Assembly: GCA_031375155.1 (NCBI GenBank)
Contig: JANMHM010000012.1
Span: 2,343 to 66,342 of the forward strand
Direction of reading: 5' to 3'
Length of the DNA: 64,000 nucleotides
Source: Candidatus Altimarinota bacterium
GTDB lineage: Bacteria > Patescibacteriota > Gracilibacteria > BD1-5 > UBA2023
Under the pieces are notes generated by a model. That model did no database searches and was not told where the DNA came from. It worked only from the letters and a program-made list of their open reading frames with translations. Position numbers and translations under genes: made by a program. Shown here one piece after another: positions 1 through 64,000 of the stretch (positions are counted from its first letter, which is position 1; each line of letters begins with the position of its first letter).

Positions 1-1
1 C

Positions 2-157
2 GCTCATGATACACTCATGAGCTGGATCGACGAAGCAAAATCGAAACTCACGACCGCTCATACAGCGATCAAGTCGAAGCTCGACACTCCAGTCGCTGCG
101 AAGCCAACTCCTGCGAAAAAAGCTCCCGCAAAGAAACCTGCTGCACCGAAAGTATAA
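2..157 (+). CDS. 3' end of an upstream gene (partial), Lys/Ala/Pro-rich tail
   Basis: Frame 2 is open from the window edge to TAA 155-157. The tail reads ...AAKPTPAKKAPAKKPAAPKV. Confidence 0.4.
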   Translation, partial: AHDTLMSWIDEAKSKLTTAHTAIKSKLDTPVAAKPTPAKKAPAKKPAAPKV

Positions 158-172
158 TCTCCTCTGACCGTT

Positions 173-216
173 CCTGTCATTTCGACCGAAGCAAAGCGGA
201 GCGGAGAAATCTTGCT
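173..216. repeat. Hairpin repeat unit CCTGTCATTTCGA...GAGAAATCTTGC (intergenic copy)
   Basis: It shares a 12-nt left end and a 12-nt right end with the copy at 18549-18578, and its left end with 27627 and 55708. Confidence 0.6.
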
Positions 217-250
217 CTGTTTTCTATTTTATATAATTTATTATATCCCC

Positions 251-775
251 ATGACCACACAAGATCCCAACAATACTGACCCAAAAACCGTCGAAGAAAC
301 TCTCGAAGAAATCGTCTCTGAGGAGGCAACACTCGACCCTAAGACTGATGCATCTGATGAAGTCACTCGACTTAAAGATGCCCTAGCGCGTGCTCAGGCG
401 GATTACCAGAACTTCGTCATGCGTACCGAGCGAGATAAGGCAGATATGGTCCACTACCTCTCTGCGAAGATGCTCATGCCACTTCTGACCCAAGTAGATA
501 ATCTCGAACGTGCCGTGAAACTCAAAGCATGAACTGAAGGTGATACTTTCGTCGATGGAGTCCGCTCAGTGCTCTCAAGTATGGAGAAATATCTCGAATC
601 TCAGGGAGTCGTCGCATTCACCTCTTTGGGTGCTGAGGTCGATCCTGACCGACACGATGTGATGACTGAGTGACCTGGTGAAGCTGGGAAGATCGTCACT
701 GAGTTCGAGAAATGATATATGCTTCGCGATCGCGTTCTCCGACATGCGAAGGTAGTGGTTGGGAATGGTAACTAA
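251..775 (+). CDS. grpE: Nucleotide exchange factor GrpE
   Basis: ORF 212-532 continues in the same frame through 3 TGA codons to TAA 773-775. The C-terminus reads ...GAEVDPDRHDVMTEGPGEAGKIVTEFEKGYMLRDRVLRHAKVVV, which is GrpE-like. Confidence 0.9.
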
Positions 776-784
776 TCTTTTTTT

Positions 785-1420
785 ATGAAAAAATATAGTA
801 TTCTTTTTTTAGTATTTCTCGGATGTATACCATCAGTTTTTGCTGGCACAGATACAGATGCGATATGTGCTGATGATATGCTTCAGGGACTCATCTACAG
901 AAATATATCAGTAAAATATCCAAATGAGGAAGTAGAGGTAAGTAGAATATGGAAACAAATGCATTCTCTGGGCGTCATGGAAGGTCCTATCGATCCCAAT
1001 GAGCACTATAGTCTCTACTATGTAGTAAATGTACGACAGGGCACTCATTATTCGCGGTCAGAGCTATACTCCTATAATTGTAAGTCAAAGGCAGTAAAAA
1101 AACTACTTTCTCTCCCTATTGATCACAAGAGTGTAGATTATTATCAGGTGGATTATATGAATGATTCTAACCTCATAGTCACAGGACGAGTACCCTGATT
1201 GACAGAGTGATCACCAGAAGTTACTGTAGGATATAATGTGGTGAAGAATAAGAAATTTTTTACTCTCAAAAATACTCCCGCCCTATTTCCTGATGGGGCT
1301 GTATCTGGATTTGTCTCGTGAAAAGAAGCATGGTATATCTATTTTGATAATTCGAACTACTCTGGTATATCATCCCTTTTTCGTATAGATAAAAAGACTA
1401 AAAAAATAACTAAACTCTAA
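785..1420 (+). CDS. Secreted hypothetical protein
   Basis: Signal peptide MKKYSILFLVFLGCIPSVFAG. The frame continues through 3 TGA codons to TAA 1418-1420. Confidence 0.6.
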
Positions 1421-1421
1421 T

Positions 1422-2384
1422 ATGCTCCCAAAACTTCTCGATAGCCGACTCCGTACCATCCTCGGTGAGGAGTATGATGGTGTGATGACTGCTTTTTCTC
1501 TGGAACGAAAATGATCTTTTCGTATCAATATGCTCAACTGAGATGGAAGCGCTGTCATGAAAGAGCTCGCAGAAAAGTGAATTGCAGTCGAGAAATTCAC
1601 AGGATTCCTGCCTCCGCAGGAATGACGAGCGACTGAGGTATATCTTTTCGATAAGACTCACGAGTATGCTATGAAGGGAACACGAGCATTCTATGATGGA
1701 CTTATCTATCTCCAGTCACTCTCCTCACTCCTTCCAGCGCTCGTCCTCGATCCAAAATCAGGAGAATCTATCCTCGATGTGTGTGCGGCTCCCGGATCCA
1801 AGACGACACAGATCGCTATGATGATGGAAAATACAGGAAAAATCGTCGCCCTCGAGCAAAACCAGATCCGCTATGATAAACTCATACATAACTGTAAGCT
1901 CCAGTGAGCGACGATCGTGGGATGACAGAAGCTCGATGCACGACACTATTTCGATCGTACTCCAGAAGAGGTTTTTGATCGTATCCTCTTCGACGCTCCA
2001 TGTAGTGCTGAGGGCCGCATATCTCTGACGAATGAGAAGACCTATGGCTTCTGGTCGCTCGAGAACATACAGAAGAAAGCAGAACTCCAGTATGAGCTTC
2101 TCACCCTTGCATTCTCAGCATTGAAAAAATGAGGAACACTCGTCTACTCCACCTGTACCCTCGCTCCCGAGGAGAACGAGTGAGTCATCTCTGACTTCCT
2201 CGAGGAGACTCCGAGCGCTTCTCTCGAACCGATCGATATAGGACTTTCCGACAAGCCATGGTGGAAGCGCGGTATCCAGAAATTCGGAAAGACAGAGTAC
2301 TCTGAAGAACTCCAGAAAGCCGTACGCATACTGCCTGGAGCGGAGACGGAGGGGTTTTTCGTGGTGAAGATCGTGAAAAAATAG
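1422..2384 (+). CDS. RsmB/RsmF (NOL1/NOP2/Sun) family RNA m5C methyltransferase
   Basis: One frame from ATG 1422 to TAG 2382, with several in-frame TGA. Motifs DVCAAPGSKT, FDAPCSAEG and YSTCTLAPEENE. Confidence 0.8.
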
Positions 2385-2386
2385 AT

Positions 2387-2782
2387 ATGTTCCTTCGATT
2401 TATCACATCATTCATTGACGACGATGGAGAAAAGAAAATAGGAGTATTTCAGGCTATGTACTATTTGCGGAGTAAAGATGCTTTTCTTTATGGGGATGCA
2501 GAAAAAATCAATGAACTCAGAAACTGGTTTGATCAATATCTTGAACCACCGACACAATTTACTAAAAGAAGGACAAGCAAAGAGACTGGCACTGCAGTAT
2601 CATGGTATCATGACAGTGCAAAAGAACACATCGCCAAAATGTATGAGATGTCTCGTATCCTTGAACGATACGGCATCATCGTCTCAGTCGTGAAACGGGA
2701 AGATCCTGGATATATCGTCTATGAAGATGAGTATCAGGTAGCGGCTATACCGTATCGAGAAGATCGAGAGAAGGTTATATAA
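2387..2782 (+). CDS. Hypothetical protein
   Basis: Uninterrupted 131-aa ORF, tightly packed after the methyltransferase gene. Confidence 0.5.
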   Translation: MFLRFITSFIDDDGEKKIGVFQAMYYLRSKDAFLYGDAEKINELRNWFDQYLEPPTQFTKRRTSKETGTAVSWYHDSAKEHIAKMYEMSRILERYGIIVSVVKREDPGYIVYEDEYQVAAIPYREDREKVI

Positions 2783-2944
2783 ATCCCCTATTTTTATAAC
2801 AATTTAGGATCTAGACTAACACAAATTTTTCTATCCGAGATTCTCGAATATTTACAAAAATCATAAAAAATATATACTATGGAAGTTTTAATATAGAAGT
2901 TTTTTGAATACGTATTCTTTCTATATAGCTTACTATTTTTCTAT

Positions 2945-3796
2945 ATGCCTCGTCTTCTCATCACCTGTTTCCTCATCTCTGCAATTGGTATCGGGACTTT
3001 CTACTTTTTCACGCATACGACTATGACTTCTCCAGAATCTCTTACTCCCACTCTTTCACAGAGCGTTGCTCGGAATACCAGAACTATCGCTGTCAGTGGC
3101 TACGCCGAACTCCCCATCGAAAATGATACACTTCTCTCCTTTACCATCTACTATGGTGATAAAAAACAGGAAGATACTGGTCCTGCGAAGATCATAGAGC
3201 TCCAGAAAGCCCTCGCGCCATATTATCTTTCGGGAGTGACGCTCAGTATCGGAAAGATAGAGAAGCGTGGAGCGATACCGACATCGAGTACTCAAGTGTC
3301 AAAAAAAGAAGTGGTAGGAGATGTCGTATTCGAGCCAGAACCAAATACCATAGATACCCCAGATGGTACTATTCCGATAAGATGAGCTTGGTATCATGGG
3401 AATGGTGGTACTGGAGATCTGCAGTCAGTACAGGAGATTACCCTCCTCCTCCCTACAGAGTTCGATAGCGCAAAGAGAGGAGAAATAGAGGGAATTATAA
3501 AAAATATTTTTGCCTGAGCTGTCTCGACGGGAGTCTCTATCCGAGTCAAGAGTATCACGAGAAAAAACGATACTGTCAGTACGGCGCTTCGAGAAATAGC
3601 CCTTGCAGATGCTCGGAAAAATGCTGAAGGTATAGCACTTCTCCTCTGAGGAAGTCTAGGAGATGTCATCACATATGCTGAAGGAGGATCAGAGACAGCA
3701 GTATACCAGACGATAGCCTCACAGTATCCCAATCCTCTAGAACCACAGAAATACTTCCTCACAGTACAGATGGTCTATGAGCTCGCCTCAAAGTAG
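2945..3796 (+). CDS. Membrane-anchored SIMPL/DUF541-like protein
   Basis: N-terminal TM segment. ORF 2945-3385 continues through 3 TGA codons to TAG 3794. The C-terminal ...ARKNAEGIALLLGGSLGDVITYAEGG resembles the BP26/SIMPL family. Confidence 0.5.
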
Positions 3797-3877
3797 ATAT
3801 AAAATATATCTTAAATTTGCATCATAATAAAAAATATGATACCATATATTCACTTATTCTTTAACTTATATAAGTAT

Positions 3878-4288
3878 ATGGGACTTCTCGAAAAAAGAGC
3901 TTTTCAAGCATTTCTGGATACAGATGGAAAAAATCTCATGAATGAGATCAATACACTCGCAGGATTCACGGTCGAGTTCGATATCTTAGGGGATACTCTC
4001 ATGAAAGATGATCGTATCGATCTTTATACTGAGGGATTCACGAAGGTATACTTCACTCCTATTATCGAAGCTCTGAAAGTCATCACTGTCGATGATATGG
4101 GAAAGAAGGCACTGAAAGACACACTCAAAAAAATAGTAATGAAGAATGAGAAGGATGTGACCTCGGGTGACTACGCTTATACATTCGCTGATGGGGTCCT
4201 TACAGTGGATCACAATCCATTTACGAATATCGATAACATTGATGTACGAACAAAGGCCCTCATAGCATGTCTCTCGAAAGGAATGTAA
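3878..4288 (+). CDS. Hypothetical protein
   Basis: ORF 3836-4288. The internal ATG 3878 (MGLLEKRAF) is the preferred start. Confidence 0.45.
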   Translation: MGLLEKRAFQAFLDTDGKNLMNEINTLAGFTVEFDILGDTLMKDDRIDLYTEGFTKVYFTPIIEALKVITVDDMGKKALKDTLKKIVMKNEKDVTSGDYAYTFADGVLTVDHNPFTNIDNIDVRTKALIACLSKGM

Positions 4289-4300
4289 TCTTTCTCTTTT

Positions 4301-4522
4301 ATGCCAAATATCCCTTGCCAATCTTGCCTTACAGAATATCCCACTTCATGGAACTGGTATATCTGTGATACGTGTAGTTTCAGAGTATGTTCTCCTTGCC
4401 TCTCAAAGCATACAGGAAAATATGGGAATGGAGGATTCAAGTGCAGTCAGTGTATGTTTGGTCATATGCAGTCATCTCAAGGGCTCAAACCCCAGATTAC
4501 TATGCCCCTAAAGGAAGAGTAA
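4301..4522 (+). CDS. Small zinc-ribbon protein with four CxxC pairs
   Basis: 73-aa ORF with CQSC, CDTC, CSPC and CSQC. Confidence 0.5.
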   Translation: MPNIPCQSCLTEYPTSWNWYICDTCSFRVCSPCLSKHTGKYGNGGFKCSQCMFGHMQSSQGLKPQITMPLKEE

Positions 4523-4541
4523 ATCTCTCTCGATATACTAT

Positions 4542-4575
4542 AAAAATATACCTCTAAATTTAGAGGTATATTTTT
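4542..4575. terminator. Bidirectional rho-independent terminator
   Basis: AAAAATATACCTCTAAATTTAGAGGTATATTTTT sits between convergent genes and overlaps the rsmA 3' end. Confidence 0.6.
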
Positions 4576-5471
4576 ATCCAATCCTCCTTCCTCACCGCCT
4601 CTGCCCGCACTTTCTCATCGTACCCACATTCTGTGAGCCATTTTTTCACTTCCTCGATATCGTAGTGACTTCACTTCAGATTGGAGAGGAGTGTTTTGCG
4701 TGGGTGGGTGAATGCTACTCTCCAGAGGGCGAGGAGTTTTTCTTCCCCGATTCGGTCACGAGATTTCTTCACCGAGAACTTCACCACGATAGAGTCCACT
4801 TTCGGTGCTGGGTCAAACGAAGCTCGCCCTACATACCGCACGATCTCGATATCTTTGCACGCGAGCTCCATAGCGAGGGAGAGATAGGAGTAGTGCGGTT
4901 TTTTCGCGCGTCAGGCAAGGATTTTTTCTCCTACTTCCTCCTGCATCATGATCACCATGGCTTCAGGTGGTGTAAGCCTCCTTTGTAAAGGAGGTGCCGA
5001 GGTACGAGGCGGAGGATTTTGCTCAGAAATCAAATCCCCCCTTCCCCCCTTTACAAAGGGGGCTTCGGGATACAAAAAATGAAATAATATAGGACTCGTG
5101 ATATAGTACGGGATATTCGCGATGACCGAGTAGTCGTCATATGGGGGAGTGAACTGGAGGATGTCCTCATGGTGGATGGCTATCGGAGTCGTCTTTACGA
5201 GATTATTTTCCTCTCCTTGTATCACTGGTGCGACTTCATCGCCCATATATCGTTCATCGAGGATCTCGATCATATCAGGATCGAGCTCGACGAGGTCGAG
5301 TGTGAGGGGATGATGCGAGAGGATATATTCGGTGAGTGCTCCATACCCAGGTCCGACTTCGATCACATGCCTACCTGCGAGCTCTATGGAGTGGGCGATA
5401 TCTCTGAGCGCCTCCTCGTCGATGAGGAAGTTTTGTCCGAGGGATTTTTTGGCTTTTATAGTTTTTTGCAT
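4560..5471 (-). CDS. rsmA: 16S rRNA (adenine1518/1519-N6)-dimethyltransferase RsmA/KsgA
   Basis: ORFs 4911-5471 and 4671-4871 are in one frame joined by TGA, with stop TAA at 4560. Motifs SLGQNFL, VIEVGPGYGALT, ANIPYYITSPIL and FDPAPKVDS. Confidence 0.9.
4968..5060. mobile_element. MITE-like palindromic element inserted in frame in rsmA
   Basis: 18-nt termini CCTCCTTTGTAAAGGAGG (4977-4994) and CCCCCTTTACAAAGGGGG (5045-5062) are inverted copies. Direct repeats GGCTTCAGG (4959) and GGCTTCGGG (5061) flank it, 102 nt apart. Confidence 0.6.
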
Positions 5472-5488
5472 AGTTTTTATAAATTGTC

Positions 5489-5517
5489 TTGACAGAGAGA
5501 GAGTTTCGTGATAAACT
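5489..5517 (+). promoter_or_regulatory. Sigma70-like promoter (TTGACA-17-TAAACT)
   Basis: TTGACA at 5489-5494, 17-nt spacer, TAAACT at 5512-5517. Confidence 0.45.
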
Positions 5518-5547
5518 CCTATTAGTTTATTTACTATATTTTACTAT

Positions 5548-5727
5548 ATGGTCTGAGATACAAATACTCCACCTTCAGATAATACATCCTATGGATATCC
5601 AGGGGAATGATGCGATACAGATACAAAACCGCCGACTCAAAAAACACTAACTTTAGGATGTTATACTGTAAATCAGGCACGAGCTATGTGCAGAGAATCT
5701 ATAAGAGAAGCTGTACAGGGCTCATAG
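5548..5727 (+). CDS. Candidate 59-aa small protein (or part of an ncRNA)
   Basis: ATG 5548 to TAG 5725 with 2 in-frame TGA. It follows the promoter at 5489, and a weak hairpin plus T-run lies at about 5744-5775. Confidence 0.25.
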
Positions 5728-5901
5728 TAAGCTTAGACAACTGAACGGATCGCTTCGTGCGGGTCATTCTTTTATTATAGTATTCACGATTCTTTTTTTA
5801 CCAAATCGAGAATTGTCTACATTTTTTATACGATTTTTCATCCTACATTCGACATTATCTCTATATCTAGAGAGACAATCTGAGTTTTTCTAAAAAACAT
5901 T

Positions 5902-5929
5902 TTGACATTCATATACTCTTTCATATAAT
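5902..5929 (+). promoter_or_regulatory. Near-consensus sigma70 promoter of the ribosomal-protein operon
   Basis: TTGACA 5902-5907, 16-nt spacer, TATAAT 5924-5929. It lies about 140 nt upstream of rplC. Confidence 0.6.
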
Positions 5930-6068
5930 CCCGTCACTTTTGTATAGCTCTCCGCTTTTCTCCCCTGAGGGAAGCCAGATCCACTCATAGTGATGTTGCC
6001 GGGTAACCATTCGATTACGAATGCCTCCTGACAACCTCTCATTTTAATATCTCTCTCACCATCATCCT

Positions 6069-6623
6069 ATGGCTGGTATAATCGGAAAAAAACTCGAAAT
6101 GACTCGTGTCCTTCATAATGGCGCGTTCACTCCTGTCACTCTTATCAAGGTTCCTACTCTCACTGTTGCCCAAGTCAAAACTCTGGAAACTGATGGCTAT
6201 ACAGCTATCGTCATTTCTATGAAAGACGGGAAGCAAGAGACACTCCGAGAAGTATCTATCACAGGAAACTTCACGGATCTCGAGAAAGGATCTGAGATCA
6301 CTCTCGATATGCTCGAAGGTGTCGTGAGTGTCAATGTAGTCTCTATATCTAAGGGTAAGGGTTTCCAAGGTGCTATGAAGCGCTGGAACTTCTCTGGAGG
6401 TCCTGGAGGACACGGACATAAATATACTCGTTCCCTCGGTTCTATCGGTACACGAAAACCTCGTCGTACAAAACTCGGAAAGAAGATGCACGGACATATG
6501 GGTCTCGATACGATCACCCTGAAAGATGTCCCACTTATCCTCGTGAATAAAGAACTCCGAGTGATCGCTGTAAAAGGTCCAGTCGCTGGCGCACGAAACT
6601 CACTCATCACTCTTACATTTTAG
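6069..6623 (+). CDS. rplC: 50S ribosomal protein L3
   Basis: Intact ORF starting MAGIIGKKLEMTRV. First gene of the cluster. Confidence 0.95.
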   Translation: MAGIIGKKLEMTRVLHNGAFTPVTLIKVPTLTVAQVKTLETDGYTAIVISMKDGKQETLREVSITGNFTDLEKGSEITLDMLEGVVSVNVVSISKGKGFQGAMKRWNFSGGPGGHGHKYTRSLGSIGTRKPRRTKLGKKMHGHMGLDTITLKDVPLILVNKELRVIAVKGPVAGARNSLITLTF

Positions 6624-6633
6624 TTTTTACTTG

Positions 6634-6677
6634 CCTAAGACCTAAGACCTAAGACCTAAGACCTAAAACCTAAAACC
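6634..6677 (+). repeat. Tandem heptamer array (CCTAAGA)x4 (CCTAAAA)x2
   Basis: Read directly. It ends 7 nt before the rplD ATG. Confidence 0.9.
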
Positions 6678-6684
6678 TCTCTCT

Positions 6685-7308
6685 ATGAAAGCTCCTCTCT
6701 TCGACACTCACGGAAAAAATAAAGGTACTATCGACCTTGAGGCTTCTCACTTTGGAGTCACTCCAAATGAAGGACTCATGCATCGACTCCTTATCCTTCA
6801 GCAGGCTAATGGCCGTATCGCTATAGCTCATACTAAGCATCGTGGTGAGATCCGAGGATCGACAAAGAAGCTTTTCAAGCAAAAAGGCACTGGTAGTGCT
6901 CGTATGGGTGATCGTCGTTCTCCTATGCGTCGTGGAGGAGGTGTCGTCTTTGGTCCTCGAAATGAGAGAAACTTCTCTGTTTCTATGAATGCCAAGGAAC
7001 GCCGTCTAGCTCTCCTTTCTCTTCTATCGACAAAAGCTACAGCAGAAAATATAAAAGTCGTTGAATCATTCGGAAAGGATACTGCGAAGACAAAATGAAT
7101 GGTAGCATTTCTCTCTACTATGGAGGCAAAAAAACCACTCATCGCTATTACTCGTGAAGAGAGATCAGAGATCGCAGGAGCGATGAATCTTCCAGAGCTC
7201 AAAGTCGTCAATATCGAATATCTCAATCCACACTCACTTCTCAAGTATACAGATCTCGTTCTCTCTGAAGCAGCTCTCAAGCACCTCTATACTCACTTTT
7301 CAAAATAA
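6685..7308 (+). CDS. rplD: 50S ribosomal protein L4
   Basis: ORFs 6685-7098 and 7099-7308 are in the same frame, joined by TGA. Confidence 0.95.
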
Positions 7309-7311
7309 ATC

Positions 7312-7400
7312 ATAGAACTTAGAACTTAGACTTTAGAACTTAGGAAAAACTCCGTTCAAATTCTCAGACTCTAAGCTCTAAACTCTAAATCCTAAACTCT
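7312..7400 (+). promoter_or_regulatory. Long imperfect intergenic hairpin (TTAGAAC arm versus CTAAAC arm)
   Basis: The left arm AGAACTTAGAACTTAGACTTTAGAACTTAGG pairs with CTAAGCTCTAAACTCTAAATCCTAAACTCT. I traced about 20 of 30 pairs by hand. Confidence 0.4.
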
Positions 7401-7405
7401 TCCTT

Positions 7406-7699
7406 ATGAACTCTCTCTATTCCGTCATCAAGCGATTCGCTGTCACCAATAAATCTACCGATGGTGAAGTACGTGGTGTATATACATGTTTTATAGATCC
7501 AAGTGCTACGAAGATCGATGTAAAAAATGCATTTAAAACTCTCTACGGAGTCGAGGTCGAGAAAGTAAACGTTCTCATGACTCGCGAGAAATACCATAAT
7601 ACAAAAATCTGAGTGGCTCGAAAAAAAGGCTCAGAAAAGAAAGCTATGGTCACCCTGAAAAATGGTGCAAAAATCGTAAATTTCGACGTCATACAGTAA
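7406..7699 (+). CDS. rplW: 50S ribosomal protein L23
   Basis: ORF 7406-7612 continues through one TGA to TAA 7697. Confidence 0.9.
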
Positions 7700-7732
7700 T
7701 CCTTCATTTCTTCTCTTCTCACTTCCACTCCT

Positions 7733-8575
7733 ATGTGAATCAAAAAGTATAAACCAACTACCCCATCTCGCCGTTTTATGACGGGACTCACCTATGAGGA
7801 GCTCACTACCAATGAGCCATACAAGCCACTTACGACTTTTAAGAAAGATCAAGCAGGCCGTAATCACGCTGGACGTATTTCTGTACGCCATCAGGGCGGA
7901 GGACACAAGAAGCTATACCGTATCGTAGATTTTATCCTCGATAAGTATGATATCCCAGCTCGTGTCGAGAGTGTCGAATATGATCCGTATCGATCTGCAT
8001 TTATTTCTCTTATCTGCTACCGTGATGGAGAACGTCGATACGTCCTCGCTCATACAGAGACTAAGGTCGGAGATGAGATCATCACAGCAAAACTCGCAAA
8101 ACCAGTCCCAGGAAATCGTATGGAAATCGGAAATATCCCGACAGGTCTTCTCGTGCATAATGTAGAAATGATTGTCGGACAGTGAGCTTCTACTATCCGT
8201 TCTGCTGGATCAAGTGCTCTTGTCCTCTCTCAGGAAGGTGAGTATACTCAGCTCAAGATGGCAAGTGGAGAAATCCGTCTTATCCATAAAAATTGCTTTG
8301 CTACTATCGGAACCGTATCGAATGCAGACTGGGATCAGATCACTATAGGTAAAGCAGGACGCAGTCGCTGGATGGGAAAGAGGCCTACAGTTCTCGGATC
8401 ATCTATGAATCCTGTAGATCATCCACACGGAGGAGGTGAAGGTCACCAGTCAGTCGGTCAGAGAAAAGGTCCAAAGACTCCATGGGGAAAACTGGCTCGC
8501 GGTGTCAAGACTCGCTCTCGAAAATATACTGATCGTTGGATTCTGCGTACTCGTGCTGGAAAACTTCAAGGCTAA
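7733..8575 (+). CDS. rplB: 50S ribosomal protein L2
   Basis: ATG 7733, with TGA as codon 2 (MGIKKYKPTTPSRR). ORFs 7778-8185 and 8258-8575 are in the same frame. Confidence 0.95.
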
Positions 8576-8603
8576 TTCTCTCTAAAATCTAAATTTCTCT
8601 CCT

Positions 8604-8867
8604 ATGACTCGTTCGCTCAAAAAATGACCATACATCGACCCGCGTGTGTCGAAAAAAATCGATGCACTCAATGCGAGTGGAAGAAAAAATGTCATCAAGA
8701 CATGGTCTCGAGCCTGTATGATTGCTCCTGAATTCGTCGGACATACCTTCGGTGTGCATAACGGAAAACAACATGTTCCTGTCTTCGTTACAGAAGATAT
8801 GGTAGGACACAAGCTCGGAGAGTTTTCATTTACTCGAAGATTCCAAGGTCATTCCGGAAATAAATAA
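8604..8867 (+). CDS. rpsS: 30S ribosomal protein S19
   Basis: MTRSLKK-G-PYIDP, with TGA 8625-8627 at the conserved Gly. Joins ORF 8646-8867. Confidence 0.95.
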
Positions 8868-8870
8868 TTA

Positions 8871-8975
8871 CCTAAGAACTTAGAACTGAGATTTTAGAAC
8901 TTAGGTACTCCTATGATTCGATCTCAGCTCTAAATCTCAAGTCCTAAGTCCCAAGATCTAAAACCTAAAATCTAC
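8871..8975 (+). promoter_or_regulatory. Long imperfect intergenic hairpin
   Basis: CCTAAGAACTTAGAACTGAGATTTTAGAACTTAGG faces CTCAGCTCTAAATCTCAAGTCCTAAGTCCCAAGATCTAAAACCTAAAATC. Confidence 0.35.
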
Positions 8976-8980
8976 TTTCT

Positions 8981-9307
8981 ATGAAAGCTTCCGTACAAAA
9001 TGTCCGCATCTCACCTAAAAAACTCAATGTGATTGCGTTCATTATCAGAAACATGACAGCAAAAGATGCTCTCGATACTCTCCGATTTATGCCAAAAAAA
9101 GGAGCTGATATCATGCTAAAGGTCCTCTCAAGTGCTGTGGCAAATGCGACTCATAATGATAGTCAAGTTCTCACTGATCTGACGATCTCTTCTGTGAGTG
9201 TCACACAGGGTATCGTCTATAAGCGTATCAATCCAGTTTCTCGAGGACGCGCTCACCGTATCCTCAAGCGTACATCTCATGTCGATCTCTCCCTTTCTGT
9301 AAAATAA
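8981..9307 (+). CDS. rplV: 50S ribosomal protein L22
   Basis: Intact ORF in the conserved position. Confidence 0.9.
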   Translation: MKASVQNVRISPKKLNVIAFIIRNMTAKDALDTLRFMPKKGADIMLKVLSSAVANATHNDSQVLTDLTISSVSVTQGIVYKRINPVSRGRAHRILKRTSHVDLSLSVK

Positions 9308-9326
9308 TTTTTTCTCTTACTCACCT

Positions 9327-9965
9327 ATGTGACACAAAGTCTCACCTCTTGCATTCCGCATCGGATACATCAAAACATGGCGTACTACAGGGTACTATGA
9401 CCGTAATGATTATGCTCTCCATACAGCTCAAGATGTAGCTATCCGTGCACTGGTCATGAAGCACTTCAAGAATCTTCCTCTTGCAAATGTATTTATGAAT
9501 CATAACGGAAATAGTCTCCTTTCTATTATCCTCTTTACTTCTCGTCCTGCGGTGATCCTCGGAACGAATGATGATAATATAAATGGTCTCAAGGATATCC
9601 TCGCAAAGAGATTTCCTGGATATACATTTTCTCTCGAAGTGAAGGAAGTGAAAAAACCGGAGCTCTCAGCTCAGATAGTAGCAGACTCTATCGCTCGTCA
9701 GATCGAGAAAAAGATGCCATATCGTCGAGTGATCAAAAATGCTATCGCAAAAACTATGGAGAAGGGAGGTCTCGGTATCAAAGTAAAACTCGGAGGTCGA
9801 CTCAATGGAGCAGAAATCGCTCGTCGTGAAACCTATAAAGATGGAAGCATCCCATCTCAGACTATCCGGGCTGACGTAGAATTTGCTTACGAAAGAGCAG
9901 AAACTCCATCAGGTACGATCGGACTCAAGGTCTGGATCTATAAAGGTGATGTTTTCAAAAAATAA
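9327..9965 (+). CDS. rpsC: 30S ribosomal protein S3
   Basis: ATG 9327, TGA as codon 2 (MGHKVSPLAFRIGY). Same frame as ORF 9456-9965. Confidence 0.95.
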
Positions 9966-10010
9966 ACTTGCAATTCCGAATTTTTATCTATAATCTTAAC
10001 GATTCTTCTC

Positions 10011-10427
10011 ATGCTACAACCGAGCAGAACAAAATATCGAAAGGCGCAACGTGGAGTCATCAAGGGTCTTGCCACTCGTGGTTCAGACATATCCTTTGGT
10101 GAATTTGCCCTTAAGACAACCGAATCTGGTTACATTACATCTCGACAGATCGAGAGTGCCCGCAAGGCTATCGTCCGCTTTCTCAAGAAGGGAGGACAAC
10201 TCTGGATCCGTATATTTCCTGATAAACCATATACAACTCACGCTGCAGAAGCTCCAATGGGTGGTGGTAAAGGAAGTGTCGAAATGTATCGTGCCCCTGT
10301 AAAACCTGGACGTATTCTCTTTGAAATGGGAGATATCTCTCCAGAAATTGCTAGGGAAGCATTTACGATTGCATCGCATAAGCTTCCGGTAAAAACAAAG
10401 ATTCTCATGTCAAAGAACGAATTCTAA
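10011..10427 (+). CDS. rplP: 50S ribosomal protein L16
   Basis: Intact ORF starting [11 protein letters not shown]. Confidence 0.95.
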
Positions 10428-10461
10428 TATTCATCTGCGACCATCATTACACTCTCTCTTT

Positions 10462-10671
10462 ATGGCAAAAGCAAAAAAAACATCTAAGACTCCAAAAGAC
10501 TTCAAATCTCTCGATAGAGCCGAGCTTACTACAGAGCTTATGGCTTCGAGAAAAGAACTCTTCTCGCTCCGTATGAAGCACTCACTCGGTGAGCTCAAGC
10601 AGCCTCATCTTGTCCGTGTCGCACGCCGAAGTGTGGCTCAGATTTCTACGGCTCTCAGTTCCTCAATCTAA
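10462..10671 (+). CDS. rpmC: 50S ribosomal protein L29
   Basis: Intact 69-aa ORF in the conserved position. Confidence 0.85.
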
Positions 10672-10691
10672 TTTCTTTACTTCAATTTCCT

Positions 10692-10940
10692 ATGCGTACT
10701 AAGACCGGTGTCGTCACAAGTACTAAGATGCAGAAAACTATCGTCGTCACTGTCGATACGTATAAAACGCATCCAAAGTATCAAAAGCGCTACAAATCTT
10801 CTGTAAAATTTTATGCTCATGATGAGAATGGACTCGCAAAACTCGGTGACACTGTCACAGTGAGTGAGACTCGTCCTCTCTCTCGTCTTAAGCGCTGGTC
10901 TCTTATAGAAGATTCTATCGTCTCTACCTCTAGTAAATAA
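10692..10940 (+). CDS. rpsQ: 30S ribosomal protein S17
   Basis: Intact 82-aa ORF in the conserved position. Confidence 0.9.
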
Positions 10941-10952
10941 TTTTCTCACTTT

Positions 10953-11321
10953 ATGATTCAGGCAGAAAGCAGACTCGTAGTCGTGGATAATACAGGTGCT
11001 AAAGAAGTACTCTGTATCAAAGTCCTCAAAGGATCAAAGCGTCGTTATGCGAGCGTCGGTGATATCATCGTCGTCTCTGTGAAGCGTGCACTTCCTAATG
11101 GAAACATCAAAAAGAAAGCCGTATGTAAGGCCGTCATAGTCCGTGTTTCGAAAGAAGTACGTCGTGACGATGGTACTTATGTACGATCAGATGATAATGC
11201 ATGTGTGATTATCGACGATAAGCTCGAACCAAAAGGAACTCGTATTTTTGGACCTGTCTTCCGCGAACTCAAGGCGAGAGGATACCAGAAGATCGTGTCT
11301 CTTGCTCCAGAAGTTGTATAA
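10953..11321 (+). CDS. rplN: 50S ribosomal protein L14
   Basis: Intact ORF starting [18 protein letters not shown]. Confidence 0.95.
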
Positions 11322-11362
11322 TTTGCCCATAAAAAGTCTCTAAAAATATTTCTATTCACTCT

Positions 11363-11665
11363 ATGAAAATCCACAAAGATGATCAGGTCATCGTCATTTC
11401 CGGAAAAGATAAAGGAAAAAAAGCAAAAGTCCTTCGAGCTATTCCTGATAGTAGTACTCTCGTCGTCGAAGGTGTAGGAGTCGTCACTCGTCACATGAAG
11501 CGTCAGGGATCTACTCCTGGACAGAAAGTCACTTTTGAAAAACCGATCAGTGCTTCCAACGTCATGCTTCTCGATCCAAAATCAGGAGAGCCCACTCGTA
11601 TCGGATACAAGATCGAAAATGGAAAAAAAGTCCGATTTGCAAAAAAATCAGGAACGACTCTCTAA
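11363..11665 (+). CDS. rplX: 50S ribosomal protein L24
   Basis: Intact ORF starting MKIHKDDQVIVISGKDKGK. Confidence 0.9.
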   Translation: MKIHKDDQVIVISGKDKGKKAKVLRAIPDSSTLVVEGVGVVTRHMKRQGSTPGQKVTFEKPISASNVMLLDPKSGEPTRIGYKIENGKKVRFAKKSGTTL

Positions 11666-11717
11666 AAAAACACTCATCGTATTATTTACTCTATAGTACA
11701 CCCTTAATCCTCTTCTC

Positions 11718-12257
11718 ATGACTTTCAAAGAACAATACATCAAAAAAATCCTTCCTGAACTTGCAAAAGAACTGGGTATAGAAAATGCTATGCAGATTCC
11801 TCATATCGAAAAAATCGTTCTCAATATGGGTATCGGTACCTATGTGGCTGCTGGGAATAAAGATTTCTCTAGTCTTCGCAATGATCTCGCACTTATCTCA
11901 GGACAACTTCCACGTATTAATCATGCACGTATCGCAATCTCGAACTTCAAACTTCGCGAAGGTATGCCTGTCGGAATGATGGTCACTCTCCGCGGTGAGC
12001 GTATGTTTGCTTTTCTCGAAAAACTTATCGCTATCGTCCTCCCTCGTGTCCGTGACTTTCGTGGTGTTTCTGCTCGTGGTTTTGACCAAGAGGGGAACTT
12101 CAATTTTGGAATCAGAGAACATACGATCTTCCCAGAAGTTCCTCAGCTTGACGTCGTCAAGTCACACGGACTTCAGGTGACGATCAAAATGAAATCATGA
12201 ACTCCAGCTCACTCGAAGGCTCTTCTGGAAAAAATGAGTTTCCCCTTCAGTAAATAA
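11718..12257 (+). CDS. rplE: 50S ribosomal protein L5
   Basis: ORF 11718-12200 continues through TGA to TAA 12255. Confidence 0.95.
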
Positions 12258-12286
12258 TCTTCCCTCTAAAACCTAAATTCCTCTCT

Positions 12287-12511
12287 ATGGCTCGAACAGC
12301 TCTCGTCAATAAATGTAGAAATGCTCAAAATGCAGCATCTCGCGCTCATGACCTCGGTAAAGAACCAAAATTCTCTACTCGACTCTACCACCGTTGCTCA
12401 CACTGTGGTCGATCGAACGGATATATCGGAAAATTCGATCTTTGTCGAATCTGTGTCCGCGAGAAGGCAAATGCCTGAGAACTTATGGGTGTTCGTAAGT
12501 CAAGCTGGTAA
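12287..12511 (+). CDS. rpsN: 30S ribosomal protein S14 (zinc-binding type)
   Basis: CSHCGR...CRIC. Continues through TGA to ...[11 protein letters not shown], with TAA at 12509. Confidence 0.9.
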
Positions 12512-12558
12512 TAGTCGAACCTGGATATACTTTTTACTTCCGTTTTCTCTCTCTTTTT

Positions 12559-12945
12559 ATGATCATCGATCCTATCGCAGATCTTCTCACTCGTATCAGA
12601 AATGGCTACCTTGCTCGTCTTTCGAGTATCGAGGCACCATATTCAAAAATCAAGGCTGAAATCCTCCGAATTCTCAAGAAGAATGGGCATATTGTAGAGT
12701 TTACTCTTTCTGAGGAGACTCATACATTTGTGATCACACTTCATGATGTTCGTAAGACAAAATATGTTCCATCATTTCGTCGAATCTCTCGACCAGGACA
12801 GCGTATCTACGTTCGCTCTACAGAGATCAAAAAATCACGAAATGGAGTCGGTATATTTATCCTCTCTACCCCCAAAGGAATCGTCACAGGATATGAGGCA
12901 CACTCTCTTGGAGTAGGCGGAGAACTTCTCTGTGAGGTGTTCTAG
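12559..12945 (+). CDS. rpsH: 30S ribosomal protein S8
   Basis: Intact ORF starting MIIDPIADLLTRIRNG. Confidence 0.95.
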   Translation: MIIDPIADLLTRIRNGYLARLSSIEAPYSKIKAEILRILKKNGHIVEFTLSEETHTFVITLHDVRKTKYVPSFRRISRPGQRIYVRSTEIKKSRNGVGIFILSTPKGIVTGYEAHSLGVGGELLCEVF

Positions 12946-12980
12946 AATGATAAACCTTAAAAACTTTTAACTCAAATTTT

Positions 12981-13532
12981 ATGTCTCGAATCGGAAAACA
13001 ACCCGTCAAACTTCCTGCAGGAGTTTCTGTAGAGATCACTGCTACGGAAATACAGATCAAAGGATCTAAGGGGAATCTCATGTTTAATATCCTCGAATGA
13101 GTAGCTGTAACGCAAGAAGGAGAAACTCTTCTCGTATCAGTACAAAATCCTGAGAATAAACAACAGCGTGCCTACTGGGGCCTTACTCGTGCCATGCTTC
13201 AAAATATGGTCGTAGGAGTTTCAGATGGATATACGAAGAGTCTCGAAATCATCGGAGTAGGGTATAAATTCGATGTGAAAGGTCCACGAAAGATTGAGCT
13301 TGCTATAGGATTTTCCCATAAAGTAAATGTCGATGCTCCTGAAGGTATCACTATCGAGGCAGATAAGGAAGAAAAAAATAAAATCCACCTTCGTTCTCAT
13401 GATAAGCAACTTCTCGGATACTTCGCTGCTTATATCCGTTCTTTGAAAAAACCAGAACCGTATAAAGGAAAAGGTATTAGATACGTCGGTGAATATGTCC
13501 GCAGAAAGGCAGGTAAGACTGCTGGTAAATAA
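12981..13532 (+). CDS. rplF: 50S ribosomal protein L6
   Basis: ATG 12981 (MSRIGKQPVKLPAGV), one TGA, same frame as ORF 13194-13532. Confidence 0.95.
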
Positions 13533-13568
13533 TTATAGATTCTATTATAAATTATAAAATTACGTTTT

Positions 13569-13910
13569 ATGTTACAGAAAGTCCAAAATCGTCTTCGCCG
13601 AGCCAATCGTGTACGTGCTCGTATCGAATGAACTGCTTCGAAGCCTCGCCTCAGTGTATTTCGTAGTAATACGCATATCACAGCCCAGGCTATCGATGAT
13701 AGTACAGGAGCTACTCTCTGCAGTGCTCATGATATCGCAGCGAAAAAAGGCACAAAATCGGAACGCGCACGTGAAGTCTGAGCTACTATCGCAAAGACTA
13801 TGCTCGAAAAAGGGATCACGGCATGTATATTCGACCGAGGTGGATATCTCTATCACGGACGAGTCAAGGCTCTTGCTGAAGGTGCTCGTGAAGCTGGACT
13901 CACTTTCTAA
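13569..13910 (+). CDS. rplR: 50S ribosomal protein L18
   Basis: ATG 13569 to TAA 13908 with 2 TGA. Motifs [15 protein letters not shown] and [24 protein letters not shown]. No matching L18 ORF appears in the standard-code track. Confidence 0.9.
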
Positions 13911-13946
13911 TACGATCTATTCTCTTCTCTTAATAACTCTCTTTCT

Positions 13947-14747
13947 ATGTCAGATACCCAGAACCAAACACTTCCTGAAAACCCAGAAACTTCTGTAGTA
14001 GAGACTCCTGTCGACACTCCTGTAGTCGCTGAAAAATCATCTTCAGAACGTCCATCTCGTGATGGAGATCGAAAAGATCGTGGTGGTGATCGTCCTCGTG
14101 GACCTCGCCGTGATGGTATGCGTGAAGAGGAAAAAGAATTTAAAGAAGAGATGCTCGAGATCGCTCGTGTGACACGTGTCACGGCTGGAGGTCGTCAGAT
14201 CCGATTCCGTGCGTCTATCGTCATCGGTGATGGAAAAGGTCGTATCGGACTCGGTGTCGGAAAGGCAGGAGAAGTCCAGATGGCTATAGAGAAGGCGATC
14301 CGTGATGCGAAGAAAAACCTCATTACCTTCCAGATCGTGAACGGTACTATCGCTCATGAAGTGACTGTAGAGTATAAGGCATCAAGTCTCCATATCCACC
14401 CAGCTCATCCAGGTACTGGTATCATCGCTGGAGGTGCCGTACGAAAAATATTCTCCGTCTCAGGTATCAAGGACATCATCGCCAAACAGCATGGAGCTCC
14501 CAATAAGATCACCAATGCTCGTGTCGCCATGAAGGCACTCGCATCTCTGAAACCTACAGGACTTATCATGAAATTCGCTTCGAAGAATGAAGGAAAGGAA
14601 GGAGGAGAAAAAATAGCCAAAACTCCAGAAGCAAAAAAAGAAAAAGTCACTGTAGCAAAAAAGGCTCCAGAAGCAAAAAAATCTACTCCAGTAAAAGCAG
14701 AAAAACCAGTAGCTAAGAAGACTCCAGCGAAAGCTAAGGCAGCATAA
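13947..14747 (+). CDS. rpsE: 30S ribosomal protein S5 with long N- and C-terminal extensions
   Basis: 266-aa ORF. The S5 core is flanked by an Arg/Asp-rich N-extension and a Lys/Ala/Pro-rich C-tail. Confidence 0.9.
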   Translation: MSDTQNQTLPENPETSVVETPVDTPVVAEKSSSERPSRDGDRKDRGGDRPRGPRRDGMREEEKEFKEEMLEIARVTRVTAGGRQIRFRASIVIGDGKGRIGLGVGKAGEVQMAIEKAIRDAKKNLITFQIVNGTIAHEVTVEYKASSLHIHPAHPGTGIIAGGAVRKIFSVSGIKDIIAKQHGAPNKITNARVAMKALASLKPTGLIMKFASKNEGKEGGEKIAKTPEAKKEKVTVAKKAPEAKKSTPVKAEKPVAKKTPAKAKAA

Positions 14748-14779
14748 TCCAAAGAATAAAAATCTAAAATCTACTTTCT

Positions 14780-15235
14780 ATGACAACTCTCACTACACTC
14801 AAGCCTACTCCAGGTTCTCTGACTCGTCCACGTCGCGTCGCTCGCGGTGTGAGCTCTGGTCTCTGAGGGACATGCGGACGCGGTATGAATGGTCAAAACT
14901 CTCGTACAGGAAAAGGAAAGCGCTATCCTACATTCGAAGGAGGACAGACTCGACTCTTTATCCGTACTCCGAAAAAGAGAGGATTCACTGCATACGCTCC
15001 GAAGGACTTCGTCACGATCAATCTCGATCAAATCCAGAAGCTCGCTGATGCTGGTATCACGACTGTGGACTACGCAGTCCTCTACGAGCGTCGTATGATC
15101 CGAGAGAAAGGAAAGCTCCTGAAAGTCCTCGGACGAGGTACTCTCACATCGAAGATCGAGCTCATGGCTGACTCCGTCTCTGCTGGTGCTCGTACTATGA
15201 TCGAGAAGGCAGGAGGTAGCGTGACCGTCGCATAA
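14780..15235 (+). CDS. rplO: 50S ribosomal protein L15
   Basis: ATG 14780. SSGL-G-GTCGRGMNGQ with TGA at a Gly position. Same frame as ORF 14885-15235. Confidence 0.95.
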
Positions 15236-15250
15236 ATCAGATATATAAGA

Positions 15251-15279
15251 AATCCCTCACGAAAGTGGGGGATTATTTT
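15251..15279. terminator. Rho-independent terminator (bidirectional position)
   Basis: AATCCCTCAC-GAAA-GTGGGGGATT followed by ATTTTA. Confidence 0.6.
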
Positions 15280-15664
15280 AGATAATAGCATTTATATTAG
15301 TTCGATGAGATTTTACTGCTTTCTCTGCTTGCAATTCCTTCCTAAGATCTCAGGATACAGCATTTGCCAAATATATGCCTAAATCACACTTTCAGTATCC
15401 TAGAGCACCGCTACTATTCTTAAACTGGAATTGCACTATCCTATTAGTTTTATTGATCGCTATATCAAAAATCCAAAGTGGATATATTGTCTCTGTGCGT
15501 GTATCTGTATCGAATAATGGAATAGGAGATATAAAAGTAGCATTATCGATTTTTTGACGCTTCCATTCGCTACTTTCGATATCTAAAAGTAAATGTGATT
15601 CTTTACTATCAAATATCTCGGGCAAGATTTCAGAGGTATCGGGCGTATCAGCAAGAGTAGTCAT
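15278..15664 (-). CDS. Hypothetical protein encoded antisense inside the rplO-secY gap
   Basis: ATG (reverse complement) at 15662-15664 (MTTLADTPDTSE). ORF 15392-15748 continues through 2 TGA to TAA at 15278. Confidence 0.5.
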
Positions 15665-15801
15665 ATAATTAATTTTAAAATTAAAATGTATACTTAGACT
15701 ACCACTCTCTCTCTCTCTTGTCAAATTTCTCCGTACTTTCCTTTGCATTTTCTCATTTTTTCCCTAGAATACGCGAGAATTTCTATTTTATTCTACTCAC
15801 T

Positions 15802-17121
15802 ATGATCGCTAATATCCAAAAAGTCTGGGCAACAGAACATATCCGCAAGAAGATACTCTTCACGCTCGGTATCGTTATCGTCTATAAGCTCCTCGCGACT
15901 ATCCCTGTTCCATGAGTCAATATCGCTCTTCTCGATGCTTTTACTGAGCAACTCCGGGCCAATACTCAGCTCGCGTTTTTCGGCTCTATTATGGGAGGTG
16001 GACTCGAGCAATTCTCCATCATTCTCATGGGTCTAGCACCGTATATCAATGCGACTATCATCATCCAGCTTCTTACTGTGATCATCCCTTCACTTGAGGC
16101 ACTGAAAAAAGAAGGTGAACAAGGACAGAAAAAAATCAATAACTATACTCGCTATCTCACCGTCCCTCTCGCTCTCGCTCAGAGCTATGGTATGATCTAC
16201 CTTCTCAATACTATCATCGGTACAGGAGAAGCTGGAGCGAGTATCATCGATACGACGAACTTCATGGGAGTCGTACTTCCAGCTATGCTCGCGATCACTG
16301 CAGGTACTATGGTACTTCTCTGGCTCGGTGATCTCATCACAGAGTCTGGTATAGGAAATGGGAGCTCGATCATCATCTTCGCCTGAGTCCTCGCAGGAGT
16401 GCCACAGCATATCTTGAATTATATCAGTACACAAAACTATGGACTCCTTCTCGTGCTGGCTATCCTTACGATAGCAGTGATATTTATCATCGTGAAGTTC
16501 ACAGAAGGATATCGTAAAGTGCCACTTATCTATACTCGTACAGGACGTGATGAGCGATCCTACTTTCCTATCCGAGTCAATCAAGCGGGTATGGTGCCGA
16601 TCATCTTCGCGGTCTCTCTCATAACATTCCCTTCACTGATCGGGCAGATCCTCGCGAAACGTGGTACTGGTATGAGTGCTACAGTGGGTGAGTGGCTCGC
16701 GACCAATCTCTCTATGCAAAATCCTGGATGGGTATATATCGCAGTCTACGCTCTTCTAGTTCTTGGATTTGCATTTTTCTATGTATCTATCACGTTCAAC
16801 ACGACTGAAGTCGCAGAAAATATCCAGAAACGCGGAGGATATATCCCAGGAGTACGTCCAGGAAAGGAAACAGCCACGTACTTACAGAAAGTCTCTGACA
16901 GACTCAACCTTTTCTGAGGAGGGTTTCTCGCACTTATCGCAGTATTTCCCTATCTCGCGACCAAGCTTGCTCCGATACTCGGATTTCCCTCTCTCGGAGC
17001 GACACAGATCGACTTCCTGATCTCTGGTGCTGGACTGATCATCGTCGTCGGAGTGATCCTCGATATTATCCGTCGTATCGATACAGATATGAAGAGTTTT
17101 GATTATAAGAAATTCCACTAA
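15802..17121 (+). CDS. secY: Preprotein translocase subunit SecY
   Basis: ATG 15802 (MIANIQKVW). Four ORF-track fragments lie in one frame, joined by TGA, ending at TAA 17119. Confidence 0.95.
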
Positions 17122-17267
17122 AAATCCCTGAAAAACTTCGAATTTCGTTGTCAGAAAAAAGTTTTCTTGATCATTTACAGCTTAGTAAACTCACTTCGAA
17201 AACTTTTTTCTTCCTTGAATTTCTTGTTTTTTAGGAATTTTCATTTCCATAAACTCACTAAATATAT

Positions 17268-17867
17268 ATGAAAATCTGCGTGTGGGATACAGAGACTACA
17301 GGATTCGCGACAAAATGAGGAGACCTCGCTCGACAGCCATATATCATCCAGTTTGCAGCGATCGAGTGAGAACTCGAGGGTGATGTATATCGTGAGATCG
17401 CACGTCACGATATCATGATCAAGCCATTTATATCGATCCCTTTCTGAGCTTCCCAAGTCAATGGTATCTATGATAAAGATGTCGCTGACTGTGAACCGAT
17501 GAATGTACATATAGATACCATACTACGTATACTCAATAATGCTGATCTCGTCTCAGGGCATAATATCGAATATGATGAAGATATCCTCTCCTACGAGCTC
17601 GCAAGACTCGGAAAAAGTGGAGAGTACTCTCCACAGAAGACGGTCTGTACTATGAGATCATCGACAGATTACTGTAAGCTCCAAGGGAGAGGATTTGCCT
17701 ATAAGCCGCCGAAACTTTCCGAGCTTCACAAACATCTTTTTTGAGAGTTTTTCGAATGAGCTCATGATGCTCTCATCGATGTAGAGGCGACTATGCGATG
17801 CTTCGTCGAGCTTGTCCGTAGATGAGTGATCGTCCCAGAGACATCGAATGTGATGCGATTGTTCTAG
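17268..17867 (+). CDS. DEDDh 3'-5' exonuclease (DnaQ/epsilon-like)
   Basis: Exo motifs VWDTETTG, GHNIEYDEDIL and HDALIDVEAT. Several in-frame TGA. TAG at 17865. Confidence 0.75.
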
Positions 17868-18997
17868 GAAAATTCTTCTATAATTCCACTTCCTATGACG
17901 ACGTCTTTATCGTAGATCACGCAGATCTGTCCTGGACTAATCGCGCGTTGGGGAACTGTAAACTGTAAACTGTAAATTATAGATTCAGCACCATTATCAT
18001 TTATAATTCATCATTTATAATTCATCATTACTTCCTGATCCTCCTGACGATACCGTATTTTCGCTCCATATCTTTTTCCTTCTTCTGGTAGAGTTCCTAC
18101 CCAATCTGTGAGAGTGCATTCACTTCCATAAAGCTCGAGCTCGTTCTCATTTCCTACGGTGATAGTGTTATTTTTCACATCCTTCGCTATTACGAAGAGT
18201 GCTGGTCATCATCCTACTTGTATACCCTTTCTTTGCCCGATAGTATAGGAATAGGCTCACTCGTGTTCCCCGATGACTATTCCAGATGTATCGAGGATGT
18301 TTCCTAGTTTTTTCGGGATCCTACGTTCGAGAAATTCTTTCATGCTCACTTTTCCGATAAAGCAGAGTCACTGTGAGTCTTTTCTTTCTGCATTGGGCAG
18401 TCATGCTTTTTTTGCTATGGCTCTGACTTCTGACTTGAGGAGGTGCCCTATCGGGAAGAGCGCATGTGAGATCTGGAATGGGGATAGTCGCGAGAGAAAG
18501 TATGATTGGTCTTTGTTTGGATCGACTCACTTCAGAAGTTGTATTTTTCTGTCATTTCGAGCTTGCGAGAAATCTTGCTCATGTATTCAGAGCAGGATGT
18601 CTCCTTTGTCGACATGACAGGTACGAGCATAGTGACCCATCGCGATACCATCATATCCGAGCGAGAGTGCTTCCTCGAGGAAGAGATCGAATTTTACGAG
18701 ATTGTTACAGAAAACGTCAGGATTGGGCGTCCTTCCCGCCTCATATTCACTATAGATGTATTCGATGATGCGTTTCTCATACTCTTCTCGATAATCGAAG
18801 GTGTAGAGAGGAAGATCGAGGTACTTTGCGACTTTTTTTGCCTCTTCGAGGTCTGCGAGCGTCGGACATGATTGTGGAAATTCCTCATCGAGATAATTGA
18901 TCATGAATCCACACGTCACTTCATGCCCATCTTGCTTGAGAAGATAGGCTGATACGGCAGAGTCTACTCATCATGAGAGTCATACGAGGATTTTCAT
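17864..18997 (-). CDS. mnmA: tRNA-specific 2-thiouridylase MnmA
   Basis: MKILVGLS-GG-VDSAV, with the PP-loop written TGA-TGA. Motifs [18 protein letters not shown] and [10 protein letters not shown]. One frame from 18997 down to TAG at 17864. Confidence 0.9.
18549..18578. repeat. Hairpin repeat unit CTGTCATTTCGA...GAGAAATCTTGC inside the mnmA coding frame
   Basis: Both 12-nt ends are identical to the intergenic copy at 173-216. It is translated as part of ...[19 protein letters not shown]... Confidence 0.6.
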
Positions 18998-18999
18998 AG

Positions 19000-19629
19000 T
19001 TATTTTTGGAGTGAGGCTATTATTTCTTCCCAATCCTTTACCCGATAAAGAAGTGGATGTTCGAAGTGTTCATTCCTATTCCAGGGCTTTTCCAGAAGTA
19101 TACAGGCGATACCATGTTCTATGAGATCGAGAGCATTTTCTATATGGTCATCGATCATCATACTGATCCCGAAACTTTTACAGATATCTGATTTTGGCCT
19201 CGCATCTTTCGAGAAATGATTCACGAAATATACATTTTTTATCGTAGGAAGGTGTGTATGAACCCAATGTATGGTACGAGGTTTTTTCCAATCTTGGTCA
19301 TCAGATCGAGCCGTGATAATAGACAGTTCTATCCCTCGTTTTTCGAGAAGTTGTACTCCATTCTTTGCGTTTTGCATGAGGGGGATACTCTGTGGATCGA
19401 GAGTTTTTTGCCCATAGGATTCCCAGACGAAACTGCTATCAGCTTCCGTGAGGGTCGGATCGAGCCCGAGAAAATCATACTTGGTGATATCTTCGAGAGA
19501 TCTGATACCGAGAAGCTTTCCGTGCGAGTGAGCCTCATCGAGCATCCCCATGACTGTACTCGCGAGCGTCTCATCGAGATCGAGACCGATATGGTTATGT
19601 TGTGCCCAGTCGAGGCGTGTGAGAGACAT
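19000..19629 (-). CDS. HAD-superfamily 5'(3')-nucleotidase-like hydrolase
   Basis: DLDETL (DxDxT) motif. The start could be 19629 or 19692. The rest of ORF 19000-19995 is antisense to fur and was rejected. Confidence 0.55.
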   Translation of the reverse strand: MSLTRLDWAQHNHIGLDLDETLASTVMGMLDEAHSHGKLLGIRSLEDITKYDFLGLDPTLTEADSSFVWESYGQKTLDPQSIPLMQNAKNGVQLLEKRGIELSIITARSDDQDWKKPRTIHWVHTHLPTIKNVYFVNHFSKDARPKSDICKSFGISMMIDDHIENALDLIEHGIACILLEKPWNRNEHFEHPLLYRVKDWEEIIASLQK

Positions 19630-19676
19630 GCCGAGAGTATAGGGAAAAATAAGAGAAAGTAAAAAAATTGATTTCC

Positions 19677-19691
19677 TGAGATTTTTTCTCA
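19677..19691. promoter_or_regulatory. TGAGA-N5-TCTCA palindrome upstream of fur
   Basis: TGAGATTTTTTCTCA, 11 nt before the fur ATG. Confidence 0.45.
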
Positions 19692-19701
19692 TAATACGTT
19701 C

Positions 19702-20040
19702 ATGCGCAAACACCAGTATCGAGACATCATCTGTTCTACTTGTGAGTGCCGGCATCTCTCCGCTGAGGATATCTATGAAGAAGTGAAACGAAAAAGTCCA
19801 GATATCGGGCGCGCGACGGTATACCGCAATATCGAAGCCATGGCAGAAGAGGGTATGCTCAGGCGATTTCCAGGAATCCACGGGAAGACCTACTACGAGT
19901 GCAACCCTGCGACTCACGCTCACCTCGTCGATGAGGCAACAGGGATTTTCTGTGATTTCCCGATCGAGAATGTTTCTATACGAGAACTCCCACAAGGCTA
20001 CAAAATATCAGAAATCCGTATCCAGATAACCCGCGAATAA
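19702..20040 (+). CDS. fur: Fur-family (Fur/PerR-like) transcriptional regulator
   Basis: 112-aa ORF with wHTH ...GRATVYRNIEAMAEEGMLRR. Its neighbours are oxidative-stress genes. Confidence 0.7.
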   Translation: MRKHQYRDIICSTCECRHLSAEDIYEEVKRKSPDIGRATVYRNIEAMAEEGMLRRFPGIHGKTYYECNPATHAHLVDEATGIFCDFPIENVSIRELPQGYKISEIRIQITRE

Positions 20041-20041
20041 C

Positions 20042-20773
20042 ATGCGACACGCTCTCGAGATCCATCACCTTACCAAAAAAATCTGAAAGGCGATATTGCT
20101 CCAAGATATTCACTTCTTTCTCGCGAAGGGGGAAGTGTTTTGATTTCTCGGGCCCAATGGCGCTGGAAAGACCACCACGATGAAGTGTATCCTCGGTATC
20201 ATGCGACCGACATCAGGCGAAGTCAAAATTCTCTGAGGTTCTATCGATGATGCAAATATTCGCAATAAGTTAGGATTCATGCCAGAGAATACGTATCTCT
20301 ACAAGTACCTCACAGGAGATGAGTTTCTCGACTTCAATGCTTCCTTCTACCATCTCACATGAGAAAAACTCGAAAAGAGAAAGACCGAGGTTCTCGAAAA
20401 AGTCGGACTCACTCATGCTCGTGGGAAACGACTCCAGACCTACTCCAAGGGGATGCTCCAGCGTATCGGACTTGCTCAAGCGATCCTGCATGATCCAGAG
20501 GTTGTATTCCTGGATGAGCCTATGAGTGGGCTCGACCCTGTCGGTCGCAAGATGGTGAAAGACCTCATGCTGGAACTGAAGTCTCAGGGAAAAACCCTAT
20601 TTTTCAATACCCATATCCTCTCTGATGTCGAGGCGATCTGTGACCGATTTGCTATCATATCCCGCGGAGTCATCGTAGCCAATATGAGAGTATCAGAACT
20701 CGATAAGCCTATAGAAGACTTCTTCATGGAACGTATCATGAGTCATCAAGGAGAGGATTTCCGAGGAGAATAG
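20042..20773 (+). CDS. ABC transporter ATP-binding protein
   Basis: ATG lies 1 nt after the fur stop. Walker [10 protein letters not shown], signature YSKGMLQR, Walker B VVFLDEP. 4 in-frame TGA. Confidence 0.85.
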
Positions 20774-20788
20774 TGAGAACTATTCTCA
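20774..20788. promoter_or_regulatory. TGAGAACTATTCTCA operator-like palindrome upstream of dps
   Basis: Exact reverse complement of the site at 21349. TTGATT follows 7 nt downstream. Confidence 0.55.
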
Positions 20789-20894
20789 TTTAGACTTGAT
20801 TTTCTCAGTAAAATGGAAATACTGTCTTTATTATTTCTTTGTGATTTTTGCTAAAATCTATAAAAATACTACCTACCCCTAACCCCCTATTTCT

Positions 20895-21335
20895 ATGAAT
20901 ACCAAAAATCCTTCGCTCGATGTGCTGAATCATCTCATCGCTGCCTATACTATCGCTTCGCAAAATGCTCGATTTTGTCACTGGAATGTCGTCGGTCCTC
21001 ACTTCGAAGATGATCATGAGCTCTTCGGGGAACTCTATGATGAGCTCTCAGAAGAGGTAGATCTCTTTGCTGAGCGTATCCGTGCACTCAGGCTCAATCC
21101 ACTTTCTCGACTCGTCGATCTTCTCGCAGAAACCAAACTCCAGGAATACGAACTTCCTATGACGGCTCGTCAGATGCAGAAAAATATGCTCAAAGACTAC
21201 GAACATATCTCAGCTGAGATGACAAAATTCATCCAAGAGACAGATCATGATGCTGTGACCCAGGATATCATCACGGGTTCTCAGAGACAGATCGATAAGC
21301 GTGCCTGGATGATGCGGTCGATGCTCGGAGAATAA
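20895..21335 (+). CDS. dps: Dps-family DNA-protection/ferritin-like protein
   Basis: 146-aa ORF with ...HWNVVGPHFEDDHELFGELYDEL... Confidence 0.8.
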   Translation: MNTKNPSLDVLNHLIAAYTIASQNARFCHWNVVGPHFEDDHELFGELYDELSEEVDLFAERIRALRLNPLSRLVDLLAETKLQEYELPMTARQMQKNMLKDYEHISAEMTKFIQETDHDAVTQDIITGSQRQIDKRAWMMRSMLGE

Positions 21336-21348
21336 GAAATAGTTATTA

Positions 21349-21363
21349 TGAGAATAGTTCTCA
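21349..21363. promoter_or_regulatory. TGAGAATAGTTCTCA operator-like palindrome upstream of ahpC
   Basis: Palindrome 7 nt upstream of the -35 TTGATT. Confidence 0.55.
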
Positions 21364-21370
21364 TTTTGAT

Positions 21371-21398
21371 TTGATTTTACATTAGATTTTCATATACT
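21371..21398 (+). promoter_or_regulatory. Sigma70-like promoter (TTGATT-16-TATACT)
   Basis: TTGATT at 21371-21376 and TATACT at 21393-21398. Confidence 0.5.
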
Positions 21399-21418
21399 TT
21401 TTTTGTTCTATTTCTCTG

Positions 21419-21567
21419 TTTTGTCATTTCGTAGTGACCCGTCCTCCGCAGAAGCCCTGCTTCGGAGGATGGAAACGGAGAAATCCCTTTTAAAGTCATC
21501 TTATAAGAAATATATAAAAATATCTCTTGAGAGAAAAATATAGGGATGCCTACGGCATGACAAAATG
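21419..21567. mobile_element. 149-bp MITE-like element in the ahpC 5' UTR
   Basis: Terminal inverted repeats TTTTGTCATTTCGTAG (21419) and CTACGGCATGACAAAA (21552-21567). 14 of 16 positions match after reverse-complementing. Confidence 0.55.
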
Positions 21568-21639
21568 GTACCTGCCCAATAACTAATTACTATTTTCTAA
21601 TCTACTACTTTTATGTCTTGCTGACACGACCACGAATAC

Positions 21640-22233
21640 ATGTTCGAACAGGTAAAAATCGATACTCCTGCACCAAATTTCGACCTTCCTGCCTATGACC
21701 CGGTGAAAGATGACACTACCAATGTCTCTCTCGCTGATCAGAAAGGGAAGTGGACAGTACTCTTCTACTATCCTGCTGACTTCACTTTCGTCTGTCCGAC
21801 AGAACTCAAGGATATGGCAGATGCGAAGGCAGAGTTCGACGCACTCGCAGTCGATGTCCTCGCGGTCTCGACTGATACCGTCTTCTCTCATCGTGCATGG
21901 GTGAAGCACGAGGGGCTTATGAAAAATTTCCCATACCTCATGCTCGCGGATCATAGTACAGAGGTCGCCGACTCGTATAATATCCTCGACGAGAAGTCTG
22001 GGATCGCTGGACGAGGAACATTTATCATCGATCCTGAGGGAGTCTGCCGTGGTATCGAAGTGACCTCTGGTCCACTCGGCCGCAATAGTGAAGAGCTCCT
22101 TCGCAAGATCGAAGCCCTCCAGTTCATGACGGCTCATCCTGGGACTGCATGTCCTGCGAAGTGGAAAGCTGGTGCGAAGACCCTTACTCCATCGATCAAG
22201 ATCGCGGGGGAGGTCGAAGGACAACTACGGTAG
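21640..22233 (+). CDS. ahpC: 2-Cys peroxiredoxin (AhpC/Prx1 type)
   Basis: FTFVCPTE peroxidatic motif and a C-terminal ACPAKW. Confidence 0.9.
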   Translation: MFEQVKIDTPAPNFDLPAYDPVKDDTTNVSLADQKGKWTVLFYYPADFTFVCPTELKDMADAKAEFDALAVDVLAVSTDTVFSHRAWVKHEGLMKNFPYLMLADHSTEVADSYNILDEKSGIAGRGTFIIDPEGVCRGIEVTSGPLGRNSEELLRKIEALQFMTAHPGTACPAKWKAGAKTLTPSIKIAGEVEGQLR

Positions 22234-22246
22234 TATTTCAATTTCT

Positions 22247-22280
22247 AAAAAATCCTCTTTCACCTGAGAGAGGATTTTTT
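22247..22280. terminator. Rho-independent terminator
   Basis: AAAAAATCCTCT-TTCACCTG-AGAGGATTTTTT. Confidence 0.7.
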
Positions 22281-22296
22281 AATAGTATTGAGAAAC

Positions 22297-22698
22297 TTAT
22301 TGTCGAGTCTCTTTCTTATCCATACTGAGCATAACTGCTCGTAACAGAGCATTATGCGAAGCAATACTTCTTTCAGAATCTTTCCCAAGCATATGTTTCA
22401 CATTTTCTAGACTAAATCATGACTTATCCAGCGTTTCTTTATTAATATTTGTATTATAGGTGTCGTCCGCATTAAATATGAGAGGACGAAGCTGGTCTCC
22501 CATTGCTTCGATAACATCACCAAGCACAGCACTTTCTTTGGTTAAAGGAAGAACGAAAGCTCGTAGCAGATAGTCGTCGAGCGCTATGAGATATGATGCA
22601 TAATTACCAGATTTTTCTCATTCCATCCAGAGTTCCTCTACTTTTCCAAATTCGTTACGGCTTTTCTCAGGGGTATTGACTCATATTGCTTCAGACAT
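22297..22698 (-). CDS. Hypothetical 133-aa protein (not in the standard-code ORF track)
   Basis: ATG (reverse complement) at 22696-22698 to TAA at 22297. 3 in-frame TGA and no TAA/TAG over 134 codons. Confidence 0.5.
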
Positions 22699-22915
22699 AA
22701 GTAGGTTATATTAAGAAATATGTAGATATTATATTTTAAATACTTAATTTGTCAATTAATTAATTCACCCTTTTCTTATTTGATTATCTCTTTGTCTTAC
22801 TTTTGTCTTTTCATAGAGAAGAATATTTTTTATACTATCGTAAGAAGTCTACTATTTCTGATAAATAATCGAAAATGGTCTTCCTTCATTTTTTTATATT
22901 CTTAACCATACATAT

Positions 22916-23161
22916 ATGGTCACTCAAGAGACAGTTGCAATTCGGGATGGCGATTCAGGAACGAATAGCATCCTTATAATTCTTATAGTTCTTATCATTG
23001 TAGGACTCGGGATTTGGTGGTATTCGGTAAATGGAGGGAATCTGTCCAAATCACCATGAAGTTCTAACTATAATATAGATGTAAAACTCCCAACTACTCC
23101 GAATCCTACACCAGCACCGGCTTCCCCAAGCCCTACACCTGCTCCCACTACGAATCCGTAA
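22916..23161 (+). CDS. Small single-pass membrane protein with Pro/Thr-rich tail
   Basis: ATG 22916 to TAA 23159 with one TGA. TM segment ILIILIVLIIVGLGIWWY. Confidence 0.45.
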
Positions 23162-23207
23162 TTGATACAGCATTATAGAGGCTTTTACCTTATGGGCAAA
23201 AGACAAC

Positions 23208-23245
23208 AAAAACCTCCTGAAGCTTCAGGGGGTTTTTGTTTTTTG
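23208..23245. terminator. Rho-independent terminator
   Basis: AAAAACCTCCTGAAGCTTCAGGGGGTTTTTGTTTTTT. Confidence 0.7.
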
Positions 23246-23397
23246 ACATTTCCCGACTTTTCTATACTATCTCCTCACATTTTCGTATGAGTTCTTACGA
23301 GCTCTCGTATTTCTTATTGTCGAAATACGAGATTTTCGCGAAGTGAGAAAGCCAAGAACGTTATGACTTCGAAGCCCTCATATATAACCCCTTTTCC

Positions 23398-25854
23398 ATG
23401 ACTCCTCCAGCAAATCAAGATGACTACTACGCTCAGGTAAAAGCCGCAGGTGCATCTGGTACCGATGATAAAAAACCACTCAAACTCAAGCTCAAGGCTG
23501 TCGTGAAAAAACCGATAGAAGAAGAAATTCCACAAAAAGAGGAAGATATTTCCCCGCGTGAAGTCGTACAAGAGGAACGTCCGAAAGCACGTCTCGTGGA
23601 GCGTGAGCATGCGAGCTCTGGACTCATGCGAAGCGTGATGAAAGGAGGTGATGATAAAAAATGAGACCAGAGAGATAGTCGAGAGAGAAGTACATTTCCG
23701 AAGATATCTTTCGCGAAAGCAGAACACAAGGTAAAAATCCTCGAAAATCGTCCTGTCATGCAAATTCCGGATGAAGTCCCGAAGAGGCGCACTGACGGAA
23801 CTGCTCCAGTCGGTGCAGGAGCAAAACGTCTTCGCGATGACTCGAAGCCAATGTTCCAGAGAAATATCGCCTTTGCAACACCGCAGAAAGATGGTACCGC
23901 GAAAAAATGAGGAAAATGAAAGTGAGGAAAGGACTATGTCATGGAAGATGGAAAGAGAAAAAGTGTGAAGACGATCGGAGGAGTGGCAGACGATGGATCA
24001 TTTCGCCGATCAGGAAAACTCGGAAAGAAAAAGTGAGAAAAAAATATCGAAGATCTCAAACAAATTCTCGTCGACCGTACGGGACAAGAGGTCTCTGTCG
24101 GTGATGTGATATCCGTGAAAGAGTTCTCAGATAAGATCGGTATACCAGCGGTGAAGGTGATCGGAGAGCTCATGAAAAACGGAGTCCTCGTCAATCTCAA
24201 TGCTCCTATCGACTATGATACGTGTTTCCTTATCGGAGAAGCATTTGGTATCAAGATCACCAAAGAAATCTCAGAAAATGCATCAGTATCAGACCTCATG
24301 GATGGGAACATCGACGAGATGATAAAAGAAGAAGATAGCTCCCGCCTCGTCTCTCGCTCACCGATCATCTCCGTCATGGGACACGTCGACCATGGAAAGA
24401 CCTCGATCCTCGACTACATCCGGAAGGCATCGGTCGTATCAGGAGAAGCATGAGGTATCACTCAGAAGATCGGAGCGTATCAGGTCGAGAAAAATGGAGG
24501 GAAGATCACCTTTCTCGATACTCCAGGACATGAGGCCTTCACTATCATGCGAGCTCGCGGAGCCAAACTCACAGATATTGCTGTCATCGTCATCGCCGCA
24601 GACGAGGGGATGAAACCACAGACCATAGAGTCGATCAACCACGCGAAAGCTGCAGAAGTCCCGATGATCATCGCGATCAATAAGATGGACAAGCCAGGAG
24701 CTAATATCGACCTCATCAAATGACAAATGGCAGAGCAAGGACTCCAGCCAGAAGATTGGGGAGGCAATACCGTCGTCGTACCTGTCTCAGCGCATACAGG
24801 ACTCGGTATGGACTCTCTCCTCGAGATGATCCTCCTCCAGGCTGAGATGCTCGAACTGCGAGCCAATCCTGACCGTGGTGCTATCGCAACGGTCGTCGAA
24901 GCGCATCTCGATCAGAAGCTCGGATCGGTCGCTACTATCCTAATCAACACGGGAACTATTCGCAAAACAGACAACATCGTCTGTGCAGGAGCATATGGAA
25001 AAGTCCGTACACTGAAAGACTACAAGGGGAAAAATATCGACTCAGCAGGTCCAGGAGTACCAGTGCAGATCACGGGTCTCTCTGATGTCGTCCAGGGTGG
25101 AGATATCCTCCAGGTCCTCTCGACTCCAGAGCTCGCGACGACTCGTGCGAAGGAGTACTCTCTCGCGAAAAATAAAAAATCGATCCACGCCTTCGAATGA
25201 GCCTCTCTCGGTATGCTCATGAGTCGACTGAAGTCTGGAGCCCTCAAACAGCTCAAGATCGTCCTCAAGACGGATACCGGAGGATCACTCGAAGCGCTCA
25301 AGGCTTCTCTCACGAAGCTCTCGACTCCTGAGACACAAGTCGTGTTTATCCACTCGGCAGTCGGAGATGTGAACCAGTCTGATGTCATGATGGCAGGGAC
25401 TTCACAGGCGCTCCTCATCGCGTACAATGTCGGAGTCAATCCTGCTGCGAAGTCAGCACTGTCTCAGTCGAAAATAGAATTTATCGATAAAAAAGTCATC
25501 TATCACGTCATCGAGAAAGTCGAATCTATCATCACCGGTATGATCGACATCCGCTACGAAGACCTCGAGCTCGGTGCGTCTCTCGTGAAAGCGATCTTCT
25601 TCACTGGCAAGAACAACTCTATGATGATCGTCGGTATGGGAGTCACTTCAGGAAAGATCGAGAACCGAGCAAAAGTCCGTGTCATCCGCGCAGGGTCCAA
25701 GGTCGGAAGTGGTGAAGTCGTGAATCTGAAGATGGGTCCACTCGATGTGAACGAAGTCGAAGAAGGAAATGACTGTGGTATCAACTTCAAGGGAGACGTG
25801 CAGATCATGGAAGGTGATGTGCTCGAGTTCTATAAGATGGTACAGAGGAAATAG
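23398..25854 (+). CDS. infB: Translation initiation factor IF-2
   Basis: Fragments 23398, 24106, 24727 and 25213 are all in one frame joined by TGA. Motifs [25 protein letters not shown] and NKMD. Confidence 0.95.
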
Positions 25855-25879
25855 AGATTAAATCTAACCCCTACTAAAT

Positions 25880-27202
25880 ATGACTAAATATTTCATTATT
25901 TTCATTACATGTTTTTTTCTATTTGCTTGCTCAAATAAGGATATTCTTATAGATCAAGATTCTCATACTTCCTCATGAAAAGAGATGAATATATCTAGTA
26001 CGTGAACTATATCAGGAGAAATTTTGATAAAACGTATTATCCCAGTGGGAACAGATATTGAATATGATAACATATTTGAGCAGTTTGATGATGTAGCACA
26101 AAAATACCAAGATGCTCGTGAGAGACAGGATTATACGTTTTCGAGACAAAAACAGGATGCAGATATTATAGAAAAAAATAAAAATACCTTTATACGACTT
26201 TTTCAAGAAAATAAACTGCCTATTCTACATACTCTAAAAATAGGAGATAAAAAAGTATTTATATCAGCGCCATATGGTAATCATCCAGTAGAAATGTATC
26301 CAGAATGATATGTTTCTTGTTGATTTTACTTTAGTCCGTGAGGATCTTCCACGCATAACATCTGTATGGCATTTACAGATTCAATCGATACAAAACTCAC
26401 TACAGAAATGGTGTTTAGTAGTAGTAACGTAAATTATAATATAATTGCTACGGGCTCTTTCTTTATAAACCATTACTCAGATGGTGATATGTGTGCGAGC
26501 TGAGGTAATTACGCATTATTCGATGAAAATCTAGTAACCATAAGAAACTTAAATTATGTTAACAGTTCATGTAATTTTGTGAGGACATCCTTTTCAAAAA
26601 ATGGATATACTATAGAGTTTCTCGATTCTCACGCAGAAAATCCTTTCGCGACCAGCTCATGAGTCTATATTCCTCGCGCTTCCCATATGAGGATACTCAG
26701 TGGTAGTTTATTCACGGAAAGAGTACTCTATGAGTATGTCTCTCATAGAGTTTGATTCACTTTTGATCCTATAGAGAATACTTTGAATGGTGACACTTTT
26801 GATTTTACTTTTTGATGAAAAAACTTTTCCCTTACTAGAAAAGATATAGAATCTTTCGCGCCATCTTTTATTACCGATGCAAACAAACTTCGTTATCAAT
26901 TTACTCTTTCGGGAGAAGAATGAATTGATGAGGAAATATATGGTCGCTTAATGTGATCTATAACAACCCCAGAAAATAATCGTTATTATGATATTATTTC
27001 GAATATTTCTGTACTATCCTGCCAAAAGAACTCATCACAATACGACGATGAGCCTTATACGCTCTTAACTTATACATGAGGTGAAGTATTTCGATATAAA
27101 ATTGATACAAAATTTTGAAATAAGTGTCCTATTCCATATAATTTTTCTTTTAAAAGTAGTTCGGGAAATACATTTAATACAGCAGTAAAAATAGTCAGAT
27201 AA
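25880..27202 (+). CDS. Hypothetical lipoprotein (440 aa)
   Basis: Lipobox MTKYFIIFITCFFLFAC. I checked frame 2 line by line to TAA 27200. About 16 in-frame TGA. Confidence 0.65.
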
Positions 27203-27317
27203 TTATAGACAGATAAACTTGCATGAAATATGTAATTTATGATATAAAAAGTTTGATTTCTCGGAAAATCTGATATAATAATCTCGTCTTCCAAGATAAA
27301 GGAAATATATCTCCTTT

Positions 27318-27350
27318 GAAAAATCCCTCTGTCACGAGGGATTTTTCTTT
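27318..27350. terminator. Rho-independent terminator
   Basis: GAAAAATCCCTC-TGTCAC-GAGGGATTTTTCTTT. Confidence 0.6.
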
Positions 27351-27560
27351 GTTGATCTTAGCGTTTCCGCTTCACAACTCGCTCATAGATACCAGATATT
27401 TCTATCCGTATCAAGCGATGCTTCCAGTAGGGAAGTTCCAAGATAAACTTCTTCATAAGAAGAAATGGTTAGGAGATATATCTCCTTGCTCCTTCTGGAA
27501 GCAAGGAGCTTCGAAATTATATATTTTTCTTCGAAAAATCAACTTTACCAAAATACATCA

Positions 27561-27607
27561 TTCTGACCACAAAATTTGCTCACACTTTTCCCTTCAGGAA
27601 GCCATAG
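27561..27607 (+). repeat. 47-bp direct repeat, copy 1
   Basis: TTCTGACCACAAAATTTGCTCACACTTTTCCCTTCAGGAAGCCATAG, identical to 31718-31764. Confidence 0.9.
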
Positions 27608-27626
27608 CATACAAGTATCTAGTGTT

Positions 27627-27669
27627 CCTGTCATTTCGAGCGGAGATGATAAGTGAAGTCGAGAAATCC
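27627..27669. repeat. Hairpin repeat unit CCTGTCATTTCGAG...GTCGAGAAATCC
   Basis: Same termini family as the copies at 173, 18549 and 55708. Confidence 0.6.
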
Positions 27670-27731
27670 TTCTCTCAAAAAACTCCTCTTTCCTCGGTTT
27701 ATTATTTTAACTGCTCGAGTCAATAGTTAGT

Positions 27732-28991
27732 TTAGGGTGCGTTTTTTATCACGAGCTCTATGGCAGATATATAATCTTCTATAAAACTGTTTTCAAATAA
27801 GTCTAAAGATTGTGCCTCAGACACATAAATCTCTATAACTCCTATAGGATTTTCAGCTCTACCAAGAGGTATAATCATCACGCCATATATATTGTGATGA
27901 GACTTGATAGATGAAAATTGTTCGAATTCACCATGTTTTTCAGGCTCAACTATTTTGATACTTTTCCCTTGGTTGATAGTATATTCTGTAGCGCTTCCAC
28001 TATATTTTTTCTTTGTGCCAGTAGGGAGTATTTGTATTTTTCCCATAGCACCATCGAGAGTCATATTTCATTTCGTATCGCACTTCCAGAGCTGTACGAG
28101 TTCACTATCTGAGATAAAAAGGATCGATCGAAGAATGAAGTCATAAAAATTCATACGAGACCAGTACTGCCCTCGTCAGAACTTTATAATATCCTGTATA
28201 TAGTCAAGCTGTCTTTGTAGCAGTCCTATCTGAGTATAGGCATCGCGTATCTTCACACAGTGCTTATCAATTTGCTCTTCGATCTTGATCTGTCTAGTGA
28301 TATCTCGACCGATGAATAGGTATTCATGATCCTCCTCGTCTGTACTCATAGATGTGATAGCTCCAGAAATCATGAGAGCATTCCCAGTCTTATCTACAGC
28401 ATGAAATCGTATCTGACTGAAGTTATCTATGGGATGTGTGAAATTTTCGAGAGATTCTTCTGGAAATAGCAAGCTAATACCAGAAGCCTCTAGTTCAGAG
28501 AGTTTATATCAGAAGATTGTTTTTGCACCCTTATTCCATGAGGTTATTTTTCCATTTTGGGAATAAGAAAAAATACAATCACTTGCCATACCGACAGCTT
28601 GTGATATGGCTTTTTCTTTTTTCTGGAGTTTTTTATATTCCCTGAGATCTGTCATAATCCCTACAGTTCACCCTCCTGGTATAGGTGACCCGCTTAGAAG
28701 TACAGGTATCTTCTTTCTTGACTTACTAAGTAATATGCCCTCATAGTTCGATCTGACTCATTGCTTTCTTTTCGTGGTGTTTGTATTTCGTACTGTTGTA
28801 GCACTCTCTTTATCCCAGAAATCATATGACTCTCTTCCTATCATCTCATCGAGAGTATACTCCATAATTTCACAGAATTTCGGATTTGCAAAGATGGTTC
28901 GTTCGTGCTCATCTCATACCCACACTGCTTCATTCATCGTATCGATGAGATCACGGAAAAAATGTTCAGGAACTTTTTCTAAATGAGGCAT
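27732..28991 (-). CDS. PAS-PAS-GAF sensor protein with no recognisable output domain
   Basis: ATG (reverse complement) at 28989-28991 to TAA at 27732, one frame through about 7 TGA. PAS-like LIDTMNEAVWVGDEHERTIFANPKFCEIMEYTLDEMIG and AVGMASDCIFSYSQNGKITSWNKGAKTIFGY. GAF-like C-terminus. Confidence 0.65.
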
Positions 28992-29048
28992 AATATAATG
29001 ATATGTGAAGATACTCTATGGAAAAATGCGAAGAAGTAAAAAGTTTTC

Positions 29049-31517
29049 TTACCCTCATTTCATTCGGAGAGTTTCTGGCTTCCTCCGCCCCTTTCATCAT
29101 ACTTGTGAGCGTTCGAGGGGAGCCTCAAGTATAGCCATCGCACTCTTAAGAGGAAGCAATTTTCCATCATGGGCCTTTATGCTACGATCAACAAGCCTCT
29201 GGATATGTGCTGTGATCTTGGCTATATCTGGAGGAGACTGGGCATTTTTTACAGAGAGATGGACGAGTATTCGTACGATCATACTCGCACTTCAGAGCGA
29301 CCCATGGATACTCTCATCTATGATCTCATGTACTCTACTATCGAAGTTCTCTGGACCTATCTGGTCACGTACATACTGTCGAGCTTGATTGCGTCGATGG
29401 TACTGGTATCATGCCAGTACACCATTTCTTGTAGTTACAGTATTACGTTGCTTATTGATATGAGCTTTCTTAGAGTCTTTCTCTATCTCGGTGAGAGAGT
29501 ATCATGGTGTGAGCTCTGCACGCAAAAAATCGGCTACACGGAGATCTCTCTCTTCATCATGAGATTTCTTATAGATGACTATCGATATGACTTCATATTC
29601 GAGATTGCATACTATCCAGAGCTGAAATGATGAGTCCTCTAGTAACTCGAGCTTATCTGAGTCCAGGCGAAGCACTCGAGTATATGACTGACGTATGCCA
29701 TCACTGATGTAGACTCATCAAGCTTTAAGTGTTTTTGCGGTATCGGAGAGTCACTGGTAAAAATCAGCATCATCTTGATGTGAGGTGGATCGTTTTGAAA
29801 CGATCATATCGAAGCTATCATTTTTGTATATTTGCGGTATATCACGGAAATCTCACCAGGTAAAATGAAAAGGATAACCTCCATAAGGAAGAAGTTCTGT
29901 AATATTTACATTTCCGAAAGCACGCACAAACTCATTACTATTCAAGATTATTGCATCTGCACCTTGATTCTCCCTTAAGAGTGCATCCATAAAATCTCTA
30001 TCAGCATCTCACTCGAATTCACCATGTGTATCTATACGGAGAGGTTTTGTATTGAGACTCATCTTTTTACACGCCGAGTTGATCTTTCTTACGATATCCA
30101 TGATCGTGGGTGGATCGAGAGACATATTCGTCGGGCGAACGTCGATACTCCCATACTGGTTGGCATTATCGTGGCGATACTTCTGACGAAGCGCATCTAT
30201 GATATGATATGCTATATACTCTCGCAGATAGTTTTTTCACTTTATTTTCGGTATTATTTCTCCTATTTTTACTGAAAATACCCGTACCATATCTATGTAG
30301 AGATTATCACCGATTCATTCTACGTGGCACTGAGGAAAAGTTTCTCAGGCAAGGGCTGATTGGTTATTCCCAGATCATTTTACGAGTATTTTTATAGAAT
30401 CTGTACTTTCAGTATGATTATCAAGAAAACTTTGTAGACCATTCGGAATAAAACCGAGCGATTTATCGAGCTTCCCACTTCATACAGACCAGTCTGGAGC
30501 CAGGTTTGGCGTGAGAAATCCAGCATCATTGAGCGCCTGTATACATGTGGATGTCAGATTTCTATTATCAATATTTTCGAGCCATTTCTGATACTGAGCT
30601 GGCGTATCTATATTATCTTGTTGAAGTTTCATATACCACTCTAGAAACCCTACAGTATTCATGATATCCATATGCGTGAGAACTTGTCATTGCTCTCTTT
30701 TTGTACGTTTCCTCGGGAGTGTTCTCGCCTTTCGAAACGGTATAGCATCCTCTTCACTCTTGTCGATTCTTGGATTCCTGCTTTTATGTAGATCACCAGC
30801 TACATATACTCTCTCTCAATCCGGTGTAGAGATTTCCTGACCAGAAAATCCGAGCGTCATATGGAGGAATGCTTTATGAGTATCTTTTCCTATGGGGAAG
30901 GCTATCTCGTTACCATGCCTCATGTGTTGTGTTCATCCTGGAGTATGTAGTGATGTCGGAACGAAGATGCACATACCTGGCAATTCTGCAGCTCCACTAT
31001 CATCCCCCGTGATACTTACTACTCCTGTTTGCGCCTTGATTCCAGAAAAATCTAGGTGATATCATTTGTACTTCTGGTTTATTGTTTCTATCTGTGCCGT
31101 TATAAGAGAGTCAGTCGTGAGGCCATAGTCTACCATACTTGTCGCATTGACGCATGTCACTGTATACTGTATCTTTGGATTATTCTCTAACGATACTCGA
31201 ACGAGAGTATTGGTAAACATATCTTTTAGCTCGTCATCAGTCATGCTGCATATTTCTAGTGGTCGATACTGTTTACCAACATTCTTATGTAACATCAGAG
31301 TTATTACTGCAAGTGCGTACTCTTCAGGAATCACCATTCCTATATAGGGCGTGCCAGTATTATTTTTCCACTTCTTGCTTCGCAGGCGCTCTACCCGGAG
31401 TGGAAGTGGTTTATTTATGATTGCAAGAAGTTGTCATTCAGATTGATACTTCTGAGAGAACGTCTCTATTTTGCTTTCGACTACTTGTCTTACTTGAGTA
31501 CGGCGTTCGGACAACAT
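29049..31517 (-). CDS. Large orphan protein (about 822 aa) with a C-terminal Rossmann/SAM-methyltransferase-like region
   Basis: I traced a single minus frame codon by codon from ATG 31515-31517 (alternative 31569-31571) to TAA at 29049, with many TGA. It links ORFs 31062-31337, 30480-30671 and 29097-29282. ...FDMIVSKRSTSH...LKAGGVYISD is methyltransferase-like. Confidence 0.6.
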
Positions 31518-31717
31518 ACGTAAATATTTTTGTGCTCACGAAGAAAGAGATAGTGACTGCAGTGGTCACATTGCTTGTGGTTCAGGACGTGCAGAAGACG
31601 ATGATAATGACACTTAAAAATATTTATAAGAGAGAATATCAGTATATATTACATTTAAATTTTATTTGTCAATATTATTTTCACACTCTTCCGAGAAAGA
31701 CGTACAGAAAGCCACAC

Positions 31718-31764
31718 TTCTGACCACAAAATTTGCTCACACTTTTCCCTTCAGGAAGCCATAG
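31718..31764 (+). repeat. 47-bp direct repeat, copy 2
   Basis: Identical to 27561-27607. Confidence 0.9.
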
Positions 31765-31880
31765 TCAGAGTATACAGAAGAGAGCGCAAGAGATTTTTCG
31801 AAATTGATTTGCATTTACCCCTCTTTTTTATATACTACACGAGCTTATTTTTGTATTTTACTCACCTTTTCAGCATCAGT

Positions 31881-32159
31881 ATGCCGAAAGACGACAAGAT
31901 CGAAGTTGAGGGAAAAGTACTAAAAGCCCTCCCATGAGCCATTTTTGAAGTAGAGCTCCCTGAAGCTTTCTCAAATATGGTGATACGTGCGTATGTCGGT
32001 GGAAAAATGCAGAAAAATAGGATCCGTCTCATCCCCTGAGATACTGTCACTGTCGAGCTCACTCCGTATGATCTTACCCGTGGTCGTATCACATTCCGCA
32101 AGCCAAATGCGAATGCCCCAGTGAGAGTCCCAGGAACCAATAGCAACAATCGTCGATAA
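31881..32159 (+). CDS. infA: Translation initiation factor IF-1 with a C-terminal extension
   Basis: MPKDDKIEVEGKVLKALPGAIFEVEL...RGRITFR, with 2 TGA. About 20 extra C-terminal residues. Not in the standard-code track. Confidence 0.9.
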
Positions 32160-32184
32160 TTCTTTCCTCTAAATACTTACTTCT

Positions 32185-32298
32185 ATGAAAGTCCGTCCAT
32201 CTGTCAAAAAAATCTGTGAAAAGTGTACTGTTATACGCCGTAAAGGTGTAGTACGAGTGATCTGCCAAGAACCAAAACATAAACAACGCCAAGGGTAA
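32185..32298 (+). CDS. rpmJ: 50S ribosomal protein L36
   Basis: [37 protein letters not shown]. Confidence 0.9.
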
Positions 32299-32304
32299 TC
32301 CAAT

Positions 32305-32385
32305 AATTGTAAATGATAAATGTTAAATGATAAATTCATATACCATTCCTCATTTATAATTTATAACTTATAATTTATAATTTCT
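32305..32385 (+). promoter_or_regulatory. AT-rich imperfect intergenic hairpin/repeat region
   Basis: TGTAAATGATAAATGTTAAATGATAAAT faces ATTTATAATTTATAACTTATAATTTATAATTT. Confidence 0.3.
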
Positions 32386-32393
32386 GAAATATT

Positions 32394-32759
32394 ATGGCTC
32401 GTATCGCCGGTGTCAATCTCCCAGACGGGAAACATGCTGAAATCTCTCTTATGTATATATATGGAGTAGGACGTTCTCTCGCACAGAAGATACTTACGAA
32501 AGTAGGAATCGCCTGGAATAAAAAAATGGGTGAACTCACAGAAGCTGAGCTCGACCTTATCCGTGAAGAGCTCAAGGGCTTCATCATCGAAGGTGATCTC
32601 AGACGAGAAGTCTCATCGAATATCAAACGTCTCCAAGATATCGGATGTTACCGAGGATCCCGCCACAAGAAGCGACTCCCAGTCCGTGGTCAGCGTACGA
32701 AAACGAATGCTCGTACTCGAAAAGGAAAGGTTATGACCATCATGAATAAGAAAAAGTAG
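32394..32759 (+). CDS. rpsM: 30S ribosomal protein S13
   Basis: Intact ORF starting [10 protein letters not shown]. Confidence 0.95.
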
Positions 32760-32886
32760 TCAAAATCACAAGAAGTCGAAAAACTCTTACAGGCATGTTT
32801 CCTAAAAAGAAATCTCGCCGAAGCGAGATTATGGGTACTTCCCAAGAACAATACAATACTTCTCTATAAATTTATAATCACTCTCT

Positions 32887-33279
32887 ATGGCAAAAGCTAC
32901 ACTCCGCCGCTCAAAAAAAACTCGTAAAAATGTCCCTGAAGCTGTCATCAGCATCACGGCAACTCTCAATAATACGCACGTCGTCGTCTCTGACCTCTCA
33001 GGACAAGTCCTCACATGGTCTACAGGTGGTACTGCAGGATTCAAAGGAGCACGAGAAGCGACTCCCTATGCAGCTCAGATCACGAGCGAGCAGGCAGTCG
33101 GAAAAGCAAAGACTCTCCATAATGTAGAAAAAGCTCATGTCTACGTGAAGGGTATCGGTGCTGGTCGTGAGCAAGCTATCCGTGGCATCATCAATGCCGG
33201 AGTCGAACTCATCGGTATCTATGATATCACTCCTGTTCCTCATAACGGATGCCGTAAGCGAAAAGCTCGAAAACTCTAG
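32887..33279 (+). CDS. rpsK: 30S ribosomal protein S11
   Basis: Intact ORF with ...PYAAQ...GIGAGREQAIRG. Confidence 0.95.
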   Translation: MAKATLRRSKKTRKNVPEAVISITATLNNTHVVVSDLSGQVLTWSTGGTAGFKGAREATPYAAQITSEQAVGKAKTLHNVEKAHVYVKGIGAGREQAIRGIINAGVELIGIYDITPVPHNGCRKRKARKL

Positions 33280-33315
33280 TCCCAATCCTTCAATTCTACA
33301 TATTAATCTCCCCCT

Positions 33316-33936
33316 ATGCGATATACTGGACCTAAAATGAAACTCTGCCGCCGTGAAGGATACAACCTCTTCGGTGTAGAAAAGTATAATCTCGAAAATA
33401 ATCACCGTAAAGTAAAACGTGCTGGAAAGCTTTCCGAGTTCGGTGTCCAGCTTCGAAAGAAGCAGGCTGCAAAACGTCAGTTCGGACTGACAGAAAAGCA
33501 GTTTTCTCGATATTATTCTCGAGCTGCAAAGACCAATGAGATCACTGGTGATGCTATGCTTCGTCTTCTCGAAACACGCTTCGATACTGTAGTTCTCAGA
33601 GCCAATTTTGCTCGTACGATCATGCAGGCTCGCCAGTGTGTCGGACATGCTCACTTTCTCGTCAACGGAAAAAAAGTAAATATCCCTTCATATGAACTCA
33701 GCGTCGGTGATGTCATCACTCTCAAGGAGCGTATGAAAGAATCAGGACTTTATAAGTCTCTCGTCGAAGAATTCCAAGCTTTTGCTACTAAAAATGCTAC
33801 TGCTCAGGTAAGCGCATCTCGTTGGCTTGCAGTAGATCCAAAGAAACTTTCTATCACGGTCACGGCACTTCCTGAAAAAGGTGATTTTGATCAGATGATC
33901 GATGTCCAGCGTATTGTGGAGTTTTACTCGAAATAA
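33316..33936 (+). CDS. rpsD: 30S ribosomal protein S4
   Basis: Intact ORF starting MRYTGPKMKLCRREG. Confidence 0.95.
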   Translation: MRYTGPKMKLCRREGYNLFGVEKYNLENNHRKVKRAGKLSEFGVQLRKKQAAKRQFGLTEKQFSRYYSRAAKTNEITGDAMLRLLETRFDTVVLRANFARTIMQARQCVGHAHFLVNGKKVNIPSYELSVGDVITLKERMKESGLYKSLVEEFQAFATKNATAQVSASRWLAVDPKKLSITVTALPEKGDFDQMIDVQRIVEFYSK

Positions 33937-33999
33937 TCCCGATATTACTCTTTTCAGAGAGTATCATTTGTCTTTACTCCCTTATTTCCCCTTCGAACT

Positions 34000-34977
34000 A
34001 TGCATATTCTTCACAACACTATCGGAGTTCCAAAAATTCGACGAGAAATCGTCTCTGCTACAGAAGAGCGTTTTATCATCGAACCACTTCCGAGTGGATA
34101 TGGTGTCACTCTCGGTAACTCTCTCCGACGTGTCATGCTCTCATCTATACCAGGAGCACGTGTCACAGGGATCAAGGTCGCAGGTGTTTCTCATGAGTAC
34201 TCGACCCTTCCTGGAGTCCGGGAGTCTATCCTCGATGTGATGCTCAATATGAAAGCTCTTATCGTATCAAAGGACTCTCTCGAGATCGAATGGCTCTCTC
34301 TTTCGAAGAAAAAGGGTGGAGTCGTCACTGGTGCTGATGTGAAGTGTCCTACAGGTGTCACTATCCTCAATCCTGACTGCTATATCACGACGGTCGATGC
34401 TGGATTCGACTTCGCTATGCAGATACGAGTCGAGAAAAATGTCGGGTACGCATCTATCGAAGATCTCAAGAAGCGTGAAGATGATGTCGAAGTTCTCGTA
34501 CTCGATGCGAGCTTCTCTCCGGTACAAAATGTAAAATACGAAGTCAAGACAACTCGCTACGGTGAGATCACGTCTCTCGACTCTCTCGAGATCACTGTCC
34601 GTACAAACGGAGTCATGTCTCCTTCTGAAGTTATGAAGTTCTCTTCGAAGATGCTCGAGTCATACTTCTCACTCTTCAATGAAGATCGTCTTCAGGTGGG
34701 TGGTGAATTTATCTCTGATATCCGTGAAGTGATCGAGCGTGAGAAACAGGAAGTGAAGGCTGATCTCGAAAAGGAGACCTACACTCCGATCGAAATCATG
34801 GGACTTTCTCCTCGTACACTTAATGCTCTTGTCAACGGAGATATCCTTTCTATAGAACAGCTCACAAAATGTACAGAAGCAAAGCTCTCTTCTATAAAAG
34901 GATTTGGAAAAAAAGCGATGACAGAAGTCCGTGATTGCCTCAAGACACGAGGACTCAAACTTCTCTGAGATGACTAG
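34000..34977 (+). CDS. rpoA: DNA-directed RNA polymerase subunit alpha
   Basis: ORF 34000-34968 continues through TGA for 2 more codons to TAG 34975. Confidence 0.95.
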
Positions 34978-35019
34978 TCATTCTCACGTAACTCCCTAAA
35001 AAACTAACAATTCCCCCTT

Positions 35020-35379
35020 ATGCGACACCGAGTCAAAAAACATCTCCACCTCAATGGAAAAGATACAAACCACCGAAATGCTGTGGTCAGAAACCTCCTT
35101 ACGAGTCTTTTTACTCATAAGAGTATCGAGACAACTGAGAAGAAAGCTCTTGCTATGGAAGGAAGCGCACATAAACTCATCGAAATAGCGAAGTCTGAAC
35201 AGACTGACTATAATAAGATCCGAGCTATCAGTGCTGAGCTCTTCACGAAAGAGGCTGGAGTGTCACTCATGACTCTCGCACAAAACTATAAGAATGTACA
35301 CGGAGGATATACTCGTATCACTCCTATCAAGCTTCGTGATGGAGATGCAGCAAAACTCGTAAAAATCGAACTCATATAA
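35020..35379 (+). CDS. rplQ: 50S ribosomal protein L17
   Basis: Intact ORF starting MRHRVKKHLHLNG. Confidence 0.9.
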   Translation: MRHRVKKHLHLNGKDTNHRNAVVRNLLTSLFTHKSIETTEKKALAMEGSAHKLIEIAKSEQTDYNKIRAISAELFTKEAGVSLMTLAQNYKNVHGGYTRITPIKLRDGDAAKLVKIELI

Positions 35380-35454
35380 ATATAAAAGATTCTGAGAAAT
35401 CCCCATTTCTGCCTTCACAGAAATAAAAAAATCTAAAACTCTAAAAAACTCCTT

Positions 35455-35886
35455 ATGAAAACTCTCGTCGCAAAACAAGTCCTCGGTCACGATAGAAAAT
35501 GGTTTATCGTCGATGCTGCTGGAAAAAATCTCGGACGTCTCGCTACTGGGATCGCTCGACTGATCGCTGGTCGAAATCGAGTCGACTATACTCCACACCT
35601 TGATAACGGTGCCTATGTCGTGGTACTTAATGCTGAGAAAGTGACAGTGACAGGAGCGAAGGAAGCCGTGAAGATGTATCGTACTCACTCACAGTATATG
35701 GGTGGACTCAAGGAAACTCCTCTGGCAAAAATGCGTGTAAAAAAACCAACTCACGCTCTCGCTCATGCGATCGAAGGAATGCTCCCAAAGAATAAGCTTC
35801 AATCAAACATGTCGAAGAGACTCAGGCTTGTTATCGGTACAAATCATGAATATGAAGCCCAGAAGCCAGAAACGATCACTCTCTAA
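35455..35886 (+). CDS. rplM: 50S ribosomal protein L13
   Basis: Intact ORF with ...KWFIVDAAGKNLGRLAT. Confidence 0.95.
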   Translation: MKTLVAKQVLGHDRKWFIVDAAGKNLGRLATGIARLIAGRNRVDYTPHLDNGAYVVVLNAEKVTVTGAKEAVKMYRTHSQYMGGLKETPLAKMRVKKPTHALAHAIEGMLPKNKLQSNMSKRLRLVIGTNHEYEAQKPETITL

Positions 35887-35910
35887 TTCTACACTTAATA
35901 CCTACCTTTT

Positions 35911-36306
35911 ATGTCAGAGAAAAATTATACATACGCTGTCGGTCGTCGTAAGACGGCAGTCGCTCAAGTCCGACTCTATAGTGGGAAATGAATGAATACA
36001 GCAAACGGAATGCCACTTGAGACATACGTAAAACGAGCAGATCTTTTTGCTACGATATACGCCCCACTCAAGACTGCAGGAGTCTATGAATGATTTCACT
36101 TTGATGTAAAAGTAGAAGGTTCTGGAGAATCTGCGCAAGCAGAAGCTATCCGACATGCTATCACTCGTGCCCTCGTCGAATCTGATGAAAATCTGAAAAA
36201 AGCACTTAAAGGAGCAGGATTTCTCACTCGTGATCCACGACAAGTCGAGCGTAAGAAGCCAGGTCGTCCAAAAGCACGTAAAGGTCCATCTTGGTCAAAG
36301 CGTTAA
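35911..36306 (+). CDS. rpsI: 30S ribosomal protein S9
   Basis: ATG 35911 to TAA 36304 with 2 [13 protein letters not shown]...[25 protein letters not shown]. Not in the standard-code track. Confidence 0.9.
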
Positions 36307-36339
36307 AACTCGTTATAAAAATTTCAATTATTTTCTCTC

Positions 36340-36759
36340 ATGCCTACTATCAATCAGCTCGTCCGCAGAAAGCGTAAAGATCCGTCTCGAAAGAGTAAGT
36401 CTCCAGCGCTCCAATTCACACGAAACTCTCTCAAAAAAGAGATGTTCCCCCTCTCTGCACCGCAGAGACGAGGAGTATGTCTAAAGGTGTATACTTCGAC
36501 TCCGAAGAAGCCAAACTCTGCTCTCCGAAAGGTAGCAAAAGTACGTCTGACTAATGGGTATGAAGTCATCTCCTATATCGGAGGAGAAGGACATAACCTC
36601 CAGGAGCACTCAGTCGTGATGATCCGTGGTGGACGTGTGAAAGATCTTCCAGGTGTACGTTATCATATCGTACGAGGTCTTCTCGACTGTCAGGGTGTCG
36701 ATAAGCGTGGACAGAGTCGATCTCTCTATGGAGCAAAGAGACCAAAAGTAAAAAAATAA
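36340..36759 (+). CDS. rpsL: 30S ribosomal protein S12
   Basis: Intact ORF starting [12 protein letters not shown]. Confidence 0.95.
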
Positions 36760-36861
36760 TAACCTCCCGAATCAGAATCAAGAAGTGTAAGGTGTGAGTA
36801 TAACATAGCTGTCATAATCTTCCTTCAAATATCTTAATCTTTATTCTAAATTTCCCATTCT

Positions 36862-37317
36862 ATGAGTACTAAAGGAAGCGTATCATTCGCGACACAAAAC
36901 GAAAGACTAAAAAAGTTTGTAAACTATGTTATGAAAGAGGGTAAAAAAACTCTTGCTCATAAAATCATCAATGCAACTTTTGATATTCTCAGACAAAAAG
37001 GTTATACTAATCCTGAAGAAGTCTTCGATAAGGCCCTCGATAATGTCATGCCAAAGATCGAATGTAGGCCAAAACGTGTAGGTGGATCTATCTACCAAGT
37101 ACCTACTGAAGTTCCTCCAGGACGTTCATTTGCCCTTGCTTCTCGCTGGATCCTCGCTGCAGCTCGCGGAAAGAGTGGAAAAGACTTCTCAGTCTTCCTT
37201 GCTCAAGAGATCATAGACGCAGCTACAGAAACGTGAGTAGCAGTCAAAAAGAAGCTCGATGTCTATAAAATGGCAGAAGCGAATAAAGCATTCGCTCGAT
37301 ATGCAAACAATAAATAG
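36862..37317 (+). CDS. rpsG: 30S ribosomal protein S7
   Basis: ORF 36862-37236 continues through TGA to TAG 37315. Confidence 0.9.
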
Positions 37318-37357
37318 AAATTTCATTCTATTAATAATTAACTAACAATTACAGGAT

Positions 37358-37630
37358 ATGGCACATAAAAAAGCGATGTGATCGACCTCGAACGGTCGTG
37401 ATAGTCAAGCCAAAAGACTTGGTGTAAAAATCTACGGATGACGTCCAGCAATCTCTGGAAATATCATCATCAGACAAAAGGGAAATGCCTTCTGGCCTGG
37501 TGCTGGTGTGGAACAAGGAACTGACTTCACTCTTTTCGCTGTACGCGATGGTGTCGTCAACTTTCAGGAGAAGCGTCGTGTCCGATTCGATGGACGTGTC
37601 TACCGTGATATGTACGTATCAGTAGTATAA
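37358..37630 (+). CDS. rpmA: 50S ribosomal protein L27
   Basis: [28 protein letters not shown]..., with 2 TGA. Not in the standard-code track. Confidence 0.9.
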
Positions 37631-37705
37631 TCCAGAACTTAGTATTTAGGACTTGGAGCTTAGAAATATTACTTTCAGTTCTTCCTAATTCCTAAAACCT
37701 AAATT

Positions 37706-37942
37706 ATGACTTTCTCACCTCAACAGCAACTCTCAAAAGTTCGTAGTAAAAAGCGATATTCTGCATGGGTCCGTCTCAATGCAAAACGTCTCAAAAATCT
37801 CGTCTCTCTTCAATATAATGATAAGGGTGAGGCTACTGGACTTTCTCACTTTGCCTCTCCGGTCACTGGACAATATAAAGGACGACAAGTCTTTTCTGTC
37901 CGTACAGGAAAAGGAGCTACGCCGACCAAAATTCGTGCATAG
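37706..37942 (+). CDS. rpmF: 50S ribosomal protein L32 (Cys-less form), tentative
   Basis: MTFSPQQQLSKVRSKKRYSAW...HFASPVTGQYKGRQV resembles L32 N- and C-terminal motifs without the zinc cysteines. Confidence 0.55.
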   Translation: MTFSPQQQLSKVRSKKRYSAWVRLNAKRLKNLVSLQYNDKGEATGLSHFASPVTGQYKGRQVFSVRTGKGATPTKIRA

Positions 37943-37953
37943 TATTTTTTCTA

Positions 37954-37977
37954 GGAGCCCTCTTGGGCTTCTTTTTG
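37954..37977. terminator. Rho-independent terminator
   Basis: AGCCC-TCTT-GGGCT followed by TCTTTTT. Confidence 0.55.
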
Positions 37978-38031
37978 TTGACAGAAATACTATTGTAAAT
38001 ACTCTTTTTATTAGCCTTTATCTATCATATC

Positions 38032-38496
38032 ATGATCTCTCGCCGTCGTACTCGTGAATTTCTTCTCCAGTCTCTCTACTCTCGGCATGAGCTCGGAGAT
38101 GCATTTGTTCGCGAGAGCTTCATAGAGTCATATTTCGATGAGGAGAATGTCGCTCAAATCGACATGACGTATATCGATACCATGGAGAAAGCTATCCTGG
38201 CCCATGAAGCTGAGCTTATCGGTATCGTCTCGACACTTGCTCCGAAGTTCGAGCTCTCGACTATCCCTGTCATGCATATCATGATCATTATGATTGCCCT
38301 CACAGAGATGCTCTATGCATCATCTGCAGATACTCCCGAGGCAGTCTCGGTGAATGAGGCGATCGAGCTCGCTAAGCGCTTTTCTGATGATCAGGGAAGG
38401 ATGTTTATAAATTGAGCACTTTCTGCCTTCCTGAAGTGAAAAGAGAAAGTCATCGCAGAGAAAAAAGAAGTGGAGTTTCGGGTGTTTTCGAAGTAA
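38032..38496 (+). CDS. nusB: Transcription antitermination factor NusB
   Basis: MISRRRTREFLLQSLY... ORF 38032-38415 continues through 2 TGA to TAA 38494. Confidence 0.85.
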
Positions 38497-38510
38497 GAAA
38501 TACATAAGCA

Positions 38511-38542
38511 AAATCCTTCATGCAAGTGGAGGATTTTTTTTA
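38511..38542. terminator. Rho-independent terminator
   Basis: AAATCCTTC-ATGCAAGT-GGAGGATTTTTTTT. Confidence 0.65.
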
Positions 38543-38581
38543 TTTTGGAAAAAGAGAAGGTTTCGATAGAATAATCAGGAT

Positions 38582-41074
38582 ATGTCTAAGTATTCGAAAT
38601 TCACTCCTAAAAATCATCAGAAACTCATCTCTGATCTCGAAAAAACTACGACCGAAGAAGAAGTAAAACTCTACTTTTCGAAATTTTTCGATGTGAAGAT
38701 AAATACCTGAGATCGTCATGATCTCTATACGAGAGAAGCGCTTTTTGAATTCAAGTGGGATAAAAATTTCGAAAAAATAGCTGAGCGCTCAAAAATCCTT
38801 GCTCAAGCTCTCTACTATATCCGTGAGATTAAGTATTCTACAGGAGATATATCGTCGGATAAGACGATACCACCTCACATCGTCCTCATCGACCGTAATG
38901 AAGCTATCATCGAGATTACAGCAAATTGGAAGACGTTCTATGATGATTCAAAGTATGACTGGACGCGTACACCTTCGAGTCCAGATCCTCAACTTGTCGT
39001 CGATATTTCCCGCGATAATACGATCGTGACAGCACACATCTATGATCTTATAGAAATAGAGGATTTCCGTATATTCACTGAGAAGCTCGATGATATCTAT
39101 GATCCCCAGATACGACTTGATCTCGATAATACTGATAAGAAACTCATTACCGAAGAGAATTTTGAATCCGTCTATTTCTACTGGAAAGACCAGATATTCG
39201 GAGATCGAAAGACTCATACCAAACTCCCGAATCTTTTCCTCGCGGATATCCAGGAAGGGAAAGCTATGCTCAGTCGTGAGACGGGGGATCTCTACTTCAA
39301 CCTTGGCAATACGAAGAGTGAAGTCATAAATATCACTCCAAGTGACTATGAATACTTCTGGTCACTCTATGCTCGTGTCCGCAACACGGTAACTATTAAG
39401 GGCATTATCGCAAAGATCGACCGACTCTCCGAAGACAATATCCGTCGTCGAGAAGGAGAGTTCTTCACCCCGATCCGATTCGCCACACGGTGACTTCACT
39501 ATCTCGCAGAAGTACTCTGAACTGACTGGCACAAGGAATACAAAATCTGGGATATGGCAGCAGGAACAGGGAATCTGGAACTCAATATCCCCGCAGAATC
39601 TTATCATAATCTCTATCTCTCGACCCTTCATCATGAAGAAGTAGATTATCTGGAGAGGATATTCCATGGAGCGAACTGCTTCCAGTATGACTACTTGAAT
39701 GATGACGTCGATCTCCTCTTCCGTCCTGAGAATCAAGAAAGTCTCATGAGTGATAAATGGAAACTCCCACAGAAGCTCCGAGATGATCTCGCGAATCCCG
39801 CGAATAAGTGGGTCGTGCTGATCAATCCACCATTTGCTACGAGTCAAGAAGCGGGTTCAACCAGTATGAGTAAGGAATGAGTCAGCGATACCCGAGTACG
39901 AAAATATATGCATGATCTCGACCTTGGAGAAGTCTCGCGAGAACTTTTCGTCCAATTCATCTTCCGTATCCAGAAAGAGATTCCCAAGGCACATCTTGGA
40001 CTATTTTCGAAAATTAAATACCTGAATGCTACAAATGATGAAAAGTTTCGAAGTAAAATTTTCGAGTTTGCATTTCAAAAATGATTTATTTTCTCGTCAG
40101 AAAACTTTAGTTGAACAAGGGGTAAATTTCCTGTTTGATTTCTCGTATGGAATTTAGGTATCCAAAGTAATTTACATAGTCAAAAGGTTTGCATAGATAT
40201 ATTTAATAATTCAGTTCAAAAAATTGGCTATAAGAAGATACAAACGACACTCAAATCTTGATTTTTAAGTACATGGATTGAGAGACCAAAAAATACGAAG
40301 CTATTCCCACCAATCAAATCTGCTATAAATTTTTGATTTGAAAATAAAGATGTCCGAGATCGTATTTCAGAAAACTATATCGGTTCTCTCATGTGTCTTT
40401 GAAATGATGTACTTTCGCAGAACGCTGTAGCAGTTTTATCAGCTCCATATGCAAGTGCTTGAGCACATTCAATAGAACAAAATATTTTTGAAAAGAGTAT
40501 GATCGTGCATGCGGTTCGTCGTATCCCAAAAGCGACTTGGATTAATGATCGAGATCAGTTCCTCCAACCAAATCGAGAGCTCTCTGATGAATTTATTTCT
40601 GATTGTGTGGTATGGTCACTCTTTGCAGACTCAAATCAGACGAGCTCTATGCGAGATGTGGAATACAAGTGAGAGATATATCAGATCGTGAATCAGTTTT
40701 TCCCATTTTCGAAGCGTGAGGTAGAGGAGTGGGATTGTCCGAATCCAGATATATTTCTCGAAAACTCGGGAGATAGGTATATTGCAGAGTGGCTCAGATG
40801 AACGACTCTTTCACCTGAATCAAGTGCTCTATTGAATGCAGGAAGAGAGATTTATAAAGTATTTTTCCGAGAGTGGACACACCTCGATCGACATAGCTGG
40901 AAGATCTCGAACTGGGATGCAGGGTGGTATCAGATCCGCAATGCCCTGAAGGAAAAATACGGTATGGATGAGATGAAGATACTGAAAGACGCGCACAGGA
41001 AACTCAGAGAGAAACTCCTCCCGCAGATATATGAGTATGGATTTTTGCCAGAGGAGATGGTGGAAAATAGATAA
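38582..41074 (+). CDS. Fused Type IIG/IIL-like restriction-modification enzyme (nuclease + N6-adenine methyltransferase + target-recognition region), 830 aa
   Basis: One frame through about 16 TGA. N-terminal PD-(D/E)xK-like HDLYTREALFEFK. FFTP, motif I DMAAGTGN and motif IV NPPF at 39554-39880. Confidence 0.6.
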
Positions 41075-41095
41075 AATATCGTTATAATAATCTCA

Positions 41096-42718
41096 ATGCT
41101 TACCGATCCACTTATATTTCTCGATACAATCCTCTGAAAGCCAGAAAATGAGCTTGTGGAATTTAAGCTTGCTGAGAGATGATTTAGTGAGAGAAAACTC
41201 TGGGATTACTTCTCTGCACTCTCAAATGAAGCAAATCTTCATAACAAAGAATCAGCATATTTCATACTCGGCATAGATCAGAAATCTCATCTCCCTGTTG
41301 ATACTACAGCATGGTCGGGAAAGAATGCTCTCAGAGATCTAAAAAATCAAACGCATAAAGATCTCGGCATAGGATTTAGAGAAATTTATGAGCTTAGAAA
41401 AGATAAAAAAAGGATTCTGATATTCGAAATTCCCGCTTGCCCACACTGAAATCCGGTGGCATCGAATGGATTCTATTATGCACGAGCCTGAGAGAGTCTT
41501 GTTGCATTAGACCTGAGAAAACTCGATGAAATACGAGGACAGAAAAATACTGATTGGTCAGCACTTCCATGCGTATGAAGTAGTGTCGATGATTTAGATG
41601 AAGAGGCGATTAGATTTATCAGGTGATTACTTTCCAGAGAGTATTTTGATGCCACATGGACTACAGATTCTATAGAAAAAATATTGAATCGCTTATCCCT
41701 TATGAGTAAGGAATGAGTACTCAATAATACTGCAGTTTTATTTTTATGAAAACATGAAAGCGCTATCAAATACTTACATACAGATATTTGTAAGATTACA
41801 TGGAGATATCAGGATATCAAAAATAATATTGAAGAGCGACTACATGGTCCATTATATCCCCCATTTATACTGGCGATACCAATCATTATCCAATCTATAA
41901 ATCGGTTTAATGTTACTATTGGCGACTTATCCTTGTTTCGCGAAGATATTCGCCAGTATGATGAAAAATGAATAGAGGAAATGGTGGTCAATTCATTAGC
42001 ACATAGAGACTGGGAAATACCTATGTGGAATGAAATTATACAAACGCCAGATCAATTAGAAATTAGAAATCCCGGAAAATTCCGAGCTCAACTTGATAGT
42101 GTGCTGCTCAAAAACTATGTAAGAGAATATGCATATCCCAACTTATGTGAATTTCTTACAAAAATAAAACTTATGGAGCGTGAGCGTCGAGGATTAGAAA
42201 AAGTATATAATGCTCAATTGAGAAAATGACTTCCAATTGGTAATGATTTCCTTCCGGAAAGGACGACTTTTATATTATCATGAAAAATAAAAAATATTGA
42301 TTTTGCAAAAGCCCTTCTGAATAGCACAGATATATCTTTAGAACAAATTATTATATTAGATAAGCTGATAATTTGACCAGCTGAATTAACGGATATCGAA
42401 TCGAGCAAGGTACATCTCTATGTAGAACAACAAAAACGAACAAACAGATATATTATTCGACGATCCTTTTTACAGGGCAATAATATGCTCGATGAACATT
42501 TCCTTGATTGATATTCATCTTTAAAAACCAAAGAACAAGTATTTCTAGATTTTGCTAAGAAAAATCAAGGAAAAATAACTCCACGAAATGGGTATATCAT
42601 CTTTCCGAATGATCCAAAATCTTCAGTAAGAGTTATTATTATGAATATGGAAAAAAATTGAGTTCTTGAAAAAATCAAAAGATGAGAATATCGAATAGTT
42701 AAAAAGAAAAAAGATTAA
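41096..42718 (+). CDS. AlbA_2 (Schlafen-like) / HATPase_c_4 / wHTH putative regulator (COG2865-like), 540 aa
   Basis: One frame through many TGA. N-terminus ...ENELVEFKLAE... and ...ESAYFILGIDQ... are AlbA_2-like. The middle ...VNSLAHRDWEIP...IRNPG is HATPase_c_4-like. Confidence 0.55.
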
Positions 42719-42816
42719 CAATTTATAACAATAAAAGTTTGGTTTCTTGAAAAAAAGCATTTCTCTTGGCTCTAATAAGAGAAAAAAGACTAACAATTTA
42801 TAACAATTTATTTACC

Positions 42817-43581
42817 ATGACACGCACATCACTCCGCTACGATCGTAGAGAGTTTGAAGAAAAGGTAGGAATCCTCCTCTCTTCTCTCCAGATTCTCCCG
42901 AAAAATCCTGCTCTCTACACACTTGCCTGTATCCACAGAAGCGTCCTCAATGAGGCGCATATCGGCTATAGCGAATCTAACGAGCGTCTCGAATACCTCG
43001 GTGATGCTGTCCTCGAGCTCATCGTGACAGAAGAGCTCTATCATGACTTCCCGAAAAAATCAGAAGGAGAGCTCACTGATATCCGCTCTGCTCTCGTGCG
43101 AGGACGAAACCTCGCAGAAATATCGAAAAAACTCGGATTTGCTCATGCGATCCAGCTCTCTCGAGGTGAGTCCATAGCGAGCGGCCATGATAATCCGTAT
43201 ATCCTCGCGAATACCCTCGAAGCGATCGTCGGTGCACTGTATCTCGATCAGGGATTCACGGTCACTCAGGCATTTATCCGTACGCATATCTACTCCACCC
43301 TCCCGACGATACTCGATCAGGGACTCTATGTGGATCCGAAGTCATACCTCCAGGAGTATACTCAGGCAGTCTGGGGCATCACGCCCACCTATACGGTCGT
43401 CAGTGAGGAGTGAGCCGATCACAATAAGATATATATCATCATCGCCTCTCTCGGAGATCATCTCCTCGGTGAAGGGAAAGGATCGAGTAAGAAAAAATGA
43501 GAGCAAGATGCGGCAGAAAATGCGATCTCGAGGAAGAAAGAGTGGGAAGGGGAAGTGGGACTGCCGAAGAAGATATTGTAG
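42817..43581 (+). CDS. rnc: Ribonuclease III
   Basis: NERLEYLGDAVLEL signature. Continues through 2 TGA into a dsRBD (GADHNKIY...GKGSSKKNGEQDAAENAI). TAG at 43579. Confidence 0.9.
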
Positions 43582-43585
43582 GTAT

Positions 43586-44224
43586 TTATATTTTTACAGT
43601 GCCTTCTAGATTCTCATAAGAACCATGAATAATCTTAACTCTTTCCAAAAGTTCATTTAAAGCCGAAGGTTTCTCTTCTCAGTGGAAATATCGAGCTGCA
43701 GGACATCCGACTCTTGGTGAAATCTGCGTTCCAGGGGTTCTGATATTTATAGCATCAGGTTTATTTCTTTCTAAAAACTCAATAGCACGAAATACCTCTA
43801 AAGGAAGCATAGCAAGCATACGAGTGATTTTTTTCCCTCAATTTTCTCCAACAGTCATCCTAGCAATCCGTACACCAGTTTTCCATCCTGCTCGCATACG
43901 TTGAGGTACATCAGCTATGAGAAATTGTTTAGTTTCTTCAGAAGCCTTCATATTGTCCAGTGTCCATGTGCGGTCAATAACTCAATATCCCCAATTGATG
44001 AGATCGTTATAGACAAGATCTTGGGTTCCCTATTCTCATCCTTGATATTTTTTTGCGTAAACTGTATCCCATTGACTCCAAACCTCAGGCGTAAAGATTT
44101 GTTTCAGAAAATCAGAGATTTCTATGTATGCTTTATATTTTTCCCCATCGCTTTTGAGAGGCCAATGTCTCAATAGCTCGGATAAATCTCTTGGCAGTTC
44201 ATGATGAAATGTGGCGCTAAGCAT
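43586..44224 (-). pseudogene. Hypothetical gene interrupted by an in-frame TAG (44030-44032)
   Basis: One minus frame from ATG 44222-44224 to TAA at 43586 is open except for a single TAG. Both halves look protein-like. Confidence 0.4.
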
Positions 44225-44312
44225 AATATTTATTATGATCAATAATTATATTTGTCAATCTTATTTCCCACTTTCCTTCCACTTTTCTCTGGAGTTATGC
44301 TATACTCCCTCT

Positions 44313-45233
44313 ATGATCCACCTCGAACCAAAAGACTATCCTCTCGATTTCTACTACCATCGTACTGCCTCAGCGACCTATAGAGAGTATCTCCATAGCT
44401 GTAAGCTCACGACATTCGATATCGACCACCCACCACAGTTTGCCTGGAAAAAACGTCTTTTCGGTGATGCATTTGGTATTATCAAGTATGAGCGTATCGA
44501 CGTCGAGCCGGATATCGAGTATCTAAAAAAAGTGACAGGACTCCGTCATGCCTTCGTCGTGTGGATACCGTACTCTCGTGTGGATATCAGTCGACCATGG
44601 AGATGACTTTGGCTGACGGATCACTTCGAAGAGACAGGATATGCGAAACTAGATTCTAGAGCACAGATTAGAGATTCTAGAATGGAACCACAGAGCATGG
44701 ATTGCCACGTGCCTCGCAATGACGGTACCAAAGAATCGTACCTCTCTTCTTGGAATGATCGGGCGAAACGTGCTCGTAAAAAATTCCTCGCATCAGGCTC
44801 GAGGATCGAGAGTGTGAAACCAGAGGTATTTGTCGAGGCATTTCGAACGACGAAAGTGAAACACTGGTACAAGAGTGCGTATATCAGCTACTATAAGCGC
44901 ATGGTTGCCATAGATGCGACGAAGATCCGTCAGTGGATCGCCTATGATAATACTGGAAAGGTGAGTGGAGGACTCGCGGTACATGATTTCGTAGAGGATC
45001 ACTCCGTTCACCTTGTTGCTTTTACCGACCAGAAAAGCTATCACTCTCAGCCAGGCACTGGACTCATAGATGAGTGGTTTCGGGAGTCGTATGAGCGTGG
45101 CTATAAATACCTCTCTTTCGATCAGTTACGAAATAAAAATGGTCCCAAAGATCAGAAGGGATACAGTGAATTTAAAGAAAGTTTTCTCACGGCACGACTC
45201 TCATTTCCGAAGGCATATTTCCGGTTTTTCTAA
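44313..45233 (+). CDS. FemAB-like / GNAT-fold acyl(aminoacyl)transferase, tentative
   Basis: ATG 44313. ORFs 44211-44606 and 44682-45233 are in the same frame joined by TGA. The C-terminal ...LVAFTDQKSYHSQPGTGLIDEWF... is GNAT/Fem-like. It lies next to the PBP gene. Confidence 0.45.
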
Positions 45234-45279
45234 GAGAAATATTTAGTGCTTTTTTCATCCTGTAAAGATCCTTATCAAA

Positions 45280-45365
45280 TTCACCTTATAAGAAATATAT
45301 GATTTCTTCCTTATAAGTATAAGTAAAAGAGATTCCTCCGCTTCGCTACGGAATGACAAAAAATC
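45280..45365. repeat. Relative of the 21419-21567 element
   Basis: Shares CTTATAAGAAATATAT and the terminus CTACGGAATGACAAAAAA with the ahpC-UTR element. Confidence 0.5.
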
Positions 45366-45368
45366 ACC

Positions 45369-47705
45369 TTAGGTTCCGTTATTTTTCGGGACTTTATAGT
45401 ATTCGAGGAGATACTGTGCGATCTCAGCGAAGAGTGCTGAAGATGTCGTCTCAGAGTATATATCTGACCGAGGACGATTGATCGAGACGATAAGGACAAA
45501 CTTGGGATTATTGGCTGGCGCATATCCCCCATATGAGGTGATCGTGTGACCGAGATCACTTCCGAGGATGCGGTTCTCGTATCATCCCTTCATAGGTATT
45601 TGCGATGTTCCTGTCTTTCCAGCGATCGTGTAGCCTGCGACTCATCATTTTTTCGCAAAACCATTTCGTACGCTATCGATGAGCATCGCAGTGACTTCTT
45701 TTGAGGTTTCTTCTTTTATCACTCTTCGAATCGGGGTCGGGATGGTATCGATTTTTTTGCCATCTGGATAGATGAGTGACTCGACGATATAGGGCTCCAT
45801 ATACACGCCGCCATTCGCGATCACAGAGTAGGCTGCAGCCATCTGGAGCATAGTGATATTGATCCCTTGGCCGAACGACATCGTGAAAAACTGTGTCCGA
45901 GACCATTTCTCATATGGGCTGATCTTTGCATAGTGCTCACCATCGAGAGTGATATTGCTCTTCGTCCCGAGACCGAAATCAGAGAGATATTTACTAAAGA
46001 GGGAAGGACCTATTTTTTGGATAATATCGATCATACCGACATTACATGACCAGTCGAGAGCATGGATATACGTATGCCTTCCTGAACATGTTGAAGATAC
46101 ATTTGATATTCTCCCCTTTTGTCATCAGCCATAGTCGAGCTCGACATATCACTTATCGTAGTAGGTATCATTGGGAGATATTTCTCCTGTATCTATACCT
46201 ATAGCGACAGTAAGTGCCTTAAATACTGATCCAGGTTCGTAGAGTGCCGTGATGATATCGTTGGTATAGACTCAGGCACCATATTTATTTTTGTACTTAT
46301 ACTTCGGTATTGCGAATGTCGCGATCTCATCATCACTCGCCTCTCGAAGCTTCAGTCGCTGTCCATCGATATTCGAGAAGAGTGTCCCGCTCTGCGTATC
46401 GATGACAAAAAGCGGGATACCAAAAAGCTCAAAACTGGGATTTCCATATGTAGCATAGTTTACCTTTTCCATATCATAGACATCGGTAAAGCTATTGGGA
46501 TCAAAATCTGGATAATTGACCATAGAAATGATCGCTCCTGTTTTTGGATCCATGACTATCACACTTCATTTATTTCCTCGAAATTTTTCTACAGCTCGCG
46601 CGAGGCGAGTCGATATTTCCTTTTGGATATTTCGATCTATTGTCAGCGCGACATCTACTCCACTTTTGAGCGAGACGAGCTCTTTCGATACGTATCATCC
46701 TATCGGTCTCCCGGCACTATCTTTGGTCACTCTTTGTGTCGGACTTTCTGCCTGGAGTGTATCCTGGAAGTAGCCCTCTATCCCATACTTTCCATCACCT
46801 ATACCATCGACAAATCCAGTGATCTGTCCTGTTACTTGGCGTTCTGGGTAGAATCGTACGAGGTTATCCTCGATTTTTATATAGGGAACAATAGAATTTT
46901 CCATCTGAAGCTGACCTCCTTTGATAGCGGTTCTTTCAGAGGTAAGCCTTTTTATCACCGCGTCACGCGTACTCACGCTCATTTTTCGGATGATTTCTAG
47001 GTGTTGCTTTTTTCGTATTTCGAGTTTCGGACTCACTGTCTTTATATCTACACCGAGTACGTCTGAGAGCTTCAGTGCGAGAGCAGGTCTATCTATTATT
47101 TTTGTAGGATTTACATAGAGATTATTCACGACAAAAAAGAGTGACTCGTCTTGCCATGCTATGATCCGCTCGATCTTATCTTCACTCAGGTTTTGGGAGA
47201 TTTCGACACTCTCTATAGGTGATTCTATCTTTCCAGTGAGATAGATTTTGATCCTATTTTTGAGCTCAGTGACGGTGATATCTTTCTCACTCGTGAGATC
47301 AGTACGGAGATAGGTACTCATATTTTCCAGACAAGGAGTCGTCGAATAGGTACAAAACTCTTCGAAAACGATATCAGAGAGAAATATAAGGAGCTTATCT
47401 CGGGATCACGTCTGTGATGGATCGATCGCGAGATTTCCGAGGTTGGTCGATACAGCGAGGGCTCACTTTAGCGATGCTTCTGATGAGTAGATCGTCCCTC
47501 GTGAGACAGGATTTCTCAGTATCATCGTCTGCTGATCGTAGGCGATCTTCTGATAAAAATCTCCATGGATCATCGTATAGTTAAATGTCGTAACCAAGAG
47601 AAAGAAAGCATAGAGAATTCCTATATACCAGGCCATCCCGATACGATCTAGCCGTTTGAAGTGATTATAGATGAGAGTGAGAATGTGTTCGAGTGAGATT
47701 TTCAT
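45369..47705 (-). CDS. Class B penicillin-binding protein (PBP2/FtsI-type transpeptidase), 778 aa
   Basis: Four ORF-track fragments lie in one frame. N-terminal TM, then SVFK (SxxK) and KTGT motifs. TAA at 45369. Confidence 0.85.
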
Positions 47706-47719
47706 GAGAAGTTGGACTC

Positions 47720-48673
47720 TTATTTTCGGATCGGCGTGATACTAAAATCACGAAAATTCGCAAGAAGAGAAAGTGTCGGTGAAGACGAGATGACGGTGAT
47801 ATCGAAATGATGAGAATCTGCTATATATCTGAGAATATCGAGATTTTTGATCCGTGTCGGGTACTGGTAGTATTCCATACCAAAGGCATCTTCTATATAT
47901 ATGATTTTTTTGTATCCTGAGAGATTATAGTAAAGAAGTCGTCGAGTTCAAACTATAATTCTGTATTTCCCCTCATAGATATCGATCCATGACTGAGATC
48001 TGCGAGTTGGAGTAGCCTCAGCATAGAGGATGATGGAAGAGAGAGATGGATTTTCTTTCTTTTTCTTTTCGATATTCTTCTCGATAGCACTTTCGAAGGA
48101 AGAGAGAAATATATCATCAGGGAAGATGATCACTGTACCTTCCTCGAGAAATTCTCCTATATCAGATGGACTCATGATCGTATCGACGAAATTGAGTATT
48201 TCTTGTTTTGGATTTTGCTGTCGTTCTTTCTTGATTATACATCACTCTAGGAGGTAGTTCCTCTTATCGAGACGAGACTGAAGAGGCACTGAGAAAAATA
48301 GTGAAAGTGCCTTATGGATCGGGAGAGCGTAGCGCTCTGCGATCGTGACTATCATAGTGAGTACGTAGGGTGCGAGTACGCTCACCCCAGAGATGACTGC
48401 GATGATCGGACGTATCGAGTCGAGTGGGATATCGGAAGGAGGAGTCTCTTCGATCGAAGCTATGATTCACTTCTCTGTATACACGCCGATAGCGATCTCG
48501 ACGATACCTCAGGGTACCACTTGCTCTTCCCAGATCGGAGCAACGAAGTAGGTGTATGGACGCGGATGGAGTGATCGTGCGAGAGGGATGACAGAGATAT
48601 ACATGAGGATAAGTATACAGAAATAGATATGAATACGAAACAAAAATAGAGTAGGGTATCGGTCACAACACAT
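47720..48673 (-). CDS. Hypothetical membrane protein (317 aa)
   Basis: The minus frame from ATG 48671-48673 runs through 5 TGA (48545, 48503, 48245, 48203, 47948) into ORF 47948-48175 and on to TAA at 47720. Two hydrophobic segments. Confidence 0.5.
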
Positions 48674-48783
48674 ATAATATAATAATCAATACCTTTTCTC
48701 GAAAATCTTTGTGAGGAATTGATTTATCTTCGCTGATAAGATATACTTTTCCTAGTATCATTTTTATTATTCATATATCTCCC

Positions 48784-50436
48784 ATGAAACTCTCTCTCAA
48801 AAAACGAATGTGGATCCGATATGGGATCATCAGTATACTCTCAGCAATGGTAGGGTGTGGTGTATCGTACATCTTCGCGAGTATGTCAGTATCTGAAAGT
48901 ATCACTGCTATCAATAAGATCATCTCTGATAATGCTCCGACTACCGAGCCTGATAGAGCAAACTACTTCCGAGAGGTCGCTGATGGACTCGACTCAGCTG
49001 CAGCAACTCTGAAAGCTGCAGCAGTAGAAACACGGAAGTCTAGTAGTATAGTAATAGTTTCACCCCCGACCAGTGTAAGCTGACCTTGAGAATTTAGTAC
49101 CCTGTCTACCTCGATGTGAGGTGGACTAAAGAGCGCTCCTACAACATACAGTATTGAGATGAGTACGACATCCATGAGTGTAGCAACTATTACGTTTTCT
49201 GAAAATATAGTAACAAGTGAGATTTCTATAAATGGCAATAAATTTACGGTCATGGCGCCATCTGGTCAAAATGAAAAGGGTATCGGTGGAGATATAAAGA
49301 ATCAGCAGATCATAGGACTCTATACGAACCAACTTATGGTTGGACGTCTTGATATACGCACTGTACCTGTGAGTAATAGGGATGCCTATATGACTCTCTA
49401 CTGTCCTCCGACAAATCGTACTTGAATCTCCACAGTGAGTACGGGAGTATCTGGAAACAAGTATACGTATGCTATCGCTATACTAGGATGTCCAGGTGCT
49501 ACGACATCTAATCCACCACTAGTCACTCCTCCTCCCGTTCCTACTGTAGGTGGTACTCCTACCACCAGAGCAGATGGTACGCTTATCCCTACGATCACGA
49601 TCAATGGAAGGACGATCTATCCTGGACTCGGTATCTGGCAAGAGTCTTTCGCAGAGCCGATTATCAGAACGAAGAATGGTAGCAGTATCGTATTCGCAGA
49701 AGAGTATCATTATGCTGAGGCAGCAAAATGTCAGAGTACTGAAGTATCGTGAAATGACTGTGATGCAAAGCTGAATACGCTCTGTTTCTATAACTCAGGA
49801 ATATTTCGTACTCGGACATATCAAGATTATACAGGGAAGATGGTAACTGTTTCGGAAGATGAGAAAGTGAGAAAGTGTGTCAGCTATCCTGTCCTTATAG
49901 GAAAGCTCATCCAAGCAGAAACGAGTGGTGATGTCGGAGATCCATTCACGCCCTATACGTATAAGCCTGTCGTATGAGCAAGACTCGATGTGAATGCTCG
50001 AGGAATCCTCGGAACTTGGTGTGATAAAAAAAACTTTGGAAGCTCTACGCAGTATGGATATTTCGGAGTGACCTTTGCTCAGAGAAATACTCAGGGAATG
50101 ATGCCAGATGGAGTTCTCTGAAATCTTGTAAAAGATCCCTGTGCTGGAACATCAGGCTATCCTGTCATGGCATTCTTCAATATCACAGCTACATCTGGAA
50201 GTGAGTCGGTCACAGTATGATATACTGATAAGGCAAATGATCAGTATGCGAATGCGACGTACCATGAGAAGACCTATCTCTTCAAAACAAAAATCACTGA
50301 TACTACGAAAGTGCTCTCTACCAGCCTCTACTGTGATAGTGCGAAGAATCAGGTATGGGATAAAATCACGATGAAAGATGGTTCTCTCAAATATAAATAT
50401 ACAGGATATAAATGCGGAGAAGTTTTCTATAACTAA
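48784..50436 (+). CDS. Membrane-anchored, Cys-containing extracellular protein (550 aa)
   Basis: N-terminal TM segment IRYGIISILSAMVGCGVSYIF. ORFs 48784, 49159 and 49435 are in one frame joined by TGA. TAA at 50434. Confidence 0.6.
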
Positions 50437-50456
50437 CTCTTAGTATTCTCTATAAT

Positions 50457-50485
50457 AAAAATCCCTCCGAATTGGAGGGATTTTT
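50457..50485. terminator. Bidirectional rho-independent terminator
   Basis: AAAAATCCCTCC-GAAT-TGGAGGGATTTTT. Confidence 0.7.
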
Positions 50486-50495
50486 AGAAATTTTT

Positions 50496-50960
50496 CTAGA
50501 GTCCGAGAGATTTCTTCAGATCTTCTGCTTTCTGTGCATCGGCATTAGCGACGACTTGAGCTTTCTGCTCTTCTATATAGATATCTTTGAGTTGTTCCCA
50601 TTCATTTTGCGCTTTCACGACAAGCCCCTTAATGATCTCTCCTTCTGTCGGCATGAGCTTACGGAACTCGATACGCTCGTCTTCGAATACCTTCACAAGC
50701 TCGTCAATCTGGAACTGAGAAAGTGTCGGGATAGCATCGATGACACGCTTCTTTTCGAAAGTGGAAAGAGAGAGCGAGTGTTCGAGGAGATTCACGAAGC
50801 TGGTCTCGTCGAATGTCGTGAGAGGGTGGACCAAAAACCTCTGAAAAATATCATCGTTCGCTGTCTTCGGTCGTGGGGGAGGAGGCGGAGGCATCGGAGG
50901 TCCTACTTGATCAGCTGGAGGAGTAGGAGGATTTGGCACTGGAGTAGTATCGTCTGACAT
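50496..50960 (-). CDS. Hypothetical protein with a Pro-rich N-terminus
   Basis: Intact 154-aa ORF ending in TAG. Confidence 0.55.
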   Translation of the reverse strand: MSDDTTPVPNPPTPPADQVGPPMPPPPPPRPKTANDDIFQRFLVHPLTTFDETSFVNLLEHSLSLSTFEKKRVIDAIPTLSQFQIDELVKVFEDERIEFRKLMPTEGEIIKGLVVKAQNEWEQLKDIYIEEQKAQVVANADAQKAEDLKKSLGL

Positions 50961-51019
50961 GAGTAGAGAAGTTAATTGTTCGTATTATATACTAGAGAAG
51001 AATATACGCAAATGATTTT

Positions 51020-51790
51020 CTATGTCCGAAACCGACTCGCTTCTACTTTTTCTCTGCACTTTTCCCAGAGAGCATCAGAGATATCTGCGTTGTTCCATAC
51101 AGATTCGACATCTTCATCTCACTCGAATTCTTCGAGCATTTTATAGATTTTGAGAGCATTCTCCTCATCGGTGACTTCGATATAGGCTTTCGGTATATAC
51201 TCAAAACTCCCTTTTGCTATAGCGTACCCAGCTTTTTCGAGTGATTTTCGTACCTCGGCGAACTTCGTCCTATCGGTCAGGATCTCTGCGTCACTTCACT
51301 CGATCGTATAGTCCTCTGCGGGAGTCTCCATGATCGCCATTTCGAGCTGTTCTGTATTCGAAGATTCAGAAACCATGATCACTCCGCGATACTCGAAAGC
51401 GAAGCTCGACACTGTCCCTGTCTCTCCGAGAGAGCCTCCGAATGCAGAGAAGATATGCCGCATACTCGGTGCGGTGCGGTTGCGATTATCTGAGAGGGCT
51501 CGGACGATCACACCGACTCCACCAGGAGCATATCCCTCATAGATAATCTCTTCGACTTTCGCAGATTCCTTATCCAGTCAGGCTCACCTGCGAATAGCAC
51601 GATCGATCACATCGATATTCACTCCTGCTTTTTTTGCGGTGGTGATGGCATCAGCGAGAGCATGATTTTGCCCTGGATCAGCCCCTCGTTCTGCGGCTAT
51701 GGCTATGATCTTCGAGTGGATGGCATAGATCTTCGATTTTTCTTTTGCACCGGCTTCTTTCTGAGCGGCGACAGTAGGTCAGCGTCACAT
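51020..51790 (-). CDS. yebC: YebC/PmpR-family transcriptional regulator
   Basis: ATG (reverse complement) at 51788-51790, followed by TGA, CGC, TGA (MGRG...). Motifs YEGYAPGGVGVIV and LSDNRNRTAPSMRHIF. TAG at 51020. Confidence 0.85.
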
Positions 51791-52107
51791 AAATTTGAGA
51801 ACTTAGGTTTTAGGATTGAGAACTTAGGATATGGAAAAATGGAGGGAAGGCAAGAGGAGAAAAGTAGAAAAAATGCAAAAAGTGAAAAAGTAGAAAAATA
51901 TGGGGTGGGGCATACTGGAAAATAAAAACTGCGATTCTTGTATACAAAAATTTCTAACAAATTTCTAACATTTCGGGTAGATTTTTCTAAAATACTTTGA
52001 CTCTACTCTCTCTCTCGATACTATTCGAAACGCTTCTGGAAATCTTTCTAGTGAGCCAGGAGAACATCCTGACTTCATCATACCAAAATATATAGGAATA
52101 GCTTCAA

Positions 52108-52954
52108 ATGAAAGCGTTTTTCACTAAAACTGTGACTGCGGCAGTCCTCGCAGGTATTTCTTCGGCATCCTTTGCTTTTGGCACTGGCAATATGCCAGCT
52201 GTTCCGAGCGGATGGACACTGAAGGAATCATATACGTCAGGTGCACTGAACAATATTCTCGTCTACCAAAAGACAGGCGAATCTACGTATATGCAGGTTG
52301 TGGACATCAAGAATGGGGGAAGACTTTCTTTCTTCAATCAGTCCAAGACGGGCGTAAGTCCTTTTCAATTCGGCATTGATACCATGAATAATTGGTGGAA
52401 CATGCTCCTTGACAAGAAAACCATGGTCAATGGACAGTTCTTTGCCTACGTGAATGCGTTCTACGTGCCACTAAACCCAACAACACTCTCATTTGGTGTC
52501 AAAGCCAATGGAAGTCTGTTGACGCCGGGAGCAGATAACTCTGCATATCCTGTAAGCTCAATGAGGCAAATCGAAATAACAAGCGGTGTTGGTGCAACTG
52601 TCCTCGCATGGAATCAGGCTCGCCTGAGTCCAGGGGGGTCTTCAGCCCAAAACATCATGGTTGGACTTCATCCATCACCTTCCGTTGTTACGAATAAGAG
52701 TCCTACTTCGAACATCGGTCGTATGCTGATCTGTACAAAGCCTCAAAGCGGTGCTGCATGGGTATATATCCTGTCCGCAGGAAGTCTCCAGCAACAAACG
52801 GCTCTCAACTATGGTGTCTCTTGGGGTTGTACTGAACCCTCAACTGTTGATGATGGATGGATCTGGTTCAGCTCAACTGAAGACGGTGAACTCAGGCACA
52901 CTGCTCGCAGGCGATCGCTCACTCCCGCAAGTGATTGCTGTCTACAACCAATAA
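52108..52954 (+). pseudogene. Secreted protein gene, GC-richer than its surroundings, apparently frameshifted near 52810-52830 (possible phosphodiester-glycosidase-like C-terminus)
   Basis: Signal peptide MKAFFTKTVTAAVLAGISSASFA. Frame 1 decays into ...WIWFSSTEDGELRHTARRRS. Frame 2 gives ...LLMMDGSGSAQLKTVNSGTLLAGDRSLPQVIAVYNQ and stops at 52952, just before the terminator. Confidence 0.45.
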
Positions 52955-52958
52955 ACTC

Positions 52959-52986
52959 AAGGGGGGACTAGTCCCCCCACTTTTTT
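52959..52986. terminator. GC-rich rho-independent terminator
   Basis: GGGGGGACTAGTCCCCCC followed by ACTTTTTT. Confidence 0.7.
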
Positions 52987-53000
52987 AATCAAATCAAATT

Positions 53001-53447
53001 ATGACATCCTACTTTATGACGCCAGTAATTGAACCTTCAAGTTTCTGATGAGTTATACTCTCATATGCTTATTCTTTGCAATATCATATTTATTGGTGGA
53101 TAGATACTTTCTTTTTTGAATGACCATTTCCATGGTATTGACTATATCTAGGCTCTCTTTTTGCCATTCTCATCGGTATAATTATATATTCTGTTATTTA
53201 TAGTATCCTATATTTTTTCTTCTCGAAGAAAATCCCTCAATCATCTCTTTCTAAGAAGTTAAAGTATAATAATTGGATAAATATCTTTATCCGTCTCATT
53301 CCATTGGGGTATATCATAACCAGTATCCATAGTATATCTTCTTGAAAATCATTTAAAGTAGGTTTATTGTACGAGGTAATCTATACTATCAGCACTGGAA
53401 TTATTTATTTTATAGGATACACGATTTACTACTACTATTTTCTTTAA
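53001..53447 (+). CDS. Hypothetical multi-pass membrane protein (148 aa)
   Basis: ATG 53001 to TAA 53445 with 5 TGA. Very hydrophobic and Tyr/Ile-rich. Confidence 0.45.
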
Positions 53448-53453
53448 AAACCT

Positions 53454-54317
53454 ATGAAGTCTTCCTGTATTTTCACCACATTGACATTTGCCACTGGAGT
53501 ATGACTCCTGGCATATCACTCAAATACCTCCAAACAAGAGATAACATCTACTGAAATAGCACCAGTATCTGCGAGAGTACAACATACAGTTGTAAAGTCA
53601 CTTTCATGAAATTTCCTTTCTGGAAGTCGACCAGATATGGCGTATTTTACAGATCAAGAATTACTTAGGACTATAGTATCAAAATCCTGGAATGCACAAT
53701 ACTATGAAGACTACGGAGCAAATGGTAAGACAAATATCGATATAGAAAGATATCGTGTAAGTATCGAAGGAATCGAAGAACTTCTCAGGGATAATCCATG
53801 ACTTCTCGATCGTATAGCTCACGAAATATGGTGGCAAAAATATCTCGCATGAGAGCTTGCACCAGAATATGTCCTTTTGATAGAAATGAGATCATTTCTC
53901 GCTGTGGAGAAATTTGCCTCCGAGGAGCCAGAGATATATGTAAGTATTTTAACAAAGAGCCCGAGATGGGAGACAGAATGAAGGGAAAGTGCTCAAGCAC
54001 GAGAAAATATCCTCAACCAAACTCTTATAAAAGTGAATATGACAGAAAGCAATCCATGAGTTGTGGAACGCATGACCGCATATGGCTATAACTATGATGA
54101 TATATACAGAGTAGCTTCTATAGAAGAAAGAAATTTCTATGATACACTCGATACTATACAAGCACTCGAAGATCCGAATCTTGGATATCCTGAAGTACGA
54201 GAGCAATTCTTTGCTTCAGATACTGGAAAAGCATATCTTGCCGGAAAAATAGATCCTCTTTATGCTTATCAATACTTCAATGAACTCATGATCAAGTATA
54301 CTGAAAATATACACTAA
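53454..54317 (+). CDS. Hypothetical protein with an N-terminal signal/anchor (287 aa)
   Basis: ATG 53454, same frame as ORF 54063-54317, several TGA. Confidence 0.5.
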
Positions 54318-54320
54318 ATT

Positions 54321-55205
54321 ATGAAGATTTCACATTCTCTTCTAAAAACCATCTGTTTTTTTACTTTTCTAATAGCAATTTTAGTATGATTCTGTTGGTA
54401 TAAATGTCTCACAAAAGAAACATCCTATATCACGAATATACGACCTTCTGTAGTTGATACTTACCCTACGACCACATGGTGAGAAGTATGAGCTAATCCA
54501 GAGTCTACTCGATATACTCGGGAGATGATCAAAAAAGATCCGTACTGGATTTTCTCAAGCCCTTCTGAGAATGAAATCCGTATCAATATCCCAAGATTTC
54601 TCGAACAGACTACCACTGAGAGACGCGAATTCATAGAGAAAATTGCCCACATGGACAGGTATGACCTCACGCTCCATATATCCTGATCTGAACCTATAGA
54701 TATAGCAAAGTTTATTCATTTCATGGAAGATATAGATAGATATAAGTCGATCACATTTATATTTTATGATATTCCTGAGAATTATTATGATATATTCGAC
54801 CGATTCCACTCGAACTTCGATATGAAAAATATCTCTTTTATTTTCTATGGTCAAATGTTCCCAGATGGTTTTCACCTCAATGCTTTTATAAAACATCTTT
54901 CCGAGATGGTGATGAGATCCCTCCTAGAAAATCAGAAACTTGATACACTTTCTTTAAGTTTTGAAGAGACCGCAGATTTCGCATTTATTCTCGATGAAGA
55001 AGCAGAAAATGCATTGAAAAAGATACTTATAAAAAATCTCATCTTGGAACGTATAACAATAAATGCATCGCCAATGTGACTATGAGATGATTCCAAATGA
55101 AAGGCTCGAGTAGAAAAATTCTTTCGAGAAGCTCGAGCAGAAACTATAGAAATAGACAGAGTTGGGCAAAAGAAAGACGGAAGTATTATACTTTATGGAT
55201 TTTAA
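54321..55205 (+). CDS. Hypothetical membrane-anchored protein (294 aa)
   Basis: ATG 54321, same frame as ORF 54723-55079. Continues through TGA to TAA 55203. Confidence 0.5.
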
Positions 55206-56057
55206 CTATGATTTCTGTACAGAGTACATCCACTCCTCATTCCCCGCCTCCCCAATGACACTCGATTTCTCTTTTTGCAAAATTTCGCAATTATGTAGTT
55301 CGAGAAAATCTTCCCACTCTTTTTGCCTTTTCTGTACGATTTTCTCATTTTTCACGACTCAGGTTTTCCGGAGATGTTCTCGTCCGACCTCGAACTGCGG
55401 TTTCCAGAGAAGGATGATATGAGTCTGAGTATCTGCGAATCTCAGTATGCTTGGCAAGATTCCCTGGAGTGATATAAATGAAGCATCACAGACGATGATG
55501 TCGTAGTGTGTACTGCTCTCGAACTCTCGTATATCAGTCTGCTCATAGCTGGTAACTCGAATATCGTTTCTGATGCTTTCATGAAGTTGGGCGGTTCCTA
55601 CATCCACTGCATCTACATGACTCGCTCATCGATCCAGGAGGACCTGCGTGAATCATCCTGTCGACGATCCGACATCGAGACAATACATTCATTCGATCTG
55701 CAATGATTCCTGTCATTTCGAAGTATGAGAAAGCTTCCTCTGTGTACCTTCTAGCAAGATGTCTTCATCCTTCGTAGTACTACGGAGAACAGGTCCTATC
55801 ATCGATACGACAGGCACTAATAATTCTCATTGTTGAATTCACAATTGCTCAAGAAATCCATCGAGCTTCCCTGCACTGCGAGAGACCCAATGAAGACTCT
55901 TGTCTTCAATTAAATTCACAATATCTGATTCACTCACACCGAACGATACTTTAGTGATATTGTTTCCGTTCACTTCTGCGAGTCCAGATTCGATATATTG
56001 CTTCGCTTTGTTTCTTGTGAAGCCATATTTCTCACTAATGAAGAGATCAAGTCGCAT
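55206..56057 (-). CDS. tlyA: TlyA-family rRNA 2'-O-methyltransferase with an S4 domain
   Basis: ORFs 55839-56057 and 55359-55607 are in one frame. Motifs WVSRSAGKL, LDVGSSTGGFTQVLLDRGA and KPQFEVG. TAG at 55206. Confidence 0.85.
55708..55815. mobile_element. 108-bp MITE-like element inserted in frame in tlyA
   Basis: Termini CCTGTCATTTCGA (55708) and TCGATACGACAGG (55803-55815) are inverted repeats (11 of 13 match). TCATT pentamers at 55689 and 55827 lie 138 nt (46 codons) apart. Confidence 0.6.
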
Positions 56058-56060
56058 ATA

Positions 56061-56576
56061 TTAGGATTCGATATTTTCTAAAACTTTTCCAAAAATGTCT
56101 TTTTCGAGAATTTCCCTTTCTTCTTTCGTGAACTTCGAGAGCACCCAGTCAGAGACTTCGTATTTCTCGTGTCGTCCGATCCCGATCTTGATACGCGTGA
56201 ATTCATCGGTTCCGAGCTTTGCTATGATATCGCGAAGCCCATTTTGTCCACCATGGCTTCACTTGTCGCGTTTCCGTACCTTGCCGAACTCCATATCGAT
56301 ATCATCTGAGATCACGATGAGGTCATTTTTCGTATCGAGTTTATAGAAGTGTATGAGACTCGCGACGGCATCTCAGGAGAGATTCATAAATGTTGTCGGC
56401 TTGAAGATAAGAATATCATTTCCAGCCTTTTTAGAAATAGTTCACTTATGCTTCGAGTCTTCCCATTCGCCGAAATCTCATGATTTCTGGAGGAGATCCA
56501 CCATCATAAATCCGACATTGTGTCGAGTATTTTCATATTTTTTTCCTGGATTTCCGAGTCAGACTATGATCTTCAT
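56061..56576 (-). CDS. pth: Peptidyl-tRNA hydrolase
   Basis: [23 protein letters not shown], with TGA at the conserved Gly. 5 TGA in total. TAA at 56061. Not in the standard-code track. Confidence 0.9.
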
Positions 56577-57071
56577 ATTTTGTCTGTATTTATAATGATA
56601 TATTCTCATCATCCAAATGTTTTTTTCTGATCTGAAGGGAATACTTTCAAATAGTTCATATCTACGACTAGTATGAGAGAGTGTACTCTTTCTCTTTCCT
56701 GTATTTCGAAGAAGCGTAAGAGTTTTGTGCGATATCCTCGACTATTTCCACTGAGAGAAGACTCTTCACGCACTGCATACTCTACTCATAGTATGCTGCG
56801 AATGGCAGATGCAGTAGATATACAGTTTTTCGCAGGGCTACTGTAGATACGACCGCTATATCGAGACTCAGCACTAATGTCTTCCCTTCGAAGCTGAGAG
56901 AGTAATCTTTGTTGTCGAGGATTCCAGGGAGAAAAGAGGGCTACAAGCATAATAACAATATACTTATTTATAATATTTTGTCTATATATTTTCTTGCATA
57001 AATCTCTCTTATAATTATGAGAGACTCTTAAAACATGATAGCCTATATTGGTAATCCTTATTATTGCACTT

Positions 57072-57941
57072 ATGAGATATTTTACTTTTTTGCTTTTTCT
57101 CGCCAGTATTTTTTCCTCCTCTTTGTTATTTGCATCGTCGGATACTTCAGTATATATACCAATACAAAACTCTTGGTCTTGTCTCATGACAAAATGGCTT
57201 ATAGATGGTCAAGGTAAAATCGGGATTGATGTCTTACATAACTACCTATCGAACATCGATACCGCATGTCGAAGTGATGGGGAAACGTCTCTTGTGCCAG
57301 ATATATATCATCAAGAAGTTCCAGTAGGGGAAGTGAGATATCCTGGATGTGACCAGGATAATATTACTCTCTGAAATGGTCAAGTATGGTCTTCGTGTGA
57401 TGTGGGAGCTACAAAGTCGTATATATGATTATCGGCGAGTGGAGTATTCATCCCAGCTGTGAGTCAGGAACAAGTATGATATTATTTTCAGTGGGGACAA
57501 ATGATAGGATGGTTATCGAGTAGCGGAAAACTATCAGGTCAAAGTATCTCGTATCCTTCCCTTAATAGCTCTTACTGAACTCCTCCGAATATAAATACTA
57601 CCTTGACAGTAGCAAATAACTGGTCTAATGGATTCTCACCCCAAGGTCCGTGTATGGGTGGGTATCATGTACCTTCGTCAGATGAATGGGATAGCGCCTA
57701 TGCTAGCCAATGATTGAATCAAAATACTTTTAATAATACTCTGAGACTCACTTATGACTCAGGAACAACTATTCCAGTGATTTGAACTCATTACTGGTCA
57801 TCTTCATGGGATACCCTTAACCCTGGATGGGTAGTATGACAGGTCGTTTCTGCTAATCCTTCTATGTATGGTAATGCCTACAGCAACAGTACATCTGATC
57901 CACAACTCTATGGGAGAGTGCGATGTATAAAAAATAACTAA
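57072..57941 (+). CDS. Secreted protein with a Fibrobacter-succinogenes-major-paralogous (FISUMP)-type domain
   Basis: Signal peptide MRYFTFLLFLASIFSSSLLFA. Motifs YYFQWGQ, GGYHVPSSDEWDS and GRVRCIK. About 9 TGA. TAA at 57939. Confidence 0.6.
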
Positions 57942-57958
57942 TACTATATTCTTTCTCT

Positions 57959-59011
57959 ATGGAAATCGAACGCTTTCTCACACTCATCGACGATATCATC
58001 AAAAACCATATCTCCGATCTCCACTTCACGACTGATGAGTTTCCCTATATCCGAAATGGTGTCGGAGATATGACTCCTATAGCGGCTTTCGGAAAACTCA
58101 CAGAGACAGATATAGCCACGATGATCATGCACCTTGTTGGGAGGCCATTTACTGACAGGACTATGGATCTCTCCTATGAGCGTGGTGTGACGCGATTTCG
58201 TGTCAATATTTCTCGTACGATCCATGGCGTCTCTCTGGCATTTCGTATGATCCCTTCCACGATACCAGAGCCAGAGTCGATCGGATTTCCGAAGCATCTC
58301 CTCGATCTCACTCTCGCAGAAAAGGGTATCATCCTCGTGACTGGTCCGACAGGAAGTGGAAAGTCGACGACGATGGCGGTCATGCTCGAGCATATCAATC
58401 GTACGAGTCAGAGACATATCATCACGCTCGAAGATCCCGTAGAGTTCGTCTACCAGAATAAAAAGTCTCTGATCCATCAGCGAGAACTCGGAAAGCAATT
58501 CGATAATTTTCCGGATGGTATCAGATCTATCCTCCGAGAAGATCCTGATGTCATCGTCGTCGGAGAGATGCGTGATCTTGCTACGATCAGTGCAGCCGTC
58601 ACACTTGCTGAGACAGGGCATCTCGTATTCTCGACTCTCCATACCAATGACACTGTCCAGACCGTCGATCGTATCATCCAATCATTTCCTCCTGATGAGC
58701 AGAGTCAAATCCGTATGCAGTTCTCACTCGCACTGAAGGCGATTATCTCACAGGTACTCCTTCCGAAGATGGATGGTACTGGGCGTGTCGTCGCTCGTGA
58801 GGTCATGCTCAATAATGACTCCATCCGAAATCTCATCATCCGTGGAGAGACTCATCATATGTACTCGGTCCTCGAGATCGGAAAACAAGAAGGGATGAGC
58901 CTTATGGACGACTCTATCATCGATCTCTATAAGCGAAAATATGTATCTCGTTCGACGATAGAGAAATATGTCCATGATCCTGACCGTATTTCTATGTTCA
59001 CGGAAGAATAG
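57959..59011 (+). CDS. pilT: Type IV pilus retraction ATPase PilT
   Basis: Intact 350-aa ORF with GPTGSGKSTT, Asp/His boxes and TLHTN. Confidence 0.9.
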   Translation: MEIERFLTLIDDIIKNHISDLHFTTDEFPYIRNGVGDMTPIAAFGKLTETDIATMIMHLVGRPFTDRTMDLSYERGVTRFRVNISRTIHGVSLAFRMIPSTIPEPESIGFPKHLLDLTLAEKGIILVTGPTGSGKSTTMAVMLEHINRTSQRHIITLEDPVEFVYQNKKSLIHQRELGKQFDNFPDGIRSILREDPDVIVVGEMRDLATISAAVTLAETGHLVFSTLHTNDTVQTVDRIIQSFPPDEQSQIRMQFSLALKAIISQVLLPKMDGTGRVVAREVMLNNDSIRNLIIRGETHHMYSVLEIGKQEGMSLMDDSIIDLYKRKYVSRSTIEKYVHDPDRISMFTEE

Positions 59012-59025
59012 TTATACTTACTCTT

Positions 59026-59835
59026 ATGCTTAAAAATAGTCTTTTTACATCTATTCTCTCTCTCTGCGAGAAACATGAGGTTCCTAAGAAATCTTTTCTC
59101 AAGTGAGAAATCGTACTCGATCATGAGTCTAATCATAGTCTCTACGTCTTCTCTTCTGGATGGTATAGTGTCTGGACGGTGAGTCCTTTCGGTGGACTCC
59201 ATGAGGTCTGAGAGATCGACGCACCGAGTACGCTCGGAGAGGGAGTATTTTTCTGATCATTTCGAAAGCCGGTAAAAGTCATCACAGAAGCAGCAGGAGA
59301 AGTCTATATCCTCGATGAGAAAAACATTGCTAAACTCGCTCGTCTTTATCCGACATTCCATGAGCTTCTCATGCGAGCCTGTCTCTCGACGACCAATGAG
59401 CGTGTACGAGAAGCCAATACAGAACGATCAATCGGCTACGCTCTCGTCGATGCACTCGAAACACATACATTTGGAAATATACCGACACTCCTTTCGACGC
59501 TCAAAAATACATTTTCTCTCACTGATGCCCTCTGGATAGAACGACATGAAGTCCTCCATGACCTCTTTGCTCTGAAATATCAGGAATCTCGTGGAAATAT
59601 CCCAGTGAATGAGCGTATCGATATGCAAAAATACGGAGATCACTATCTCGTAGTACAAGACTTCCCACATCTACAAGGATATGCACATATTTTCCCACTT
59701 GTTTCAAGGGGGGTATGCTATGGGTATCTCATCTATATCATGTCGAGTGATCGTATCCTTGGCTATGTGAGACGTATCACGGATGATATGATTCCCAATT
59801 TTATCCGACTTATCGAGTCAGGATGGAAGAAGTAG
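59026..59835 (+). CDS. Putative regulator: cNMP-binding-like N-terminal domain plus a GAF-like C-terminal domain
   Basis: ATG 59026, same frame as ORF 59371-59835, 3 TGA. ...LYVFSSGWYSVW...LGEGVFFG...AAGEVYILD pattern. Confidence 0.45.
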
Positions 59836-59846
59836 TGTCGTCAAAT

Positions 59847-59877
59847 CAAAAACTCCAGTAATACTGGAGTTTTTTTT
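59847..59877. terminator. Rho-independent terminator
   Basis: AAAAACTCCAGTA-ATACTGGAGTTTTTTTT. Confidence 0.7.
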
Positions 59878-59910
59878 GTTTCTAGAAAGGCATTGTGGCA
59901 TGATAGATAT

Positions 59911-62900
59911 ATGCTTCGTAGACTTCTGGCATCCTGCATGATTCTTTTTGTCCTGACTTCGAGTCTGGGGCAAGGGATTTTCGCTGAGGAAATGAATCCA
60001 ATACACTCTCTCGATACACTTCCCTATGGAGATACTGGAGAAGGTGATAGAGAAAAACTTCTCGAGACTTTAGAGTCCCTAGAGTCTGATATGAAAGCAG
60101 AGAAATATACACTTTCTGCTTCTCTCGAACTTCCTGATGAGACTATAGCGCTTCTTTCTGATAAGCGAAGCTTTGATCTCTCACCTTCTATTTTTAGCGG
60201 ATTTGTCCTGGATCCATTTCAGGGATTTTTCTCATCATCACTCGTTTCTGGAAGTGGTATCTTTTCTCTTGTGCCGACTCTCAGTGATGAGATTTCGTCA
60301 GAAATCCTCTTTTCAGATACTTCCCTGACTCGCACTCTCCGCGTCGAAAGAAATATAAAAAACCGTAAAAAAGTCTCATCTACAAAAGGATATCTTACGG
60401 TGAATCTCTTCACAGGAACGATGATTTCTACCCTTTCTGGTGAGCTCATCGACCCTGCGAAGATCGGATTTTCTCCACTCTGATCTCTCGAAAAATCCAA
60501 AGCAAAGGCAAAATATGAGAAAAAGATGAAAAATAGAGGAACAAAGAAGAAAGGTCTCGCAGAAGCGGCAGTCGAAGGATTCGAATTCGGACTTTCTGGA
60601 ACACACCTGATCTTCTCTTCGCCTGTCGAGCTCAGTATCGATACACCGAATATGGGAGAGGGCATGGCTCTCGATATCATGACGATGCATGCTGGAGATG
60701 CAGATTTCCATACAGGAGGACTCTCAGTCTCTCCAGATACTCTCTGTAACACTGATGGATCTGCGAGTATCCCCGGATCACAGGCAAGTGTAAAAAACGG
60801 AAAAGTGACGTTCTACACGTGTGGAGCATCGTCATTTACCATGAATCCGACAGGAGGTACAGCGGGATCCAATGATCTTCGCCTCGTCATCGGTGACTGT
60901 GCTCAGACACAGATCTACTACAATGGACTTGCACAGGTATACACAGGAAATCCTCCAGCAACTGGGTGTAGTACGAATTCGACTATGGATTCTTGGCCAG
61001 TACTCCGTATCGGAGGTACATCATATGGAAATGACTTCACTGCATGGACTACAAATACGACTACTGGATCAACGAATGGAAATACGTATACAGCTACTTC
61101 GACTATGACCCGCGTCGTATGATGACTTACCTATACGCTTATTATCGATTGGTCACATACTGCCCCCAATAAGTACGTAACTTGGAGTTGGCGAGTCATT
61201 ATACCAGCGGGAAATACGAACAATGTAATATTTTATTATGGTATGGATACTTTTGTTGCTGGATGAGATACTAATGATACCGGATACTATACTCTAACAG
61301 GATGACAGACTCTTGGAGTGTATGACAGTGTAGCAAATGTACTCTCAGCATTTCGGTACATGTCTGGGGTGACATGGACTGCACATCAGGCAGATAGGTG
61401 GAATAATGTACGTGCACAGATTGCTGGATGAGCCAACTTCACGAATTTTGTAGATAACGCATGAGGTGACCTCTGATTTGGTATCAACTGGAATTTCGGC
61501 ACAGGAGCAAATGTCACTTATAGTGGTACTGTCGAATGGAGACTCCTCCCGTATGTCTCTACTCCGACAGTCGATCTCATTCCAGGTATCGCTCAGCCAG
61601 AGTGACCACTTGCTGTAGGAGCACTTTCCCAACTTCCTATTACAATAGATAATATCGGAAATCTCTCTTCTAGTGGTGTCCATACTGTCGTATTCACTGT
61701 TCCGACCAATATCACTGGTCCTGCAAGTCCATTCACAGATAATGGATGGTCCTGTGGAGCTCAAGTAGGGACAGGAGTGACATGTACCAAGACGACCAAC
61801 ATCTCTGCCCCGAGTGGCACTGATAATCTCCGTATCCCCGTCACTCCTACTCTCGCAGCAAGTGGAACAAGTGTGACATTCACAGTCCGAGTGTCTAATC
61901 CATGAGATGGGAATGTCAGCAATAATACTGCTTTCGCCACCAACTCCGTAGTATGATGAGCCCCAGTAGTCGATGCCTGAGGAATCGCTGGAGAAAGCTT
62001 CTGGCTCCAGGCAAATAATAGTCGGACGAACTGTACTATCCAGTGATGTACGATCACATGATGGACCAACATCGGATGACTCGGTGCAGCTGCAAACGCT
62101 GTCGCAGGACTTGGTACTGTCACCTATGACGCTAATACGACTATCAACGGGAATCCGACAGTATACTTCAATAATGCCTCCCTCAATACTAATAGTAACC
62201 TCAATATCACGACCGCTGCAGCCTCTGTATTTGCAGTGACTCGTATCGGCACGGGGTGAGCATGGAGACTCTGACCACAGACAGCAGTCAATAATAGTCT
62301 CGACTGGATGACCACATCGATACAAGATCGATTTGCTCTGTACAATGGTGTCGTTTTCTATAGTGGCGCCAATCTCCGATCACCGAATGTTCCTGCTATC
62401 ACGAGCTCTCTCAGGCAGGCATGAGGTGCATCAGCCCAGTTTACCAATGCTCGTCAGACCCTTGCCTCAGCAACTCCTGCAACAGCTTTTGTAACAGCGA
62501 GTATAGGGCCATGAAGGTCCAATACAACGAATGCTACTCTTACGAACTTAGCAGAGATCATCACATTTCCGATAGCACTTACTCTCGCCCAAAAAAATCA
62601 AGTCGAGTCGTATCTCGCTATCAAGTATGGTATCACTCTCGACCAGACGACGCCGACGAACTACACTGTATCTGGAGGTGTGATCGTCTGGAATGCTACA
62701 CTGGCATGAGCGTTCAATAATAATATTGCCGGTATAGGACGAGATGACGTCTCAACACTCAACCAAAATCGTTCTCAGTCAGTCACGAATACTGGTGATA
62801 TCATCGTCTCGAAATCTGCTATCGCGACCAACCGTATAGCACTTACCTGGGCCCATGATAACACTCAGATCACTACATTTACTCCTACCGATGCTCCGAC

Positions 62901-63897
62901 AGGGTATCAGCGAATGACTCGAGAGTGGCTCTTTCAGGAGAAAAATGGAGACCTCGGTACAGTAAATATCTCCTACCCAGCATCATCTATCGGGACTGGA
63001 TTTACCGCACCACTCATACTCCTCGCAGATACAGATAGTACATTTTCGAGCGGAGCTACTGCCTATACAGGGACATATAGTACCGGCACCAATACATGGG
63101 ACTTCTCACTCAATATCGCTGATATGCAGTATGTCATCTTCGCGAAAACCGTCAGTATCGATACGACTCCACCGACGATCCTCTCGAACTCAGTGGCATC
63201 TGGTACACTCGCACCGATCGGTACATTTCCTATCACGATCACCTACAGCGATACAGGATCAGCGATCAATACAGGATCTCTCACAGGAGCTATCTATGCC
63301 TGGGACTCGACGGGTGCGACATGGAGCCCGACGGATATCGCATGAGCCTATCTCTCTATCGTGAGTGCTTCCACATCGACAGGAGTATTCCAGCTTACGG
63401 GACTTCCTTTCGGAAAATATAGATTCGACCTCTCGATAAGAGATACAGTAGGAAACACACAAACACAGAGCTATACATACTACATTGACGGACTTACCTG
63501 GACTATCAGCGCGCCGACCTACTCTATCTGACCAGCACAGACGAGTATACAGACATTTGGTACTGGAGAACTCCTCCTCACGGTGCAGACTGTAGGAGCG
63601 GGCTTCGACCTCACGATGCTTCGTACGACCGACCTCACATATATCACTGATGTCATCCCAGTCTACTCAGGTTCGACGGGGTGGGGATATGATAAAAATA
63701 CCGGAAGCGGGTACTCATCGACGATCACAGCTCACGGAACAACGCAGACGATCGTCTCGGTGGCAAAAGCTATCAATACCAACGGACAAAGAAATACCTT
63801 CGTCTACCGTGTGAAGTTCTGAGTCAATGCGAGTGCCAATACTCCAGCGGGAGACTATAGTGGAAATGTGCGGTTCTGAATAAATTTGACGTACTAG
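59911..63897 (+). CDS. Giant secreted surface protein (1,328 aa) with a LamG/ConA-like lectin region
   Basis: Signal peptide [26 protein letters not shown] verified frame 1 line by line from 61141 to 62940, and all fragments share that frame. About 30 TGA. ...[33 protein letters not shown] is a motif typical of LamG-type adhesins. TAG at 63895. Confidence 0.75.
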
Positions 63898-63902
63898 TGT
63901 AT

Positions 63903-64000
63903 ATGAAAATAAAAAATAGATATATACTTTGAGAAGGCGCTGAGCATCAAGTTACATCAGTAGAATGAGGAAAGTATGTGAGAAAGACTCCAATGACAGA
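63903..64000 (+). CDS. 5' end of a downstream gene (partial)
   Basis: ATG 63903, open to the window end with 2 TGA. Confidence 0.25.

Follow-up and report, generated by a model that had tools for sequence, protein, structure and literature searches.

Two identical 47-bp sequences bracket a two-gene segment between a lipoprotein gene and infA in the 64-kb stretch of DNA analyzed here (the window). The question raised by this locus is whether these repeats are the ends of a mobile cassette or the product of some other process. The first-pass annotation interpreted them as att-type repeats left by site-specific integration, or as the borders of a cassette able to excise by recombination, and offered a duplicated regulatory or small RNA module as an alternative.

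The repeats and their genomic setting

The DNA comes from a bacterium of the Gracilibacteria type in which TGA is a sense codon. Its infA gene reads LIP[TGA]DTV where the E. coli counterpart carries LTGDKV, and recoding of TGA almost triples the summed length of long ORFs. The gene coordinates proposed earlier are correct, but only under genetic code 25 or 4, in which TGA is sense. The rpsM gene carries no TGA codons.

Translation with code 25 places infB at 23287..25854 and infA at 31881..32159, both on the plus strand, and these two genes form the left and right conserved anchors of a variable slot. The neighbors of the slot are infB and ribosomal-protein genes, with infA being the first gene of an infA-rpmJ-rpsM-rpsK-rpsD-rpoA-rplQ operon whose synteny is kept in all relatives. 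In the window, infB is followed by the lipoprotein gene, a unit called module M, a spacer and copy 1 of the repeat. The order then continues with a hairpin, a PAS gene, a large ORF, a divergent promoter, copy 2 of the repeat and the infA promoter.

The 47-mer (TTCTGACCACAAAATTTGCTCACACTTTTCCCTTCAGGAAGCCATAG) has exactly two plus-strand copies in the window, at 27561..27607 (copy 1, E1) and 31718..31764 (copy 2, E2), and these are identical at 47 of 47 positions, as originally described. No further copies with three or fewer mismatches are present in the window, and shuffled controls yielded matches in 0 of 100 cases. Copy 1 is non-coding, flanked on the left by the lipoprotein terminator region and on the right by the 3' end of the PAS gene, and it lies 124 nt past the stop codon of that gene. 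Copy 2 lies between divergent promoters, 147-201 nt upstream of the large ORF, and both distances agree with those given previously. Sharp borders had been claimed on both sides. This is true of the right border, where similarity ends at 27607 or 27608, whereas the left border is less sharp because weak residual similarity (8 of 15 nt) is found there.

A search of 185,579 species genomes returned one match to the 47-mer, at the orthologous site, and the JGI metagenome and IMG/VR viral collections gave none. An initial metagenome scan with the right half of the 47-mer, whose terminal TAG varies between lineages, found nothing, and a degenerate pattern spanning all known variants of the 47-mer also had no match in the JGI metagenomes or IMG/VR. 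By these genome and metagenome searches, the 47-mer is not a generic dispersed repeat with extra copies at unrelated loci.

A conserved box upstream of infA

Rather than the end of a mobile element, the 47-mer appears to be the most distal conserved part of the control sequences upstream of the infA-rpoA ribosomal operon. An anchored comparison identified a box with the consensus CTGACYACA-N5/6-TRCTCA about 111 nt upstream of the infA -10 element in eight related lineages, with homologous boxes at equal distance from this element in L015, L013, L003, L009, F11, L024 and L021. Identity to the window sequence is 45 of 47 positions in L015 and L013 and 31 of 47 in L003 and L009, and the DNA further left of the box is unalignable between lineages. 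Copy 2 occupies the native position of this distal box and spans about -125 to -79 relative to the predicted start site. The final three bases of the 47-mer are TAG in both window copies and CGG in L015 and L013. The first 44 nt are invariant among copies 1 and 2, L015 and L013, whereas neighboring DNA differs by at least 8%.

On the infA side of the box, a promoter scan places the core promoter of the operon at 31808..31836 on the plus strand (TTTGCA/TTGCAT, a 16-17 nt spacer and TATACT). The -10 element and initial transcribed region (TATATACTACACGAGC) are kept in each of the eleven relatives compared. Upstream of infA, identity to L002 is 91-92%, versus about 81% for the coding DNA of the operon. 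On the other side, a putative divergent promoter region and the spacer to copy 2 occupy 31643..31717 on the minus strand, with a -35 sequence TTGACA at 31672-31667 and a -10-like TATATA at 31648-31643. The TTGACA region (TTGTCAATATTA) is conserved in L002/L013 and L003 despite different downstream genes, and homology of the divergent promoter region to L002 begins at 31665.

The box is most likely a site for protein binding, and we regard it as a candidate of this kind. Upstream activator and UP-type elements are exemplified by the Fis sites upstream of E. coli rrn P1. Like such elements, the box is non-coding, conserved, located at a fixed distance from a strong housekeeping promoter, untranscribed and without RNA structure. 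Unlike a classical UP element, it is positioned further upstream (about -79 to -125). It shows no sequence resemblance to the known upstream activator sites that could be compared.

Because the 47-mer corresponds to a conserved distal box upstream of infA, the proposal of a duplicated regulatory module fits better than the att-type reading. The small RNA version of this proposal fails, since the 47-mer folds no better than its shuffles (z = +0.2 and +0.3 on the two strands) and has no Rfam match. A small RNA or riboswitch was likewise rejected for the window as a whole, where there is no Rfam match at the gathering score and no structure signal, and the two intergenic regions gave only sub-threshold Rfam noise. 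A small peptide encoded through the 47-mer was also dismissed: inspection by eye showed that the reading frames are not kept in L003 or L009, where the minus-strand ATG frame meets a stop codon.

A variable slot between infB and infA

The infB-infA interval is a hypervariable slot, with its own content in almost every related genome. Relatives carry 0, 1 or 3 genes in this interval, and blastp revealed no homology among the slot genes of different genomes. A defense-system function for these genes was considered and dropped when PADLOC returned no match. The infB gene adjoins the slot in L002, L003/4, L005/6, L007/8 and L009.

The two flanks of the enclosed segment are found separately in different relatives. 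In L015, module M is followed by 13 nt, the box, and then the infA promoter and infA, which joins the left context of copy 1 to the right context of copy 2. The promoter region of L015 is 92% identical to that of the window, and it represents a different strain of a related lineage. L015 looks like an empty site, as judged from a 1.9-kb contig that, like the 1.4-kb contig L019, covers only part of the slot. Relative to this haplotype, the window does look like a carrier of a 4.16-kb insertion bracketed by duplicated host sequence, and to this extent the original insertion reading holds; its att-type mechanism is not supported. In L002/L013 and L003, the TTGACA region and box that form the left context of copy 2 accompany different cargo, and the PAS/large-ORF cassette is absent. 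Thus, the left flank of copy 2 is ancestral chromosomal DNA. No relative carries a second copy of the box within up to 20 kb of sequence.

The box also coincides with points at which haplotypes change. L015 and L013 encode an identical RpsM protein, yet the point where they part is precisely base 1 of the box. Rightward of the box, L019 matches the window at 98% identity, but its first 14 box nucleotides belong to another allele type, which indicates a crossover inside the box. In genomes with the L002/L013 and L003 type of arrangement (B-type, below), the cargo junction is left of the TTGACA box, away from the 47-mer.

The PAS/large-ORF pair itself recurs in another lineage, where it abuts the infA promoter (L011) and a 3' fragment of infB (L012). 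There the pair is in divergent orientation and lacks flanking repeats. The occurrence of the cassette in relatives without the repeats had been named as an observation that would speak against integration, and L011/L012 provide it in part: the repeats are absent, but the arrangement is different. A transposase-like remnant at the left end of L011 was not retained, as it has no Pfam support.

Sequences left of the enclosed segment

The lipoprotein gene (25880..27202, plus strand, 440 aa) starts 25 nt past the infB stop codon and is the compositional outlier of the region, with a GC content of 0.317 and GC3 of 0.224 compared with mean values of 0.429 and 0.409 across the window. Database searches returned nothing but its own record, and Pfam gave no match. 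Because this gene is an orphan, relatives offer no lipoprotein context for comparison.

Module M (27241..27352, plus strand) consists of a promoter-like sequence (TTGATT-15-TGATATAAT), a short hairpin and a predicted intrinsic terminator at 27318-27347. It is 98% identical to nucleotides 36-147 of L015 and serves as a marker of the left context of the 47-mer in that haplotype (A-type, below). The module folds with z = -4.1, and its stem resembles the infB terminators of relatives.

An extra spacer at 27353..27560 separates module M from copy 1, where L015 has 13 nt at the same place. This spacer contains a second, diverged M-like unit (27434-27520) and a 16-bp perfect palindrome (27471-27486). 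Except for the internal M-like duplication, searches for the origin of the 206-nt spacer on the left of copy 1 gave no significant matches. A sub-motif of the 47-mer, CCTTCWGGAAGC, occurs four times in the window versus 0.47 expected, and two of its extra copies adjoin copy 1; the spacer contains two additional motifs of this kind, at 27491-27502 (exact) and 27420-27431 (one mismatch). The promoter scan found no promoter or gene beside copy 1 at a spacing like that of copy 2. The left end of the enclosed segment (27608..27731) begins with the junction directly after copy 1, followed by a hairpin and the 3' flank of the PAS gene. The hairpin is REP-like (27624-27670; GTTCCTGTCATTTCGA...GAGAAATC) and has a second copy at 170-215.

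The enclosed gene pair

The first gene of the enclosed segment (27732..28991, minus strand) codes for a PAS-PAS sensor-type protein of 419 aa with six in-frame TGA codons and no recognized output domain. Pfam identifies PAS_9 in two stretches (E = 9e-21), so the PAS-PAS part of the PAS-PAS-GAF architecture originally assigned to it is supported, whereas no GAF domain was found. The protein is 71-72% identical to that encoded by the partner gene in L011/L012, and the gene has a GC content of 0.38 and a codon-usage divergence of 0.041.

The second gene (29049..31517, minus strand) has 23 in-frame TGA codons and codes for a large protein of 822 aa, or 840 aa if translation begins at 31571 instead. 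This protein had been called an orphan, and near-orphan is the better description: among 1.84 billion representatives, its only full-length relatives are P0122, P0123 and P0125, plus P0121, which is the same gene. A PAS gene is always adjacent, and thus the pairing is conserved. Pfam returned only sub-threshold methyltransferase matches, there was no match to PDB sequences, weak relatives are unannotated, and the AlphaFold model has a mean pLDDT of 37. The pair is native in composition, typical of the genome, and reads TGA as sense.

Origin of the repeats

The model that we favor, with a probability of roughly 0.6, is that two alternative alleles of the slot, both with the box at their end, came to be joined in tandem through recombination that was homologous on one side and illegitimate on the other, which would make copy 1 a recombination scar. 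At least two left-hand arrangements that terminate in the box exist in this clade. The A-type, seen in L015, consists of a plus-strand gene, module M with its terminator and the box. The B-type, seen in L002/L013 and L003, has minus-strand cargo of at least one gene, a divergent promoter with TTGACA and the box. In the window, A-type and B-type arrangements stand in tandem. The most economical origin would be one recombination event involving the two types, carried on chromosomes or on an incoming DNA fragment. Its homologous side would fall in the conserved infA or infB block, and its illegitimate side would be the joint immediately after copy 1. This pattern would correspond to homology-facilitated illegitimate recombination or, equivalently, to unequal crossover. 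The length of the repeat would be accidental, with its left edge marking the end of likeness between the A and B alleles and its right edge marking the illegitimate joint.

Several observations bear on this model. Both parental context types are present in the clade: L015 has the A-type, and L002/L013 and L003 have the B-type. L015 and L013 diverge exactly at the left edge of the repeat, and the right edge is abrupt. A B-type chromosome with this PAS/large-ORF arrangement was not seen among the relatives, and we infer the recombination mechanism, its direction and the illegitimate joint itself. A recent site-specific event, or gene conversion, would also explain why the two copies are identical throughout, TAG included. 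Likewise, the three left contexts that break at or within one box could alternatively reflect a preferred recombination site.

Homology-facilitated illegitimate recombination is described as an established route for integrating DNA through one homologous and one illegitimate end, and this process or an allele-stacking crossover is described for naturally transformable bacteria and for E. coli conjugation (PMC3240628). A similar stacking model has been invoked for the T6SS effector/immunity arrays of Vibrio cholerae (PMC5361080). As with the products described in these sources, this locus has gained DNA beside a conserved anchor, with one junction inside homologous sequence and one abrupt junction, and no dedicated recombinase is needed. 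When the resident locus is partly retained in such events, the shared sequence becomes a direct repeat. Unlike the cases described there, neither donor nor recipient was observed at this locus, and the event is read from the present arrangement.

Under the att-type reading, the 47-mer would be the core at which a circular PAS/large-ORF cassette was integrated by a recombinase encoded elsewhere, and from which it might be excised again. The resemblance to attL/attR of integrase islands and prophages is genuine in that identical direct repeats surround a gene set, the right border is sharp, and L015 offers an unoccupied site with a single core and the outer flanks joined. The hypervariability of the site, with different cargo in each lineage, and the breakpoints at or inside the box in three contexts also favor such integration. 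However, Pfam searches covering the three proteins of the slot and ten other unannotated ORFs found no integrase or transposase, in line with the first-pass annotation, and ARAGORN finds no tRNA or tmRNA gene (a common but not obligatory target) in the 64-kb window. There are no phage or plasmid relatives, and the cargo is native in composition and uses the recoded TGA of its lineage. The supposed element arm left of copy 2 is chromosomal promoter DNA that is kept in the cassette-free relatives L002/L013 and L003, which argues against an attP arm of the phage or island type. These relatives carry one box each, so their cargo is unbracketed, the B-type cargo junction is not at the 47-mer, and the pair occurs without repeats in L011/L012. 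Thus, we consider site-specific integration improbable. A transposon or insertion sequence with target duplication was rejected, as the inner ends of the enclosed segment have no inverted repeats, no transposase was found among the scanned ORFs, and the duplication is 47 bp compared with the usual 2-14 bp. The slot does recall integron cassette arrays (attI/attC) in having variable, often orphan genes beside a fixed, promoter-bearing platform. Unlike in those arrays, no IntI was found among the scanned ORFs, the junctions are off a common short core, and the cargo of relatives lacks a distal repeat. Because the 47-mer has z values near 0 and no stable structure of its own, an attC-type stem-loop is not evident, and an integron gene cassette was rejected. 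A more speculative idea, to which we give very little credence, is that the infA box is the docking site of a new Gracilibacteria gene-capture platform that employs a recombinase acting in trans or an integrase-independent mechanism. If so, it would repeatedly set new, mostly orphan genes beside the strong infA and divergent promoters, and the window would hold two such units captured one after the other, both terminated by the box, like a two-cassette array.

It is also possible, but doubtful, that copy 1 is kept by selection as a second site for the putative factor that recognizes the box. Copy 1 might then serve to flank or insulate the PAS/large-ORF unit, to titrate the factor, or to loop with copy 2, and perfect identity would mean purifying selection rather than recency. 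The invariance of the first 44 nt amid more divergent neighboring DNA fits this proposal, as does the excess of CCTTCWGGAAGC beside copy 1. However, no relative has a second copy and copy 1 has no promoter or gene at the copy 2 spacing. Moreover, the copies also agree throughout the right half of the 47-mer, which is less conserved and contains the lineage-specific TAG, and this points to a recent copying event rather than site-by-site selection. Least probable of all is an assembly artefact, in which coexisting A-type and B-type strains were merged through the shared 47-mer and the tandem exists in no cell. The sequence comes from a metagenome assembly, close relatives show diverse slot haplotypes, and in an independent, short-k Logan assembly of run SRR20217215 the contigs (L001 and L010) break at the repeat, exactly k-1 = 30 nt inside each copy. 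Because of where these breaks fall, the junction between the end of the 47-mer and the hairpin segment must be present in raw read k-mers, and in unitig L010 k-mers connect the last 30 nt of the 47-mer to the hairpin/PAS flank. Such k-mers would be missing from a pure B-type chromosome with infB on the left. In addition, a repeat of 47 bp is far shorter than ordinary reads and the larger k values used for assembly, and assemblers should resolve it correctly.

Implications

Stacking of slot alleles remains our preferred explanation, and the 47-bp repeat taken alone is thus probably an ordinary recombination scar, with the genes it brackets not forming a mobile cassette. This result corrects an attractive but unsupported reading of the repeats as att sites. 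The two copies could nevertheless mediate rare RecA-dependent deletion of the 4.16-kb segment, and they predict a simple population polymorphism in which this segment is present or absent. Three side results should be of some use to those working on genomes of the candidate phyla radiation. One is that a PAS sensor protein and a large, fast-evolving protein form a conserved pair. The infB-infA slot, which holds a different orphan gene in almost every relative, is a possible marker of strain-level recombination and gene turnover. Finally, in a lineage with essentially uncharacterized promoters, the conserved, position-fixed box upstream of the infA-rpoA operon is a candidate regulatory site.

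Genetic code and gene order

The organism carrying this stretch uses TGA as a sense codon. Its infA gene has TGA where glycine is expected, and recoding the triplet nearly triples the summed length of long ORFs, two observations which together indicate that TGA is read. Relatives carry the label Gracilibacteria, a group known to read UGA as glycine (PMC4032931), and glycine (code 25) is the most likely meaning of TGA in the window. ORF tools using table 11 fragment almost every gene. Public copies of two of the window's proteins (database records P0121 and P0124) are 97% identical to the code-25 translations, and W stands in these alignments where code 25 gives G, indicating that the records read TGA as Trp (code 4).

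With TGA read as sense, infB (23287-25854, plus strand) is followed after 25 nt by an orphan lipoprotein gene (25880-27202, plus strand). The first copy of a 47-bp repeat comes next, then a PAS gene (27732-28991) and a large ORF (29049-31517), both on the minus strand, and then the second copy. To its right lies infA (31881-32159, plus strand), succeeded by rpmJ, rpsM, rpsK, rpsD, rpoA and rplQ. Nothing resembling a Shine-Dalgarno sequence can be seen ahead of infA, rpsM or rpsK. Intergenic spacers of the ribosomal-protein operon are full of tandem 7-nt units, CTAAGAC or CTAAAAC (AGAACTT on the other strand), that stop just before start codons (6621-6692, 7305-7400, 8866-8987, 14748-14788 and 51789-51829).

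An exact repeat of 47 bp

The first-pass annotation described an exact 47-bp direct repeat with sharp borders at 27561-27607 and 31718-31764. We confirm the repeat, which has exactly two copies, on the same strand. No third copy exists in the window when up to three mismatches are allowed, and none of 100 shuffled sequences gave a match. Gapped alignment of the flanks bears out the right border, beyond which there is no similarity, and the left border only in part, since 8 of the 15 adjoining bases match.

The left 25-mer was found once among genomes representing 185,579 species (one each), in a 'Candidatus Peribacteria' MAG (CAYSEP010000042.1; contig L002, also L013), where it occupies the orthologous place upstream of infA. 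Every relative fetched carries exactly one copy. The 47-mer is thus not a generic dispersed repeat, and the additional copies at unrelated loci that would mark one did not appear in the collections searched. Both halves, together with a degenerate pattern covering all variants, gave zero matches in IMG/VR, as did the right half and the same pattern in JGI metagenomes. A 12-nt sub-motif, CCTTCWGGAAGC, occurs four times in the window at no more than one mismatch (0.47 expected): in each copy (27591-27602 and 31748-31759) and twice in the spacer left of copy 1 (27420-27431, minus strand, and 27491-27502). Positions 27471-27486 form a perfect 16-bp palindrome, AGGAGATATATCTCCT.

A conserved box upstream of infA

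Relatives were fetched through RpsM homologues and anchored on the invariant -10 and start region of infA (TATATACTACACGAGC). Within the 47-mer, a box of the form CTGACYACA-N5/6-TRCTCA lies at a constant offset, about 111 nt upstream of the infA -10 element, in eight lineages (the window, L015, L013, L003, L009, L011 in flipped orientation, L024 and L021). L015 and L013 each match the window's 47-mer at 45 of 47 positions, L003 and L009 at 31. Taken in full, the infA upstream region shares 91-92% identity with that of L002, versus approximately 81% for the operon's coding DNA. The box has the infA promoter (TTGCAT, 16 nt, TATACT) on one side and a divergent TTGACA box on the other; the latter is kept in L002 and L003 despite facing different genes. 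Judged from these alignments, copy 2 is in its native place and forms a conserved part of the control region of infA, and a candidate protein-binding regulatory role for the box is the natural inference.

No Rfam family reached its gathering score in the window, and permissive Rfam searches of both intergenic regions returned only sub-threshold noise. The 47-mer folds no better than shuffled sequence on either strand, and by eye no reading frame across it is preserved in the diverged L003 and L009 homologues.

Both flanking contexts occur in relatives

Two close relatives, whose RpsM proteins are identical, account for the two sides of the repeat. In the first (L015; GCA_035907335.1), a module matching window positions 27241-27352 (plus strand, downstream of the lipoprotein gene) at 98% identity (L015 36-147) is followed by 13 nt, the box, and directly by the infA promoter and infA. 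This is the left context of copy 1 joined to the right context of copy 2. In the second (L002/L013), the order is minus-strand cargo gene, TTGACA region, box, and the two sequences part at precisely the box's first base. Both flanking contexts of the window are therefore chromosomal arrangements of relatives, here placed in tandem; we call A-type the order of plus-strand gene, module and box, and B-type that of minus-strand cargo, TTGACA promoter and box. A third relative, L019, matches the window at 98% identity right of the box and has the end of a plus-strand gene on the left. The first 14 nt of its box belong to another allele type which, together with the match rightwards, points to a crossover inside the box.

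The module comprises a promoter-like TTGATT-15-TGATATAAT, a predicted transcript, approximately 65 nt long, that contains a short hairpin, and a strong terminator. The module folds with z = -4.1, matches no Rfam family, and is kept at 98% in L015 versus 92% for the infA promoter region. It may represent a gene for a small RNA, or else what is left of the infB terminator region. The terminator after the lipoprotein gene is similar to infB terminators in relatives. Positions 27434-27520 hold a second, diverged unit.

A hypervariable slot and its genes

The content of the infB-infA interval varies between lineages, as compared in L002, L003/L004, L005/L006, L007/L008, L009, L015, L019, L021 and L024. 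This slot holds only a 157-nt spacer in L005/L006, a single minus-strand gene in L002 (413 aa), L003/L004 (365 aa) and L009 (304 aa, methyltransferase-like), a plus-strand gene of 318 aa in L007/L008, and three genes in the window. No kinship was found between slot proteins of different genomes, and none of the slot proteins matched a defence-system model. Slot genes in this Gracilibacteria clade are mostly orphan and mutually unrelated, and left contexts differ even in relatives with 98% identity to the window's infA promoter region. The L007/L008 product is a membrane-type protein; its gene (L007 8436-9341) has partial paralogues of 79-94% identity approximately 10 kb downstream on the same contig (19135-19611 and 20351-20446).

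A search of 1.84 billion representatives gave only three full-length relatives of the large ORF. In L011 and L012, from another lineage and 87% identical to each other, this ORF again adjoins a PAS gene, in divergent orientation and with no flanking pair of 47-mers. The pair abuts the infA promoter in L011 and the last 203 nt of infB in L012. The PAS sensor protein and the large protein are a conserved gene pair with very different evolutionary rates: between the window and these contigs, amino acid identity is 71-72% for the PAS proteins and only 37% for the large proteins. At nt 307-576 of L012 (flipped), a 5' fragment of a PAS gene with an in-frame stop is fused to that infB remnant, a mark left in this other lineage when the slot was rearranged or duplicated at an earlier time. 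Many further large, unannotated proteins show weak matches to region 580-690 of the large protein.

The window's PAS gene and large ORF have ordinary GC content and codon usage, with 6 and 23 sense TGA codons, respectively, and are not newcomers. It is the lipoprotein gene that stands out in composition (GC 0.32, GC3 0.22); this gene has no homologues in the databases searched.

Other features of the window

A REP-like hairpin, GTTCCTGTCATTTCGA...GAGAAATC, has two copies, at 170-215 and at 27624-27670; the latter makes up the left end of the enclosed segment, immediately beyond copy 1. Upstream of infB, a near-perfect 36-nt palindrome, AACAAAAACCTCCTGAAGCTTCAGGGGGTTTTTGTT, at 23205-23240 is probably a bidirectional terminator. 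Region 38582-42718 encodes two adjoining proteins: one of 830 aa with an NPPF motif, which by eye resembles a DNA methyltransferase and has no match in Pfam, and one of 540 aa that is AlbA_2/Schlafen-like. L003/L004 have genes similar in size and position, the second also with an AlbA_2 domain, and the pair may be a defence-type module.

Origin of the repeat

The most plausible account of the repeat is a promoter-upstream box that was duplicated and marks a recombination joint within a hypervariable slot. An error of assembly, in which the two contexts were joined artificially, is very improbable because the joint of 47-mer and hairpin is present in independent read k-mers. A separate Logan assembly of SRR20217215 (100% identical to the window in L001, 99.95% in L010) breaks exactly 30 nt (k-1) inside each copy, leaving one contig that extends to the right from copy 2 and a unitig of 4170 nt, the enclosed segment itself, so that both the repeat and the junction of its last 30 nt with the hairpin segment are present among raw read k-mers. 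A second copy that is functional and kept by selection is unlikely, given that the relatives fetched lack any second copy and that the right half, the less conserved part of the element, is likewise identical in both copies.

Site-specific integration, with a recombinase acting in trans, is slightly less probable still. The geometry that led the first-pass annotation to propose att-type repeats does exist, as does an empty-like haplotype, but the defining features of an integrative element are missing, and the proposal is borne out only in part. The window has no tRNA or tmRNA genes, the inner ends of the enclosed segment carry no inverted repeats, and neither the three slot proteins nor 10 other unannotated ORFs include a recombinase. 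Phage and plasmid collections gave no matches for the large ORF and the 4.7-kb region. Moreover, the inner arm is kept in genomes without the cassette, the cargo of relatives is not bracketed, and B-type genomes have their cargo junctions not at the 47-mer but to the left of the TTGACA box.

For a box duplicated by recombination, the simplest history would be one event that brought together an A-type chromosome and a B-type one (or an incoming DNA fragment). The A-type parent would have carried infB, the lipoprotein gene, the module, the box and the infA promoter, and the B-type parent the hairpin, the PAS gene, the large ORF, the TTGACA promoter, the box and the infA promoter. Homologous exchange in a conserved anchor would be paired with an illegitimate joint right after copy 1. 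The left edge of the repeat would then be where homology between the two alleles ends, and the right edge the illegitimate joint, making the length of 47 bp accidental. The base after copy 1 is a C, matching the L019 allele (CCATAGC), so the joint may sit one base further right. The arrangement fits the pattern of homology-facilitated illegitimate recombination (PMC3240628); unequal crossover is another pattern that it matches. The copies would in principle be long enough for rare RecA-dependent deletion of the 4157-bp segment, which would restore an A-type locus.

What the first reader, a model, noticed from the sequence alone, without database searches (positions are those of the whole stretch)
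27732..31571. Orphan large protein paired with an output-less PAS-PAS-GAF sensor: a candidate uncharacterised signalling or modification module
The upstream gene encodes about 822-840 aa, and I could not assign its N-terminal roughly 500 residues to any family I recognise. Distinctive stretches include ...GTPYIGMVIPEEYALAVITLMLHKN..., ...HMRHGNEIAFPIGKDTHKAFLHMTLGFSGQE... and a basic linker ...FRKARTLPRKRTKREQ... Its C-terminal third looks like a Rossmann/class I SAM-methyltransferase fold (...IDTHGEFEGD..., ...FDMIVSKRSTSH..., ...TLKAGGVYISD...). 57 bp downstream is a 419-aa protein made only of two PAS domains and a GAF domain, with no kinase, cyclase or HTH output. A sensor with no effector domain next to a large enzyme-like orphan suggests the sensor regulates its neighbour through protein-protein contact. 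Both genes contain many UGA-Gly codons, so they are adapted to this host.
Basis: inference. Interest (0 to 1): 0.65.

Follow-up and report, generated by a model that had tools for sequence, protein, structure and literature searches.

The report
PAS sensor with methyltransferase-like effector partner
Two neighbouring genes in a recoded (UGA = glycine) Gracilibacteria genome, a PAS-PAS-GAF sensor and a large methyltransferase-like protein, stay linked across dozens of related uncultivated bacteria, which points to an undescribed signalling module whose chemistry is unknown.

Summary
Both genes are real, on the minus strand, 57 bp apart, and readable only with UGA = Gly.

**Gene B** (27732-28991, 419 aa) is a PAS-PAS-GAF protein with no output domain.

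**Gene A** (29049-31571, 840 aa) matches no curated family, but it is not an orphan.
- It belongs to a large unnamed family of 500-1500 aa proteins from Peregrinibacteria and Gracilibacteria.
- The family core is a class I SAM-methyltransferase fold split by a long insertion.
- Hallmark motifs are RS.SH and DG.R.SYTR. Many members also carry a GuaA-type glutamine amidotransferase domain, which the window protein lacks.
The real motif I is KGSGNN.

**Linkage:**
- In 50 of 67 loci holding the B-type PAS1 domain, an A-family gene is directly adjacent, in four different arrangements. The other flanking genes are not conserved.
- In 37 loci a RelA_SpoT+TGS alarmone synthetase gene sits just upstream of B. 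The window has none.
- In some lineages the same PAS1 domain is fused to a histidine kinase. In four of those loci the A core carries a receiver domain.

This suggests that signal flows from the sensor to the A-core enzyme. In the window it would pass by direct contact, which is inferred and not tested. The substrate is unknown. I rate it a new variant of a known kind, of moderately high interest.

The parts
29049..31571 (-). Gene A: 840-aa protein (alternative starts GTG 31613 and ATG 31517) with 23 in-frame UGA = Gly. It is a divergent member of an unnamed family built on a split class I methyltransferase fold.
   Evidence: ORF and starts. Homologues. Family HMM E 3e-91. AF2 model pLDDT 71.4.
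30537..31571 (-). A, aa 1-345: N-terminal extension shared only with the three close homologues. It includes a conserved but unmodelled stretch at about aa 176-295 (HKAFLHMTLGFSG and the basic FRKARTLPRKRTKREQ linker).
   Evidence: Alignment. Apart from the three close homologues and one 49-aa fragment (P0152), matches in the representatives search start at profile position 346 or later. pLDDT 23-46 for P0001 residues 190-309. Not a degenerate RelA/SpoT homologue (RSH; hhalign probability 0.8%).
30252..30536 (-). A, aa 346-440: family motif APDWSVGS (358-365), then the N-terminal half of the methyltransferase fold. Strand 1 carries motif I KGSGNN (398-403) and strand 2 carries GIGDNLY (419-425).
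   Evidence: hmmalign against members with canonical LDLGCGNG. Near-invariant D, W, G.G. Strand order. Coordinates.
29895..30251 (-). A, aa 441-559: helical insertion between strands 2 and 3. It contains REYIAY, NQYGSI and IDTHGEFEGD (family motif S.EFE.D).
29568..29894 (-). A, aa 560-668: C-terminal half of the methyltransferase fold (strands 3-7). Motifs are FTWGDFRDIP, FDMIVSKRSTSH (hallmark RS.SH) and LKAGGVYISDGIRQSYTRVLRL (hallmark DG.R.SYTR).
   Evidence: Sub-threshold Pfam Methyltransf_31/25/11 hits at aa 567-627. Motif frequencies 95/97 and 91/97. pLDDT 85-95.
29052..29567 (-). A, aa 669-840: C-terminal three-stranded plus helical domain, conserved in the family (VRDQIGPENFD...H..I). 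There is no glutamine amidotransferase domain here, unlike in many family members.
   Evidence: GATase only in other members.
28992..29048 (-). 57-bp spacer between A and B. The scan found no terminator-like hairpin in it, so co-transcription is likely but not shown.
27732..28991 (-). Gene B: 419-aa PAS-PAS-GAF protein without an output domain, with 6 in-frame UGA.
28632..28970 (-). B, aa 8-120: the hallmark PAS1 domain (NEAVWVGD..ERT.FANPKFC...SY.FWD.ES...GVRS.YEG...PVLLSG.P.PGGGT.GIMTDL). It is the most conserved part of B, and it is the part that travels with A-family genes whatever the output.
   Evidence: 66% mean pairwise identity, against 44% for PAS2 and 51% for GAF. Fused to histidine kinases. 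Duplicated in L071.
28263..28631 (-). B, aa 121-243: second PAS domain.
27738..28247 (-). B, aa 249-418: GAF domain, divergent in this clade (26% identity to distant family members).
   Evidence: Family profile against PDB GAF domains 3p01, 3trc and 3ci6. Precomputed Pfam GAF hits in homologues. Divergence.

Best explanation
A and B form a conserved sensor-effector cassette of the Gracilibacteria/Peregrinibacteria branch of the Candidate Phyla Radiation (CPR).

B is a cytoplasmic sensor. Its highly conserved first PAS domain (PAS1) is the module-specific element. The second PAS and the GAF domain add inputs or partner surfaces.

A is the effector. It is a large enzyme whose core is a class I SAM-dependent methyltransferase fold, split by a helical insertion and followed by a conserved C-terminal domain. 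It most likely binds SAM and methylates an unknown substrate.

Signal flows from PAS1 to the A core. In sister lineages this goes through histidine kinase to receiver phosphotransfer. In the window's lineage both proteins lack those domains, so it would go by direct protein-protein contact.

In many Peribacteria the same sensor gene is also overlapped by an alarmone synthetase gene (RelA_SpoT+TGS). The module therefore probably belongs to stress or growth-state signalling.

Shown here: the gene structures, the domain content, family membership, the conserved linkage and the fusion variants. Inferred: the direction of control in the window, direct contact, SAM use and methyl transfer.
For: **Linkage**
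- All 4 close A homologues are adjacent to a B orthologue, co-directional in L001/L002 and divergent in L003/L004.
- Of 67 non-duplicate PAS1 loci, 50 have an adjacent A-family gene: 30 convergent, 14 upstream co-directional, 4 downstream co-directional and 2 divergent.
- Clustering of all neighbours shows only B (62 loci), A (46), RSH (34) and a stand-alone receiver (12) are conserved. Every other neighbour family is in 6 loci or fewer.
- Reciprocal look-ups from A-family members P0137, P0136 and P0160 each found a PAS1 protein next door.

**Direction**
- PAS1 is fused to HisKA+HATPase kinases in L055, L058, L061, L062, L065, L068 and L070.
- The adjacent A-family protein carries an N-terminal Response_reg domain in L055 (32.8 bits), L056 (45), L057 (47.4) and L061 (30.1), and in P0160 (20).

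**Fold**
- Family members have canonical LDLGCGNG aligned to the window's KGSGNN.
- Pfam Methyltransf_* hits are split into an N half and a C half.
- The AF2 model (pLDDT 71.4, pTM 0.63) has strand order 1-2-insertion-3-4-5-6-7.
- All 50 top Foldseek PDB hits are class I SAM-methyltransferase-fold enzymes.
- The family-invariant residues F, S, H, G, S, R and the near-invariant D, W, G, D are all kept in the window protein.

**RSH link:** a RelA_SpoT+TGS gene lies just upstream of B, often overlapping it, in 37 loci.
Against: - No significant match to any methyltransferase model. Pfam gives 18.4 bits against a cut-off of 27. The best Foldseek E-value is 0.017, with none at or below 1e-3. The family profile against PDB methyltransferases gives E 0.12.
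- Motif I is atypical: Lys replaces the usual Asp/Glu, and the motif ends GNN.
- The window's A has no receiver and B has no kinase, so the phosphorelay logic cannot simply be transferred.
- 17 of 67 PAS1 loci lack an adjacent A-family gene. At least 3 of these are cut by contig ends.
- A diverges much faster than B: 39% against 77.5% identity to L001. This is unusual for an enzyme with a fixed partner.
- No complex model or experiment exists.
Confidence: 0.55

Rival explanations
1. Reverse direction. A acts on or for the sensor. Either it covalently modifies B, in the way CheR methylates and CheD deamidates chemoreceptors, or it makes a small SAM- or glutamine-derived ligand that PAS1 detects, like a LuxI/LuxR-type synthase-receptor pair. 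B then relays to its own outputs (RSH or a kinase).
For: - PAS1 is exceptionally conserved (66% mean pairwise identity) while its outputs vary between GAF-only and histidine kinase. That pattern fits a fixed ligand or modifier.
- In 37 loci B already has another tightly coupled partner, the overlapping RSH gene.
- Many A-family members combine a methyltransferase fold with a GuaA-type glutaminase domain. From my own knowledge, this pairing resembles CheR plus CheD.
- The variable gene orientations resemble those of synthase-receptor pairs.
Against: - Receiver-fused A cores next to PAS1 kinases place A downstream of the sensor.
- The window's A lacks the glutaminase domain.
- No similarity to CheR or CheD appeared in any search.
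Confidence: 0.2
2. A is a non-catalytic scaffold or SAM-sensing adaptor. The methyltransferase fold would be retained only as a ligand-binding or docking module that assembles with the PAS sensor.
For: - Motif I is degenerate in most members: H.HKG.GNG, with only 22 of 97 members canonical.
- The receiver-fused members lose the post-I Asp (L055 GLAN, L061 AVAN).
- A evolves fast.
- The proteins carry very large non-catalytic helical regions.
Against: - The motifs RS.SH and DG.R.SYTR are kept in 95 and 91 of 97 members across deep divergence, and G.G in 84 of 97. That looks like active-site constraint.
- The frequent fusion to a glutaminase domain, with an intact Cys...His-x-Glu signature in at least 29 members, argues for chemistry.
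Confidence: 0.15
3. The adjacency has no functional meaning. A and B would be unrelated genes kept together by shared ancestry of closely related genomes.
For: - The window and L001 share wider synteny (infB on one side, infA and rpsM on the other).
- 17 of 67 PAS1 loci lack an A neighbour.
Against: - The linkage survives four different gene arrangements and complete turnover of the flanking genes.
- It persists when PAS1 is fused to different outputs.
- Domain fusions tie both partners to the same two-component logic.
Confidence: 0.05

Closest known systems
Class I SAM-dependent methyltransferases of the Methyltransf_11/25 type (structural neighbours: spermidine synthase 4yv0, NNMT 21jx, AS3MT 8xt7, NTM1 7d8d)
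   Same: - G.G.G-type motif I after strand 1.
- GxGD after strand 2.
- The segment ..GDF..IP....FD.I.S....SH..D.......L..GG.....D matches the second half of the Pfam models.
- The predicted seven-strand order matches the fold.
- The top Foldseek hits are all of this fold.
   Different: - No search reaches significance.
- A helical insertion of about 120 to over 400 aa splits the fold between strands 2 and 3.
- Lys replaces the motif I acidic residue.
- It has its own hallmark motifs (DW.V.R, RS.SH, DG.R.SYTR).
- It has extra N- and C-terminal domains, and the proteins are 500-1500 aa long.
- The substrate is unknown.
Response regulators with enzymatic output domains, and their PAS histidine kinases (two-component systems; for example CheB and PleD, from my own knowledge)
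   Same: In L055, L056, L057 and L061 a receiver domain is fused to the A core, next to a PAS1-HisKA-HATPase kinase and a stand-alone receiver.
   Different: - The window pair has neither a kinase nor a receiver.
- As far as Pfam and NCBIfam show, the output domain is not a catalogued response-regulator output.
Output-less PAS sensors that control a partner by direct binding, such as NifL-NifA (from my own knowledge; NifL appears as a weak NCBIfam hit)
   Same: A multi-PAS cytoplasmic sensor with no catalytic output, encoded next to the protein it is thought to control.
   Different: - The partner is an enzyme-like protein, not a transcription activator.
- There is no detectable homology beyond the generic PAS fold (TIGR02938 E 0.023).
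- Binding has not been tested.
RelA/SpoT-homologue (RSH) alarmone synthetases with a TGS domain
   Same: In 37 related loci a 350-375 aa RelA_SpoT+TGS gene overlaps the start of the B orthologue.
   Different: - No RSH gene lies within the 64-kb window or next to B in the window's clade.
- A's N-terminal extension is not a degenerate RSH.
GuaA-type class I glutamine amidotransferase fusions (sources name some family members 'GMP synthase-like glutamine amidotransferase')
   Same: Many A-family members carry this domain at the C- or N-terminus (PDB profile E 1e-7).
   Different: - The window protein lacks it.
- From my own knowledge, pairing a GATase with a methyltransferase fold instead of an ATP-dependent synthetase domain is not a described architecture.

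Membership tests
Class I SAM-dependent methyltransferase fold (gene A) | Glycine-rich motif I (E/D-x-G-x-G-x-G) after strand 1 | tested here: met
   KGSGNN at aa 398-403 aligns with LDLGCGNG in P0143, P0156, P0159 and P0164. G.G is near-invariant in the family. The acidic residue is replaced by Lys.
Class I SAM-dependent methyltransferase fold (gene A) | Acidic residue at the end of strand 2 (contacts the ribose hydroxyls) | tested here: met
   D422 in GIGDNLY aligns with G.GD or G.AD in most members. Its role is inferred, not shown.
Class I SAM-dependent methyltransferase fold (gene A) | Seven-stranded alpha/beta core, with strands 1-5 followed by the 6-7 hairpin | tested here: met
   AF2 secondary structure in P0001 numbering has strands at 407-412, 429-435, 584-586, 601-606, 629-637, 663-669 and 675-682, with pLDDT 80-95. 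This is a prediction only.
Class I SAM-dependent methyltransferase fold (gene A) | Significant match to a curated methyltransferase model or to a solved methyltransferase structure | tested here: not met
   Best Pfam hit is 18.4 bits against a cut-off of 27. PDB sequence searches give nothing for A alone, and the family profile gives only a marginal methyltransferase match, 1wzn at E 0.12. The best Foldseek E-value is 0.017 with none at or below 1e-3, although all top 50 hits are methyltransferase-fold proteins.
Class I SAM-dependent methyltransferase fold (gene A) | Binds SAM and transfers a methyl group | not testable with these tools
   Needs biochemistry.
Unnamed A family (split methyltransferase-like proteins of Peregrinibacteria/Gracilibacteria) | Motifs DW.V.R, G.GNG, G.GD.LYF, S.EFE.D, RS.SH and DG.R.SYTR, in this order | tested here: met
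   All are present in the window protein. The family HMM scores E 3e-91. Invariant columns are kept.
Unnamed A family | Class I glutamine amidotransferase domain (present in many members) | tested here: not met
   No GATase hit or motif in the window protein or its 3 close homologues. So the window protein is a GATase-less subtype.
PAS-PAS-GAF output-less sensor (gene B) | Two PAS domains | tested here: met
   PAS_9 74.5 bits in 2 stretches, and TIGR00229 89.6 bits in 2 stretches.
PAS-PAS-GAF output-less sensor (gene B) | C-terminal GAF domain | tested here: met
   The single sequence is sub-threshold (GAF_2 12.8 bits against 28.6). The family profile matches solved GAF domains over aa 249-418 (3p01 E 1e-5, 3trc, 3ci6). 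Many full-length homologues carry precomputed Pfam GAF hits.
PAS-PAS-GAF output-less sensor (gene B) | No kinase, cyclase, phosphodiesterase or DNA-binding output | tested here: met
   Pfam and NCBIfam report only PAS and GAF matches.
Two-component system (histidine kinase plus response regulator) | HisKA+HATPase domains in the sensor and a receiver domain in the effector | tested here: not met
   Both are absent from the window's B and A. They are present only in sister loci L055-L070. The window pair may work like a two-component system but is not one.
RSH-PAS/GAF-A three-gene module of Peribacteria | RelA_SpoT+TGS gene immediately upstream of the PAS gene | tested here: not met
   No RSH HMM hit anywhere in the 64-kb window or next to B in L001-L004, L043, L044, L046, L049 or L054. 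The rest of the genome was not available.
Known anti-phage defence systems | Match to a PADLOC model | tested here: not met
   No hit for A, B or the L007 family member.

The most novel reading that the evidence does not exclude
PAS1 sensors and the A-core proteins make up a signal-output system specific to the Gracilibacteria/Peregrinibacteria branch of the CPR that has not been recognised before. A dedicated PAS domain switches on a SAM-dependent enzyme, which in GATase-bearing members is also glutamine-dependent. That enzyme makes or modifies a signalling or regulatory molecule, in parallel with (p)ppGpp synthesis by the linked RSH. This would be a new enzymatic output class for bacterial signal transduction, alongside kinases, cyclases and alarmone synthetases.
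Probability: 0.25. Interest if true: 0.8.

Novelty: new variant of a known kind. Interest (0 to 1): 0.62.

Why it matters
CPR bacteria have very small genomes and few recognisable regulators. Even so, this branch keeps an 800-1500 aa protein of unknown function next to one specific PAS sensor. It also repeatedly wires the pair to alarmone synthesis or to a two-component phosphorelay.

That identifies the A core as a new, uncurated effector domain of bacterial signalling, with no Pfam or NCBIfam model. It also gives a concrete handle on how these uncultivated episymbionts sense their state.

The receiver-fused and kinase-fused variants offer a directly testable system: does phosphorylation switch a SAM-dependent activity? 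Finding the substrate could reveal a new modification or small-molecule signal.

Tried and rejected
1. **Code-25 translations refused.** I had to use the database versions with Trp at UGA.
2. **First AF2 model unusable.** With 4 sequences the model reached pLDDT 44.
3. **Third homologue search wasted.** The third homologous-protein search, with a 73-sequence alignment, returned only 2 proteins. It was the last search of that kind.
4. **A's N-terminal extension is not a fused RSH.** I tested whether the 345-aa extension is a degenerate RelA/SpoT that replaces the missing neighbour. hhalign gives probability 0.8%, so I rejected this.
5. **The L005/L006 downstream orphan is not an A-family member.** The 721-aa protein downstream of B there gives no BLAST or HMM signal (E 0.27), so it was not counted.
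6. **Not a defence or toxin system.** No PADLOC hits.
7. **No viral relative.** The BFVD Foldseek search gave nothing at or below 1e-3.
8. **Literature searches found nothing.** Queries on Gracilibacteria or Peregrinibacteria with alarmone, RelA, PAS or methyltransferase found nothing relevant.
IDTHGEFEGD is not motif I, as the family alignment shows.
10. **First genetic-code test over-called code 25.** My first per-locus heuristic over-called code 25. I replaced it with a score-based test.
Full report
**1. What is in the sequence**

The window comes from an organism that reads UGA as a sense codon. ORFs of 150 aa or more sum to 40,698 aa under table 25 and to 9,882 aa under table 11.

On the minus strand there is one open frame, 29049-31613. 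Possible starts are GTG 31613, ATG 31571 (840 aa) and ATG 31517 (822 aa). It holds 23 in-frame UGA. This is gene A.

A 57-bp spacer follows, and then gene B, 27732-28991, 419 aa, with 6 UGA.

UGA means glycine. Four of the six UGA in B fall in columns where 37-39 of the 39 family members outside the window's clade have Gly. UGA in A aligns with Gly in homologues, for example GEFEG, FTWGDF and LK.GG.

The pair lies between infB (23287-25854, +) plus a low-GC 440-aa orphan on one side, and the divergent infA-rpmJ-rpsM-rpsK-rpsD-rpoA operon on the other.

**2. Gene B**

Pfam and NCBIfam give two strong PAS domains (PAS_9 74.5 bits, TIGR00229 89.6 bits) and no kinase, cyclase or DNA-binding domain.

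GAF is sub-threshold for the single sequence (12.8 bits against 28.6). A profile of 42 family members does match solved GAF domains over aa 249-418 (3p01, E 1e-5; also 3trc and 3ci6). The same profile matches PAS structures over aa 8-243.

The family is large. There are 160 hits below 1e-10, mostly full-length at 35-41% identity. They are about 420 aa long, or about 530-650 aa with extra PAS domains. The source names that exist point to Peregrinibacteria, Gracilibacteria and "Altimarinota".

Within B, the first PAS domain (PAS1) is by far the most conserved. Mean pairwise identity is 66%, against 44% for PAS2 and 51% for GAF. Comparing the window's B to distant members gives 58%, 32% and 26%.

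**3. Gene A is not an orphan**

Alone, A matches nothing significant:
- Pfam gives only sub-threshold Methyltransf_31/25/11 hits at aa 567-627 (18.4 bits against a cut-off of 27).
- NCBIfam gives nothing.
- PDB searches by sequence give nothing.

The word-indexed search found only three homologues, at 36-37% identity.

An exhaustive HMMER search of 1.84 billion cluster representatives found 65 proteins below 1e-3. Beyond the close homologues and a few fragments, these are proteins of about 400-1490 aa that share A's aa ~350-750.

The motifs occur in a fixed order:
- DW.V.R
- H.HKG.GNG, which is canonical LDLGCGNG in P0143, P0156, P0159 and P0164
- W...G.GD.LYF
- a long, variable and mostly helical insertion containing S.EFE.D
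- DLN...NF..G.F..IP
- RS.SH
- L.PGG....DG.R.SYTR

Across 97 members of 500 aa or more, RS.SH is present in 95, DG...SY. in 91, and G.G in 84.

In several members the Pfam methyltransferase models hit in two pieces. The first ~45 model positions match at the G.GNG motif, and positions ~57-97 match 230 or more residues later.

Many members also carry a class I glutamine amidotransferase domain, detected three ways:
- The Pfam GATase model hits 8 of 48 members scanned.
- At least 29 of 97 keep a Cys...His-x-Glu signature.
- The family profile matches solved GuaA-type GATases at E 1e-7.

The GATase domain is C-terminal in most members and N-terminal in one code-25 group. Sources name these proteins only "hypothetical protein" or "GMP synthase-like glutamine amidotransferase".

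The window protein keeps every invariant family residue. It differs in two ways. It lacks the GATase domain. It also has an N-terminal extension of about 345 aa, shared only with its three close relatives.

**4. Structure**

With four sequences, AlphaFold2 failed (pLDDT 44).

With a 48-sequence family alignment it gave pLDDT 71.4 and pTM 0.63. Confidence is high (80-95) over P0001 residues ~320-830. It is moderate for 24-190 and low for 190-309.

The strand order is strand 1 (407-412, followed by motif I), strand 2 (429-435), helices of the insertion (442-577), and then strands 3-7 (584-586, 601-606, 629-637, 663-669, 675-682). That is the class I methyltransferase topology interrupted between strands 2 and 3. 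A small sheet and a helical C-terminal domain follow.

Foldseek against the PDB gave no hit at or below 1e-3. However, all 50 best hits are class I SAM-methyltransferase-fold enzymes: spermidine synthase 4yv0 (E 0.017), 2p8j, NNMT, AS3MT, PNMT and NTM1. The viral structure library added nothing.

So the fold assignment is well supported by motifs, topology and a consistent hit list. It is not statistically proven, and the rest of the protein has no known structural relative.

**5. The pairing is conserved and is not mere synteny**

All close homologues of A sit next to a B orthologue. The B gene is downstream and co-directional in L001/L002. It is upstream and divergent in L003/L004.

A scan of one genome per GTDB species with the B alignment returned 63 loci. 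All are from Peribacteria, Peregrinibacteria, Gracilibacteria, Altimarinota or Patescibacteria MAGs, apart from two labelled only "bacterium" and one labelled Uhrbacteria. The closest is "Candidatus Gracilibacteria bacterium VAR_35_metabat_406".

I scanned six-frame ORFs of all loci with HMMs for the A family, the B family and the RelA_SpoT+TGS (RSH) protein. I then classified the positions (corrected by hand for four loci where the HMM envelope starts inside the gene).
- Of 67 non-duplicate loci, 50 have an A-family gene directly next to the PAS1 gene.
- The arrangements are 30 convergent, 14 upstream co-directional, 4 downstream co-directional and 2 divergent.
- Of the 17 loci without an A neighbour, at least three end at a contig edge right after B.

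Clustering all neighbouring ORFs within 8 kb shows that only four families recur: B (62 loci), A (46), RSH (34) and a stand-alone receiver (12). No other neighbour family occurs in more than 6 loci.

I also started from A-family members chosen without regard to B.
- P0137 lies convergent to a PAS-PAS-GAF gene plus an RSH gene.
- P0136 lies convergent to a three-PAS protein.
- P0160 lies convergent to a protein made of two PAS1 copies, 56% identical to the window's PAS1.
- P0145 was uninformative, because of a contig end and a tandem paralogue.

**6. Variants that indicate how the module works**

Three types of locus appear.

- **RSH-linked.** Most Peribacteria loci have a 350-375 aa RelA_SpoT+TGS gene immediately upstream of B, with overlapping coding regions in L005, L007 and L072. 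This is seen in 37 loci. The A-family gene, usually with a C-terminal GATase, lies convergent.
- **Kinase-linked.** In L055, L058 and L061, and likewise in L062, L065, L068 and L070, the same PAS1 domain heads a HisKA+HATPase histidine kinase. In L055, L056, L057 and L061 the adjacent A-family protein carries an N-terminal Response_reg domain (32.8, 45.0, 47.4 and 30.1 bits; cut-off 30.2), as does P0160 more weakly. A single-domain receiver follows the kinase in 12 loci.
- **Window clade.** In the window's code-25 clade the module is reduced to A (no GATase, no receiver, new N-terminal extension) plus B (no kinase). No RSH gene lies in the locus or anywhere in the 64-kb window.

So PAS1 and the A core stay together while everything else changes. 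Where classical signalling domains are present, they place the A core in the position of a response-regulator output.

This is my main argument that the sensor controls A. For the window it implies direct contact, but that step is inference.

**7. Rivals and open points**

- **Reverse direction.** A might modify B or make the PAS1 ligand. This is not excluded. It would explain the extreme conservation of PAS1 and the methyltransferase-plus-glutaminase combination. The comparison with CheR and CheD is from my own knowledge, and no homology to them was found.
- **Non-catalytic adaptor.** This is possible given the atypical motif I. The near-universal RS.SH and DG.R.SYTR motifs argue for an active site.
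- **Chance adjacency.** This is very unlikely.

Three points remain unexplained:
- A diverges much faster than B and IF-2 between the window and L001: 39% identity against 77.5% and 81%.
- A stretch of A at aa ~176-295 is conserved within the clade but could not be modelled.
- The role of the GATase domain is unknown.

I tested whether the N-terminal extension is a fused, degenerate RSH and rejected it (hhalign probability 0.8%). No defence-system model matches. No paper in the searchable library describes the family or the module.

**8. Verdict**

The family exists, the extent of the unassigned region is smaller than stated, and motif I sits elsewhere.

The interpretation as an uncharacterised signalling or modification module is supported, and it extends well beyond this genome.

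What is known is the general logic: a PAS sensor plus an enzymatic effector, and a class I methyltransferase fold. What is new is the effector family itself, its strict association with one PAS domain type, and its alternative wiring to alarmone synthesis or to a phosphorelay.

I rate it a new variant of a known kind, with interest 0.62.

Noticed in passing
window 25880-27202 (+); L001 12488-13960: A 440-aa lipoprotein-like orphan with no Pfam hit sits in a low-GC patch (GC 0.335 for 26001-28000) between gene B and infB. In the syntenic locus L001 the same slot holds an unrelated 490-aa orphan in the opposite orientation relative to the neighbouring PAS gene. The slot therefore looks variable.
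   Followed up: partly
window 27318-27347: A perfect 12-bp-stem hairpin (GAAAAATCCCTC-TGTCAC-GAGGGATTTTTC) with a T-run lies between the convergent 440-aa gene and gene B. It is probably a bidirectional terminator. It falls inside the 167-aa ORF 27223-27726 (+), which is therefore probably not a gene.
   Followed up: partly
window 38582-42718 (+): An 830-aa protein carries an NPPF-type motif (VVLINPPFATSQ), which I read as N6-adenine methylase-like, but it has no Pfam hit. It is followed by a 540-aa Schlafen AlbA_2 + HATPase_c_4 protein. GC drops to 0.368 at 40001-42000. This may be a restriction-modification or defence islet.
   Followed up: no
window 59911-63897 (+) and 48784-50436 (+): A 1328-aa Thr/Ser/Gly-rich protein with an N-terminal signal-like segment, and a 550-aa membrane-anchored orphan with no Pfam hit. 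Both may be surface proteins.
   Followed up: no
window 1-64000: ARAGORN found no tRNA gene in the 64 kb, so the tRNA that would read UGA as Gly was not seen here.
   Followed up: no
window ~32020-32295 (+): The C-terminus of infA (..[26 protein letters not shown]) and rpmJ ([37 protein letters not shown]) lie between gene A and rpsM. Gene A is divergent from this ribosomal and rpoA operon.
   Followed up: partly
L071 1-14302: The receiver-fused A-family gene and its PAS1-PAS1 partner sit among oxidative-stress genes: MsrA/MsrB, a pyridine-nucleotide disulfide oxidoreductase, Crp, ferritin, Fur and YaaA-like. This is a single-locus hint that the sensor may respond to redox state or oxygen.
   Followed up: no
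L074 6001-8296: Two A-family paralogues lie in tandem. The second is cut by the contig end.
   Followed up: partly
L005 9416-11581; L006 3046-5166: Where B and RSH lack an A-family neighbour, a 706-721 aa protein with no Pfam hit and no detectable similarity to the A family follows B on the same strand. It might be an alternative partner.
   Followed up: partly

Follow-up and report, generated by a model that had tools for sequence, protein, structure and literature searches.

A decayed pair of tagged hairpin repeats lies in frame within the tlyA gene of a Gracilibacteria-type bacterium

The tlyA gene and its product

The DNA analysed here, a stretch of 64,000 nucleotides (the window), carries four copies of a hairpin repeat family, two dimers and two singletons, with one dimer in frame in tlyA and the other in mnmA (Table 1). 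The window requires translation with code 25 or 4, under which long open reading frames (ORFs) total 40,698 aa, compared with 9,882 aa under table 11. With code 25 the tlyA ORF is intact, its SAM motif changes from GSSTG*FT (table 11) to STGGFT, and the conserved TlyA residues and motifs are all kept. Pfam domains were assigned to residues 1-47 (S4) and 108-280 (FtsJ) of the product. The spacing from SR.A.KL to CLD is 60 residues, against 15-20 in 102/120 homologs, and M. tuberculosis TlyA has nothing that corresponds to residues 75-118: both alignment blocks join at chain residue 95 of 7s0s_B. The first-pass annotation, made from sequence alone, had placed an in-frame repeat element after the S4 domain and ahead of the SAM-binding motif and had noted the enlarged spacing; alignment, Pfam and the code-25 ORF bear out both.

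Table 1. Positions of the tlyA insert, its parts and related repeats in the window
Feature	Position	Strand	Basis
tlyA CDS	55206..56057	minus	283 aa under code 25; model matches TlyA structures
tlyA in-frame TGA codons read as Gly (n = 7)	residues 73, 77, 115, 123, 135, 144, 233		
In-frame surplus, 120 nt = 40 codons, LLVPVVSMIGPVLRSTTKDEDILLEGTQRKLSHTSKGQES	55704..55823 (approx.)	minus	comparison with insert-free ortholog L001
Left hairpin unit, tag outward: TTCC-TGTC-ATTTC-GAAGTATGA-GAAAG-CTTCCTC	55707..55740	plus	15-mer and profile
Right hairpin unit, inverted: AGTGCC-TGTC-GTATC-GAT-GATAG-GACC (minus-strand reading)	55792..55818	minus	11/13 inverted match
Perfect 12-nt palindrome CGTAGTACTACG	55773..55784		spacer between both units
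Imperfect direct repeat, 7/8: AATGATTC vs AATAATTC	55702..55709 vs 55819-55826	plus (first copy)	junction comparison
mnmA gene hosting the sister dimer	17864-19033	minus	
mnmA sister copy, 76-nt inverted dimer, in frame, 26-residue peptide	18546..18621	plus	profile E = 3.5e-6
Solo unit, ~15 nt past the stop codon of the upstream gene	171..217	plus	profile E = 1.5e-7
Solo unit, between convergent genes or in the last codons of ORF 27223-27726	27625..27674	plus	profile E = 4.1e-6

An AlphaFold model of P0001, the identical protein with W at the TGA codons, was compared with TlyA structures and matched 7s0s_B (TM 0.72/0.76) and 5ks2 (rmsd 1.7 Å). The folded TlyA parts of the model have pLDDT >90, and insert residues 81-120 are predicted as coil at pLDDT 45-62. 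As modeled, the insert pair sits in the loop from the first methyltransferase-domain helix to strand beta-1, and the insert is a low-confidence coil that joins two well-folded TlyA parts, the outcome of a structural mapping that the first-pass annotation had proposed.

Extent and parts of the insert

The size of the surplus was taken from DNA and codon alignment against the nearest insert-free ortholog (L001, protein P0003), giving 120 nt or 40 codons; the extra DNA is real, at a size other than the 108 bp and 45 residues first described. Its boundaries are uncertain by ~6 nt because GAATTA/GAATCA border both sides. The insert DNA begins with TTCCTGTCATTTCGA, which recurs exactly at two other window sites and with one mismatch at a fourth, and its far end is an inverted copy of CCTGTCATTTCGA at 11/13 positions (1-based, CCTGTCATTTCGA at 55709-55721 and TCGATACGACAGG at 55802-55814). 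We estimate at ~0.002 the probability that an inverted match with ≤2 mismatches lies by chance within ~120 nt of a given copy. The inverted termini had been recognized before, one nucleotide away from these positions, and their match of 11/13 stands; the label of terminal inverted repeats does not, as they belong to a tagged hairpin unit that is present twice, in opposite orientations, and is also found solo. An internal palindrome had been reported as well and lies in the spacer between the units.

Decay is uneven between the two units. In the left one the 5′ half is intact and the closing stem and loop are degenerate; its 15-mer has the same letters as the copies at 171 and 27625, and a profile of units from other phyla matches it at 55708-55722 (E = 0.0045), only this 5′ half fitting the profile. 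The right unit is strongly decayed. At the junctions, AATGATTC/AATAATTC is the sole candidate duplication, part of which coincides with the TTCC lead-in that belongs to the family itself. TCATT pentamers are present at 55689 and 55827, 138 nt apart, as first noted; since the left one is ~14 nt away from the insert, within native codons that are conserved, they are not a target-site duplication.

Folding of the tlyA element was no better than that of shuffled sequences (z = -0.5 and -0.9). A hairpin or RNA-structure function for this copy was rejected on that shuffle-level folding. Searches against Rfam gave no match on the whole window at gathering thresholds and none on the tlyA and mnmA elements at E ≤ 1, so that no described RNA family fits.

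The predicted translation across the insert would include STTKDEDILLEGTQR. A phmmer search with the 37-aa TGA-free part of the insert against 1.84 billion representative proteins returned 0 matches, which means that the peptide is not widespread and no more; a word-indexed protein search with the 43-aa insert peptide also returned 0 matches, the identical P0001 being missed too. No second copy of the tlyA dimer itself was found, the peptide searches being negative or uninformative.

Related units in the window and in other phyla

The terminus CCTGTCATTTCGA occurs exactly at 173, 27627 and 55709, and with one mismatch at 18548. Matches with ≤2 mismatches numbered 11 in the window, compared with 2.39 expected, and 0/100 shuffles reached 11. 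A profile made only from units of other phyla matched exactly these four places in the 64 kb. TGTC stands ahead of the stem in 4/4 window copies and in both arms of both dimers; the copies at 171, 18546 and 27625 continue as ATTTC...GAAAT then C(T/C)T, and the tlyA copy ends in GAAAG-C. Further copies, which the first-pass annotation had expected, are therefore present in the window, including an inverted-repeat-bearing one in mnmA. The DNA of that mnmA copy folds at -16.6 kcal/mol (z = -4.0), and a Gracilibacteria MAG (L063) has an element with these arms on the 3′ side of a different gene. The shared terminus had been listed at 173, 18549 and 27627 as a family signature; the sharing holds (with the mismatch at 18548), and the signature also recurs outside this genome, across many bacterial phyla.

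Across these genomes the unit has the layout TGTC-ATTTC-GA-stem/loop-GA-GAAAT-C, written out as TGTC-ATTTC-GAGCGAAGCGA-GAAAT-C or as TGTCATTTCGA. After an unpaired TGTC tag come a 5-bp AT-first stem (ATTTC/GAAAT) and a tandem GA/GA step, which enclose a stem-loop that is small and variable; a conserved C follows the stem. In canonical units, 5 bp are followed by GA/GA, 2 covarying bp and a 3-nt loop (9 stem positions counting GA/GA), compared with which loops in the window copies are longer and irregular. The first inner pair in 56 units from other phyla was GC in 19, AT in 15 and CG in 15; because 50/56 are paired, against 41% expected, the hairpin is real and covarying. An inverted tag was found ≤150 nt downstream in 68/121 units, compared with 18/121 for the upstream control, with a median dimer of 99 nt, and the tags-outward dimer is the usual arrangement of the family in other genomes. 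In many bacterial phyla the unit is found both alone and in pairs of ~80-125 nt. The tlyA insert is a decayed, tags-outward dimer of this hairpin repeat, which is a small DNA repeat of a selfish or host-associated kind, and not a genome-specific transposon.

Insertion history of the tlyA loop

On the alignments, the tlyA segment is an insertion and not ancestral sequence. Only P0001, which has the same sequence, carries it among 120 homologs, and the nearest relative, P0003/L001, is without it; the absence from orthologs outside the lineage that the first-pass annotation had anticipated holds for these homologs and for the 1.84 billion representative proteins. Elsewhere, of the near-identical alleles L125 and L126 (92-98% nt identity), one has a related element that the other lacks; it takes the place of 24 native nt (99 nt vs 24 nt) and is not a clean addition. 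The element is common to L002 and L125, which are 95% identical over the 3′ 450 nt and only 71% identical over the 5′ 195 nt.

The same tlyA loop carries various repeats of the REP/NTS class in 10/120 homologs, including one with the classical NTS-type peptide IPAYAGMT, and in other Gracilibacteria different repeats of the class occupy it. These inserts are in frame in every lineage seen; the chance that a random 120-mer is open in a given frame is 19%. In MnmA, the 'GHYAR..LLKG' loop has an insert in ~45/113 homologs, and in one of these it includes a complete DUF559 endonuclease. Such recurrent insertion sites chart permissive loops in TlyA and MnmA.

Comparison with known repeat systems

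By architecture, the unit appears to belong to the CGTC/TGTC-tagged REP superfamily, of which Rickettsia RPE-4/RPE-6 and Neisseria NTS are members. Di Nocera et al. (2013, PMC3733652) describe CGTC REPs in which TGTC can replace the tag, stems are AT-first, dimers are head-to-head and some copies lie within genes. According to the same paper, the unpaired 5′ tag is CGTC, with TGTC in many repeats, and the first stem pairs are A-T and T-A with a short conserved tail past the stem; the window copies have the TGTC tag, these first pairs and this tail. That paper further describes mostly inverted dimers with 20-100 bp spacers that may be structured, singletons near gene 3′ ends, some copies inside ORFs, and no dedicated transposase known; the two dimers and two singletons of the window agree with this arrangement. 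The stems are not literally alike: CGTC-1 to CGTC-4 have 8-9 bp and loops of 4-5 nt, and the window-type stem has 5 bp, GA/GA and 2 bp with a 3-nt loop (irregular in the window), but one listed family may be this subtype. Patescibacteria are absent from the phyla named in PMC3733652.

Selfish palindromic DNA inside genes is best known from Rickettsia, and several other bacteria have also been reported to carry intragenic REPs. The Rickettsia palindromic elements (RPE; Ogata et al. 2000, as cited in PMC10969869) resemble the window repeats in that both systems have in-frame palindromic repeats in housekeeping genes that are, or in the window probably are, read through as extra peptide, with dimers that encode 20-40 residues and rRNA- and tRNA-modifying enzymes among the targets. 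The window repeats are likewise in frame in tlyA and mnmA, the tlyA one at what the model predicts as a fold-compatible coil. Intragenic peptides of Rickettsia conorii such as SFLRKQES...DSRFRGND, given in PMC3733652, and the window insert peptide have the same flavour. That paper equates RPE-4 with CGTC-4 and RPE-6 with CGTC-1 REPs, and the tie of the window repeats to RPE-4/6 runs via this equation. In contrast to Rickettsia, an alphaproteobacterium, the host here is of Patescibacteria/Gracilibacteria type and uses code 25; the window stem is ATTTC...GAAAT with a GA/GA step, and the insert frame contains TGA and is closed under the standard code.

With NTS/SRM, the window repeats share the layout GTC - AT...stem-loop...AT - C, an orientation set by the unpaired tag, and numerous, dispersed copies. 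Small single-domain Ssn GIY-YIG nucleases (cd10448) bind and cut NTS hairpins as ssDNA and depend critically on the GTC ahead of the stem and the C that follows it (Chenal et al. 2025, PMC11893778). At a Dehalococcoidia locus (L106), units of the window's motif subtype, TGTCATTTCGAGC...GAGAAATC, abut both ends of a 98-aa single-domain GIY-YIG ORF (PF01541, E = 4.7e-16), a layout like SRM-ssn-SRM with a candidate ssn-type gene. The best PDB relative of its product is a UPF0213 protein, and NCBIfam has no name for this nuclease. The published SRM pattern HGTCWYN(0-2)YYVSBRHN(0-5)WNVSBRGN(0-2)RNCYNB gave 0 matches in the window and none on the consensus unit, and matched canonical NTS as a positive control. 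Neither in the 64-kb window nor in a few Gracilibacteria loci did a regex motif scan, by which weak homologs could be missed, detect a gene for a GIY-YIG or other nuclease.

REPINs are almost exclusively extragenic and are mobilised by RAYT tyrosine transposases, with GTAG as the defining tag. The window repeats resemble REPIN/REP (RAYT) systems in singlet hairpins, inverted doublets that form long hairpins, high copy number and likely action on ssDNA; they differ in having TGTC instead of GTAG in every window-family copy and in that no RAYT gene is associated with them.

Origin and fate of the insert

As a whole, the data are in our judgment likely to be explained by a decayed tagged-hairpin pair of a REP/NTS-like class, tolerated in tlyA as a translated, disordered loop. 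Units of this kind plausibly spread by means of an Ssn-type GIY-YIG nuclease or by recombination at such sites, and the pair may have landed in the tlyA loop or come with a recombined allele. Because the insert length is a multiple of three, the frame in use lacks TAA and TAG and TGA encodes Gly, it would be read through as a 40-residue disordered loop; translation as a floppy surface loop is probable from the model. TlyA would stay functional with the loop, the hairpins would have decayed after arrival, and the insert is most likely a tolerated passenger and not an adaptation.

Recombination instead of transposition is quite possible as the mode of arrival, since the L125/L126 element replaces native sequence and since the element and the 3′ part of the gene are common to otherwise divergent alleles. 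In a fuller form, which we judge considerably less likely than not, the insert would not have transposed into this gene: transformation or homologous recombination would have brought it in as part of a recombined tlyA allele, with repeats of the class marking or promoting exchange boundaries as proposed for Neisseria dRS3/NTS. The identity step between L002 and L125 puts a breakpoint close to the element or at it, the difference between filled and empty alleles is a replacement, the window and L002 have the 3′ junction at one and the same nucleotide (GACAGGAA|yCATT), and NTS/Ssn modulate the integration of transforming DNA (PMC11893778). The window insert, however, is unlike that of L002/L125 in length and sequence, and its terminus equals the genome's own copies over 15 nt, which argues for a local source. 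Allele import accounts for spread, not for the first insertion, and therefore complements the decayed-dimer explanation.

A classical MITE, with 13-nt terminal inverted repeats, mobilisation by the DDE-type transposase of a full-length insertion sequence and a TCATT target-site duplication, would agree with the inverted termini, a typical size of ~110 nt and the presence of several copies. We regard it as improbable, because the TCATT copies are not adjacent to the termini, no junction examined has a convincing duplication, the 'TIR' itself is a tag plus covarying hairpin, and a motif scan of the window gave no partner transposase; moreover, the solo half-elements at 171 and 27625, like the single units of many phyla, are what REP-type hairpin units would give and TIR transposons would not, and the element is accordingly a REP/NTS-type dimer and not a TIR transposon with target-site duplications. 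Equally improbable is an adaptive, lineage-specific TlyA extension, for example for an extra ribosome contact, with the repeat ancestry incidental or exapted. The frame has been kept open while the hairpins decayed, and the loop is longer in 10/120 homologs; yet the insert is predicted to be disordered and is unique to one species-level lineage, and the inserts of other lineages at this loop have no sequence relation and stem from more than one repeat family, the pattern of a permissive site and not of a selected function. A pseudogene, or an intron- or intein-like segment removed before translation, would account for tolerance of a 120-nt insertion and has nothing direct in its favour. It is very improbable given the intact code-25 ORF with all conserved motifs, the lack of an Rfam match even at E ≤ 1 and inserts that are in frame in every lineage seen against the 19% chance per frame. 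Introns of group I or II and inteins are also much longer than 120 nt.

The decayed-dimer explanation extends the Rickettsia phenomenon to a very different, reduced-genome lineage. It also connects the tlyA insert with a class of repeats for which the characterisation of the cognate ssDNA nuclease (Ssn) dates only from 2025. The literature searched contained nothing relevant that ties Gracilibacteria or Absconditabacteria to such repeats; as far as that literature goes, the in-frame hairpin-repeat trick known from Rickettsia is unreported for a Gracilibacteria-type lineage. Annotators and aligners will mis-handle genes that carry such inserts.

Genetic code and open frames

A broader and more tentative idea, possible though on balance doubtful, is that reassignment of TGA to Gly removes the sole conserved stop of the class (ATGACAG, the complement of the tag) and about doubles the stop-free frames, after which several repeat families may have colonised housekeeping coding sequences at large scale with recurrent hot spots; intragenic hairpins might still serve Ssn-type nucleases or recombination, with gene mosaics breaking there. 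If true, the Rickettsia phenomenon would have a second, independent counterpart in Gracilibacteria, much broader in extent and mechanistically tied to the code change. The tlyA finding itself points to a simple link, open to testing, by which reassigning a stop codon could ease the tolerance of hairpin insertions. The insert frame in use reads TCG AAA TGA CAG GAA, which contains the TGA of the conserved terminus, and is open only because that codon is read as glycine. For the tlyA insert, 0/6 frames are open under code 11 and 2/6 under code 25; for the mnmA copy the numbers are 3 and 6, and for 68 dimers from other phyla the mean number of open frames is 1.68 under code 11 and 3.75 under code 25.

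Position and structural context of the tlyA insert

Under translation table 11 the tlyA region was split into short ORFs, and reading TGA as a sense codon raised the long ORFs of the window from 9,882 to 40,698 residues; TGA was assigned to glycine (code 25) because the SAM-binding motif of TlyA then reads GSSTGGFT. The best-named homologs of the resulting protein were TlyA of Candidatus Gracilibacteria, and Pfam domains were S4 (residues 1-47) and FtsJ (108-280). Alignment to M. tuberculosis TlyA (7s0s_B) gave two blocks, query residues 13-74 and 119-240, both meeting chain residue 95, with 44 window residues left without counterpart. The spacing from SR.A.KL to CLD was 15-20 residues in 102 of 120 homologs, and 60 in P0001 only, which is the window protein itself. 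DNA and codon alignment to the closest insert-free ortholog (P0003 on locus L001; flanking gene parts at ~80% nucleotide identity) put the net surplus at 120 nt (40 codons), located at ~55704-55823. The terminus 13-mer, allowing up to 2 mismatches, occurred 11 times against 2.39 expected, a count reached in 0 of 100 shuffles.

The first-pass annotation, made by a model from the sequence alone, had described an element with inverted-repeat termini inserted in frame between the S4 domain and the SAM-binding motif; the feature is real and this interpretation essentially right. The termini do match as inverted repeats, but had been placed one base off. The TCATT pentamers that it had noted on either side of the element are not a target duplication, since the left copy falls beyond the insert, in native codons that are conserved; at the junctions the only repeat is the imperfect pair AATGATTC/AATAATTC, which overlaps the element's own lead-in.

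In the AlphaFold model of TlyA (mean pLDDT 86, well-folded parts >90; TM 0.72/0.76 to 7s0s_B, rmsd 1.7 Å to 5ks2), the stretch of residues 81-120 is coil (pLDDT 45-62) and lies between a helix (60-80) and a strand (125-129) that leads into the SAM-binding loop. The insertion point is ~20 residues past the HWVS segment, which we equate with the RAWV linker of PDB entries 5ks2 and 5kyg; the insert thus sits within the N-terminal portion of the methyltransferase domain and outside the interdomain linker proper.

Coordinates of genes, elements and repeats in the window
Feature	Position (nt)	Strand	Description
tlyA	55206-56057	minus	283 aa
tlyA element termini	55709-55721 and 55802-55814		inverted repeats, 11/13 match
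Palindrome in tlyA element	55773-55784		
TCATT pentamers	55689 and 55827		
Single units	171-217 and 27625-27674		TTCCTGTCATTTCGA...GAGAAATC(T/C)T.CTC
mnmA	17864-19033	minus	
mnmA inverted dimer	18546-18621		76 nt; left arm of the single-unit type
MnmA GHYAR-LLKG loop	18545-18622		
62-nt direct repeat	27546-27607 and 31703-31764		89% identity
Heptamer tandem arrays	6634-6678, 7313-7343, 7368-7400, 8929-8974, 17954-18029, 32310-32383		e.g. CCTAAGA x 6.4
rsmA	4560-5471	minus	
rsmA insert	4974-5057		TTTGTAAAGGGGGGAAGGGGGGAT...CCTCCTTTACAAAGG

Hairpin units in the window and across bacteria

One genome per species was scanned for CTGTCATTTCGA-N(4-30)-GAGAAATC, giving at least 120 loci, where by our own estimate only ~30 chance matches would be expected in the whole collection. 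The matches listed came from Bacteroidota, Chloroflexota, Nitrospirota, Desulfobacterota/delta-proteobacteria, Clostridia, Planctomycetota and Patescibacteria, as well as from a Methanosarcinales MAG, and the family is, on this distribution of sequence matches, pan-bacterial. Among them the consensus unit is TGTC-ATTTC-GA-[N C-GNA-G N']-GA-GAAAT-C, with covariation at the free inner pair (GC 19, AT 15, CG 15; paired in 50/56 vs 41% expected). Many units have the core GCGAAGC, the classic DNA mini-hairpin of very high stability; this would be consistent with the repeats acting in single-stranded form. Also among the matches listed, an inverted tag followed within 150 nt downstream in 68 of 121 units and preceded upstream in 18 of 121; the median length of the resulting dimers was 99 nt, so that the ~110-nt tlyA element is of canonical dimer size. 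In L063, a MAG from the Gracilibacteria, a 451-aa ORF that, judged from part of its sequence, is not mnmA is followed just past its stop codon by a dimer whose arms are those of the mnmA copy; members of the family are therefore scattered within the phylum.

A profile built solely from units of other phyla matched the window at exactly four places (172-213, 18548-18576, 27626-27670 and 55708-55722). The mnmA dimer is in frame, adds 26 residues, and folds as single-stranded DNA at -16.6 kcal/mol (z = -4.0). The tlyA element carries its tags outward as the mnmA dimer does, yet is decayed: of the left unit the tag and the 5' stem remain, of the right unit only TGTC and a 4-bp remnant, and its fold is not more stable than those of shuffled sequences (z = -0.5 and -0.9).

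The conserved terminus is read in the frame used as TCG AAA TGA CAG GAA (S K G Q E). Open frames numbered 0 of 6 under code 11 vs 2 of 6 under code 25 for the tlyA insert, 3 vs 6 for the mnmA dimer, and on average 1.68 vs 3.75 for 68 dimers from other phyla; a shuffled window 120-mer was stop-free in a given frame in 10% (code 11) vs 19% (code 25) of cases. The tlyA insert has an interesting dependence on code 25, and we infer that TGA reassignment favours insertions of such repeats.

Other repeats were seen in the window. One copy of a 62-nt direct repeat stands directly before the solo hairpin unit at 27625, and the other in the spacer that precedes an infA-like gene. Heptamer tandem arrays occupy short intergenic spacers, several of them directly before start codons within the ribosomal-protein gene cluster.

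Comparison with known repeat classes

CGTC-tagged REPs are defined by Di Nocera et al. (PMC3733652), who describe a tag that is sometimes TGTC, stems beginning with AT, short tails, a predominance of inverted dimers, singletons near the 3' ends of genes, some copies within ORFs, and no associated transposase. They equate RPE-6 and RPE-4 of R. conorii with CGTC-1 and CGTC-4, and their table lists intragenic dimers in Rickettsia proteins, including RNA-modifying methyltransferases, that encode SFLRKQES...DSRFRGND. A literature search found no published report of an intragenic CGTC/TGTC-tagged REP in the present host lineage, and the tlyA insert is best filed as a further repeat of this kind (RPE-like).

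The Neisseria NTS (CGTCATTCCCGCG...GCGGGAATC) is bound and cut only in its ssDNA form by SsnA, a 94-aa GIY-YIG nuclease; bases just 5' of the stem and the C just 3' of it are critical, and ssn homolog genes typically have NTS-like motifs on their flanks (Chenal et al., PMC11893778). The present units share the NTS layout but do not match the SRM search pattern published there; a canonical NTS matches it (PMC11893778). In a Dehalococcoidia locus (L106), TGTCATTTCGAGC...GAGAAATC units lie directly on both sides of a 98-aa single-domain GIY-YIG ORF (PF01541, E = 4.7e-16); a motif scan found no GIY-YIG gene in the 64-kb window. The same locus (MAG OZ244716.1) carries at 1650-3100 a tandem array of ~175-bp composite units, each combining a TGTCATTTCGAGC-type hairpin with a CGTCATTCCGACCGCAGCGGAGGAATC hairpin on the opposite strand; the array ends at the TGTCATTTCGAGC-flanked GIY-YIG gene.

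Variation of the TlyA loop among relatives

Presence of an insert varies among close relatives of the window TlyA. P0003 and P0006 (243 aa) are without one, P0002, P0004 and P0005 have another element (SLSRHSRGGSNP...SLRSSRGQE) in the same loop, and further repeats of the class occupy this loop in P0007, P0014, P0114 and P0113, that of P0113 being the NTS-type peptide IPAYAGMT. Between loci L125 and L126, which are 92-98% identical, a 99-nt element in one replaces 24 native nt in the other; these 24 nt contain an 11-nt direct repeat (GAATTACGAAT). L002 and L125 are 95% identical over the element and the 3' 450 nt vs 71% over the 5' 195 nt, and therefore recombination moves such alleles, with the breakpoint at the element or close to it; the tlyA alleles of L002, L125 and L126 are mosaic. 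The window insert has a 3' junction that coincides with that of L002 to the nucleotide (GACAGGAA|yCATT), which could reflect site preference or shared ancestry of the junction.

A second variable site lies after DIR(D/E)F (~residue 180 of the window protein), where ~17 of 120 homologs, discounting two apparent pattern mis-anchorings, have 10-45 extra residues, some of them repeat-like peptides; the window TlyA has none there.

Inserts in MnmA and RsmA

The pattern in MnmA is like that in TlyA and stronger. Of 113 Gracilibacteria homologs, ~45 have an insert of 10-60 residues at the GHYAR..LLKG loop, and these inserts belong to at least five repeat families; the close relatives P0124 and P0125 carry none. 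This loop is a strong insertion hot spot. One homolog (P0162, 490 aa) has a 160-residue in-frame insert there, with a DUF559/Vsr-like endonuclease domain (PF04480) between the repeat-type peptides PSPKIGEAGRGV and PPILGGDW, an arrangement that resembles a nuclease gene sitting, together with the repeats on its flanks, in frame inside a host gene.

In the window, rsmA also carries an in-frame insert (peptide FVKGGRGDLISEQNPPPRTSAPPLQRRL); it belongs to another palindromic repeat family, so the housekeeping genes of the window contain members of at least two families.
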